Below, one piece after another: positions 1-57,656 of a DNA stretch of 57,656 nucleotides; the first letter of the stretch is position 1; each line of letters starts with the position of its first letter. The notes under the pieces are model-generated. The model saw only the letters and a list, made by a program, of their open reading frames with translations, was not told the DNA's origin and searched no databases. Origin of the DNA: Guillardia theta CCMP2712 (Eukaryota; Protista; Cryptophyta); NCBI RefSeq assembly GCF_000315625.1, contig NW_005434642.1, positions 162,446 through 220,101 of the forward strand, given 5' to 3'. The translations under genes were made by a program, and so were the position numbers.

Positions 1-213
1 GCACGTCTACTCCACACTCTCGTCGTCCCACCCTCCCTCCTCCTCCTCGATCTCTCGTCTCCCTCCCTCTCCCACCCTCCCACCCTCCTCTTCCCCTCCC
101 TCCTCTTCCCCTCCCTTCCTCCCTCCCTTCCACTCTTCCTCCCTCCCTCTCTTCCCTCCCCCTGGCAACCTCATCTACCCTGCCTTCTCCGTCGCCTCCT
201 CCTTCTCATGCAG

Positions 214-3200
214 CCTGTGAGATGACTCAGCTAGCGGAGGAGGAGAGGAAGGTAGAGGTTGCTCTTGCCGGCATCACCTGGATTCTGCAGGCTGAAGACG
301 TTGGCCATGGCGCCAAGGCTGCAGCAGCTGCCGCCTTGTCAGCCCTCGCAGCGGAGAGGGAGGAGAACAAGAAAAAGATAGTGGAGACCCAAGGAGCTGT
401 AGAGGCGCTGCTGGCATGTGCGAGGTACGGAGACGACAAGACAAGAGCAGCAGCAGCGTCGGCCGTTGCGAACCTCCTGGAGAACAACGTGGAGCATAAG
501 CTGCTGCTTGCTGAGCGACCCATCCTGTTCGCAGTTCTCGTCGGCCTCTTGCGCAGTGGCACAGAGAAGGCAAGATGGCATGCAGCGCGAGCTCTTGCGA
601 GCATGGCGATGCTGGCAGAGCTCCGAACAGTCATCGCAGGAGAGGCAGGAGCAGTAGATGAGCTGATCAGGCTGTGCCGCGATGGGGGAGAGGAGGCAAC
701 CAAGTCAGCAGTTTGCGCCCTAGCGAACTTGTTTGACAACAGCAGGCGGAACTGCGAGGACTTTGCGCAGGCTCAGCGGGGATTCGTGACTCTAGTCGAT
801 ATCGCAGGGAGCGGGTCGAGGGAATGCAAGAAGCATGCGATACGTGCGCTTGCAAACCTTTCACTGCCTCCTCCCAACAAGTTGAAACTCGCTAAGACCC
901 CTCGCGCTGTCTCTGTGCTGCTTGCAGCCCTTGAGCAGGAGGAGGAAGAGGTGCAGAGCAACGCGGCTGCTGCGGTGGGGAACCTTGCCCATGGCTGCGA
1001 GGAGAGCAAACAGATCGTCTCCTCCTCCCCCCGCGCTGTTGGGGCCCTTCTGCTTGCCCTGCGGGAGGGCAACGCGGACTGTCAGAGGAACGCTGCCGCT
1101 GCGATCGCGAACCTCTGCCACGAGCATGAGCAAAGCAAGAAGATGTTCATGGAGGAGGAAGAGACGCTGACGATCCTGCGAGGCTGCCTGGCACGAGGAC
1201 GAGACGACTGCAGGAACAATGTTGCGTGCTGCATCGCCAACATAGCAGCCAAGAGCAGGGAGTACCAGGAGAGATTGTCCGGGGACGGAGAAATCATTCG
1301 TCTACTAGTCGACTGCCTGCGGCGAGGAGGGGACTTCACGGTAGCCAACGCAGCAGCTGCTCTTGCGAACTTGTCGGAGGGGTCAGAGGAAGTGAAGATG
1401 AAGATGGAGGATGAAGATGCTCTTGTTTCTTCCCTGGTCAAGGTCGCCTCCTCTGCTAGGATTGAGGAGGCGATAGAGAATGCTGTCTGTGCGATCGCAA
1501 ACCTGGCGGGAGGGAGGAGGAGGAGGAGGAAACATCTCATCGCGTCCTCTCCCGGTTGCCTCCAGATCCTAGTGCAACTCATGGCAGACAGCAACTTGGA
1601 AGTGAGGAAGAACGCGGCGGCAGCGATCGGGCACGTGGTAGAGGAGGAGGAGGAGCTGCAGGATGCTGTGAGGGAGATCCCTTTTGCTGTCAGCGGGCTA
1701 GTGAGGATGACACAGCTAGAGGAGGAGGGAGCGGAGAGGAATGCCTGCGAGGCGATCGCGAACCTCGTGAAGGGGAACAGAAGGAATCAGATCGCAGTCA
1801 TGAACATTTCGGGGGGAGCAGAAAGCGTGATGAAGCTGATGAGGAGGAGATGTCTCTCTCCCTCCTCCTCTCCCTCCTCCTCTCCCTCCTCCTCTTCCTG
1901 TGTAGCAGCGTTGATGGCTCTTGCGAACTTGACTGAGAGCTGCGAGGAAATGGGTAAGAAGGTGATGGAGTCGCCAGCGTCGATGCAAGTGATAGTAGCG
2001 CTGCTCAAGGAAGAGGGCGAGAAGAGGAACTTTGCTGTTGACATCCTCGCCAACGTCTCAGAGGTGGTGGCGGTGAGGGAGAGGATGGGGGAAGTCGGGG
2101 ATCTGTTCCCCCTCCTCTCCGTAGCTCTCCTCGACCAGAGATCGAGCGTGAGAGCGTCTTATGCCCTCCTGCGCCTCCTCGAGACGAGCCCCGACAATCG
2201 CCGCCGCCTTCTCCTTCAGTCTCCTTCCTGCATCGAGAATCTGTCATCGAACCTTTCCTCCTGCTCCCTCCCTGCTTGCATACACTGCGCTCTCTGCCTC
2301 TTCCTCCTCTCCCACAACAACCATAAGGTCTCTGCTCTTGTAGCTCAGACCAGCGGGTCCGTCGATCGTCTGCTCAAGGTGATGAAGGAGATTCTTTCTT
2401 CCTTGCCGGATCTCTTCGCAAAGGAGCAGGGGCAAGAGGAGGGTCAGCAGCAGCAGCAGCAGCAAAGGGACAAGGAGGACAAGGAGGACAAGGAGAGTTC
2501 GACTGGAGGAGGAAAGTCTGACATGCTTCAAGAGGAGGCTTGCAGAAGTTGTATTTTGGCGCTTGCGGCCATGGCATCAAACAAGGGGCCCAGCTACGAC
2601 GCTATCAAGCAGAGCATGCCCACCGGTTCTTCCTTAGAGGCGCTCCTCCTCCTCCTTCGCTGGAGGAGGAGGAGCAGGAGGAGGGCAGCGGGAGAGAACC
2701 CGCTCTCCAGTATCGGCAGCAGCACCATGGAGGTCTGTGCTATGTCGGCTCTTGCCAACCTGCTGGACAAGAGCGCGAGCCATGCTGTGGCGCTGGCGAT
2801 GAGGGAGGGGGCAGTCCATCTCATCCTGTCCTGCGCGCTAGAGTCTTCCAGCCGCCTCGTCCTCTTCCATGCCACCCGCGCGTTGGCCAACCTCAGCGAG
2901 ACGTACGCGGGGAGGAAGGAGGTCGGGAGAGAGGAGGAGGCACTGAAGAGGCTGGTGCAGCGAGGGAGGGAGATGGAGGAGAGAAGTCGAGGTCAGCTCC
3001 TTCGCATGCTAGGCAACTTGTGCAGGAATCACCATGCCAACAAGCAGAGGATTGGGGAGGAGGAGGAGGTGATGGACCTGCTGCTGTGGTCGCTGAGCAT
3101 GGCAGGGGAGGACAGTGCGAGTCAGGCGCTGGTGGCTCTGCGGGGGTTAAGTGAGAATGACATGAAGAACACGATGAGACTTGTAGAGCAGCCGAATATG

Positions 3201-6064
3201 CTGGAAATTGTGATGATGCTGATTACTCGAGGAGTGAAGCAGGTAAGTGCAATGATGTCTCTTCTCATCGGTATGAAGGCTGTGCTGTCTTTGAGTTGTT
3301 AGTTTTTACCTCGTCGTCAACACAAGTTTATGTCCAACATGCTCTGCTTGTTTGTTCGCTGTTTGCTGCCAAGCTTTTAATCTTTTCTGATCGAAGTTGC
3401 TCAGGTGGAGGTTGAGCAATACCGATGGCAACAAGAGGAATGGCAAAAGATCTGGGATCTTGGAACGATCAGAACATTGTCAAACGACAAGTATGGGAGG
3501 TATGCCGATGAAACTGAGGGAGAAGACAACTACAACTGGAGGAGAGACGATTGCGATCAAGAGAAGTGGATCATTGTCGAAACTTTCCTGTTTGTTGCAA
3601 ACCTCGCCATCAGTGAAAGCTTCAGGAGCAAGCTAGTGGAGAGATCGAAGACGATGATTGAAGTGATGCTGGCGATGATGGAGTTGCCCTTCTTGCTTGT
3701 CAAGTCGGCAGCGATGAGAGCTCTCGGTGCCATCTGCTGCAACTCAGAGGTCCTCTCAGAGAAAGTCTGCAGAGACAACGAGGGCATGAAGAGGATGTTG
3801 GTGACGTGCTTGGAGGAAGAGGAGGTGAACGAGGATGTTGTCTTCTACATGTCACGGGGGCTGCTCAATATCTGTGACTCATCTCATATTGCAAAGAAGA
3901 TCTTGAGCTCAGATGAAGCAAACCTCGACATGCTGACCCGAGTTGCTATGAAACGAGCAAACATGTCAGCGATGGGTAACTTCTGCTATCTGTTTGCAAA
4001 TCTTGTCGAGTTCGACGATGTAACGCTCAAGAGAGTATCGGACAGCGAAGCTTCAATCAGTCTTCTCATACAATCACTGCAACAAGATGGAAATCAGTTT
4101 GCTGTGAGCCATTCAGCTCGAGCTCTTGCTGCCATCGTCGAGAACGATCCGAGGAGAGGAGATGCGATGTTGCAAGATTTTCAACTTGTTGAGAAGATCG
4201 TCTCCCACCTCGTCGTTGACAACGACAAATCAGTTGCGCATGTGTGTAAGCTGATCAAGAGCTTTTGCTCGCCTAAGAAGCAATCAAACCTTTCTGTCCG
4301 TCATGTCTTGCGACGCAAACATCTTCTCGGGCAGAAGTTTGACTGCGTCAACAAGATCGTTGACGTTGCTATGAACTCAAGTTCGAACGTCAGGCTGAAT
4401 GCACTGAATGCGATTCTTGCAGTCATGTCACATCACAAAGACAACCTGCAAACTTTTATTTGGTGAGAACAAACTCCCCCCTCTCTACCTTTCTCCCTCC
4501 CTCTTGCTCTCTTCGATTTTGTTGCAATTTTCATCCAACCTCCTCGTCCCTCCTTGTCTGCCCCTCTCTCTCCTTCTTCTCTTCCTCGTCCTTCCTCTCC
4601 AGTTTTCCCACCCCTCTCCTCTCCTCTCCTCTCCTCTCCTCTCCTCTCCTCTCCTCTCCTCTCCTCTCCTCTCCTCTCNNNNNNNNNNNNNNNNNNNNNN
4701 NNNNNNNNNNNNNNNNNNNNNNNNNNNNNNNNNNNNNNNNNNNNNNNNNNNNNNNNNNNNNNNNNNNNNNNNNNNNNNTTGTAGGGCTCATCACCCCTTT
4801 TGAAGGATACGAAGCACGAGCGTCCCCGATGTCTCACCTACTCCAGTCTCTCCACACCGAAGGAATAGTACGCCGCACCTCTTGTCCTTGCATCCCCTCA
4901 TTTCCCGTCCACCCTAGTAGGTCATACTCTAGCGCGCACCTGCCAGAGGAGAGGAGAGGAGAGGAGAGGAGAGGAGAGGAGAGGAGAGCAGGGAGGAGAG
5001 TTGACGTTTTTGACAGGCGGCAAGGTGTATTGAGATGATCGCCAGAAACGAGTTGGAAAAGGTTGAGAAGCTGATTGACGACGTGTTCACTCTGCGATCC
5101 AAGGTCAATCAAGTTCTGCATCCTCCGCTTGTTTTGTCGTTTGTTGTCGACCTCGAAGACTTTGTCGTAGCAGCGAGCGAGGAGGAGGAGATGGTCAAGA
5201 AGGCTTTTCATCAGTCAGCCGCAGAGTTCGAGGGGGTCGAGGTGACGGATGCAAGGGTCAAGGGCTTCCAAGGGGACGAGAACAGCACGAGGATGGAGCT
5301 TGCCGTCGAGTTTGACACGAGCGAGAAAACAGAGAAAGAGATCAACTTGGCGTTTGATAATTGGATGGAGAAGCAAGCTTTCAGCAAGTGCTTGACGGTG
5401 AGTTATGGACCAAGTTTGCAGATAGAAAGCATGATGGAAACGATTGTGATGAAGATGACAGAAGAACAGAGGCATTTTCAAGGCAGATGAGGGACGGGGG
5501 GAGGAGGAGAAGGAGGGACAAGAATGAAAAAGAAGTGCTAATGATAGCGGATATGTGAGGTTATCATGTCTAACAAGAGATTGTTTCTTCGCAACACAGA
5601 ACTTCGGGATGATTGTCAAGAGGGCGAAGTTGGTCGGAGCTGTTCGCATGGCTAGCAAGGAATCTCTCTCTGCAAGCAGCTTCCTCAAACTGGTTTGTGT
5701 GCAAACATTCAATCTTAGTGCTTCTTGCTGACAAGAGGCTGATGGCAGTTGGAGAAGTTCAAAGGATATCAAGAACTGTTGAGCAACATGGAAAACATCG
5801 ATGAAGGCAGATTGCACAAATTCATGTCGACAATTTCAAACCAGTATCTAGCGGAGCTTGTGAAGGATGAAGACAAGGAGGACGAGGACGAGGACGCGGA
5901 GGAGGAGGAGGACGAGGAGGAAGGAAAAAGGAGTATCGACAGGTCGTGGGAGAGATTGTGCTTGCAAGGCATCAAGTATGCTATGGGTGAGGTGTTGGAG
6001 GTTGCAGAGGAGAGGATGGGAGAAGAGCAGCAGGATGGGAAGGCGACAATGAGTGAAATGGTGA

Positions 6065-6138
<74 letters not shown>

Positions 6139-7386
6139 CAAGAGAATCAGAAGGAGGAGGAAGGAGGGACGGGGTTGGCGCTGGCTGAGTTTGGAGTCAG
6201 AGGAAGACGACGAAGGACTGCAGGAATGCGCTGGTTGAACCCCGATAGACTCCTGCCACATGCTGAGAGACTGTGCGAGGAGACCAATCTTCTCCGAGAG
6301 GTCTTCAACATCGTGTTTTCCTCCTCTTCCTCCTCCTCTTCCTCCTCCTCCTCTACGTCGTCATTGCTGCGTGCAAGCCTTTCTCGCTCGATCTCGTACT
6401 TGGCCAGCAGGCAACTGGAGGAAGAGGAGCGAGCAACAGATGAAGCCTACTTCCTTGACTGCGTCCTCCTCCTTGTACGGTACGGGAGCAGCAGCAGCAA
6501 ACTGGAGGGTCTCCGTGGTCTGCTCCTCCTCTGTATGTCTCACCCTCGAGTTATGCGGCTGATCGCTAAGGAGGAGGGGATACGCATCCTTGCGCAGTGC
6601 CTGGAGGAGGGGACAATGCGAGGGAGGGTGCTTGCCTGCTCGGTGCTTGCTTGCCTCTCTGCCCAGCTCGAGCATTCTCGACTGTTCCTGCAGGTTGAAG
6701 GACTCTTGGTAGGTCTGTTGGAGCTCGGAGAGGAGGAGGGCGAGGAGGTGGAGGAGGAGGGCAAGGAAGCTGCAGCACTAGTACTTGCCAACCTCTCGGA
6801 GGACCAGAACAACGCTGCTCGCCTCCTGCTGGACGATCGTGTCATCCTCTTCCTGGCTAGCTGCGTCTCCTTCGGAAGCCTTGCTGCCTCCTGCTCCGCC
6901 ATCCACGCGCTCTCCCTCCTTCCCATCGCTGACTTGCCCCTGGACAACTTCCGCATCGTGCACACGAGGACAGAGTGGCTGGTAGCTCCCAGCAGGGAGA
7001 CCTCTCTCCTGCTCGAAGGAGCAAGCAGCTCCGCCTTCTCCTCTGGCCTCCTGCAGGTTCTCATCGGAGGATCCCCTCAAAATCAGATCGACTGCGTCCG
7101 CCTCCTCCTCAAACTCTCTGGCGACAACGCGCTCATCCTCCTCCTTCTCCAGACCCCCGGGACCCTCCAGGTCCTCATCCGCCTCCTAGGCCTTGCCTCC
7201 CCGGAAGCCAGCGAGCATGCAGCAGGGGTGCTGTATAGGCTCTCACTAGAGCGGACAGCACGGGCACAGGTGGGGATGGTAGAAGAGAGCCTCGCGGAGC
7301 TTGCTGGTGTGATGGACCAGGGAAGCACTGTTGCTCAGGTACTCCCAATTAATCTCCTCTCGTTCCTCCTTGTTCTCCTCCTCGTT

Positions 7387-7466
<80 letters not shown>

Positions 7467-8091
7467 TTCACTCATTTGTCTGTTTCTCATTCTATTGTTC
7501 TCATTCCTCCTTACTCTGCTCCTTAATTCCTCCTCCTCCCTTTCCCTTCTCTACCTGTTTCTTCTCAACTGACATCTCCTCCTCCTCCTCCTCCTCCTCC
7601 TCCTCCTCCTCCTGCTGCTGCTGGTCATTTGTTTTCTCTCACCACCACACAAAAAAAAAGGAGGAAAAGGAAAGACGGCGCCTCCCCCCTCCTCCACCCT
7701 CGTTATGAAAAAGAGGAGAACGACAAAATCAACAGCGACATCGACGCGGGGGTGGGAAAAAGAAAGAAAGGGGAGGGGGGAGGGGGATCGTGGGCCCCCA
7801 ACGCCATGAGGAGGGTGAGGGGGAAAGTAAAAAGAATTTTTCCCCCCCCCCCCCCGTGTCTCACAGAACATGGCCTCTGCTGCTCTTCTCAACTTCATCG
7901 ACTGTCCAGAGAACCAGGCGAGGCTGAAAGAAGCTTCCTCCTCCATCGACGTCCTCCTACGTCTTGCAGAGGAGAGCGGCAACCAAGTCGTCAGGAGGAG
8001 CGCGGCTGGCGTGCTGAGGATGATCATGGAGGGGGTGGGAGGGTTCAAGGCCATGAGGATCAGGAGGAGGCTGGAGGGGATGAAGATATGA
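214..8091 (+). CDS. Very large multi-exon armadillo (ARM)-repeat protein, probably 5'-truncated by the window
   Basis: ORFs 222-3302, 3405-4466, 5035-5490, 5749-7330 and 7870-8091 are joined by GT-AG introns (e.g. CAG|GTAAGT at 3243). Most carry ARM-type motifs (NAAAAIANL, HAARALASM, EAAALVLANLS). Bases 1-213 are a polypyrimidine tract ending in CAG, so 214 is probably an acceptor. An N-gap lies inside. Confidence 0.8.
4614..4678. repeat. (CTCCT)n intronic microsatellite running into the assembly gap
   Basis: Pentamer array seen directly. Confidence 0.95.
4679..4778. other. Assembly gap (100 N)
   Basis: Run of N. Confidence 1.
6067..6138 (+). repeat. (GAGCAG)n coding repeat giving poly-(EQ)
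   Basis: Seen directly within an ARM gene exon. Confidence 0.9.
7388..7464. repeat. (ATC)n intronic microsatellite
   Basis: About 25 ATC units downstream of the donor CAG|GTAC near 7339. Confidence 0.9.
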
Positions 8092-8220
8092 AAAGTTTTG
8101 CGCCACATTTCCGCTTCAATAGAAAAACTTTTGACGTAAAAGGAGGAGGAGAAGGAGAAGGTGGCAGCAGCAGCAGCAGCAGGAGGAGGAGGAGGAGGAG
8201 GAGGAGGAGGAGGAGGATGA

Positions 8221-11200
8221 TCAGACACGGATCTTTGAGCCACTTTGGAACCAGTGGGCAGATGTCTTGTACATGTCGTCATCGAACACTCGAACCAGAG
8301 GCTTTCCTAGGATGTCAGTCTGCGTGCGCGCCAACTCCTGCAGCAAACGGTCAGCCAGTCGCAGTGTCGATGATGATTGAAAGCGTGCAGCACAGAAACG
8401 ACGATGAGACCCCATGTGCAGACAGTCGAACTTTCTGTGCAACTCGACGTGCCAAACAAGATCCCCTCAACATAGCTGAACATGGTACAGATCGCAATAC
8501 AAGCATGTCACCGGAGCTGTTCTCGCCCTGTTTTTCTTGTCAGCCCACTTGCTAGCAAATCGATTCTCAGTCTCATAGGAAGAGCTAAGGCCTGAAACGT
8601 CCGTTAATATCTCAAACTCCTTCCCTTCCCCTCCCTTCCACTCCCTTCCACTCCCTTCCACTCCCTTCCACTCCCTTCCACTCTTATCTCTCCTCGTACC
8701 CATCATCTTCTCTGGGAATCTTCGATCGTAAAACGTCTCCTCGAAGGGCTTCACTTTGATCTGCTTTGCCTTGGGCGGCAGCACAGAGTGAAGAAGCTCA
8801 AAATTTCTCTGCTCAGACCAGTTGCTGTTCAGGAAGACCATCAAGAAGTACTAGTGAATCGAAGGGCAAATACGCTATGAGCACTGAAGACGAGAATCTG
8901 GAGTTGGAGAAGCCTCCTCGCAGGCTGTTGCAGTTGATAGCCGTCGGTCGAAGATGCACCTGAGAGTCTGTCGGATCAGAGAAGCAGGGAGGGGAGAGAA
9001 GTAGCGGAGGTTATCAGGTGAAGGTGAACGATGATGAGGAGGAGGAGGAGAGAACGAGGACGGAAGAGCAACGGGGTAGCAAGTGAGCATGACCTGAGTA
9101 GGAAGGCTCCTGCTCATCGACGCCTCCTGCAGCAACCTCCTGCTGATCTCCCCGCTCCCCCGCACCATGTCGCGCATTTTATAACTGCCAACCCAACAAA
9201 GTGGGGTCAGGAAGCGAAGCAAAGGCTATTTTGAGGGGGTAGGGGTGGTGGGGGCAAACAGAGAACACGTCGGAATCTCTGGAAGCGAGGCGGGTGGATA
9301 GCGAGGGAGAAGAGCGAGGGAGGAAGGGAGCGAGCGAGCGAGGAAGGGAGCGAGGGAGGAGGGCGAGGGGAGGAGAGTGAAGGGAGCAGAGCAAGGGAGC
9401 AGAGCGAGGGAGGAGCAATCGTAGCTTTCTGCATACTCGTGGTGTATTCGAACAAGATTTTAATGTTAGAGGTGCGAAGAGGGGAGGGAGGGAGGGAGGG
9501 AGGGAGGAGGTAGGAAGGGGTTTTGATCGTCAGTGATTGCTCGCTAGCGCGGCGAGGGATGCCGAGACCTTGTGCATTGCTTTCTCGAAGAGATTGTGAA
9601 CCTTGAGCTCTACCTCCACGAGCTGTTCACATGCTGTCATGCCGCCGACTTCATAAGGTCCACAACCCTCACCTGCTGCGGCACATACTCCTTGTCGTAG
9701 GTCACGTTCACCTGGCAAACGTGACGCTCGTTAACTCCTCAACTCGCACACCCCTCTCTCCTCTCCTTCTCTCCTCCCTCCATGTTTTACCCCCTCCTCC
9801 CCTCCCTCCTCCCCGCCCGCCCTCCCTCCCTTTTCCCGGGCCTCGCTCGCTCGCTCCATCTATGTGTCACTCCCTCCTCTCCGCCCTGAGCTCCCTCCGC
9901 CCACCTTGCTCGTCCTTCCCCCGGTCTGAGGCTTCCAGGCTTCAATCCCGCCCTTCGTTGGCCTTCAATTGTAGCACAACAATGACAGCATGGAGAGCTA
10001 CCTCAATCAAGTTTTGTAGTTCCTGCAGCACAAACATGAGAAGAAATGATCGTATGAGGGAGGAGGAGGAGGATATAATGTTCAGAGCGATAAGAAAGGA
10101 TACTATGAGAACAAGGATGCGAAGAACAATGTAGGCGATGGTGAGCAGGAAAGAGGAGTAGAAGAGGAGGAGAGGACGGGAGGGGAGGGGAGCGGGGGTG
10201 ATGCTGGGGAGAGGCCTCAACCTGGGGGAGCGCGCTGAGAATACGGAACCTATCGTTCTTGGAGGCTCCAATCTGAGGACGAGCTCAGGGACGGTTAACG
10301 GGCCGAGCTCCGACACTTCATCACCTGCTTCCAGACGCTCTCGGAGAGCAGGGGGACCGCATCGACGGTCACGAACTTCTCAGCTAGCTTCAAGCCGATC
10401 TGCCGATGGACCAACCGTACTGTCACTTGGTTGCCCGAGACTGAGCTGGGTATTCCCTCACCTTCCGAACGTTAGCCTTGTCAGCCAGGGAGATGAGTTG
10501 TTGTTTCCCCTCGTAATCCCCTGGGAGTAAATGGAATAAGGACGAATGTAAAGGCGGCAAATGAATCTCTCAGACTCGCACCTGTCACCATATTGTATTT
10601 CGCCATGTACTTTCCCAACGTCAGGTGCCACTTGTCCAAGATCTGCTTGCCCTCCGTCTGTCGTCTGTTAGCGAGCATCCATCTCCTCTCACTACTCACC
10701 ACCGTTGCCCCAAGGCCCGGCTGCGACTGAATCTGCGCACACAAAGGGAATGAATCGCCTGGGATGCTGAGATCCCCACACCTTCTGGAGAGCCATCTGT
10801 AGTCGAGATGGCGCTTGTGTAAGATTCAGTATCAGGGGGAGGATCTTTATCTTGTCCAACTCCTTGATCTGTGCCAGCGTCAGCCATTCAAGAGCACAGG
10901 AGAGGCTCACTCTACCTCGTGAGCGACACGGGAGCTCGACCGGCTCTCTATCGCAGCTTCCAGCTCCTGCAAGGGACTCCGGTCATCGTTCCATCCAATT
11001 GCAAGAGGGCACGACATTGAAGGCAGAGTCGACGTCCTTCATCCTCGCCGGGGGTCTCTTGACCTTAACGACCTCCTTGAGTTTTGCGTGCAAAGACGCT
11101 GCCTTGGCATCCATCTGCTGCTTCTTGGCTATAGAATCGCTGCTCTTCTTGACTTCCGGTGGGTGTGCGTTTGACTGGGAAGGAGCCTGAGGTTTTGGTG

Positions 11201-13400
11201 CATTCTTCAACCCTGTTGCGGAGGGATTCAGTGGGATTCAAGATAAAGAAGCGTCTTCGTCTACCCAGCGCTTTCCCTGCAGTCTGAAAAGACAGCGTCA
11301 ACTGTTCAAAATGTTCGCAGGAGACGGGCATCACCGGTTTCGGCCGCTTCGCATCTTGTTCGGTACCAGCAGATCCATCCAGTGGCCGTTTCTATCGTGT
11401 CATCAGAGAACAAGGGCGTGCGATGGATAGAGACAGGCAGACCTTGGACGACTTGGCTTCGCCCTTTTTCTTGCTCGCAACCTTCGCATCCGGTGGAGAT
11501 GATCCATTTTCTTTCGACTTGGACACTTTCTCAAGCTCCTTGCTCACAGGGTCAGCAACAAAGAGGAAGGTAGCAGGGCAGCCCAGGCACCTTGGTGACA
11601 GGATTCACTTTCAGTATCTTTGGTCCTTTTTTTGAGTCAAGTTGCTGCAAATTGATTTGAGCTGCAAAGAGGGGGGCAAGGTTGAAATACAGTGTAGACG
11701 AAATCCATCACAGGGTAGGGATATGGAAATTTTTCACAGCAGAGGCGAACAAAGTCTTGAATGCTCAGCAGCCCGTATGGTAGCTGACAAGGTCAAAATG
11801 TTAGCTTCAAAACTGGTTCAAGAAAACAGCAAGAATTCGGTTCACTTGATTCGACAACGGTTTCTCCAAAAAGTTCGGGTCTGCCAAGGAATGCAACTCT
11901 CCACTGGCTGGAATTCAAGTAAATCATCAGACTCCAACAAGACTCCAGCCCTGCACTCACATAGTTCATCCTTCTCTTGCCCCTTCGCATCCCAGACGTA
12001 CGAGCAACACCATTCGGCATTTTGCTATCAAGGCGTCAGCACAACCTTCATGTCTGATGGAGAAAACCATCAGGTATTTCTCGGGGTTTTTCGGCTCCAC
12101 TTTACTGAAGTACACCTGACCAAGGCCAAGGTAAGACACGCGGCGCATCTGAGATGTTCTGTGCCTTGAAAGGCTTGCGCAGAGCATCCAGTGAAACCAC
12201 GTCCAAGTGAAATGATAGCAAGATGCTCCTGGAAGTCCTTTCAAGGTCAACTCCCTAGAACGAGATCAGTTCACGCTCTTCTTCATGGCATTTTAGTCTC
12301 TTTGAAAGTGAGCACAGCACATGTATTCATCGTCTCGTACCTTCTTCCGGTACCTCGCTACGCACACCTTTGATATTTCTCGTGACTGGTAGTACCAATA
12401 CAGGACCACAAAAAACCTACAGTAAAGCAAGTGACTAGAACTCTGTTGGAGGAAATCACCATCGAACACACTCACCGCCCACACTCCTCGATTGCTTTCT
12501 GCGATCCCCCCTCACCGATAGCGACAATCTTGCCCAAGAACGGCATACTGAACGAGGGTGAGTTGGGCAGCACTTGTGCCTGACCGCTACAATGCCGCAC
12601 CTCCCTTCGTCTGCCGCCACAAAGCAATTATCCAACAACTGAGCCGGAACGTGTCAGACAGAGCAAGCACGTCCTCTCTCTGCAATTGCCTTGTATTCAC
12701 GGCGACTCGTCTTGATTGATTGATAGAGCTGCGCTCCCTCACGGTCTCCTGCATGCCTGCATGACCAACGTGCGATTCCTCCTCAACAGCTTGCCTGATA
12801 TCACTTTGAGCAGTTCACCACTTTCCGTGCGCAGAGGAGGGCCAGGGAAGTATCGAGGACCCTCCGCTGATTCTTTGTCCTCCTCCTCCTCCTCCTCCTC
12901 TGGCCCTCGAGTGCCTTCGTCATTGAATACACTTCTTTTGACCTTTTGCTTCTTCGGCTTCCAGTGTTCACGGGTCTCTGTGCAGCAGACATGAGACATA
13001 GGACATGAGACGTAGGTCATCAGACGTAGGACATCGCACATCGCACATCGCACATCAGGAGAAGGTGCCATACCATTCAGGTCATCTTCAGCAGAACCCA
13101 TCCTCCATAGATGTGTGAACAATGGGGCAGGCTCCCTCGTTTTCTCACTTGTGACCTGTTGTGCTGCAAGCTGTAAAACAACTCAGAGGCGGCAACAAAC
13201 TTCAGCAAGCGGACTAAAACATGGCGAGCCTACGCTGAGTGAGAGGGAGACTAAACAGAGGCAAAACAAATCGGTTCGTGGGAAGACTCGCGCTTCTAGA
13301 ACGGTTTAGCTCGCCCATTTAAGCCACCTTTTCCTCGACCACCACTGTTTTGTCGATGTTGAAATCCTAGTATGCCCCTTCTGCCTAGTCCTCATTCTTG
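8221..13400 (-). CDS. Multi-exon hypothetical gene (possibly more than one); possible N-terminal hydrophobic segment
   Basis: Series of minus-strand exon-like peptides bounded by GT/AG: DLFCLCLVSLSLS; ETREHWKPKK...; QIKELDKIKILPLILNL; YFLMVFLNSNWSEQRNFELLHSVLPP...; final ELARTQTDILGKPLVRVFDDDMYK...KIRV*. No family recognised. Confidence 0.45.
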
Positions 13401-14093
13401 TCATCATCATCGCTATCATCATCATCCATCCATCACTGTCTCGTCCTCTCATCTCCCTCCAACCCCATGACGAGCGCACGCCAGGCAAGGCATCATAATG
13501 GAATAGAAGATGATCTCGACTCTTTTTCTCTGCCCCAGGTATTGAGTGCTGAGGCGTGCCGGCGGCGGCATCCGGTGCGGGGCCGGGCCCGGGGCGTGCC
13601 ATCATGGATCGACCCCTGAGTCATACCCGGCGGCGGGCACCGTCGGGCCTGTGGACCGCGGCACTCGCGGCCGGTGCCGGATGTCCTGATCGAGATCCGA
13701 TGATGGCGGCATAGGATCGGACTCGGATCATGCTGAGTCCGTGCCCACCGTCGGATCATGGCCGGGTGAGCTTTCCCGGCTCGAGGCTCCGGGCTCGTGT
13801 TAAGTTGGCGTACGACGGGGGGGTCACAGTGTGCTTCCGGTAATGATCGGACGGGAGTACTGCGCGTCGGCGCCAGTTGACTCGTGACGGTCACCTGGCA
13901 CCCGGCGGGGCCCGGGCCACTGCGCGTGCCGCGTGGCCGGCGGCCACTGGAGTCAGGGCCACGGATTGAGAGTCTCGGAATTCCAGCTAGTCACTGAGTG
14001 TACCAAGCCCCCCGCGATTCCGGCGAGGGGGCCCGGCCCCCGGCCGCCGCCGAGCCTCTCCGCATTGATCATCGGATGACCTAACTCCCTATG

Positions 14094-14131
14094 GTCCTCG
14101 TACTGATTTTTAACTTAACTTTGAGTAAAGG
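14094..14131 (+). repeat. Dispersed AT-rich element A, copy 1 (GTCCTCGTACTGATTTTTAACTTAACTTTGAGTAAAGG)
   Basis: Identical apart from a 1-nt indel to 52735-52771; its last 30 nt match the reverse complement of 36401-36430 at 29/30. Confidence 0.9.
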
Positions 14132-15344
14132 TAGGGCACAGGTGCCGGAAACTTTTGAGTAAAAGAAAAGCTATCCTCTTGATGAGGGGGGCCGGTGGTC
14201 ATCGGGGGTTGTTTTCTGTGGGGGGGTTGTTTTGAGAACTCACAAGGAAGAGTTTTATGAAAGGACTCGAAGAAGGCGGGAGAGAGGGGAGAAGAGGGGT
14301 CCTTGAGGGTACTGGGGTGGTATACCTCACAAACCCCAGCCGTTGGAGGTTGAGGGGGTTAATGTGACACGTGGGGGTGGCACGAGGATCGGTGGTCCTC
14401 GTGCGACCTTATCGTCGATGACTGGATGGAGTTTTAGGGGGTCAGGGGTGGGAGGGGTAGGGGTATTCTGAGAGTCGAGTGGTCGAGTCAGCATGCTTTA
14501 CTCCCAGGTACCCCACCCTACCCGAAGAAACGAAGGAGTCGTGTCTCCCTTACAAAAGGTGAGAAAAGCAGGGGTACCTGCAATAATTTGATAACATGAC
14601 TCAAACTCCAGGGACAAAACCCTTGGGGTTTGGCATTGAGGTCAATGATAGGAAATCGTCAAAGTCATCATGGCAGCCTAAAGAGGCCTTCTGAGACAAT
14701 ACAAGACTTTCGAAAATACTCCCTTTCGACTGGATTGTTTTTGGACCACCCCTACCCCTGGTGGGGGGGTCAGAGCAGATAGGAAATTTCAGGCAAGACC
14801 ACCGGTACCCAACCGCCTGCCCTATTTCCCTGTCCCTTCCAAAAGATCTGTGTCACTGGTGGTTGTTCATTGACTACCCCTACTAAGTTTCCCAGTACCC
14901 CGTTATTCCAACCAGACCAGTCGCTCCACCCCATCCATGCGGCATGAGGCATTACTGAAACCTATCCTCATGGGATAACGAAAATATGCCTTGAAAGATA
15001 TGAATAAGTTCCGGCATTCTGCATCGAGCTTGTCTGTTGACCGACGGCATTGCTACCAACATACCAATCACCCTCCCAAGACAGACATGACCCACCCACT
15101 GCCTCGACCTCCCTGCATTTACCAACCCCATACCTCGATTGGTTCTGTGGCACCCCTACCCCCTCTATCCCATTAGAATCACCCTCATGACAGAATGCGC
15201 CCGGGGTGTTCAGGGGAGGGGGATGAATTTTATAAAGCGATATTTGACTAAAGATTGGGAGACAGGGGTACCAACAAGTGAACACCCACCCCACCCTTGC
15301 TCCTGTATCAGTCTTGTCTCAGATCTGCCGCACGTCGCTCCGCG

Positions 15345-16180
15345 ATGGCTGGTAGGACGGGTCGGCCTCGCGGGATTCTCGACAATGAGAGCGTTAAGCT
15401 CATCTATGCCGAGAGAGTGGAGGAAAAGAGGAGGAAAACTGCTAGGAGCCTTGAGCTTGCACAGGAATATGGGGTTAGCGCAAAAGCGATTAGGGATATC
15501 TGGAATCGTCGAACGTGGTGGCATGCTACTCAGGTGCTGTGGACTCCAGAGGAAAGGAGGGAACACGAAAGCTCTTGGACAAGACGCTCAAAACCTGGAA
15601 GACCGCCTGGATCCAAAGATACAAAACCTAGAAAGTGTAAAAGAAGAACTTTGGAACAGCTTGCTTTAGCATCCGAGAGCTCAGGATCCGCATATCATGT
15701 AGGATCTTCACAGGCCGCTTGCGAGGGGCAGGATCACGAAGGCATGTCAAGATATAGGGATGAATACGATGACGACGAGTATGATGATGATGACGACGAC
15801 GAGGAGGAGGACGAATATGACGTGGACGAGGACGGGGACCAGGACGGGGATGGCAGGCGGGGGGACAGTGATAACGAGAAGGATATTGAATCTTTCGACA
15901 TGATAGAGGAAGCTGATACGCCTTCCTCTCAGTCGGACCCATCATCAGCTTTAAATCTTTTGGTATGTGACCGCTTTTATTATATCAAGTAACACTGCAT
16001 GTCCTGCAGGAATGCCAAGGATTCCCGATGGAGGGGGCTTGCCAAAGCTCGATAGACCTTGGATCCAGCAGCACGACTACCAGCAATTCTTCTACATTCA
16101 CAATTCATCGGGGAATATGTATGGCGCAAGAGGAATTATTGCAAGATGCATTGGAGTTCATGGAAAGGAGTATACGTTGA
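15345..16180 (+). CDS. HTH DNA-binding protein with AT-hook-like GRP motifs and an acidic tract
   Basis: SLELAQEYGVSAKAIRDIWNRRTW (helix-turn-helix pattern), TGRPRG and KPGRPPGSKDTKPRK, then a D/E-rich region. Probable intron 15963-16010 followed by a last exon ending in TGA at 16180. Confidence 0.75.
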
Positions 16181-16299
16181 AACACTTTTTTCTCGAACTT
16201 TACAGGTGTGATCTGTGATTGATTTTTCTTGTTGTATGGATGATCAAATATTCAGGCAGACAATGCGATCATGTCATCATACTCTCTGCTTGAGAGAGC

Positions 16300-17457
16300 G
16301 CTCAAATCAGCTTTCATGATATTGGAAGTCAGTGACCCATAAAAGGTTCTTTGTACCTCTATCCATGCCCTGTTTGAACATGTGAATGCCCAGGTACCAC
16401 AAGAGAAAGCTTCATCTTGCAGCTTATCTTGCTGTCACAATGGGTCGTTTGATGCCAATGCGGCCCACATTCACGACTGCAACATCCTGATGGTCTATTG
16501 ATTTTTTTTGGACGAAACCGTTTTCATCCTGATACTTTCTTCATGGCAGGAATACGATGAGATTTGCAGGATAACAGCATTCAAGATTTGCAAGAGTCAG
16601 CAATACGCGTTTCCTTCAAGCTGGCCCAATTTGTGGTACGCTGCGCACTATTGAATTGTGATTTCATCTCTTGTTTTGGTAGTGTCATTTATCTCCAACG
16701 TTCACGATCATCCCTAACCAGCCCTTTTTTTAGACTGAAGAGCTCTGAGTGAAGTGTCCCTCAGATCTGAGTGACACTTTGACAGCTTCTCCCACCAAGA
16801 GTGGATATGCCTCGTTGAGATAGCCGTGCTGGAAAACCTCGTAGAAGGAAACTCCCGGACAGTTTCTTTGAATGCTATCGTGTGTGTTTCCATGCCCTCA
16901 GTATATGTGCATTATGTATATGAGGCTCAACGGTGAAATATGTGCATTATTTGTATGAGGCTCAACGGTGAAAGACGCTGAGGTTGCTTTAGAAGTAGCC
17001 GATTGGTTTCTTCTAAAATTTATCATTTAGATTGCCTCTTCATCGATCCCTCGATTTCTGTGGAAATTGTGAATATGTCGGCAACTTGCGGAAGACTTCT
17101 GCACCTCTCTCAGTCGTGTTGCCAAGACACTCCTTGCTTACAAGAGGGCATACGAATTGAAGTGGATAGAGTCCATGAAACAAAACGGTTTAAACCTAAT
17201 GTTTCGTGATTGTGGACGTGCAAAACTTTCCGAATCCAAAGTATTTTGCCCAATCCACCAGGTATAGCAAATTGCTGGCAACTACTTGGTGTAAATCTTG
17301 GCTTTGAATCATTAGAGTGATAGGAAGGAGCAGGCCCATACAGACCCTTGAAATGTGCTCCAAGGTCCATACCGTGAAAAACAGCAAAGCAAACTCGAGT
17401 CAAATCAATAAAAATGTTCATTATGAGAACAAATCGTTGATCCCAAATCATCGTCAA
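16300..17457 (-). CDS. Putative multi-exon hypothetical gene (possibly degenerate)
   Basis: Exon-like peptides QDLHQVVASNLLYLVDWAKYFGFGK and VLFHGLYPLQFVCPLVSKECLG. I could not build a full model. Confidence 0.3.
16903..16972. repeat. 35-bp tandem duplication
   Basis: ATATGTGCATTAT(G/T)T(A/G)TATGAGGCTCAACGGTGAA x2. Confidence 0.85.
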
Positions 17458-18054
17458 ACCATCACACAGTCAACGATTGGCTTATCATAACGTCAACCCG
17501 CACCGCATGCGATCTGTGGGCGCCATGGGCAGCCCGCATCCCCACTCGTGCAGGGGCGTAACTCGGTTTTCCCTGGTTTTCCAAGTCGGGGGCTTCTTTC
17601 AACCTTCGATAAGCAAACTCGGTGGGTGGGGGTACTTGACAGGGGGATTAATGAGGGGAGGGTGATTGAGGAAAGATGGGTAGAGAGATATTCAGGTTGG
17701 GGTAGGGGTATCGATGACAAAGGGGGTAGGGTATAAACCAATGGGGTGGTGGAATTGAGGGGGTGGGTTCACCAAGAATGCTGGCGCAGCCTTGAAAGGG
17801 GAGGGAGGTGGGAGGTGGTAGGTGGGAGGTGGGAGGAGGGAAGAGGGAAGAGGGAAGAGGGAAGAGGGAAGAGGGAAGAGGGAAGAGGGAGGATAGGATT
17901 AAAGAAGGGAGGGATAAGGGAGAGAACATGACAGAGGCGAGGAGGAGAATCAGAAGGATGGGTGCGCTGAGATTCTAGTATGACGCGCTACTTGTGCTAA
18001 AGGTTTTCGAGGGCAGTATCCTGAGAACTCAAGTTGGAAGCGCCTGCAACCGTG

Positions 18055-18543
18055 ATGGTTGCACTGCAAGCATTGAGCTTGAGAACGTTGTCGAAGATTT
18101 CACCTGCTGGACAAGCGATTGTACCTCCTGCTAAGTTGCATTCCCGTTGGCTCTCCGAGGGCTCCTCCAGCGCGAGCAAGAAGAAGCAAGACGGTGAGTG
18201 AAATGCTGCTGGTCCACGTGTAGGGTTGCGCATATGGTCCAAACTCAATCTGACTTCATGCGGCCATGCAGCCGTCATCATGCGTTTACGCAGGAAAGAA
18301 GAAGAAACAAAGAAGTGAAGTGCAGATGCGTTCTTTTGTCCAGGCATTGACATGCGGTCAGGTACGGAGCACCGCTCGGCCAAGCCTTTATCATAGCCAT
18401 TGGAGGAATGACGGCCATTGGTTTAGGAATTTATGGTGCGCTGACTTGAATTTCGTTGTTCTGTCTTGATGCCTTCTGTTGCAGGCTGGACAGTGATGGA
18501 CCCCAGGATGGGAGGAATCAGCTCGAGGAGGACAGGCTTCTAA
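18055..18543 (+). CDS. Small single-TM protein with a mitochondrial-like presequence (not in the ORF track)
   Basis: MVALQALSLRTLSKISPAGQAIVPPAKLHSRWLS... then, via three GT-AG introns, ...KEEETKK|YGAPLGQAFIIAIGGMTAIGLGIY|GWTVMDPRMGGISSRRTGF*. Intron phases are consistent. Confidence 0.6.
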
Positions 18544-18715
18544 CAAAGGACCTTGTTGGTCATACGCTCTTATCCAATAATGAGTTTTCAGAATTTGCGA
18601 AGAACTCGTGTGAAGGTGAGCGATAGATTGAGATCTCCTTATCGCCCGTGGGCATGGAGATGCTTCGACCCCAATGAATCTCCTTAATTCCTCCACCTCG
18701 GGGCAGGGGAACGAT

Positions 18716-20976
18716 TTACTTCCTGCAGCAAAGGAGAATGTGCAAATCCATCACGTTCGTCCCTGTTAAGCCCGTTCGAAAGAGGCCTCCCTCCTGCAAA
18801 CTTGTCCTTAGACTCACCAGCAGGAGATTTCACTACCGACCTGCTCGAAGAAAGTGTAGGAGTCGAACGTTTCCAGTGCCTCCTGTTCACAGGAAGCGTC
18901 TCTTCACTCCTGCAGACATCTCCAACCGCAATCTTCGATCACCTTGTACGATAGACCGAGGGCCTGGGACCGCTGGATCGTGGAACCGTCGCAGAAAGCA
19001 CCAGCTAGTGGAGAAGGTGAGAAAGGGATGAAACTAGTGAATGAGCGACCTGCGTCTGTCGGGCCGTCCTGTCCGTCTGTGCCTGCAGAAAGGAGAGTCC
19101 AGCCTCCTTCTCCTTCTCATCCTTCAGGTTGAACAAACGTTGAAAGAGCAACTCATGCCACCTTGAAGCTCCGCCGCCACCATGAGCGCCATGTGCGAAC
19201 ATCTGGACAGGCGTGTGAGGGCAAGAGCGAGGCCAGAGGCGTCTTGACCTTCCTCCCCTGCCGATCTTTCTTGGTGTACCAGAGCCTTTCATGTCGATTG
19301 TCGTCTCACCGGCAAAGATAACGCACATCTTCTTCCCTTTCTTGTTCTCTTGCTCATGATCTAACTCGGCCAGTGCCTGTCGTTGAGAACCCTGACGTTA
19401 AAAACCCATGCCTGTCCTTTGCTTGTGAGGAAGGGTAACCTGCCTCGCTGTCTCCGCGATTCTGTGAGCTGCATGTGCCGTGTCTCCTCGTAGACAGAGC
19501 GTTTCGATTCGACCTTCAAATCCCTTCTCACAAAGAAACCTCTGCATCCTTGTCTTAGCGCCTGTCATCCTTTCCTCCTCTCCTCACCAGCGCTGCCTCA
19601 GCTGCCATCCTGTTGTTTCCTATCACAAAGTTCTTACTGCGAGAGAGCCTGGCGTCGCCCTCTTTCAGCGTTTCGTCTGCTCCACTGCATCCGCATCAAA
19701 CGCTTGCGGTCAAGATAGTTCTTAGAGACTTCAGCTCACCTCGCTGCTCCAGCACGGAGATACTCAATGACAGACTGAGGAACCAAAGCAGCCAGTCCCC
19801 GCGACTTGACAACGTCATGAGAAGATCGTCAACGAGTCTAAGTGAGTGCACGCACTTCAATCAGGTTGAGGGCATCCGCAAACGTCGAAGGGTCGAACGT
19901 GGTGGGGCCTGACGCGATGACATCGATAGGGTCGTCCAACACGTCGGAGAGGATCAAGGAAACAACCTGGTTTTTAAGAAAATTTCATCCACAGGGAGGA
20001 AAGAGGGGGAAAGGGAAATTTCCTACGTTGGCAGGGTATGCCGCTGCGGCCAGCTTCCCTCCCTTGACGGCGGAGATGTGCTTGCGGACCTGGAGGTTCA
20101 AGTCTTACAGCAAAAGCGACACATCCTCGTCCTACAGTGTTGAGCTCATTGATAGATGCTCCAGCTGTAGCGAGGGCCTGACGAACTCTCGTCAGCATCC
20201 CCGTCCTGTCCGTGGTTGCACGATGCTAATTCCTCCTCACCTTGGTCGTGGAAACCTTATCCTCCAAGGAGATGGAGCCGACGGGTACAGGAAGAAGCGC
20301 AGACCCTCCTCCTGATATCAGGACTAGCAGAATGTCCCCGTCTCCGCACTGCCGAGCCATGTTCAGGGCCCTGCGAGCCGTTCACAGTCAGTCCAGCAGC
20401 TTCGCATGTTCAGGCTGCTCTGACTTTGTCGCTGCCTGCACTGCTCGTGCATCTGGGATGTTCCCCCTCGACCCCAAGTGAACCTGGGCAAGCATGAGAT
20501 GAGAAGAAACTCGTTTGAGGGTCCTCCTACTTCACTCCTCAGCCCCGTTGCATCAGACTCGGGCTGAGATATCACTATCCCACTTCTCAGCTGGTCCCCG
20601 AGAACGCTCTCTGCCGCTCTTGCCATCTTGACACTGGCCTGCGCAAGGCAATGAGGATGACTGGCATCACTGCGGTTGCTGATGCTGCTGCCTTGCCGAA
20701 GGATAGCAGGTTGACGCCTCTTGTCACTGCCAGCTCAACATCCTTGACCTGCAGCTGTGTAGCCGAGCCGTGCTTGACGTTGAGAGCATCTTGCGAGAGC
20801 TGTAAGGAAGAGGAGGAGAATGATGCACAAGGAGGAACCTCTAACGAGACGATCTGGGCAGACAGCCGAGACAGCGAGGCTGAACGCCTGCTGAGCATGG
20901 ACCCTTGGATCCTGCAGAAGAGCAGCTAAGGAGGACGAGTAGGGAGGGTGTGGGGTACCGCGGCGATCGAGGACAT
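18716..20976 (-). CDS. GLYCTK: Glycerate kinase, GLYCTK/GckA/TtuD type (DUF4147 + MOFRL)
   Basis: Spliced motifs LLSFGK|ASVKMARAAE, DILLVLISGGGSALL, GASINELNT|VRKHISAVKGG, LILSDVLDDPIDVIASG, VIGNN, FAGETT, GRGGR|CSH, SAGTDGQDGPTDA, TGLTGTNVMDL. The start may lie further upstream (to about 21350). Confidence 0.9.
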
Positions 20977-21820
20977 GAAGAGGAGGAGGGAGAAGCAAAT
21001 CAGGGGAGGAATCTTGACTTGTTATTGCAGTTTCATCCTCAAACACGTCTCCTCTTCTCTCCCCCTCCTCGCTCCTCTTCTACCTCCCTTGCGTTTCCCC
21101 ACCCTGATCGTCCTCCTCCGTCCTCCTGTTCTTTCACTCCTCTGTGATAAGATGATGTTGAGCTTGCTCACTCTGCACCCGAATTTCTTCGTCTGATCCC
21201 CAGCCTGATAAACGACGTCACTCCTTCCTCTCCCTCTCCTCCCTCCTCTCCCTCTCCTCCCTCCTCCCCCTTGTCCTCCCTTGCTCTCCCTTGCTCCCCC
21301 TCCTCCCCCTCCTTCCCCTCCTCCCCCTTCGTTCATAAGCATCACATCATTGTCTCATATCTCCTTCCTTCCGATCTCCTTCCCCCCCCCCTCCTGTTCT
21401 CCCGGTCCCCTTCATTCCTTTTCCCTACACCCTTTTCCTGCTAGCCTCTGAAAAAGCCTCTGGAGCCCTCCCCTCCACTTCCTCGCCCCTCCCCTTCCCG
21501 CTCTCCCTCCCTACTGCTGCTCCTCCCTCCCCTTCCTCCTCTCCCTCCCTGCTGCTGCTCCTCCCTCCCCTTCCCGCTCTCCCTGCTCCTCCTCCTCCTC
21601 CCTCCCCTTCCCGCTCTCCCTCCCTGCTGCTGCTCCTCCTCGCTCTTCATCACGCATATTCTCCTCTCATTGACTGTCATCTTCATCTGCTGCTGCATCC
21701 CCCGCTATCCTCACGTCCCCGTCCCCCCTCCACACCCCCTTCCGCGTCCTCTCCCCTGCTTCCTCTGCTCTTCCTGCCCTGCCCTGCCCTGCCTTCTTGA
21801 TCTCACGCTCCTGACAGATC

Positions 21821-24079
<2,259 letters not shown>

Positions 24080-24254
24080 GAGCGGGGTAAGGGGAGGTAG
24101 GAGCAGGGTAAGGGGAGGGTTACGAGTGGGGGAGGGGCTGAAGGTGAGGAGGAGCGACAGGAGGTGGAGAGGATGGAAGAACCATCTCATGAAAACAATT
24201 CTATCAAACAAAGTTACAACCTTGACAACATCATCTCTTTAGCTCATATGCATA

Positions 24255-27200
24255 TCATTCCCAATCATTGAGTTCCTCAACTTCACTCGTTGACACGTCC
24301 TCCTGGTCGTCTACAGCTTCCATCAAATCCTCGTTTTGCATGTCCTCCCTGCCATCCTTCGTCAGGAAGGGATAAGGAGGGAGACTGAGCCAGAGTGAAG
24401 AGCAGGGGAAGAGAAGCAGCGGCAGTGTAGCACAGGGGGGAGAGCAAAGGTAGGTAAACAATGCAGGGAGATTGAGAGAAGAAGAAACAGAGGGGTGGAG
24501 GCGATGAGCAGAGAGCGAGGAGAGCGAGGAGAGAAGTAGCAGAGGGAGACAAGGGAAGTGGAGGTGCAGCAGCAGAACAAGGTCATGCACGACTTTCTCT
24601 GCTTCTCCAGCTGCTTGTAAGACCATGTCATCTCCACAGGCCGCAACCTGTCAACACAGTCAGCTCCTCCACATGCGCCATTCCTCTCCCCCTCATGTTC
24701 CCCAGACCTCCTCCCCTCCCACCTCCCCTTCATCCTCGCCTTCCTCCTCCTCTACCCCCTGACTCTCTCCTCCTCGTCATTCGTTATCTCCTCTCGCTCC
24801 TCTCCTCCCCACATCGTCTACCTCTCGTCATGGTAGGAAGTGCATTGTCTGACTGCTTCCCTCACGGCCTTGGGGGCACCCGGCTCGGGCTCGAAGCTGC
24901 GTGCTCCTCGTCACACGCAGGAGATTCTAAGCGAGAGGAGGGGAGAGGTAAGAGGAGGGGAGGAGAGGGGAGGGGAGAGAGAGATTCTATCAATGGAGAG
25001 GAGAGGAGGGGAGGGGTGAAAGGAGGAAAGAAAGGAGGGAGAACAAGCAGGGAAGGGAGGGAATGGGAGGAGCGAGTACAAGTCAGAGCAGGAGTTGTCT
25101 TCATCTTCATCAATTGCTTCCATCATGCCCTGGCGCAAAAGAAGTGACGAAGGAGAAAGTGAAGGTAACTCGGCATGCTCTTTCACCTGCTTCACTGTTA
25201 GCCCGTTCTCCAGCAGCTCGTCCAACTGATCGTCGTTCATGCACAGGTTATGTATCCTCCTCTGCAGCAACGTTGCAATTAGGAAGGTACCAGTAAGGTG
25301 CAAGGAGGGGCAGGCCAGGCAGCTCAAGTAGACGGGGGCGAACAAGGAGGAAGCGAATCGGAGCACTGCAAGGAAGAGGAGGAAGGGAAAGGAGGAAGGG
25401 ATGACCCCGTGAGGTATGAAGGAGAGAAGGAGGGGATAGAACAATAGACATCAGGTGGACCTTGAGTCTTGCGCATTTCGACTTGAGAACCTTATGGAAG
25501 ATATTCTCCCCATTCCTGACGCAAAGTCTCAGCGAGGAGGAGGAGGAGGAGGATATATCAACATCGAGCACTGCCGCCAGTTCGCTCCAAGGTGCATCAG
25601 CATGCGGGTAGCTGCGAACCTTGCGGCAAAGCTCCCGTCAGAGGTGAGGAGGCATCAGACCTCGCAAGCTTCACTTGGCGTAACGCACGGCTACAAGGAG
25701 GGGAGTGTTCCTGTCGCGGTTCTCTGCCTCTATGGAGGCTCCCCTGTGCACGAGCTGGTCCGAGAGCATCAGGAGAAAGATCTCATACAGCACGAGGGGG
25801 TCAGACCATCCGAATGATGTGATCGTGCCCTCGGAAAGCAGCATGGTGGAGGGGAGTCCAGAGGTATCCGTCAGGAACGTTGATCTGTCCTCCTGCCCTG
25901 TGCTGGCTGTCAGCCTGTGGAGGGAGCGATAGGAGGGGCCTTACTTGAGGACTTCGAGGACTTGTTGGACGTGGTCTTTCGGGCACTAGTGAATGTGTCA
26001 GAGACTCAGGAGCGAGACGGTCAGGGCAGACCATGGCATCTTCTCGAGGGTAGCGACAGAGCTCGATCAGCTCCGAGTTGAGCAGCTCCTGCAATGCGAG
26101 AAACCGGTCAGGTGGAGGATGTGAGACAGGAGAGGGGGAGGAAGAGGAGAGGAGCAGAGGGGTTTGGAGGGGATCAGAGGCCGACTAGCAATAGCGTGAC
26201 AAAACAAGGAAACGGGACAGGATTGAAAGCAGGGGAGGAAGAGAGGAAGGGGGGAGGAGGGGGAGAGGAGGTGTGACCTGGTCGCCCTCCGACACGTTTG
26301 CGTTGACTATGTCAGGCTCCTGCATTCCGCATCAAACATGTCAGGAGAGGATGATGGAACCGCTGTAAGCTCCGAAGAGAAAAAGTAGCCATGAGGGTCC
26401 AAATCCTGCAACAAGCTCCCATCACAATCATCGCAACAGTCAGGTGGCGGGGCAAGACATCGCTGTGAGTTTTGCTGTCCAAGTCGGTGGAAGACAGTTC
26501 GGAGTGGACGTCCCACGGCTTTTTGTTGTCGAGTTCACCGAACTCCTCCATGAAGTCCATAGGCAGCCTGCTACGAAATCTCTTGTACAAGTCGATCTCG
26601 TCGCTCAGATAACTGGATTCCTCCGTGCTGGAGCTGCACAGACGTCAGAGATTTTTCTCTCCCCCTACACTAGCGTGCAACCTGGTTGTAGATTTCGAGC
26701 TGTCCTTGAGGAGCTGCGGAGCGATCTCAATATTGTCGTCCTGCATGATTTCCTCTCGGATAGCGTCCACTTCGGCCTCCTGCTCCTTGTCCGCGTACTT
26801 GGGGGCTATGCTTCTCATCGCTTCGTCCTCCCTCCTCTCCGCTTCCCTGAACAGACCAGCGAGCGTTTCAGAGTCCACCGATGACGACTCGCTGCTGGTG
26901 CTGTAGTCGGCCGATATTCGGCACTTCTCAGCCATCTGGTCTATGACGTAGTTTGGCTCATCCATCCTTGAATAGTTGAAGATCGTTGCCTTCTGGACGT
27001 GCCGAGGATTCTTCGACGACCTGTCCGGCCACAATCCCATGTAGCACTCGAACAGGTTGAACAACCCTTTGGAGGCCTTCTCAGGCGTGAACTGGCCGTC
27101 ATCGTCTTCATCGATAATCCTCGGCATCCGCTCTAGGTTGTACTGCAAGTTCTCCTGCTCTATCTCATCCCAGACCTTGTCGAATGCTTCCGAGTACTCC

Positions 27201-27442
27201 TTCTCCGTCAAGTTGTAAAGCTCGCAGATGGTCTTCCCTTCCCCATCCCCATCCCCTACTATTATCACTTCCTCTTTCCCTCCACTCTCCCCTTGACCCC
27301 CAGTGAGCCGCACTACTCCCAGGAAGCGACTTGGAGTATTTTTCAGCGATAGCCCCCAAGAACAATCCACTGGGGAAGCAGAACGGTCTGCTATCATGCT
27401 TGCTGCTACCAACATGCTCACGAGCAATCGGTAGAAGGTCAT
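24255..27442 (-). CDS. Multi-exon acidic ankyrin-repeat protein with an N-terminal signal peptide
   Basis: MTFYRLLVSMLVAASMIA start; ankyrin motifs QINVPDGYLWTPLHHAAFRGHDHIIRM and LVHRGASIEAENRDRNTPLLVAVRYA; acidic C-terminus ...LNDWE*. Confidence 0.7.
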
Positions 27443-27703
27443 GACCTTGAGTCCATCAAGAGAAGCCTCGCCCGTTTGCTCGCTCACCCTTGGGATCGGG
27501 CTACGATACTGATCCGACTGCTCACCTGTCAAGACATAGAGATCAAACAGGGGACAAGCGAGCAAGATTGTAACAGTATGAAGCACATAGAACCAGGCGA
27601 AACATTGACAACTCTGATAAAAGTGCTGTTGCCCATCTTCAGCAACCCCTTCCCCTCCTTCCCCTCCTCCTCTCCCTTAAAGCCTCCCACACACACATCC
27701 CCT

Positions 27704-27758
<55 letters not shown>
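27704..27758. repeat. (CTCCTG)n microsatellite
   Basis: Seen directly; the same unit occurs at 51693-51776. Confidence 0.9.
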
Positions 27759-28079
27759 TCTACTCTTGCTCCTCTTGCTCTTTCTACTTCTCCTGCACCT
27801 CCTGCTCTCATTATCCTGCTAGTCCCGCTCCTGCACCTCCTCCTCCCTAGCACCTCACGGCATTGCGGCTCCTCCAGCATGTTGATCCCGACTACCCCGT
27901 TGTCCCTATACCCCCCACCCTCAATTTTATCACCCTACCCCACTCTTATATTGAAACTTCAACGAGATTTTCAATCAAAGTACCCCACTTGAAAAGTGAG
28001 TACCCGTGATGTCAAATTGCACCCACCCCCAACTCATCCCCCGCCTATCACTACACTTGTTTTACTGCGAACGGGGGCC

Positions 28080-31000
28080 ATGGCGAGTGGGCGGAGCCTT
28101 GCGAGGCCTTTCATGGCGCGAGGGAGCGGAGGAAGCATGTCGACTGTCCTCACCTCCTCCTCCTCGCCGTCATCTCTGACGATCTCGTACCTCTCCGCCT
28201 CCTCCTGCACCAGCACCTCCCATGGTGGTCAAAGCAGCAGTTGCAGCGACAGGACGAGAAAATCCCCCGCGCTTCCCCACATTAGGACGCAGAGGAGATG
28301 CTTCCCGAGCTCCTTGGCACAAGGATCAGCTCGTGTGTTCTTCATGCCGCTGGCAGCGGCATGGAGGCGGCAGCAACTCTCCAAGATTAGAGGATGCAAG
28401 TCCAGAATAACAGAGACCAGCGTGCCATCCAGGGGCTTCACACAGACTTCAGTCCTGCCTGCAGCAAAGACTTTGGACAGGGTGATGATGAAACAGCTAT
28501 CGGTGCAATGTGTCATAGGCTGCAACCCGGATGAACGAGACATGTTGCAGGAGCTCGTGATTTCCATCTCAGTCTTCACCGATCTCAGGAAGTCCCTCGG
28601 GGAGCACGTGAAGAAATGCGACGTCCTGGACGAGATGAAAGTTCGGGCGCAGTCGCCTGACTGGGCTTTGCATGCAGCATCGGAGTTGGCAGGAACGCAC
28701 AACTACTCGACCTTGGCGAAGATAGCAAGAAGGATAGCGGAGGAGGGAAAGTTCTTTACGATAGAGGCGCTGGCCGAGTGTATCTCCCGTGAGGTGATCG
28801 TAGAGTGTAACGCAAGGAGGGTGACTGTAGAGATCGACAAGCCTGCTGCCTTGAGGAAGAAGGGAGCCCGGGCTGCAGCTGTTGAGATCACTCGCGATAG
28901 AGAGGACTTCATCTTCAGCTCCTTGCCCGAAAACCCCGACCATGGCAAGGCCGTGAAGCAGCATGATGCTGTCTTCCATCAGCTCTCTGCTCAGCATGCG
29001 GCAGCGACTGAGCCGATTCAACTGCATCCCAACGTCGCCATGATTGCATTGGGCTCAAACGTTGGGAACAGACCGCAGAACATCCAATCAGCTCTGAAGC
29101 TGCTGGAGACGAACAAGTGTCAGGTCCTAGCCACATCCTTCCTCTACGAGTCGCCCGCCTCCTACGTGACCAATCAGCCTTCTTTTGTGAACGCTGCGTG
29201 CAAGATCGCGACATCTCACGGGCCCGACGAGCTACTCAAGGTGTTGAAGGTGTGCATGTCAGAATACCCGACGTTCTGTCAGCTGATCAGAGTTTTACAT
29301 CTCCAGGTCATCGAGAAAGAAGTAGGAAGGCAGGAAAGATTCAGGTGGGGACCTCGAGAGGTCGATCTAGACATCTTATTCTACAATCACTCGGTATGCC
29401 GTCAAGTGAAGCTGCTTGCGACAAGTCTCAAGCTCATTGCAGGTCTACGAGAACGCTGACCGGACGCTCACTATTCCCCATCCGCGGGTAAGCTCCCTCC
29501 TCCTTCGAGCCCTCCTCCGTCTCTCTCAGACACCTGCTCATCTTCGACCTGTCGAACTTGATTGCTCATGTTCCTCCTCCAGTTGTGCGAGAGAGACTTC
29601 GTCCTCGGGCCTATGTGTGATATCGAGCCTGGATGGATCCATCCGGTTCAAAGGAAGCCTGTTGTATCTATCCTCAAGGAATTGCTGCAGAGCCAGAAGG
29701 TATGAGCAGCACCTTGTTCTTTCCCAGCACAGAAGCATCCTTGACTCTTACTGGCACCTCAACAGGCCGATCGCTGCACTCTGAGCAGGATCTTTCCTGT
29801 GAAACAGAGCGGTTCGAGGTTACAAAAGATGTCAGAGGGAGAGAGTGGAAGTTCAGACTTCATGCCCTTGTCTAGCCGGGGATCTTACACAAGCATCATG
29901 GGCATTCTGAACGTCACGCCGGATTCCTTCTCTGATGGAAACAAGTTCTTCGACCTGCAGTCTGCGGTATCTTGCCTCCCCCCCTTCACCTCTGTATCCT
30001 CCCTCGTCCCTCTGTACCTCTCTTTCATTTTGTTCCCATCTTCCATTCCCCTTCGCTACCTTCCTTCTGTCAGAACCTCTCGTCCTTCCTTCTAAAACTG
30101 ATCCACCCTCCCTGACTTCTTCTGCCCATTCTTACGCTCTTGTTATAGCTTCGACAGTTCAAGAACATGGTGGCTGCCGGCGCAGATGTCATCGATATTG
30201 GCGGCCAATCTACCCGACCTAATGCCAAATACTTGGAGGCCGAAGAAGAGCTCGAGAGGGTCTTGCCGCTGATAGAGGCAGTGAGAAGAGAAGGTGAGGA
30301 GCGGATTGAGGGATGAGTTCTGATGGCCATGGCCAGGGATTGACACCCTAATCTCGATCGATACCTTTCATAGTGCGGTGGCAAAGAAGGCAATAGAAGC
30401 TGGGGCAGACATGATCAATGACGTTTCAGGTGGTCTCTTGGACCCCAAAATGCTCGAAGTGGCGGCCGCTCTACATGTAACACGTCTGCCCTTTGTTTCT
30501 CTGCCGTGCTGAATTACGCCTTCTCCATGCTCAACCCTCGCCTTGGTTTCCTCCTCTTCTTCCTCTTCTTCCTCCTCCTTCTTTCCTTCTCTCGGCATGT
30601 CACTTCCTTTCTCTTTCCCTCTTCTCTCGTTACTTCAGGCTCCCATCTGCCTCATGCACTACAGAGGCAATGCGGCGTCCATGCAAGATCTTTGCAACTA
30701 TCCTGTGAGAAGTCACTGCCACCCTTGGACTCGCTCATCTCTACGTCCACAGGAAGATCTCGTTGCCGCCGTTGCGTCGGAGTTGCGCAGTCAGTGCAAC
30801 GCGGCGTTGAAGGCGGGGGTGGTGAGTCGAACAGGAACGAGGTTGTGCTTGCTTGCCTGACGTCCTAACAGCCCAAGTGGAACATTATCGTCGATCCCGG
30901 CATTGGCTTCGCAAAGACATCAGAGCAGTCGGTCGCTGTGCTGAGAGACGCGAGAAGGTTTCAGGACCTCACCTCCCCCTTTGGAGATGTTGTACCGCGC

Positions 31001-31290
31001 GGTAGGTTGAATCCTTGTTCCTCTCCGGCTCACGCGCTATCCTTGCAGTTCCGCGAGTGGAGGAGCTCTCCTTGGATCGATCATTCCCTCTCTTGATCGG
31101 GCCCTCTCGCAAGTCCTTCATCGGAAGCATCCTGGAAGAGAAGGACGCGGCTAGTGAGAGGAGGCTCTGGGGGACTGCCGCCTCCTGTACTGCTGCAGTG
31201 CAGCAAGGAGCAAACTTCTTGCGGGTTCACGACGTGAAGCAGATGAAAGACGTCGCTGCTATCGCTGATGCAATTTATAGAAGAGGATGA
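28080..31290 (+). CDS. FOL1: Trifunctional folate synthesis enzyme DHNA(FolB)-HPPK(FolK)-DHPS(FolP) with an N-terminal organellar presequence
   Basis: DHNA: VIGCNPDER...NYSTL...TIEALAE...IDKPAA...VEITR. HPPK: IALGSNVG, QPSFVN, RWGPREVDLDIL, LTIPHPR. DHPS: MGILNVTPDSFSDG, IDIGGQSTRP, INDVSGG, DPGIGFAK, GPSRKSF, LRVHDV. Confidence 0.93.
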
Positions 31291-31324
31291 AACTTCACAG
31301 GCAGATAAAACCACGCAGAGTGAA

Positions 31325-32233
31325 TCAAGGCTTCAACCCCAAAGAGTCCATGATCTACCGAAGAGAATGTTACGACAGGCTCCTCCTCCTACTGCATCGA
31401 ACCTTCTTGTAGATCTCTAGAGTCCTCTCAGCGTCTCGCTTGGCATCATTCATGTACTCGTATCCTCTCCTGAAAAAATTCTCAGGACAGATGGAACACG
31501 AGGTGGCTCGTACTTGGGTGCGGTGGACGTATCGGCGAAGATGGCTGAGTAAGCGTTTGAGTCGATCTCTTGTAGACTCTTGTCAAACTCCTCGAAGAGG
31601 TCGATGTCCACCTGTTGTCATGCATGAGAGCGGGGGGGGCGGCCGGGGGGGGGGGGGGATGAAGGGAGCAGCATGCTGTAGACTGCAATCAGCGCATTCA
31701 CCTGCTTCCTTAAGAGAGCCTTTCGGATACCGAGCAACGGACTTCTGCTCGCAAACTTACTTGCAGCTCGATGCAGGTGGAAACTTACTTGTTCCCAACC
31801 GTACCGACTTGTCGCCTAACGTTATCGCCATTCAGTTCGTCCCCGCTCCCGGCGTACTTGGTCCAGTTCTCTATAAGATCCACTAACGTTGCATAGCCTG
31901 CTCAGGAGTTGCTCAGGAATTGATGAGCAGCCCGCGAAATGCCAAGAGCTCACCAGCACGAATCTTCTCATCATCCACATCTTCGGCAAAAGAAGTTGTA
32001 GGCATGGCAAGCAGAGTTCCGAGCAAAATCTTGTTCACAGCACTTCGCTGTAGGAGCTTACATGTTTCCTCCGACGACGAGCGAACTGACATCGAGAGAG
32101 CGAGCTTCCTCTCTTTGGCAGCACTATGAATAGAAGCTGATGAAATGGAAAGAGGAGGTGACCCTGGGTGACAAGGAGCAAACGCCATCGCTGCTGCTGC
32201 GCATGCCAGCACGAGGGTCAGCTTTCCAAGCAT
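31325..32233 (-). CDS. Nucleus-encoded plastid protein, probably thylakoid-lumenal and helical
   Basis: Signal peptide ending AMA|FAP, Ser-rich transit region, second hydrophobic stretch ending TSFA|E. Mature part GYATLVDLIENW...GDNVRRQVGTVGNKSPLLGIRK...IDSNAYSAIFAD...IMDSLGLKP*. Confidence 0.75.
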
Positions 32234-33187
32234 GGCGGATGAGGCGCAAAAGCATACGGAAGGGACGAGGCGGGCCTGGAACAATCCCCAATGACTCCAG
32301 ACTCCACTGACCGTGTGACCGTACTCCGACTGGGTCAAGCGCGGCGGCTCAGTTGACTCCCGGCGCGACGAGTCAGGCGCGGGCCGGGCCCGGCCCGGTC
32401 GAGCCGGCAGCTCAGCCGAATGAGTCAACCTGCCAGCCTCCCCGGGCCCAGTGCTGACCGACCGCCACAGGCCGCGGGGGACTCAGAACTCAGACGGTGC
32501 GAGCGGCCCGCCGGGCGGCAACCGTGCTACAGTGGCACTGTCGGAAATTAACTTCTGGGGCCCCGCGGGTGCCAGCCTCGGTGATCCGCCTTGCCTTGCG
32601 GGCCCAGCACTGCGAAGCCCGCGCCCCCGTGCTTGCAGTGGCGCACTGTCATACTGGCCGCTGCACTTCAAGCGGCTTTGGGATGAGGGCAGGCGGGGGC
32701 AGCTTGGATCAACTACTTTTGCTGCACTGCGGCAAGGCGAGGTGTAAACGAGTTTGCAATCAGCATGTGGAAAGCGTGACAGCGACTGGGTGGCAGTATG
32801 AGGATCCTCAGGAGTTTGCGGTTGTACCTCACCACCACTGTTTCACATCACAGATCAGGCCCGGAGAGCAGTAAATGAGTTAGCGGGATATTGAAACTTG
32901 TATTTCCATATGTGTCAACACCGCAAGTGCGCGCGGGGAGAGGCGGAAGAAGCAAGAGCGGAGCAGTTGATGGGAAAGATCAAGCAAGGAATCGCTACAA
33001 GCGAACAAGGAAGTAGCGGGAGCTATGAAAGCAATGAAAGGAAGCGGCACGATAGGAGCAAGGAAAGTCAAGGCCAGGGCCCAAAGCCTCAAGGAAGTCA
33101 AGGAGAAGAGGCGGCTTTATTCATACTCCCTTCCTCTCTTAAGCTAGCTCGCTCTAGCCGAGGATCCGGCTAGGTGCCAGCTACGCG

Positions 33188-33373
33188 CCCTTACATGGGA
33201 GCGAAGGTCGGCTCCTGCTCTGGGCTCTTTGCACCACCGCGCTTTCCCTTGAGCATGGGAGCGAAGGTCGGCTCCTGCTCTGGGCTCTTTGCACCACCGC
33301 GCTTTCCCTTGAGCATGGTGCTCAAGGTCGGCTCCTGCTCTGGGCTCTTTGCACCACCGCGCTTTCCCTTGAG
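33188..33373. repeat. 60-bp tandem repeat x3
   Basis: Unit CATGGGAGCGAAGGTCGGCTCCTGCTCTGGGCTCTTTGCACCACCGCGCTTTCCCTTGAG. Confidence 0.95.
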
Positions 33374-33556
33374 GATGCTGAACAACATGGCTGCGGTCAG
33401 CAAGTCAGGGCTCGAGTCTCAGCACAGCACAGCACAGCATGTCTATGAGAGGCACGGTTGCTCTGGTACTGTCACTACATGCAGTCCTAGCTCCCTCCAA
33501 CGATCATGCAATGCAACCGCTCATGCCACCCCCCCGTGTACTTGTGAGAGTACTCC

Positions 33557-33662
33557 ATCTACTGATCGTCGTATCCTGTCTCTATCTACTGATCGTCGTA
33601 TCCTGTCTCTATCTACTGATCGTCGTATCCTGTCTCTATCTACTGATCGTCTTATCCTGTCT
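33557..33662. repeat. 27-bp tandem repeat x~4
   Basis: Unit ATCTACTGATCGTCGTATCCTGTCTCT. Confidence 0.93.
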
Positions 33663-33925
33663 TCGACTTCTCATGTCCTCATGTTTCTCTTCGATCTTGT
33701 CGTACCTGCTTGACGCGCTTGTGTGAGTTCTGACCCTTCAGGCCTGCCTGAAATACTCTTGGCTGTTGGCGTCGTAGGGGGCTGACATAAGGATGGTCCT
33801 AGGAAGTCTAATAGGGGGCAACCATAACAACAACACCGAAGAAAAAAAAAGCGGAATTATTATTATCCAAGCCGGCGCTTCGACTCTCAGTGAAGACCAA
33901 ACGTATCCGGCCGCGAAGCCCGAGA

Positions 33926-34329
33926 AGAGAAGGGCGCATATCGTATGTCGTCAGAGAAGGGCGCATATCGTATGTCGTCAGAGAAGGGCGCATATCGTAT
34001 GTCGTCAGAGAAGGGCGCATATCGTATGTCGTCAGAGAAGAGCGCATATCGTATGTCGTCAGAGAAGGGCGCATATCGTATGTCGTCAGAGAAGGGCGCA
34101 TATCGTATGTCGTCAGAGAAGGGCGCATATCGTATGTCGTCAGAGAAGGGCGCATATCGTATGTCGTCAGAGAAGGGCGCATATCGTATGTCGTCAGAGA
34201 AGAGCGCATATCGTATGTCGTCAGAGAAGGGCGCATATCGTATGTCGTCAGAGAAGGGCGCATATCGTATGTCGTCAGAGAAGGGCGCATATCGTATGTC
34301 GTCAGAGAAGGGCGCATATCGTATGTCGT
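33926..34329. repeat. 27-bp minisatellite x15
   Basis: Unit AGAGAAGGGCGCATATCGTATGTCGTC; a G>A variant in units 5 and 11. Confidence 0.97.
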
Positions 34330-34599
34330 AGCTTCACAGGATGCAGCATGTCTAGCGTGGCAGCCAACGCTCAGAGCACCTCCTCGCTGCACTGTCAAGA
34401 TAGCAGGTGTAGTGCAGCGATGTGTACTTCTGTTGCGACGCTAGACTTGCATGGCAAACATCCCGAGGACAGATAGAACAGACGCCTGGGTGCTATGGGG
34501 AGGAGTGGAGGCAGCGCCGCAGTTCCATGGTGCACGAGCGAGATGAATTTGGTCAAGCCTCATGATGAGCATCTGCAGGGTCACTGCCGAAGTCCTTCG

Positions 34600-36175
34600 C
34601 ACACGATAGGAAGCTGTACTCAGGCTGAGTCAATAATATCTCTTGCTCCTTCTACATCCCCCGAGCTGCGCAATTCGATGACGTGAAGGTCCGATAGGGA
34701 CAGCTCGAGAGACACTGAGGGCAGGGGCAGACTGAAGCAGCTGTCACCTCTCTTGTCGCGTTTAGATGCCAGTTTACACTTACAGCTCTCATTCTGTCCC
34801 CGCCGGAGGCTCCTCTGCCCTCGGCCTGTTATGATGGTAGCAGGTGACTTTAGAGCGGCAGGCAAGCAGGGGAAGTTGTACTCACGATGACACAGGAGAT
34901 GCGTACATGTTCCTGTTGACAATTTCCAGTCCTTGCATCAAGGCATCTGTGAGAGCGCGCGCCTTCGCGGCCTGAGCCTTCTCCTCCTTGATTCTCTCGT
35001 TGGTTTCCTCCTCTAGTTGCTGTTCACACGTTGTAACATAAACAGACTGGACATGAATCTCCTCAAGATGTCTTACCCTGATCAGATCAGCCATTTCCTC
35101 TCGTATCTTCTGCTGCGCGACAGTACTCTCCACGTCGTTCAGGTCGCTATGCTCGAGAGGCAGCAGGCGATATCTGCAGCAACATGTGAAACGAAGAGCA
35201 TGCAGCGTAGAGATCACCGTGATTCTTCCTGGATGCCTTGCATTACGTCCTTCTCGTCGTTCAGAATCCTCCATGTGGACAGGAGCTGATCGGGGATCGT
35301 CTCGCGAAAGTTGATGTCCTCTTTGAACCGATCCTGCGAGCAGCTTTGGTGGTTGCAATGCACGAATGGTATGGTTGGACCTGACTCACGATGAGCAGAC
35401 CTTCTTGACATCTTTTGTATAACATTCCAATAAGCAGACATGACCAAGAGTGACAACAGTTTCGATTTACCTGTCGCACTCATGATTGATTTGATTCTGT
35501 AGTTCTTTGAGCTGGATTTCAGCGTCGACCTTTTTGTTATGTCATGTCATTCCCAATCCTTGACTCGATGTTGAAAGCATGCACCTCTGCTTGAAATAGT
35601 TTTTCAGACGCGATACGAAGCCTTTCTTTCGCTTCATCCAACTCATCTTGCAGAGATTTGAAACTTTTTTGAGTGTCAGTTTGTGGATGCAGCACGGATC
35701 GAGACTACCCAGCTTCGACTTGAGATACTAGTTGTCGTTGAACTATGTCCAGCCTTGTACTTAACAGCTTGTCGATTAACATGTCAGACTCTATTCTTTC
35801 CTTAATATTCACTGAAAGGTCTTGGTTCAATCCTAGAATCAACACCTGCTTCAGTATGGACAGCAAAGCAGATTTCATTGTATCACTGTCAAGATAGACG
35901 ATGTTCTTGTCTATCCGATCTTGATCTAGCCTTCTCCTGGCATCTTGGACTCCCTCGAGCTCGTGCAGCACGGGGGCATATTCTTCGGGGAACCTGTTCA
36001 TGGCATCAGCACAATCAGCCACTGTTGGAGGGCAACATGTAGCGTGATGCTGCTGAATTTCACGGACGAGGCACCTGAGGAGGTGGGAGAAAGGATCTCT
36101 GTCACTCGACACGTCGTTGTCCTCCTCCACGCCATCGTTGTAAGACTCCGCGATCGACAACTTTGAGCTCAGCAT
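34600..36175 (-). CDS. Multi-exon coiled-coil hypothetical protein
   Basis: MLSSKLSIAESYNDG... plus E/K/Q-rich exons (QQLEEETNERIKEEKAQAAKARAL). 3' end uncertain. Confidence 0.55.
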
Positions 36176-36400
36176 TGCCAACTTCTTCGGCCCGCCCCGC
36201 TCCAACAAGTTTTCCGTTTCCCTCCCTTCTACTACTACTGGAAACTTTGAGTGAAGGAAACCACCCCTGGGGGGGACCCCTGGCCACCCCTCGCCGGAAA
36301 GGCACCGAAGTTCAAAGCAAACGGGCCGCACCGGGCCGGCACACGGTGATCGGGGCCACTGGCACTGCTGCAGTGCGGCCGCAGTGGCACTAACCGTGAA

Positions 36401-36430
36401 CCTTTACTCAAAGTTAAATTAAAAATCAGT
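36401..36430 (-). repeat. Dispersed AT-rich element A, copy 2 (inverted)
   Basis: Reverse complement reads ACTGATTTTTAATTTAACTTTGAGTAAAGG. Confidence 0.85.
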
Positions 36431-36934
36431 GAACAGTGAGTCGGACTCAGTCGTGGACCGTACCGTAGTACTGCATCGGACTGTGCTCAGTGCCGCGTGC
36501 AGTGCCTGACTCCGGGCGCCGGACACTCGGCCCGGGAACTACCGGAGTCCGCACGGTACGAGTCAGTGGGAAGCCAAGAATCCTCTCAGCCATGATGATT
36601 CTTGAAGTGACCGGGCCGAAGGGCCAAGAATCCTCCGACCGGAGTCTGATACTCGAAATACATTGTTTACTTGCAATCTCTATTCATTAGTGTAGTAGTG
36701 AATCCTGATCGGATCAACTGAGCAGGGCTAGGTCACTGTCATACACTCTCCGGGCCGGGGAGTCCTGCGGGAAGATTTGATAGTAACGAGCGGCCATGGC
36801 TCAGCTTGACATCATTCGTTGACGTGAGCAAGATTCTTATGCAATGTAAAATCAGATCTTCAACATTCATTGTCATAGTCACTTCATGGTGACAGGGTTG
36901 AACTGGAAAAACAATTTTTTTTCCTGCCGCCGCA

Positions 36935-37099
36935 TCACAGATTGTGACACAATCCCTTCTTACAAATGCTGATCAAGTCCACTTACAAATGCTGATCATG
37001 TCCGTGCTGTATCATCTTTTATCTGCATTCACAGATTGTGACACAATCCCTTCTTACAAATACTAATCAAGTCCATGCTGTATCATCTTTCATCTGCAT
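36935..37099. repeat. Local direct duplication overlapping the stop codon and 3' UTR of the 37083-37754 gene
   Basis: TCACAGATTGTGACACAATCCCTTCTTACAAAT at 36935 and 37029; GCTGTATCATCTTT.ATCTGCAT occurs twice. Confidence 0.85.
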
Positions 37100-37754
37100 G
37101 ATTGTGGATGACTTCTTCCATCTCTTTCCTGCTTTCCTCCTCTACCATGTTCGCAAGGTCCCATCGTGAGGTGCGTTGTACCCCAGAAATCTGTTGATCA
37201 TCCCCACTTGATTTGGCTGAACCAAATTTCTGAGCCCTCGAGAATTGCTGCTGAAGCTGCTTGCCAAAAGAAACCTTCTGAAAAAGCTTATCAATGTCAT
37301 GGCGCAAATTGCGGGACTGTTTAGAATCCGCACGCGCCACATAATTTTGATTCTGCATCAATCCAGTGGATCCAAAGGGTTGAGATTGTAACCTACTTAT
37401 TGCCTGCAGCTTGTATGGATTTACTTCTGCAAGCAAGTGAACAAGGTCGTCTCGCGCCGATTCTTTTTTCACTGCTTCTTGTTTCAATTCATCGAATACT
37501 TGAATCAGCTCATCATGCAGCGCTTTGAGGCGTGACTTTGCAATTTCATATCTGTTCTTTGACACTTCCAATGCTAGAGCCTTCCTCAAGTCATTTCTTT
37601 GATCTTCTCCAAGTTGTAGCAGTTGAATGGGGGAGTCTTGCTTCGCTCGGTCAATAAATGGTGACACGATGAAGGTACAAACAATCACAGCTATAACTGA
37701 CGCAAGAACCAACGACAGTCTTCGAAAATATTGCCCCCTTGTCTGGAAAAGCAA
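37083..37754 (-). CDS. Type II membrane / signal-anchored coiled-coil protein; true start probably in an upstream exon
   Basis: RRLSLVLASVIAVIVCTFIVSPF followed by heptad-rich sequence; 223-codon ORF. Confidence 0.6.
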   Translation of the reverse strand: MLFQTRGQYFRRLSLVLASVIAVIVCTFIVSPFIDRAKQDSPIQLLQLGEDQRNDLRKALALEVSKNRYEIAKSRLKALHDELIQVFDELKQEAVKKESARDDLVHLLAEVNPYKLQAISRLQSQPFGSTGLMQNQNYVARADSKQSRNLRHDIDKLFQKVSFGKQLQQQFSRAQKFGSAKSSGDDQQISGVQRTSRWDLANMVEEESRKEMEEVIHNHADER

Positions 37755-38494
37755 AAGTCACAATCCTGAAAAGGAGGGGGAAAAATTCTTCCAGAGAATG
37801 CAAAACGTCAAATAGAAAGACAATCAAGGAAAGTTGATGAAAAGTTTGAATGCATACAACTCCAAAATGAAACACGATATCATATCTAGTTGAAATAACA
37901 CGCAACATTGGAAACGACGATACGATGTAATCCTGTAAAAAAGAGCGCTGAACAAGCACAGGTCACCATCGCTTCCCTTACCCCTTCATCGCTTCGCTGC
38001 ATCGGCTCCGTCGGCATTTCACACCCAAAATAACTGTCTGTTACAGATTCCCAACGGTTACAGGATTTCTTCAGGACCGGTGGTTTTGTCTGAATTTGTA
38101 CCCACATGTTTCTGTACTACCTACCCTACCTTTTCGTAGCTCATTTTACTATAACCCGTCCTGGTACAGAGAGTGATCACCAATATGCGGGAAATGCCGA
38201 AGCGTCGTCATGGTTGTGCACGATGAGTAGCGCCCACAAGGAGATAACAGGGGCTCTTCTCTGAGGGAAACATCCACATCTCTTCTCCGTTGAGATACGA
38301 CATCTCCTTCTAATTACGTCGTCAAGGTATATTGGTCCACCTAGCTGGTCAAATACTTCGCATCTGGCAAGTCCCGCGTACTCCGAGACGGGTATCAGAA
38401 GAGTCTGTAGTTGCTTCCTGGTTGTATGTAAGAGGGATTGTTGGATCTATTCTTGAAAGAACAAAGTGATCTCAGGTGTAGACCAGCTGCGATC

Positions 38495-40612
38495 ATGAAG
38501 CCATCAATCCTCTCAATATGCGCCGCTGGTTTTCTGCTTTCGGCCCTGCTTGTCGTGAACGTGATTCGAACTTTTTCTTCTTCGAGTGCAAGCATTCAAA
38601 AGCCCTTAAGGCGAACTTTATTGATGCAGAATGCCGACGAAGGGGCTTCTTCGATCAAACCATGGGTGGATAGCGATAGTGAGCAAGCTTCCTTCATCAC
38701 TGGCTCACCTGCTACTCAGCCAGCGCTGTTGGTGGACCCAAAGAACAGAATCAGTCATCCTTTAACGGGGGCGAATGCAGAGGCTGCAGAATCCACTTCC
38801 GAAGAACCTTATGGCTCCAGCGTAGGCGATGAGTCAGACTCCATGATTGATCTGGGAGACAGCCTTGAGAAACGGCATGAAAAGCAGCCGGACTTTTACC
38901 CTGCCAAGGGGGTCAGGCTTTTCCTTCAGATTCAGAAGAAAGTCTCCAGATACCAGAGAGCTCTCACGAAACAAAAGCTGCATAGAATAAGAAACATTGT
39001 CCTCAAGTACAAGAATCGGGGGCTGCCTCAATCTCTAGTCGCCTCATCTGGGCCCTCCAGTGCAGCCGGGTCATCTGGCACAGGACCGAGGGGTGCATGG
39101 TCAGGGCAGACGTATGCTGCTGCTCCAGACGCCCCCACCGATGATTTTTCAGCCACACCCTGGCAGTTCCCCGGGCAGCCGAATCTTCCATCCAACTTGA
39201 AGCGTTCACTTGGACAGGTCCCGGACTTGGTCTCGGACCATCTGCACAATGCAGAATTCGAGGAGATGCTCGACACATGCAAACAGGATGCGAGCTGTGC
39301 TGCTTTGATGAGTAAGGGGTTCTGGTGGCTCTTTGGAAAGCCATGGCGGAGGTGCACGTTGACATCAACTTGGGCTTGCAATCCTTATCACTGTGATTCC
39401 AATCAGCCTGGTACTACCCAGTGTCGGTACTTGCAAGACAACCCAATACAGGCGTTGGTGGATCTAGATGTACGCTGTTGGGATACTGGGAGGTCGATGT
39501 GGCAGTTTTCGATGACTAGGGACGGCTGTCAGGATTACCTGCCGTGGAAGGGAGGCACGGGTGCCCACGAGTACCTTCGTATCGGATATCAATGTCACGG
39601 TTGCGGCGGGCACCATTGCCCCTGTGGGCCGCCATGTGTGAACGAGCCAAACTTGACTCCTCGCGGCTGTACTTACCACTGGACTTCGTGCGCGCCAGGA
39701 TCGGGGCCTGGGAAAAACAGAATGAGCAAGAATTGGGGAGGAAGTGGGGATCTGGGACAGAATGACTGGCTGGCCCACCATGTGGTTCAGTGCCCACCCA
39801 ACACGTACCTGAGTGAATGGAGGGTGAGCAGAGAAAGATGCCCCTCAGGATTTTTGCGCATTCGCTACCGCTGCTGTGAGAACTACTGGGGGCCCTGCCG
39901 CACCTTGTCTACGTCAGGATCCACATCCTCGTGGGCAGACGGGCTGGAAAACCACAACGTCCAATGCGATCCGAGGTACGCGATGGTGACGTGTGATTTT
40001 GTTGACTGAGGGGTGATGACCTGTGATTTTGTTAACTGATTGGATGAATAAGGACGGAATCTCTCAACCACTTCCAATGGACCGGAAGCAACTTCGTCTA
40101 CACCTGCTGCTGCGACAATATTTGCTGTATGCCAGCGTTTGAAGGAGGGCGTGCGAAAAAGCAGGTAATGTTCGTTGTTGCTAACCTCTGCCCTTCCTCT
40201 TCTTACGCGCAAGGGATCGCAGATACCCTACTGGCCGTACGGTCTCATCAACCCGATCCATCCGCAAGAGCCACAGCGACCGGATGATGGCGCATGGACA
40301 CGGTGACCTCGATCTCTCTGGCGCATCATGAGAGCTAATGGGACCTCCGGCGCATTGCAGGAATCCTCCAGATTCTCCAAACTACCTCACCCATGGCAGC
40401 GATGTTACCAAACACCCTCGACCGCCGCCCGACGATCCCAACTGGATGAGAGGACATCTGGACCCAACAGATCACCACGAGTAAGTCGTATGCGCATCCT
40501 TTGACAACAAAACTGACTTGAGGGTGGCAGATACAGCATATGGAAATCTAACCCAATCGCACAGTTGGAGGCAATATCTAGTCACCTTGATGGGAAACAC
40601 GATCAAACATGA
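38495..40612 (+). CDS. Signal-anchored or secreted Cys/Trp-rich protein with repeated L..H.VQC...Y.CC modules
   Basis: ILSICAAGFLLSALLVVNVI; modules WLAHHVVQC...IRYRCC and GLENHNVQC...FVYTCC. Phase-consistent downstream exons end ...DGKHDQT* at 40612. Confidence 0.75.
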
Positions 40613-40873
40613 CAGGTCAACCACACATCCCTAAATCACAACTTTTGTTTTGAAGAAAACATGAAAGTATTCCTGGCTCGACCCTCGATTGATTCGAACA
40701 TTCCCCTTGCTGTGCAGCTGATCGATGTGAACAACTAATGCACCTCTGGTGAAGACGAGCTTAGGCAGTCTGTGCTGACCTCTCTTCATCTACGTACGAC
40801 AGCGGCGGCATGATTTTCCCGCTCATCTCGACCATTTCGCACGCAAGGAAGAAATGCACCCACATGTGTAATT

Positions 40874-40904
40874 GTCACGCTAAAACTCCACTATAGCTCC
40901 TCAC
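40874..40904 (+). repeat. Dispersed element B, copy 1 (GTCACGCTAAAACTCCACTATAGCTCCTCAC)
   Basis: 29/31 identical to 52625-52655. Confidence 0.88.
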
Positions 40905-41835
40905 CCCCACCCACTATCGAACTCTGGAAACAGGGGTAGGGGTACTATAGGTCGTATGAAAGGCGTCTAGCAAGGGAGGTAGGGTATATGACCGGTCATT
41001 CATCAATACTGTCACCGGTATATGTAGAATGTACCCCTCAGAAAATGTACCCCTATATACCTTTAAAAATTTATTACAAAGAACGGGTCATACTTCATAA
41101 AGTACCGGTTACTGTAAATGGGACCCTGCAAGACCTAGGGTGATATACAGACCGGTGGTTAAAAATGCGTCCAGGGTCCTTATGTTTGACTATAATTAGA
41201 TGCTATAGTCAAGGGACGCATTGATTACAACAATGGCAATCGTGTACATAGTCAATATTTGTATACATTTTTGACTACAACCATGTATATTGGGTCGCTG
41301 CGTCCGATGGCGTGGAAGAGTGGATACATGGGCAGCGGCAACGAGAGGAGGAGGGAGAGAGAGAGCAGTGGAGGAGGCAGTAGCAGGCGAGGGAAGTGAG
41401 GAGACGGTATGCGCAGAGTGAGGGTGGCCTTGGAGGAGGCGAGAGGAATGGGGGCTGAACGTGAGCATTTATACAAGAGGACGAAGCAGGTGACCTCTTG
41501 CGAGGGGCAAGTGAGCGACAGGGTTGAAAGAGCTGGTAGGAAACAAGAGCGAGAGCGGGTTGCATGTTTACTATATCGGAGTACTTTGTTAGAGCTAGCG
41601 ATGGCGCATAAGTTTTTAGATCTTGTTGGAGTGGTCGCAGGGTTAGCATCCCTGCTATGAGTCACAAAACACCAAAAACTGATATTCAGATTTCAGCTCT
41701 GACATTGCCTATTCCAGGCCATCGCTGATATGGTCAATTATCTTTGTGGCCGTGGTGAAATGTCGCCATGGAGCCCTCGTATATGTTCTCTCTTCATCTG
41801 AGGCATGCATTGCCAGAAAACAATATACCACAACA

Positions 41836-43325
41836 ATGTTACTTGACGACCTTAACGCTTCATTCGGCGATGCAGAAATGCATCTCAGATCCATGAGCAG
41901 TGCAAGTGCCAGCTCAAGTGATTCCCCGCCCGTACATTATGGGAGGCAGGATCTTGGCAGCTTCCAGCCGATCGTGAATGGGAAGTCAGCTAAGTTGTGT
42001 GACTTCTGGTCGAGGAATGGCAACTGTGTTCATGGAGAGCACTGTAGGTTCTTGCACGACCCCTCAGTTGCTCCGAGGCCTCTGCAGCTGGACATCAGGT
42101 CAAAGAGATCCAGGCCGAACGTTCAAAGTCTCCTGCAGCTTCACAAGGGCAATGACAATGACTTGATCAGCCTGGACTTTCCACCTCCGAACATCAACCT
42201 GAATGCGACTTCACCCAACATGATCTTGGCAAACGACACAAGACCTTTTTCCAAGAAGAAGCAGCGAGTTTGCGATTTCTTCCTCAAGTATGGTAACTGC
42301 AGACAACAGGAAGCTTGCAGGTTTCTGCACCTTCGACTGGAGGACGTTGTCCAACAAAACGCGTTGCAGATCGTTGCTCCAGAGCATCACAACCATTCCT
42401 TTGGTGATTTGCCACAAGGACAATCTGCGCTTCATTCTTTTGAGGTGCAACACAATCACAATTCTCTGGGTAGCAATGTTGGTGGTTCAGATTTCCAACC
42501 TCTGCCAGATCTTATTCGATGCGATGATGACGAAGCTGCCCAGTTGTCTCAGAACCAGCCTTTCCGGCATCAGCTCTTGGAAAGCCCGGGAGAGCAAGCA
42601 CTTGGGCTTGCAGGACAGCGACTTCCCTTCAGTTCTACGGAGAATGGAAGCCCTACTTTCAACATGGAATCCAGGGGGACCAGAGGAGACGGGTTCAAGC
42701 GGTATGCCTCCCGAGAAGCTCCAAAGCTCAATTATGAATCGGCCTTTCATGCAATACCCAGGCCCTTGTCATATTTTCCGAGCTCGCAGTTCCCACTCCC
42801 GGATACATTCACAGACTCGGACTTTCGGAATTCCTCGGTCAAAGAATTTTCTGCGCTCTGTGGACGGTCTGCAACGCTGCAGCATGACGACGCCCTTTCG
42901 TCGATTCCGTTGTGGGCGGAAGAGCCGAGGGCTCAAAGGAACATGCAGGCCAGAAGTGCCACCATGCCGAAGCCATCCTACATACCAGGAGGTAATGAGA
43001 ACGGTGATGTCAGTGCAGGGAGTCTAACTTCGTTGCTAGTTGCTCGCGCTATGGATGGAAGCATGTGGCTTGTGTCTCCTGATGGATGGGCTGTGTTAAG
43101 CGAAGCGTCTAATTCATCCACGATGAATGTTGGCCGGCGACGACTTTGCGATTTCTTTTGTAAGCATGGCAATTGCCGGCATGGCCTTACGTGCTCATTC
43201 CTTCATGTCACGGTCAGTGTTTGGGATTTGAGATCAATGGCTAACACTCATTACAGGAAAGTATGCCGGTGGAGGACTACATTGAGGCCAGAACAAGGAA
43301 AATGGATCTTTCCAAGTTTCAGTGA
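41836..43325 (+). CDS. Protein with three CCCH zinc fingers (probable RNA-binding protein)
   Basis: CDFWSRNGNCVHGEHCRFLH, CDFFLKYGNCRQQEACRFLH, CDFFCKHGNCRHGLTCSFLH (C-x8-C-x5-C-x3-H). Probable last intron at about 43213-43257. Confidence 0.85.
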
Positions 43326-43540
43326 TCCACTGGAAACTTTCAGAGCTGCTTTGTTTCTCTATCTTTTTCTTCTTTCATGCTCCAGCAGGCAAAGAGGCTT
43401 GCATGTAGTACAAGGACGATTTGCATACATAGCTTGAAGAGTTTGGCTCGTGTTATGAAAATTAGTTTCAACTCAAGGCATTCACTCAAACATTATGTAC
43501 AGCCATCGTATGATATTCAACTCACCGTCATCATTGAGCA

Positions 43541-44458
43541 TCATCTGATCTTGATCCATGCGAGGAGCAAAGCGATGCTGACGCTGAGCAAGACTACTGT
43601 GGTACTGGGGAAGGAGAAACGAGCAGGTGATCCATCATCGACAGCAACGTATGGTTTCCGTGCCTTGACGCTGACAATGCGAGGATTCTTCCCTCTCTCT
43701 AATATGGCAGCCGAGAGCCTATCTCCATACAAGCAGCCCGTGTCCAGCCCCGTCGCGTGCTTGTACAGCTGAAGCCGTCTTTTCGCGTCATGCCCGAAGT
43801 AGACATGGCTAGGTCCCTTCCAGAGGGCAGCCCATGGCTCACTGACGCCATCGTCCAGCTCCAAGGCTTCGTACCTGGTACGACAAGTCTCTGACTCCTC
43901 CTCGCCTGCATTGCAAACTCTGAGATTGCGCATTGTCACCATGTGCCGATGATCCTGCTCAGCAAGCGAAAGGTCCGGCACGAGCCCAGCATGCACGACT
44001 ATCACGTTGTAGCTGGGAATGGATATCGTAAAGGGCAGAGAGCGAATGAATTCAACATCCTCCACGCACAACCCATCCGTCCACTCATACTTCTCCTCCA
44101 CGTCCTTTACCTTCCCCCCCGACCGAGCAAAGTAACCCCTCAAAGAAGAGATCTCGTGATTCCCAACGACAGCCATCGCATTCATGCGCCTTGCAAGTCG
44201 TACTACCTCCACTGACTTAGGGCCTTTGTTCACCTGCTCACACCCGTCAGACTACATTGAGCCACCAGCGTTGTCATTCAGAGTGCCTACCAGGTCCCCG
44301 GCGAGGATGAGGAGGTCTCCCTCCTTGTGATGGAGGCGCAGGAGCTCCTCGAGCTCGTCACAGCAGCCATGGACATCTCCCACGATCATGACGCGCCCTG
44401 GCTCCTCCTCGACCACCACGTGCCTGACCGCGTCTTCCCTCATGTGCATAACCCCCAT
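43541..44458 (-). CDS. ApaH-like / Ppn2-like metallophosphoesterase with a C-terminal transmembrane tail
   Basis: GDVHG, GDLV|NKG, GNHE, VHAG, FGHDA and GLDTGC motifs; one GT-AG intron; C-terminal TVVLLSVSIALLLAWIKIR*. Confidence 0.88.
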
Positions 44459-44470
44459 GTGTTCGCTTTT

Positions 44471-44517
44471 TTACGGATACCCTCCACGGATACCTCACAC
44501 GGATACCTCACGGATAT
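44471..44517. promoter_or_regulatory. Phased CGGATA array x4 just upstream of the phosphatase ATG
   Basis: CGGATA at 44474, 44487, 44500 and 44511. Regulatory role is inferred. Confidence 0.45.
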
Positions 44518-45244
44518 GTAGCGGGTCTTGAGCCTCGTCCCCGCTCAGGTCACATCCCCCACATACACGCAATGCCACAAACCAGTCAGCAGGGAGGGTG
44601 TGGAAGAGGAGGAGAAGGAGGAGGAGGAAGCTGCAGACATATGGCAGAGATTTTGATGGGAGAGGGGGAGAGATGGCAGAGATTTTGATGGGAGAGGGGG
44701 AGGTAGAGGAGACTAGAGCATGTACCAGACGAGGAGGGAAGAAGATTGAAATGGAGCGCGGTTGATTGCTTTGATGTTGAACCGTGAATTTGGATTTAGA
44801 GGAAGATGCTGATACAGATGTAGACGTCAAAGTTGACGTTGACATTTACGTTGACATCGACGTAGTCATAGATGTTTACGTAGATGTTGAAGTTGAGGGC
44901 TATTCCCTCTGCTTGAGATATTTCGTGTTCATCCTCTGACACAATGATTACACCCGCACCTGTGGCTGAGTGCATCGTCCTCCAGGTAGACACCATGGAC
45001 GAGATGGATGTCGCCCCAATGACTGGAACATCAAAGTCTACCGCGGCTAGATCTCGCAGGTACCCTCTGGCGTCTTGAACTTCTTGATCGGATCTTGTAT
45101 GATTGACACCACGCTCCTCCAGCTGGCTCTATGGTGACTTCTACGGGTTGAGAAGGATCGAGATTTTGCTAGCGGTGATGGCAGATGATGGCTCGTCTTT
45201 TTCGCTTCTGACTGCAGCAACAACAGGTTGAATTCCTCGTTATC

Positions 45245-46096
45245 TTGATAATGTTTACTTGGGCTCTTTCGCTCTCAACGGAAGCCAAAGGGGGAGGGAG
45301 CACTTGCACTGGTCTGCAGGATTGTATCCAGGTCCCCAGCACTCCGGGTAAATCCAACGGTCCTTTCCTGTTGCCAAACCTGCTGTTTGGTTACAGCGAT
45401 CTCGAGCCATACATTGATCAGGCGACGATGATGTATCATTACAACAAGCACTTCAATGGTTACATGACCAACCTCAACAACGCGTTGAAGGGAACGCTCA
45501 GCGCGAATCTGACCGAGCTTGTCTTGAATCCAACTGACTCGACGATAAGGAACAACGGAGGAGGATTCTACAACCATGGTTTGTTTTTCCGGATCATGTG
45601 CACTGCGAGTAGGTCGGAGACTCCGTCGAAGCTTCTAGAAGATGCCATCATAAAGTCATTCGGATCAATGGCACAGATGAAACAACAGTTTGCAGCTCAG
45701 GCTTCGTCTCGGTTTGGGTCTGGCTGGGTCTGGCTGGGTGCCTTTGATCTTGTGTGGGTGAAGATTATGACGTTTTATATATGTAGGTGTTCTGCCTGAT
45801 GGAAAACTAGGAATTACAACAACAGCAAACCAGGATACTCCGTTCATGAAGGTACAAGACATACAGTATCAACTGATGTATCCCTTCCTGGGCCTGGATG
45901 TTTGGGAACATGCATACTACCTCAACTACCAGGTGAGCGTGCAAGTTGAGAGGGTTAGGCTGCTGACATGTGACCGTAGAATCAGCGCTCTTCCTACGTA
46001 GACGCCTGGTGGAACATTGTAAACTGGAGTCAAGTGTCATACTACTACGAGAAATATGCTTCCAAGGGACAAGTTGTACCTTGGATACAAGAGTGA
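45245..46096 (+). CDS. Fe/Mn-family superoxide dismutase (Mn-type signatures) with a hydrophobic N-terminal extension
   Basis: LEPYID...[43 protein letters not shown]; two introns; 5' end uncertain. Confidence 0.92.
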
Positions 46097-46311
46097 AGTC
46101 TCCCAGCCCTCCCTGTTCCCTCTCCTCTCTATCACCTTATCGCCACTCTATTGTTGTTCGGCTCGTAGTGCCACTGGCTCCTTGTTTTAGGTTTTATTCG
46201 TAAGTCAAAGATTATCTTTTATTTTTGTACAACTCCTCAAAAACGAGTTCATCACTGCATAACCGTCGTCTCAGCAAAGCCAAGGAAGCAAGCAGGAATC
46301 ACATAGGTCAA

Positions 46312-48122
46312 CTACTTTTCAGAACTGGACCATTTTTGAGGTGTGCAACACAGTCCCACTTCTTGAGCATGCCCACAGGTATGCTTGCCCCATCCCTTCG
46401 AGAGCATGGTCAGATCGCAGGATAGGCGCATAGCAATAAAATGAGCATCAAGTAAAACTCACCGCATGTTTGCATTCAGAAATATCCTTTTCTTTGCCCG
46501 AGCATCTCACTTTGCTCATCCATATCTTTCCTTGGCCACCAATGTGGTTCTTTCCAGACAAGAAATTCTCAACTTTCTGCCCTTCTCCCTCGAACCCAAA
46601 TGCCTGTAAAGCGATGTGAGAATTGAAGCCAACATTCGAAGACCAAAGAAGAATAATTCGCATCCGCTTCACAAGACATAAAGGAGTGTGTGAGAACAGC
46701 AGTACACGGCATGCTTACCTTGCAAATGGTTCCAGCGTTGCGATCTCCGAATTGGTCGCTGCAAACAGTGCCCCACTTCAACCGTGCTTTAGAATATTGA
46801 CGAAGGAACAAGCGAGAAGAAACCTGATCTTCATGCAGCACTTCGAGCCGGCAAGCACGAGAGTTGCAATCGACAAGGCGCATAGTGCTTGTGCTGGCTT
46901 CAGGGCAGACCCCAGCAGAAGAGTCCCATCCCTCGCTAGGCCCTTGCTCCCCCAAAGGACCAGGCCTGCCGATCACTCCTGCTTCTCCCATGGTGCCTGA
47001 ACAGCACCAGCAAGTGAGTCTCCTTCCCCTTCTCAGCAAGTATCACATCACCTTTCTTTCCTTGCGGGCCCTCTGCCCCCCTTTCGCCTCTCGACCCCTC
47101 GTACCCCGGTGGCCCCATGGCTCCTGGCAATCCCCTAGGCCCAGAAGCACCTTGTGGGCCTGCTCGACGTGTAAGGACTGTACACACAATATGGAAGCTA
47201 TCTACCGACGGGCCCAGTAAGACCGTCCACGCCGTCTACTCCATTCATACCCCTAACACCAGGAACTCCCGGCTCCCCCCTCTGCGGGATGACCGCATTG
47301 ATCTCATCGGTGTCTTCCTCATTGACTTTCTTGACGTCTTGAGAGATAGACTGCACCTGTCATCAACTCATATCAGCCACCATGACAGCAGATTGGTGGA
47401 CCCCGACCTCTTCGTTGACGTAAGTCTCTACAGCTCTATCCGCGTTACTGATGCTGTTCTCCCTCTGAAGAAGCCTCTGGTCATCTGCCTCCACTTGGCT
47501 CAAGTCTTCATCCACTTCCTTCTCCTCTGCCAGAAACTCCCGTGGGACCATCGGCGACTGATCGGCGATCGTGACGCCCTCAGGGAGGGGAGGAAGCTGC
47601 ACCATTCCTGCTCCCCGCATCAATCGCACATTCGCCGGGGCGTATGCGAGCAGCTCCTCTACTCGAACAGGGTTGTAGAGATCCATTCCGGCTAGAGTCG
47701 TGATAGCTGCGAGACCAAGAAGAGTAACGGCGCAGATAGATATCCATCTCGATCGCTTTGCCCCACTGAAATCAGAGTCAGAAAATGGACAAACGAAAAC
47801 AAGAAATGCTATCGCAGGGAGACTAGACGAGTGTGATGCATTGATATCATGCAATCACAATGAAGACAAAAATGATGTTTGCGGAGTTGACAAGGAGATC
47901 ATGGCAAGAGATATGAAGGGAAAGGACAAGGTAACCTTGCAGAGTCTAAGGTTCACAGGCGACAAATCAGTTCAACGTAGAGAGCAGGAGAGTGAGAGAG
48001 TATAGAGGAGATGGAGAGAGATGATGATCATATGAAAAACATCATTGCCACATCATTCGTCCCCACCTCATAGCCATGCCTCCCAGCAGCGGTAGATCCT
48101 CCCCCATTCTTCCTGCCATCAT
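46312..48122 (-). CDS. Type II membrane protein: short N-tail, TM, coiled coil, collagen (Gly-X-Y) and C-terminal SRCR domain
   Basis: [18 protein letters not shown]|[27 protein letters not shown]; acidic heptad stalk; about 28 GXY triplets over three exons; SRCR motifs MRLVD...RLEVLH..|WGTVCSD...ICK|..[19 protein letters not shown]|[17 protein letters not shown]. Confidence 0.85.
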
Positions 48123-48262
48123 GACCTTTCGCCGCAGCTACCACCTACCCCTTTCGATATATGAGAATGAACCCACCCTCTACATTAGGGTTTGAACCAC
48201 CCCTATTTCTCTATTAAAATAACCCTGACCCTCTCGCGAATTTTAAAACGTTGTTCAAGGAC

Positions 48263-48322
48263 TTTACGGATACCGTCGCGGATACTGTCGCGGATAGATC
48301 ACGGATATTTTTTGACGGATAC
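48263..48322. promoter_or_regulatory. Phased CGGATA array x5 between the divergent SRCR and TyrRS genes
   Basis: CGGATA at 48267, 48279, 48291, 48302 and 48316. Regulatory role is inferred. Confidence 0.45.
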
Positions 48323-49083
48323 TTGTGAATTTTTTGTTATTTGCGGAGGAAAAATTTGCATGCGTGTCATGTGGAGGGGAGGGCGAGGGAAGGAGGAGGG
48401 AGCGGGGACGGAGTGTGCTGGTGAAACAGAAGGAAGGAGCGGGAGATAGAATGATACAGTCAGAGATGGTGCGGAAAACAGGTCCAGAAGCAGAGCCAGG
48501 GAAAGTGGGAGGGCCGTGGCTAGAGGCTCATGAGGGGGTCGATGGATGGGAGCTGAGGTACAATAGGTTTGGAGTCAGGGGAAGGGAAGGGAAGTGCTGG
48601 GGCGTCTGCGAGAGGAAATGCAGAGAGTAGGATGGAGGAAGGTGGGCAGGGGGTATAGTTGGAAAGATATTCTGAACGTGAGAGGACCAGGATCCTGTTG
48701 GGACGCAGCAGTAGGGGATAGCCATAGGTCGGTCGTGAACTGAGTTAACGATGAGAGACTAGGAAAGGAAGTAGGGATATTGAAAGAAGAAGATATAGAC
48801 TTAGCAAATGAGGCATAGAATTGGGATCCAAGAACTGTGGGCGGATCTGTATGTATTGGTCAAGGAAGGCAAAAATCTCTATAATGACAAGGATAGGGGA
48901 GGGACAGTTACTGGTCAAACTTTGTGTTGCTGCTGTTGAGCTCTTCGCAGTATTCATTTTTTTGTTTTGCTCTCTAGGCCTCAGGGAAGAAGGCTCAGCT
49001 CATGAGAGACGAGGAAGGAGCTGCTGTGAAGTACTGTGTCTTGAACTTGTAGACATGGCAGGGTCAGGTGTGATGTAGCTAGG

Positions 49084-51692
49084 ATGTTGTCTGAGCGAAC
49101 GAGCTTCAAAGTCCTTTTCCTTGCGTGTTGCCTTCAGATTTGTGCCGAGAAAGTCTTTGCGTCAAGTGGTGTGCCCCTTCCTGTTCTTGCCGAGTTGTAT
49201 CAGAGAAGCAGGATGCATGCCGAGGTCGCGCCGGTGAGTGGAAGCGAGACACTGGTGAAGGATACAAACATAGCACACGAGAAGCTTAGAGGAGGGACTA
49301 ACATCGCCGGATACAACAACTATTCTCTTCCCTTGCTTGCAACCTCAACTCACAATCTGACATCTCCCCCTTGGTGGTCTCAGGGAAAGATGTCGAGCGC
49401 ATGGCAGGCCCAGGCGGAGGCACAGGGGGAGGTTGTCCGCAAGATGAAGGAAGAGATGAAAGCGAACCCGGTTGGTCGATCGGAAGTGAATGTTTTCTCT
49501 TTGATGACATTTCGACTTCAGGCTGCGCATACCAAAGAACAACTGGATGCTGAAGTTGCCAAGTTGAAGGAGCTGAAGGCGAAGGCTGATGTGAGCTTGT
49601 GTTCTTTGTCCAACCTCGTCTTCTTCCTGCACCCCTCCTCCTTCCATTCTTCTTCCTCTCAATTTGTCTCTCCTCCTCTCTCTTGTACCTCGTCTGTTGC
49701 TCTCCTGACCCCAGAATTGACAGGATCCCATGAACGCTCTGGAGGATCCGGTCATCAAGGCGAAGTACCAGCTCGTTAGGAGTGTGGGAGAAGAATGCGT
49801 GAGTAGCACGATTAGAAGCTGGGCGAGCAAGAGCTGAGAGACTGTCGGTGGCAGGTCACGGACGGAGAGCTTGCTCTCCTGCTGTCCAAGAAGCCAGATG
49901 TGAGTGTGTCAAGGTGGTTGTGCGGTGACGGCTGACTGCCCTTACTCAGTCGTTTCGGTTGTACGACGGGTTTGAGCCCTCGGGCCGCATGCACATTGCG
50001 CAGGGCATCTTCAAGGCCATGAATGTCAACAAGTGCACCAAGTCCGGAGGGACTTTCATCTTCTGGGTGGCCGACTGGTTCGCGCTCATGAACGACAAGA
50101 TGGGGGGCGATCTGGAGAAAATCAAGACGGTGGGCAAGTACTTGGTGGAGGTGTGGAAGGCCACAGGGATGGACATGGACAGAGTTCAGTTCGTGTGGAG
50201 CTCGGAGGAGATCGCGTCCAATGCAGTCTCCTACTGGACGCAAGCGCTGGACATCGCGAGGAGGACAACGATCACGAGGGTGAAGAAGTGCTGTCAGATC
50301 ATGGGAAGGTTGGAGAACAAGCTGACGGCAGCTCAGATCCTCTACCCACTCATGCAGGCGACCGACATCTTCTTCCTCAAGGCAGACATCTGCCAGCTGG
50401 GAGTCGATCAAAGGAAGGTCAACATGCTTGCCAGGGAATATTGCGATTCCGCAGGGATCAAGAACAAGCCGATCATCCTGTCCCACCACATGCTGTACGG
50501 CCTGAAGAAAGGTCAAGAGAAGATGTCGAAGTCAGACCCTGACTCAGCGATCTTCATGGAGGACACGGAGGAGGACGTGGCGAGGAAGATCAATAACGCC
50601 TACTGCCCGAGCAAGCCCGAAGATGAAGCCCCTGCAGCGCAGGCCGAGGACATCGACGCTGGTCTTGAAAGTATGCACTTGACCTCCGACGATCTCAAGA
50701 ACCCTTGCCTCGACTACGTGGAGAATATCATCTTCTCTGTGCCCGAGGCCACTTTCACAGCTGGGGGTTCCACTTACAACTCCTTTCAGAGCGTCAAAGA
50801 CGACTTTGTCGCCGGGAAACTGAGCGAGGCAGAGCTCAAGGGCGGATTGATCGCTGCAGTCAACAGGCTGCTGGACCCTGTGAGGAAGCACTTCAAGGAG
50901 GACGCCAACGCCAAGGCCATCCTCGACCAGGTGATGCAGTGGAAGAAGGAGAACCTCGTGCCCCCCAAGGGACTCAAGAGGCTCGTGGCCATGCAGAGCA
51001 GCAAGCCTGTCTGGTGTGTCTTCGCCCCCTACGCCACTGCTGAGATCACCCTGGGCCAGCTGACCTCCATCATCCGCCACCTCCAGCAGGCTCCTGCTGA
51101 CCACCAGAAGGTCTTGTGGTGCCCGGACTGGAGCAGCTTCGCCGTCAACAGCTGCAACGGGGAGCAGAAGGTCATCTCTGCCTGCTACAGCATGATGATC
51201 GAGGCCCTCACGGCTGTGATGCCTGACCTGATGAAGGACGTCAAGGTCCTGATCCAGAGCGAGGCCATTCTCCTCGACCCCTCCCAGTACTGGATCTCCG
51301 TCATCAACGTCGGCCGTCACTTCCAGCTGCAACGGGTGCGAGCGGTGGACGAGGCCAACGAGACGGCCGGCCAGGTCATCGCTGCAATGATGCATGTCGG
51401 CGACGTGCTCGCCATCGCTCCCTCCACAATCTGCTCCTCCCCGGCGGCCAAGGTGGCGCACGAGCTTGCTTGCGACTACATCAAGGAGACGGAGGTCACT
51501 GAGATCGCGGTCCCCGCAGTACATGTGTCTCCTCCTGTCGACTCAGCGTTGAAGCCTCCTCATATGATGGACGGCCCTGCCAACGCCGACGACGAGATCT
51601 ATCTGCTCGACGCCTCCATGGACGTAGGAAGGAAACTGAAGCGCGCCTTCTGTGAGCCGTGAGTGATCTCCTCCTTTTCTCTTTCTCCTCCC

Positions 51693-51776
<84 letters not shown>

Positions 51777-52503
51777 CTTCTTTCTTCTCCTCCAGTTCCT
51801 TCTCCTGTCTCCGTCTCCATTCTCTGACACATTTCTTCTTCCTCCATCACCTGTTCTCACACAACTTGATGCAGAGGAAACGTAGAGCACTGTCCTCCCA
51901 TCACGCTTGTGGATGCCTGCGTCATCTCTGCAGGGAAGGGTCTCGCTATCAACCGCAAGGAGGAGAATGGAGGAGACAAGAACTATGTGTCCATTGGTAA
52001 GCCAACCTTTAAGCTCTTCCTCTCATTCCTCCTTTCCACTATCAATTCCCTTGCTTTCCCTCTCTTTCCTCTCCCTCTTCTCTCCATCCTCTCTCACAGA
52101 CGCATCGATGATCGGGCCCGCATCCTCATCCCCCCACCTCCACTCCCTCTCCTTCCAGGCTCCCCCTCCCCCTCTCATGGAAGATTCTCTATAACGCCTC
52201 CCCTCCATCGATCTTCTTTCCTCCCCTGCTCGATCTTTCACCTTCTCCTCTGCTCACTTCTCCTCCAAGACGACCTTGTCGCCGACTTCAAGTCCGGAGC
52301 TCTTCATCCCGGCGACTTGAAGCCCTCGGTCACCAAGGCGGTGGACGCCTACATGCAGCTCATTCGCGACCGCGTCAAGGCCAACGATGCAGCGAAGAAG
52401 GCGGAGGTGAGGGAGAGCCAGCAGCAGGGGCATGCCCTGACGGTGCTGACAGGCTGAGCTCAAGAACTTCCTCAAGAAAGCAGCGGCCAAGAAGAAGAAG
52501 TGA
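49084..52503 (+). CDS. TyrRS: Eukaryotic/archaeal-type tyrosyl-tRNA synthetase, double-length (pseudo-dimer), with WHEP domain and N-terminal signal-bearing extension
   Basis: YDGFEPSGRMHIAQG, YPLMQATD, LGVDQRK and KMSKS in the first half. Degenerate second half ending KLKRAFCEP|GN...LHPGDLKPSV. WHEP-like QGEVVRKMK...LDAEVAKLKELK after the internal Met at 49390. Confidence 0.93.
51693..51776. repeat. (CTCCTG)n intronic microsatellite
   Basis: Seen directly. Confidence 0.93.
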
Positions 52504-52624
52504 AGGGCGCCAGTAGGGAAACTCTCTCAGTACTCCTCGCCTTAGTTAAGTCACTCATGAACATGTCACACACTATGATCCCAGCAACTTCCGCCGCCCA
52601 ACTTGCATGTGTAGTACTACGGTA

Positions 52625-52655
52625 GTCACACTAAAACTCCACTGTAGCTCCTCAC
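52625..52655 (+). repeat. Dispersed element B, copy 2
   Basis: GTCACACTAAAACTCCACTGTAGCTCCTCAC. Confidence 0.88.
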
Positions 52656-52734
52656 TCCCTGGCGGCCGGCCGGGCCGCAAGGTCACTGAGAATGATTCTC
52701 AGTCTGGCCTGGGCCCGACTCGACTCTCTTGATT

Positions 52735-52771
52735 GTCCTCGTACTGTTTTTAACTTAACTTTGAGTAAAGG
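52735..52771 (+). repeat. Dispersed AT-rich element A, copy 3
   Basis: GTCCTCGTACTGTTTTTAACTTAACTTTGAGTAAAGG. Confidence 0.9.
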
Positions 52772-53834
52772 ACTCGGCTCCGGGCATGTGAGTAACTTTG
52801 AAAAGAAAGAAAGAAAATAAAATGGCTCCGTCCTATCTCATGCATGGAAAATTCCCGGGAAGTTCGGGGGTAGGGTAATTTTATAACGGGGTACGAATCC
52901 CAGTGAAAAAGGGGTGACGCATGGTTCCTTTCATTTTCATGGTGGTAGGGTAGTCTTCATTTTTTTTTCATTATCAAAATTTGTTGCGACCCCCGTCTTC
53001 TAATAGTACCACCCCTACCCCTTTGATAAAAAGTACCCAACCCCCGAACATCACTAGCTGCCAATTTACAGACCCCCTATTGCTAACTTGAGCTACTACC
53101 CCTACCACATCATCAATAGCGATCACCCAACATTACCCTTCTCTTTGCCTTACCCACCCCCCTTTGGATGCAGACCCACACGAAGGTAATGGTAATATTC
53201 CTAAAAGTACCCCGTTCTCTCGATCTGAAATAACAACAACCCCTCTCTAAGACATTATCACCCCCTCCATTTCAACGGATCTTTATCTACCCCTCGTTCC
53301 CTTCACTGCCACCCCCGCAAAAATCTCCACCACCCCTTTTGAAGTACCCTACCCAATTTCCTTGTCGAGACCCACCTGTCCATGCGAACCCCAAGTCACA
53401 TACCCCTACCCCCAACACAAAATTCAGTACCACCGAATTTCCCGAATCTCGAGGTGGCAATTGCTATCCATATACTACCCCCACCCTCTCAATTATATGA
53501 CCCCACCCACTACAAGGGACTTTCATCTTGTCGGCCTCCCCTCCCCTTCCTCTGTTCTTGTTTCTCCCTTGCTCGTTCCCCGGCCCCTCCTCGACATCAC
53601 TCCTCCACCTCCCACCTCCCTCTACTCTCACAGCCCCCCCACAGCTCCTTCTCCTTTACACCAGCTGCTGGACGGATCCTTGCTGAGGTCCTTCCAGTCG
53701 TTGCTGCCGAGGCCAAGCTCCTAGTCGCTCGACCACAACCAGGGGTGCCAGTGCATTACAGCGCTGAGCTGAGATAACCCTTTGAACTTGACCTGGATAA
53801 TACCAGCGGAAGGAGGTTGTTGGTCTTTTGAACC

Positions 53835-56141
53835 ATGTCCATTACGAACGAGAGTGGTAACACTGCAATCTACGTGATCATACCGATCTATGGTGTCTTC
53901 TTGGTATGCATCAGTGCATTCAGCTACTGGAAGAACAGTAGCAACAGTGAGATCAGGTGCCTGGGAATCTCCATCCGAGGTGACCGAGTGAAGGATCTCA
54001 CTCAATCCTTCCTCGGAGCAGGAAACGGAGTCGGTGGTCTGACGCTTTTCTTCACCATGGCTGCAAGTCTCTTCAGTGGATACTCCATCTCGGGTATCGC
54101 AAACGAGGCCTACACCTTTGGATTCGCTGCCATCCGTTGGATTCCAGCCGGTGTTGCGCTCTATGCAGCTTTCATGATCATGGCACCGAGAATGCATGCG
54201 CTCGGCAAGAGTCGTGGTTATCTTACCCTCGGCGAGCTCATCTATGACCGTTTCTCGGAGCCCGCTTGCTCCCCGATCATCCCCCATACGTTGAGGCTTG
54301 TGTCTCTCTTCTGTCTCCAGCTTCCAGTGTTCTGCTATCTCATCACGCAGTTCTCTTCTGTCGCGGTTGAGGTGAGATCACTCTTTGCTGACTCGTGTGT
54401 CTGAAACCATTTTGGCAGCTCGCTGGATACACTGGTGGATCCGATTGGGGTGGAGGAGGGATCGGGAGATATCCTGCTATCATCGTGGCAAGCTGCGTGT
54501 TGCTTGTTTGTGGCCTGCTGGGTGGTCTGCGTGCTGTTGCATACAATGATGTGCTTCAAGGGTTCATTCTCCTCATCGGGAGTCTTGTGTTCTTCGTGAT
54601 TCAGCAGGAGGACCTCGGAGGAATGAGTGGTGTCAAGGAGTTTGTGACCTCCCCGTCCTTCCAGAAGTCCAATCCCTTTGGATACAAGCAATTCAACTAT
54701 GTTCCAGCTGCTGAAGGGTCTTGGAGTACATCATCATTCGCCACCTTCATCATCAAGGTTATGATTGCCGCAACCATGTACCCACATCTTGCCATGCGAC
54801 TTTATGTGGCTAGAGACAGCAGAAGCATGAAAATTGGCTTGGCGGGAATGAACTTCACATTCTTCAGTATGTTATTCTTTTACTTCATCTTGATTCTATC
54901 TTACATGTGTGTTCCAGTTGTTCAGTTCAGCTCCATGGTTACAGGATGGGTTGCTGTGAAGGCGCTTGCGGGTAGCCCTAAGACGTACTCTACTTTTGGA
55001 TCGATCGCTGCGATTGTGCGGAACAAGGGCGCTGGAGGCGAATTTGCATCTGCGCTCCTCGTGACGGCTGCAGTCTGTGCGATGCTTTCCACTGCTGACA
55101 GCGCTCTCATTGCATTCTCTACGATGTGGCTGAGAGATTTCTACTTGCCTTACATCAAGCCGACGGCATCGCAATTCTCTCAGGTTGTCTTTACCAAGGT
55201 CATGGGAGTCTTCGGTTTGGCGCTTGGAGTGTTTCTTGCGTGCATGTCTGTTCGATCTGCACAGCCTTGGAACTTGTCCAACTTGTTCTCCTTGCAAACT
55301 GTGACTCCGATCCACGTGGCTCCCGCGGTGTGGCTCGGCCTCCATTGGAAGGTAACACAACGCATTCTCATGCCTTAGGGTTTCCTTACATGCTGGTCAG
55401 GGCTTGCGCGGAGAGCCTGTGCTGCTCGGAATGATTGTCGGCCTTGCCGTGACGTTCGGATTCACCTTCTCAAGCCTTAACGTCAAGTTGAGCCTGGGAC
55501 AAGAAGAAATCAAGTCAGGATGGTCGCCGTCTCTGGTCGGGCTGTGCTTCAACCTCATCGTCACTGTTGGTGGAGGCTTGCTGCTCGAGAAGTATCCAAA
55601 CCTCCTCAAGACCGGAGAGCTGGCGCAGTTTGCAAGGCCGATGGACATTCACAAGTTGTTTGGAGAGAAGATGGATCCGATGATCAACCCCGTCATGTGG
55701 CTCGTCTTGAGTATCATCATAGCCTTCATTGTGCCCTTCTACAGGGACATGGGCTCCCCTGACTACTTCGTCGGCAGCATGACCGCATGGGCCTTCACCT
55801 CTCTTATGATCACAGGCTTGCTGACGCTGGCGACTGCCTTCTGCTACGTGCGCTTCTGGAAGGACTACGATCTACCCAAGGAACCGAGACTCTACCACTT
55901 CGACGGCGATGAATCCCAATATGACAAAGAGGCACCTAAGGACTCTGATCCCTCTGGAGGGTTCGCACCTCAGCCTATGATGCAAGTGTTTCCTCCTTCG
56001 TCTCCATCAGGGGTTGCTCAGCCGATGTACTCGCCGGGACCTTTCGTCAACTCTGCCAGCACGCCTGTTGCCAGCTTCCAGCCCGTCTACCCGTCTGTCA
56101 TGACTCCAGTACCATCGTATCCCTCTATTGGTTCCGCATGA
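53835..56141 (+). CDS. Sodium:solute symporter (SSS/SLC5, PanF/PutP-like) with two extra C-terminal TMs and a Pro-rich tail
   Basis: FTMAASLFSGYSISG..EAY..G, YLTLGELIYDRF, GGLRAVAYNDVLQG, AAVCAMLSTADS; many hydrophobic segments; introns near 54372, 54868 and 55352. Confidence 0.9.
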
Positions 56142-56424
56142 ATTGCACGAATGCATCTTGGTATGATGCAGTAGATTGTAAGTGATGTTCTGAGTAAAAT
56201 CAGAAAAGATAAACACTTAAGAAGGGGAGGACAAGGTGTGATAATTATAACAGAGGGTGTATTGCCACTTTGTGGATTCTTTGTGTTACAGGCTCATTAT
56301 AACTGTAGGATTGTTTGTTACCCCACTGTGACAGTCGATCGATGATGATCCCAATGACTCATATGAACAAGGGCTGTGCTGAAATCGAATCAGCATTCGA
56401 GCGCACCAGCGCCAACCCAGCATG

Positions 56425-56440
56425 GGTGTTGACAAACACC
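56425..56440 (-). promoter_or_regulatory. Histone mRNA 3' stem-loop
   Basis: GGTGTT-TGTC-AACACC followed by CA, about 30 nt after the H4 stop: 6-bp stem with a 4-nt U-N-U-N loop. Confidence 0.8.
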
Positions 56441-56470
56441 AGTAAAGCTGAAAGCTTTGTGACGGCTTGT

Positions 56471-56821
<351 letters not shown>

Positions 56822-57139
56822 TTATATTTCGAATCTCCCCACCCCCTGTGCTGATTCCCCTGTTTTTGTGTTTTGATTCTCCAGTACCGGTACCTTCACT
56901 GTGTTTTGGGGGTAATGGAGATACCCCCTACCCCCATTTCTACAGAACTATATCTGTATCGGAGATAACTAAAATCTTTATTCAGTACTACAATTAATAG
57001 TCCCCGCGCTGTTGGCTGTGATACCAAAAGCCGACGGCCTGAAGTAACGAAATGAACTCTCAACAAGACTCTTCTAGTTGTCTACGAACTTGTCATACTA
57101 CTATTTGCTCTGAATTCACTCTCGACAGTCGGAACTCGA

Positions 57140-57246
57140 AGCTTCCCTCAGCTTCCTCAGCTCTCGCAGCTCTCTCAGCTCTCCCAGCTCTCTCAGCTTC
57201 CTCAACTTTCTCAGCTTCTCTCAACTCAGATTCTCAGCTCTCAGCA
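57140..57246. repeat. Degenerate ~9-bp (CTCAGCTYT) tandem repeat
   Basis: Seen directly. Confidence 0.65.
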
Positions 57247-57656
57247 ACCGTGGGCGCCGCAGTTCTCAAGGCAGGATGATCGGGGACTCAGTTAGCCGAC
57301 TGAGCAACTTCAGTCACTTCAGGCTGAGTCACCGTCAAGTCGAGCTCCGAGCTAAGAGAGAGAAAAAAGGAGGAGGAGGAGGAGGAGGAGAGAGGGACGG
57401 GAAGGAGGGTTGAGGAGGAGGAGGAGGGCAGGCCAAGAGTGTAGGGAAGCTTCCTTTGTTAAATTCAGTTCATCGGATGATCGGCGGCAGAGGATGCAGA
57501 AGGTTCAGGCAAGTGGCTCAGAGGCCAATCGCTTCCATGTCGACGATGCAGGAGGAGAGGGTCGTGCGTTGAACCACGTCATCGTTCCTGAGACCGCGAA
57601 TCTGCCATGAAAGAGGAGAAAATAAGATGAGAAAACGGGAGGAGGAGGAGGAGGAG

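Follow-up and report, generated by a model that had tools for sequence, protein, structure and literature searches.

The question raised by this locus was whether a cryptophyte alga encodes, in a single gene, the membrane anchor, helix, collagen, and SRCR layout of the vertebrate class A scavenger receptors, and whether such a likeness reflects common descent. The members of this SR-A group are type II homotrimers; SCARA1 and SCARA5 combine a coiled coil with a collagen-like part and an SRCR, and the coiled-coil helical region is missing from MARCO (PMC8353498). Class A receptors were reported to be absent from non-vertebrate genomes, and the architecture has been taken as vertebrate-specific (Whelan et al., PMC3567963). 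The gene studied here is located on the minus strand at 46312–48122 of the window, which is the whole stretch of DNA analysed (57,656 nt). It encodes 375 residues in eight exons, as modelled from the genome together with transcript contigs (Table 1). The ATG at 48122 and the TAG stop codon at 46312–46314 were checked by translation, and an in-frame TAG was located 18 nt upstream of the ATG.

Table 1. Transcript features and protein segments of the receptor-like gene. Positions refer to the window; residue numbers follow the eight-exon model; X1, X2, X5, and X17 are RNA runs.
Feature	Position	Strand	Residues	Details and evidence
5′ UTR, short	48123..48135	minus		Spliced X2 and X5 contigs extend to about 48131–48135 (joint 47765→48067, 65–69 letters beyond)
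Exon 1	48067..48122	minus	1–18	Start codon and cytosolic tail; EDLPLL at 48084–48101
Splice, exon 1 to exon 2		minus		Observed in X2 and X5
Intron 1	47766..48066	minus		301 nt, GT..AG; transcript contigs
Exon 2	47408..47765	minus		Juxtamembrane KRSR, hydrophobic helix (47687–47746), Pro-rich spacer, start of acidic helix (47408–47542)
Exon 3	47206..47356	minus		End of acidic helix (to residue 161, 47288–47356), first Gly-X-Y (residue 165, 47278); 3′ border inside a Gly codon, phase 1
Exon 4	47052..47159	minus		12 Gly-X-Y triplets; Gly codon split at both borders
Exon 5	46824..46996	minus		Last triplets (to residue 245, 46935), 16-residue linker with Cys255, SRCR strand 1 (residue 262, 46886)
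Intron inside SRCR	46776..46823	minus		48 nt, in frame, GT..AG; RNA joint 46775→46824
Exon 6	46719..46775	minus		SRCR segment WGTVC...ICK; Cys287 and Cys300
Exon 7	46463..46603	minus		Central SRCR; Cys335 and Cys345; Pfam, RNA, structure alignments
Exon 8	46312..46395	minus		SRCR segment GWGKHTCGH...CC (Cys355, Cys364, Cys365; SRCR end 46345), 10-residue tail, stop
3′ UTR region	46097..46311	minus		Overlaps the 3′ end of the convergent SOD gene; RNA
Tail			1–25	EDLPLL at residues 8–13 (Glu8, Leu12, Leu13); Lys22, Arg23, and Arg25 adjoin the membrane
Hydrophobic helix			26–45	Kyte-Doolittle mean 2.05 over 19 residues
Spacer, Pro-rich			46–93	6 prolines
Acidic segment			94–161	68 residues without proline, net charge −14
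Collagen			165–245	27 uninterrupted Gly-X-Y triplets
Linker			246–261	Contains Cys255
SRCR			262–365	Exons 5–8
C-terminal tail			366–375	Ten residues after the SRCR

Sixteen public RNA runs were listed as containing all or part of the stretch. About 47% of its words were present in ten of these 16 runs, all under one organism label, which is about the amount expected from exons alone. Four runs were aligned to positions 45500–49000, namely the contigs of X1, X2, and X5 and the raw RNA reads of X17. X2 and X5 represent one organism label and two studies, and X1 represents a second label and a third study; the contigs of all three were identical in sequence to the window. The genome-only model, which was composed of seven exons with GT-AG borders and 391 residues, was superseded by the transcript-based model. 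All six introns predicted from the genome were seen spliced in the transcript contigs of the three studies, with intron 1 removed in the X2 and X5 contigs but kept in the X1 contig. A seventh intron, located within the SRCR domain and not visible in a purely genomic reading, was found from the RNA of X1, X2, and X5. Its removal takes 16 residues out of the SRCR and restores the canonical run LEVLHEDQ|WGTVC, in which the bar marks the joint. The RNA upheld every intron of the genome-only model and added this one.

The raw reads of X17 were 3′-biased and covered the last exons and the 3′ UTR, with a pile-up at 46202–46435 that faded by about 46100; two reads spanned the joint 46602→46718. RNA cover was absent between about 48136 and about 48366 in the runs examined. 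The 5′ UTR is short, since cover ended near 48135 and the RNA from 48366 onward belonged to another transcript. The introns of the gene measured 46–115 nt, plus one of 301 nt, and introns 3 and 4 each split a glycine codon after its first base.

The borders between the protein modules did not coincide with exon borders. Exon 3 carries both the end of the helix and the start of the collagen segment, and exon 5 carries the end of the collagen segment, the linker, and the start of the SRCR. Because the end of the collagen and the start of the SRCR share one exon, the fusion is not an artefact of the gene model. An artefactual joining of two genes was rejected on these junctions inside exons 3 and 5 and on the presence of all splices in RNA contigs. 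The membrane/collagen exons and the SRCR exons thus belong to one mRNA, bridged by exons 3 and 5, rather than to separate transcripts. The domain order on this mRNA, which had been likened to that of the vertebrate class A receptors, equals that of SCARA1 and SCARA5.

The gene is a native, expressed cryptophyte gene. Its convergent neighbour on the plus strand encodes an Fe/Mn superoxide dismutase (SOD; Pfam Sod_Fe_C; stop codon at 46094–46096); the introns of that gene have GT..AG borders in the opposite polarity and are 47–49 nt long. Transcript contigs ran on from the receptor-like gene into the SOD gene. This continuation is read as an overlap between the 3′ UTRs of convergent genes, and a single transcript spanning both was rejected. 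A tyrosyl-tRNA synthetase exon at 49959–51659 was 94% identical to an MMETSP transcript and 73% identical to the sequences of Rhodomonas abbreviata and R. lens (Cryptophyceae). The window also contained a FolB-HPPK folate-synthesis gene, which animals are not known to have. The introns of the receptor-like gene resembled those of the SOD neighbour in size. With cryptophyte neighbours and host-type introns, contamination by animal DNA was rejected, and the host, which had been taken as a probable alga, was identified by the tyrosyl-tRNA synthetase and FolB-HPPK genes as a non-animal alga of the cryptophytes.

The short N-terminal tail contained the anticipated dileucine-type motif EDLPLL; by estimate, a six-residue pattern of this type occurs by chance in a 25-residue tail in a few percent of cases. 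The tail was followed by a single hydrophobic helix of 20 residues, in agreement with the one transmembrane helix claimed earlier, and a helix was also predicted there by AlphaFold2. Residues Lys22, Arg23, and Arg25 precede this helix and Asp47 is located just after it. The predicted topology was type II, with the N-terminus inside and the C-terminus outside. AlphaFold2 was given exon 2 alone as a single sequence (mean pLDDT 62) and placed helices at residues 25–48 and 103–137, the second of which had a pLDDT of about 80 and extended to the end of the exon. Within residues 94–161, hydrophobicity was periodic at 3.5–3.6 residues and exceeded 98.6–99.5% of shuffles (p of about 0.005–0.014). The best heptad register of this segment placed hydrophobic residues at 11 of the 19 a/d positions, which is a weak pattern. 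The segment is best described as a predicted acidic amphipathic helix with heptad character, not as a proven coiled coil. The acidic heptad stalk of the original prediction was accordingly retained in its charge, predicted helix, and periodicity, and its heptad pattern only in part.

The Pfam scans were done exon by exon and not on the spliced whole protein; exon 2, which encodes the anchor and stalk, matched no Pfam family. The collagen family matched exon 4 alone with 27.4 bits against a gathering cut-off of 27.2 (E = 2.9e-6) and exon 3 with E = 6.7e-4. The collagen run, for which about 28 triplets had been counted, was real and comprised exactly 27. Its 54 X and Y positions contained 12 prolines (seven in X and five in Y), and it carried 15 charged residues with a net charge of −1. 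An uninterrupted Gly-X-Y repeat of the PF01391 type is present by these measures, and such a repeat would be able to form a triple helix.

The presence of a single C-terminal SRCR domain was supported both by Pfam and by solved structures. Exon 7 alone matched the SRCR family (PF00530) with 27.9 bits, above the cut-off of 26.1 (E = 3.1e-6), and the stretch over exons 5–6 matched SRCR_2 with E = 4.4e-4. The four SRCR exons aligned to successive parts of solved SRCR domains in the PDB. Exon 5 was aligned to the first, N-terminal strand of the PIT54 SRCR, and exon 6 (WGTVCSDQF...ICK) to neurotrypsin and PIT54. Exon 7 matched eight CD163 repeats (E = 7e-21 overall), CD5L, and LOXL2, and among the class A receptors it matched SR-AI (3e-3), MARCO (2e-2), and SCARA5 (2e-2). 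Exon 8 was aligned to CD163, PIT54, CD5L, DMBT1, SCARA5, M2BP, and SR-AI.

Residues Cys287, Cys300, Cys335, Cys345, Cys355, and Cys365 fell on the conserved cysteines of CD163, PIT54, and neurotrypsin. The C1–C4 pair of group B was missing, and a phenylalanine occupied the group-B C4 position in our own reading of the consensus. With no partner for the group-B C1, the core is group-A-like. By its alignments and cysteine pattern, the head is a member of the SRCR superfamily with a group-A-like, six-cysteine core. An additional, lineage-specific C-x4-C pair is formed by Cys268 and Cys273, and a CC doublet closes the domain; two further cysteines, Cys255 and Cys364, are spare.

The cation sites of the SALSA SRCR are formed by residues D1019/D1020/E1086 and D1020/D1058/D1059/N1081 (Reichhardt et al., PMC7043408). 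Mutation of the cation site abolishes binding, and MARCO uses the same site (PMC7043408). The counterparts in the cryptophyte protein were Ser288/Asp289/Gln359 for D1019/D1020/E1086 (site 2, one of three kept) and Asp289/Ser331/Lys332/Thr354 for D1020/D1058/D1059/N1081 (site 3, one of four kept). For this comparison, the SALSA positions were mapped to the consensus segments CDD, LDD, HNC, and SED, which we take to correspond on the basis of the alignments and of what is known of the domain. The sole retained residue, Asp289 (D1020), is common to both sites. Because most of the canonical cation-site residues are replaced, polyanion binding in the manner of MARCO or SALSA cannot be assumed. Ligand binding through the canonical SRCR Ca2+ cluster is probably not to be expected, and binding by the head like that of MARCO or SALSA is doubtful.

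When the protein was compared with known systems, SCARA1 (SR-AI/MSR1) and SCARA5 were the closest in design. The type II single-pass topology, short cytosolic tail, and helical region predicted for the cryptophyte protein are shared with them, as are a collagen segment of similarly modest length and one C-terminal SRCR with a six-cysteine, group-A-like core. However, the cryptophyte protein has no sequence similarity to them in the tail, anchor, or stalk, and its stalk is shorter and very acidic. Its SRCR differs in the extra C-x4-C at the start and the terminal CC doublet, is split over four exons, and has most of the cation-site residues replaced; the host, moreover, is a cryptophyte alga. 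MARCO has the type II anchor, collagen, and C-terminal SRCR in common with the protein, and in MARCO the SRCR head binds ligand. The collagen domain of MARCO is much longer, and its basic RxR motif is absent from the cryptophyte protein. MARCO also lacks the helical region, and its acidic cluster, mutation of which abolishes function (PMC7043408), is not conserved here.

The membrane collagens XIII, XVII, XXIII, and XXV and the choanoflagellate ChCL likewise have an N-terminal anchor followed by extracellular collagen. The membrane collagens fold from the N- to the C-terminus, nucleated by a membrane-proximal helix. In them and in ChCL, the collagen is divided into several interrupted domains or there is a long non-collagenous region, and the head is different or missing, whereas the rod of the cryptophyte protein is single and short and bears an SRCR head. 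Other SRCR superfamily proteins of protists and algae have the SRCR fold in common with it; such proteins are known from both green algae and apicomplexans.

We consider it probable, if not strongly so, that the gene encodes an SR-A-like surface protein for recognition or adhesion that was assembled independently and is probably a trimer. By analogy with the folding of the SR-A receptors and membrane collagens, three chains would be gathered by the membrane-proximal acidic amphipathic helix, and the collagen segment of 27 triplets would then zip into a rod of about 23 nm. Cross-links between the chains may come from Cys255 of the linker and from the spare cysteine of the CC doublet, and the three SRCR heads would stand about 30–40 nm above the membrane. 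Such a protein would most likely serve as a multivalent recognition or adhesion receptor, and through the E-x-x-x-L-L motif in its tail it could be recruited by adaptors for sorting or endocytosis.

The same layout could also belong to a structural membrane collagen, in which the trimer would anchor the periplast or coat to the plasma membrane, or act in cell-cell adhesion, with the SRCR docking a self component. The type II anchor, helix, and collagen are arranged as in collagens XIII, XVII, XXIII, and XXV, the SRCR retains little of the acidic cluster that canonically binds ligand, and invertebrate SRCR domains have been associated with cellular recognition instead of ligand binding (PMC4491621). 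However, a single short uninterrupted collagen segment with one globular head is more receptor-like than a matrix collagen, and the tail has a sorting-type motif; we regard a structural role as possible but not likely. If the hydrophobic segment were instead a cleaved signal peptide, a soluble "defence collagen" would be released as a trimeric collagen-SRCR opsonin or agglutinin. A possible cut lies after TLA (residues 42–44), with the small residues Thr42 and Ala44 at positions −3 and −1 at the end of the hydrophobic segment, and soluble collagenous lectins are a known design. By the rules of h-region length, however, a 20-residue hydrophobic core after a 25-residue charged N-region fits a signal anchor better, and secretion appears improbable.

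A true homologue of the animal class A receptors, inherited from an ancient eukaryotic ancestor or gained by gene transfer from an animal, would account for the domain order, which is identical to that of SCARA1 and SCARA5 (PMC8353498), and for the group-A-like six-cysteine core. In the ESM Atlas, the named clusters nearest to the collagen-SRCR junction piece were chordate and MARCO-like, with a score of 0.76 that is below the counting level and serves as a lead only. The similarity was, however, limited to two generic modules. Per-exon PDB scores of SR-AI, MARCO, and SCARA5 were no better than those of CD163, CD5L, DMBT1, LOXL2, and neurotrypsin. Exon 2 was an orphan: against 1.84 billion representative proteins, its sole match was its own 80-residue fragment in a marine metagenome contig. 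Homologue searches limited to subjects of 0.55–1.75 times the query length gave no match to the stop-free 156-residue stretch over exons 5–6 or to the 74-residue stretch over exon 7; in both cases this limit shuts out full-length relatives, so these negatives carry little weight, and relatives in other protists may exist. The sole metagenome locus found with exon 7 was rejected as unrelated (L002; 36% GC, SRCR exons only 32–37% identical). A second copy of the gene was not found within the window. A scan of viral contigs found nothing, so that a recent viral source of the SRCR gets no support. The introns and genomic context were of the host type. As no class A receptor occurs in animals other than vertebrates (PMC3567963), common descent would need many losses, and we judge true homology to be very improbable.

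Significant similarity to the vertebrate class A receptors was not seen beyond shuffled modules. Independent assembly is favoured because the anchor and stalk are orphans and the SRCR resembles those of other SRCR proteins as much as those of class A. An independent origin also agrees with the absence of class A receptors from non-vertebrates (PMC3567963) and with the choanoflagellate Salpingoeca kvevrii, in which a protein with collagen and SRCR was judged independent of the metazoan scavenger receptors (Linden and King, 2021 preprint, 10.1101/2021.10.08.463732). The likeness to this protein, drawn from its description only, is a non-animal combination of a collagen domain with an SRCR, and the two hosts belong to different supergroups (Holozoa and Cryptista). 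Most likely, judging from the sequence comparisons, the gene was built within the cryptophyte lineage by joining widespread modules, independently of the vertebrate class A receptors. The protein has the design of the class A family, but membership fails on two counts, common ancestry and the cation cluster. Of the two origins originally proposed, convergent assembly is the one favoured by the orphan anchor and stalk and the generic SRCR, and an ancient receptor is not favoured.

The same preprint reported collagen domains across eukaryotes including Cryptista, and Guillardia theta is apparently flagged as collagen-bearing in a supplementary table with unlabelled columns (10.1101/2021.10.08.463732). 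In the searchable literature, the full layout of anchor, helix, collagen, and SRCR was not found for an alga, and no report linked SRCR or scavenger receptors to Guillardia. The claim that this architecture was undescribed outside animals is therefore narrowed by the choanoflagellate collagen-SRCR protein and holds, in that literature, for the four-part algal layout. The novelty is tempered accordingly, as both the choanoflagellate combination and cryptophyte collagen domains had already been reported (10.1101/2021.10.08.463732).

Class A receptors have been treated as a vertebrate invention, and the same four-part design is now found in an expressed cryptophyte gene that shows no trace of a shared origin. 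If the protein is a trimeric surface receptor, the combination of coiled coil, collagen rod, and SRCR heads evolved at least twice for multivalent recognition. As a tentative extension, the gene may be one of a set of trimeric membrane "defence collagens" in cryptophytes, in which a common anchor, helix, and collagen chassis would carry interchangeable heads (SRCR, C-type lectin, H-type lectin, FN2, and PA14). Such a repertoire would be a counterpart, evolved independently, of the vertebrate scavenger-receptor and collectin system, with which a single-celled alga would recognise bacteria, viruses, or prey. If sibling genes with other heads are real, one curious gene would become a whole recognition system. 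If the receptor reading is true, the gene would give a way into the question of how an alga that is walled off and covered in plates detects bacteria, viruses, or particles.

The first intron of the gene encoding the membrane-anchored collagen–SRCR protein (47766-48066, 301 nt) was retained in the RNA contig from one public transcriptome run, X1, and was removed in those from runs X2 and X5 of two other studies. In the intron-retaining form, the exon carrying the start codon and the cytosolic tail would drop out of the reading frame. The retention in X1 represents either an unspliced precursor or regulated retention.

The convergent neighbour of this gene encodes an Fe/Mn superoxide dismutase and contains two introns (45737-45785 and 45931-45977). 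The stop codons of the two genes were separated by a gap of 215 nt, and RNA contigs extended across both genes. Because these contigs cross between the genes, the two 3' UTRs overlap inside the gap.

Features located in the window and in the metagenome locus L002
Feature	Location	Strand	Remarks
OTU-family cysteine protease domain with an Abhydrolase_2 (phospholipase/carboxylesterase) domain	window 21821-22888	+	one open frame
FolB (dihydroneopterin aldolase) and HPPK domains	window 27996-29456	+	one open frame
ACGGATAC array	window 44474-44516	+	4 copies, intergenic, 11-14 nt spacing
Fe/Mn superoxide dismutase gene	window 45500-46311 region	+	stop 46094-46096; convergent with collagen–SRCR gene
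ACGGATAC array	window 48267-48321	+	5 copies, intergenic, 11-14 nt spacing
Tyrosyl-tRNA synthetase gene	window 49084-52412	+	several exons
SRCR-like exons	L002:714-917 and 3676-3789		37% and 32% identity to the SRCR of the collagen–SRCR gene

The FolB–HPPK frame is a fused folate-synthesis gene. The nearest database protein to the tyrosyl-tRNA synthetase was 94% identical and gap-free, and therefore belongs to a sister species or strain in MMETSP; the host's own protein was absent among the matches listed. Relatives of this synthetase contained an additional WHEP-TRS domain (PF00458). The two SRCR-like exons of L002, a marine metagenome contig of 36% GC, derive from an unrelated eukaryote.

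The five-copy ACGGATAC array occupied the interval that separates the 5' end of the collagen–SRCR gene from the following plus-strand transcript. The four-copy array was located ~1.2 kb upstream of the superoxide dismutase exons seen in the region examined. Across the whole window, 9 of the 19 CGGATA sites fell inside these arrays, which may represent a promoter element common to both places.
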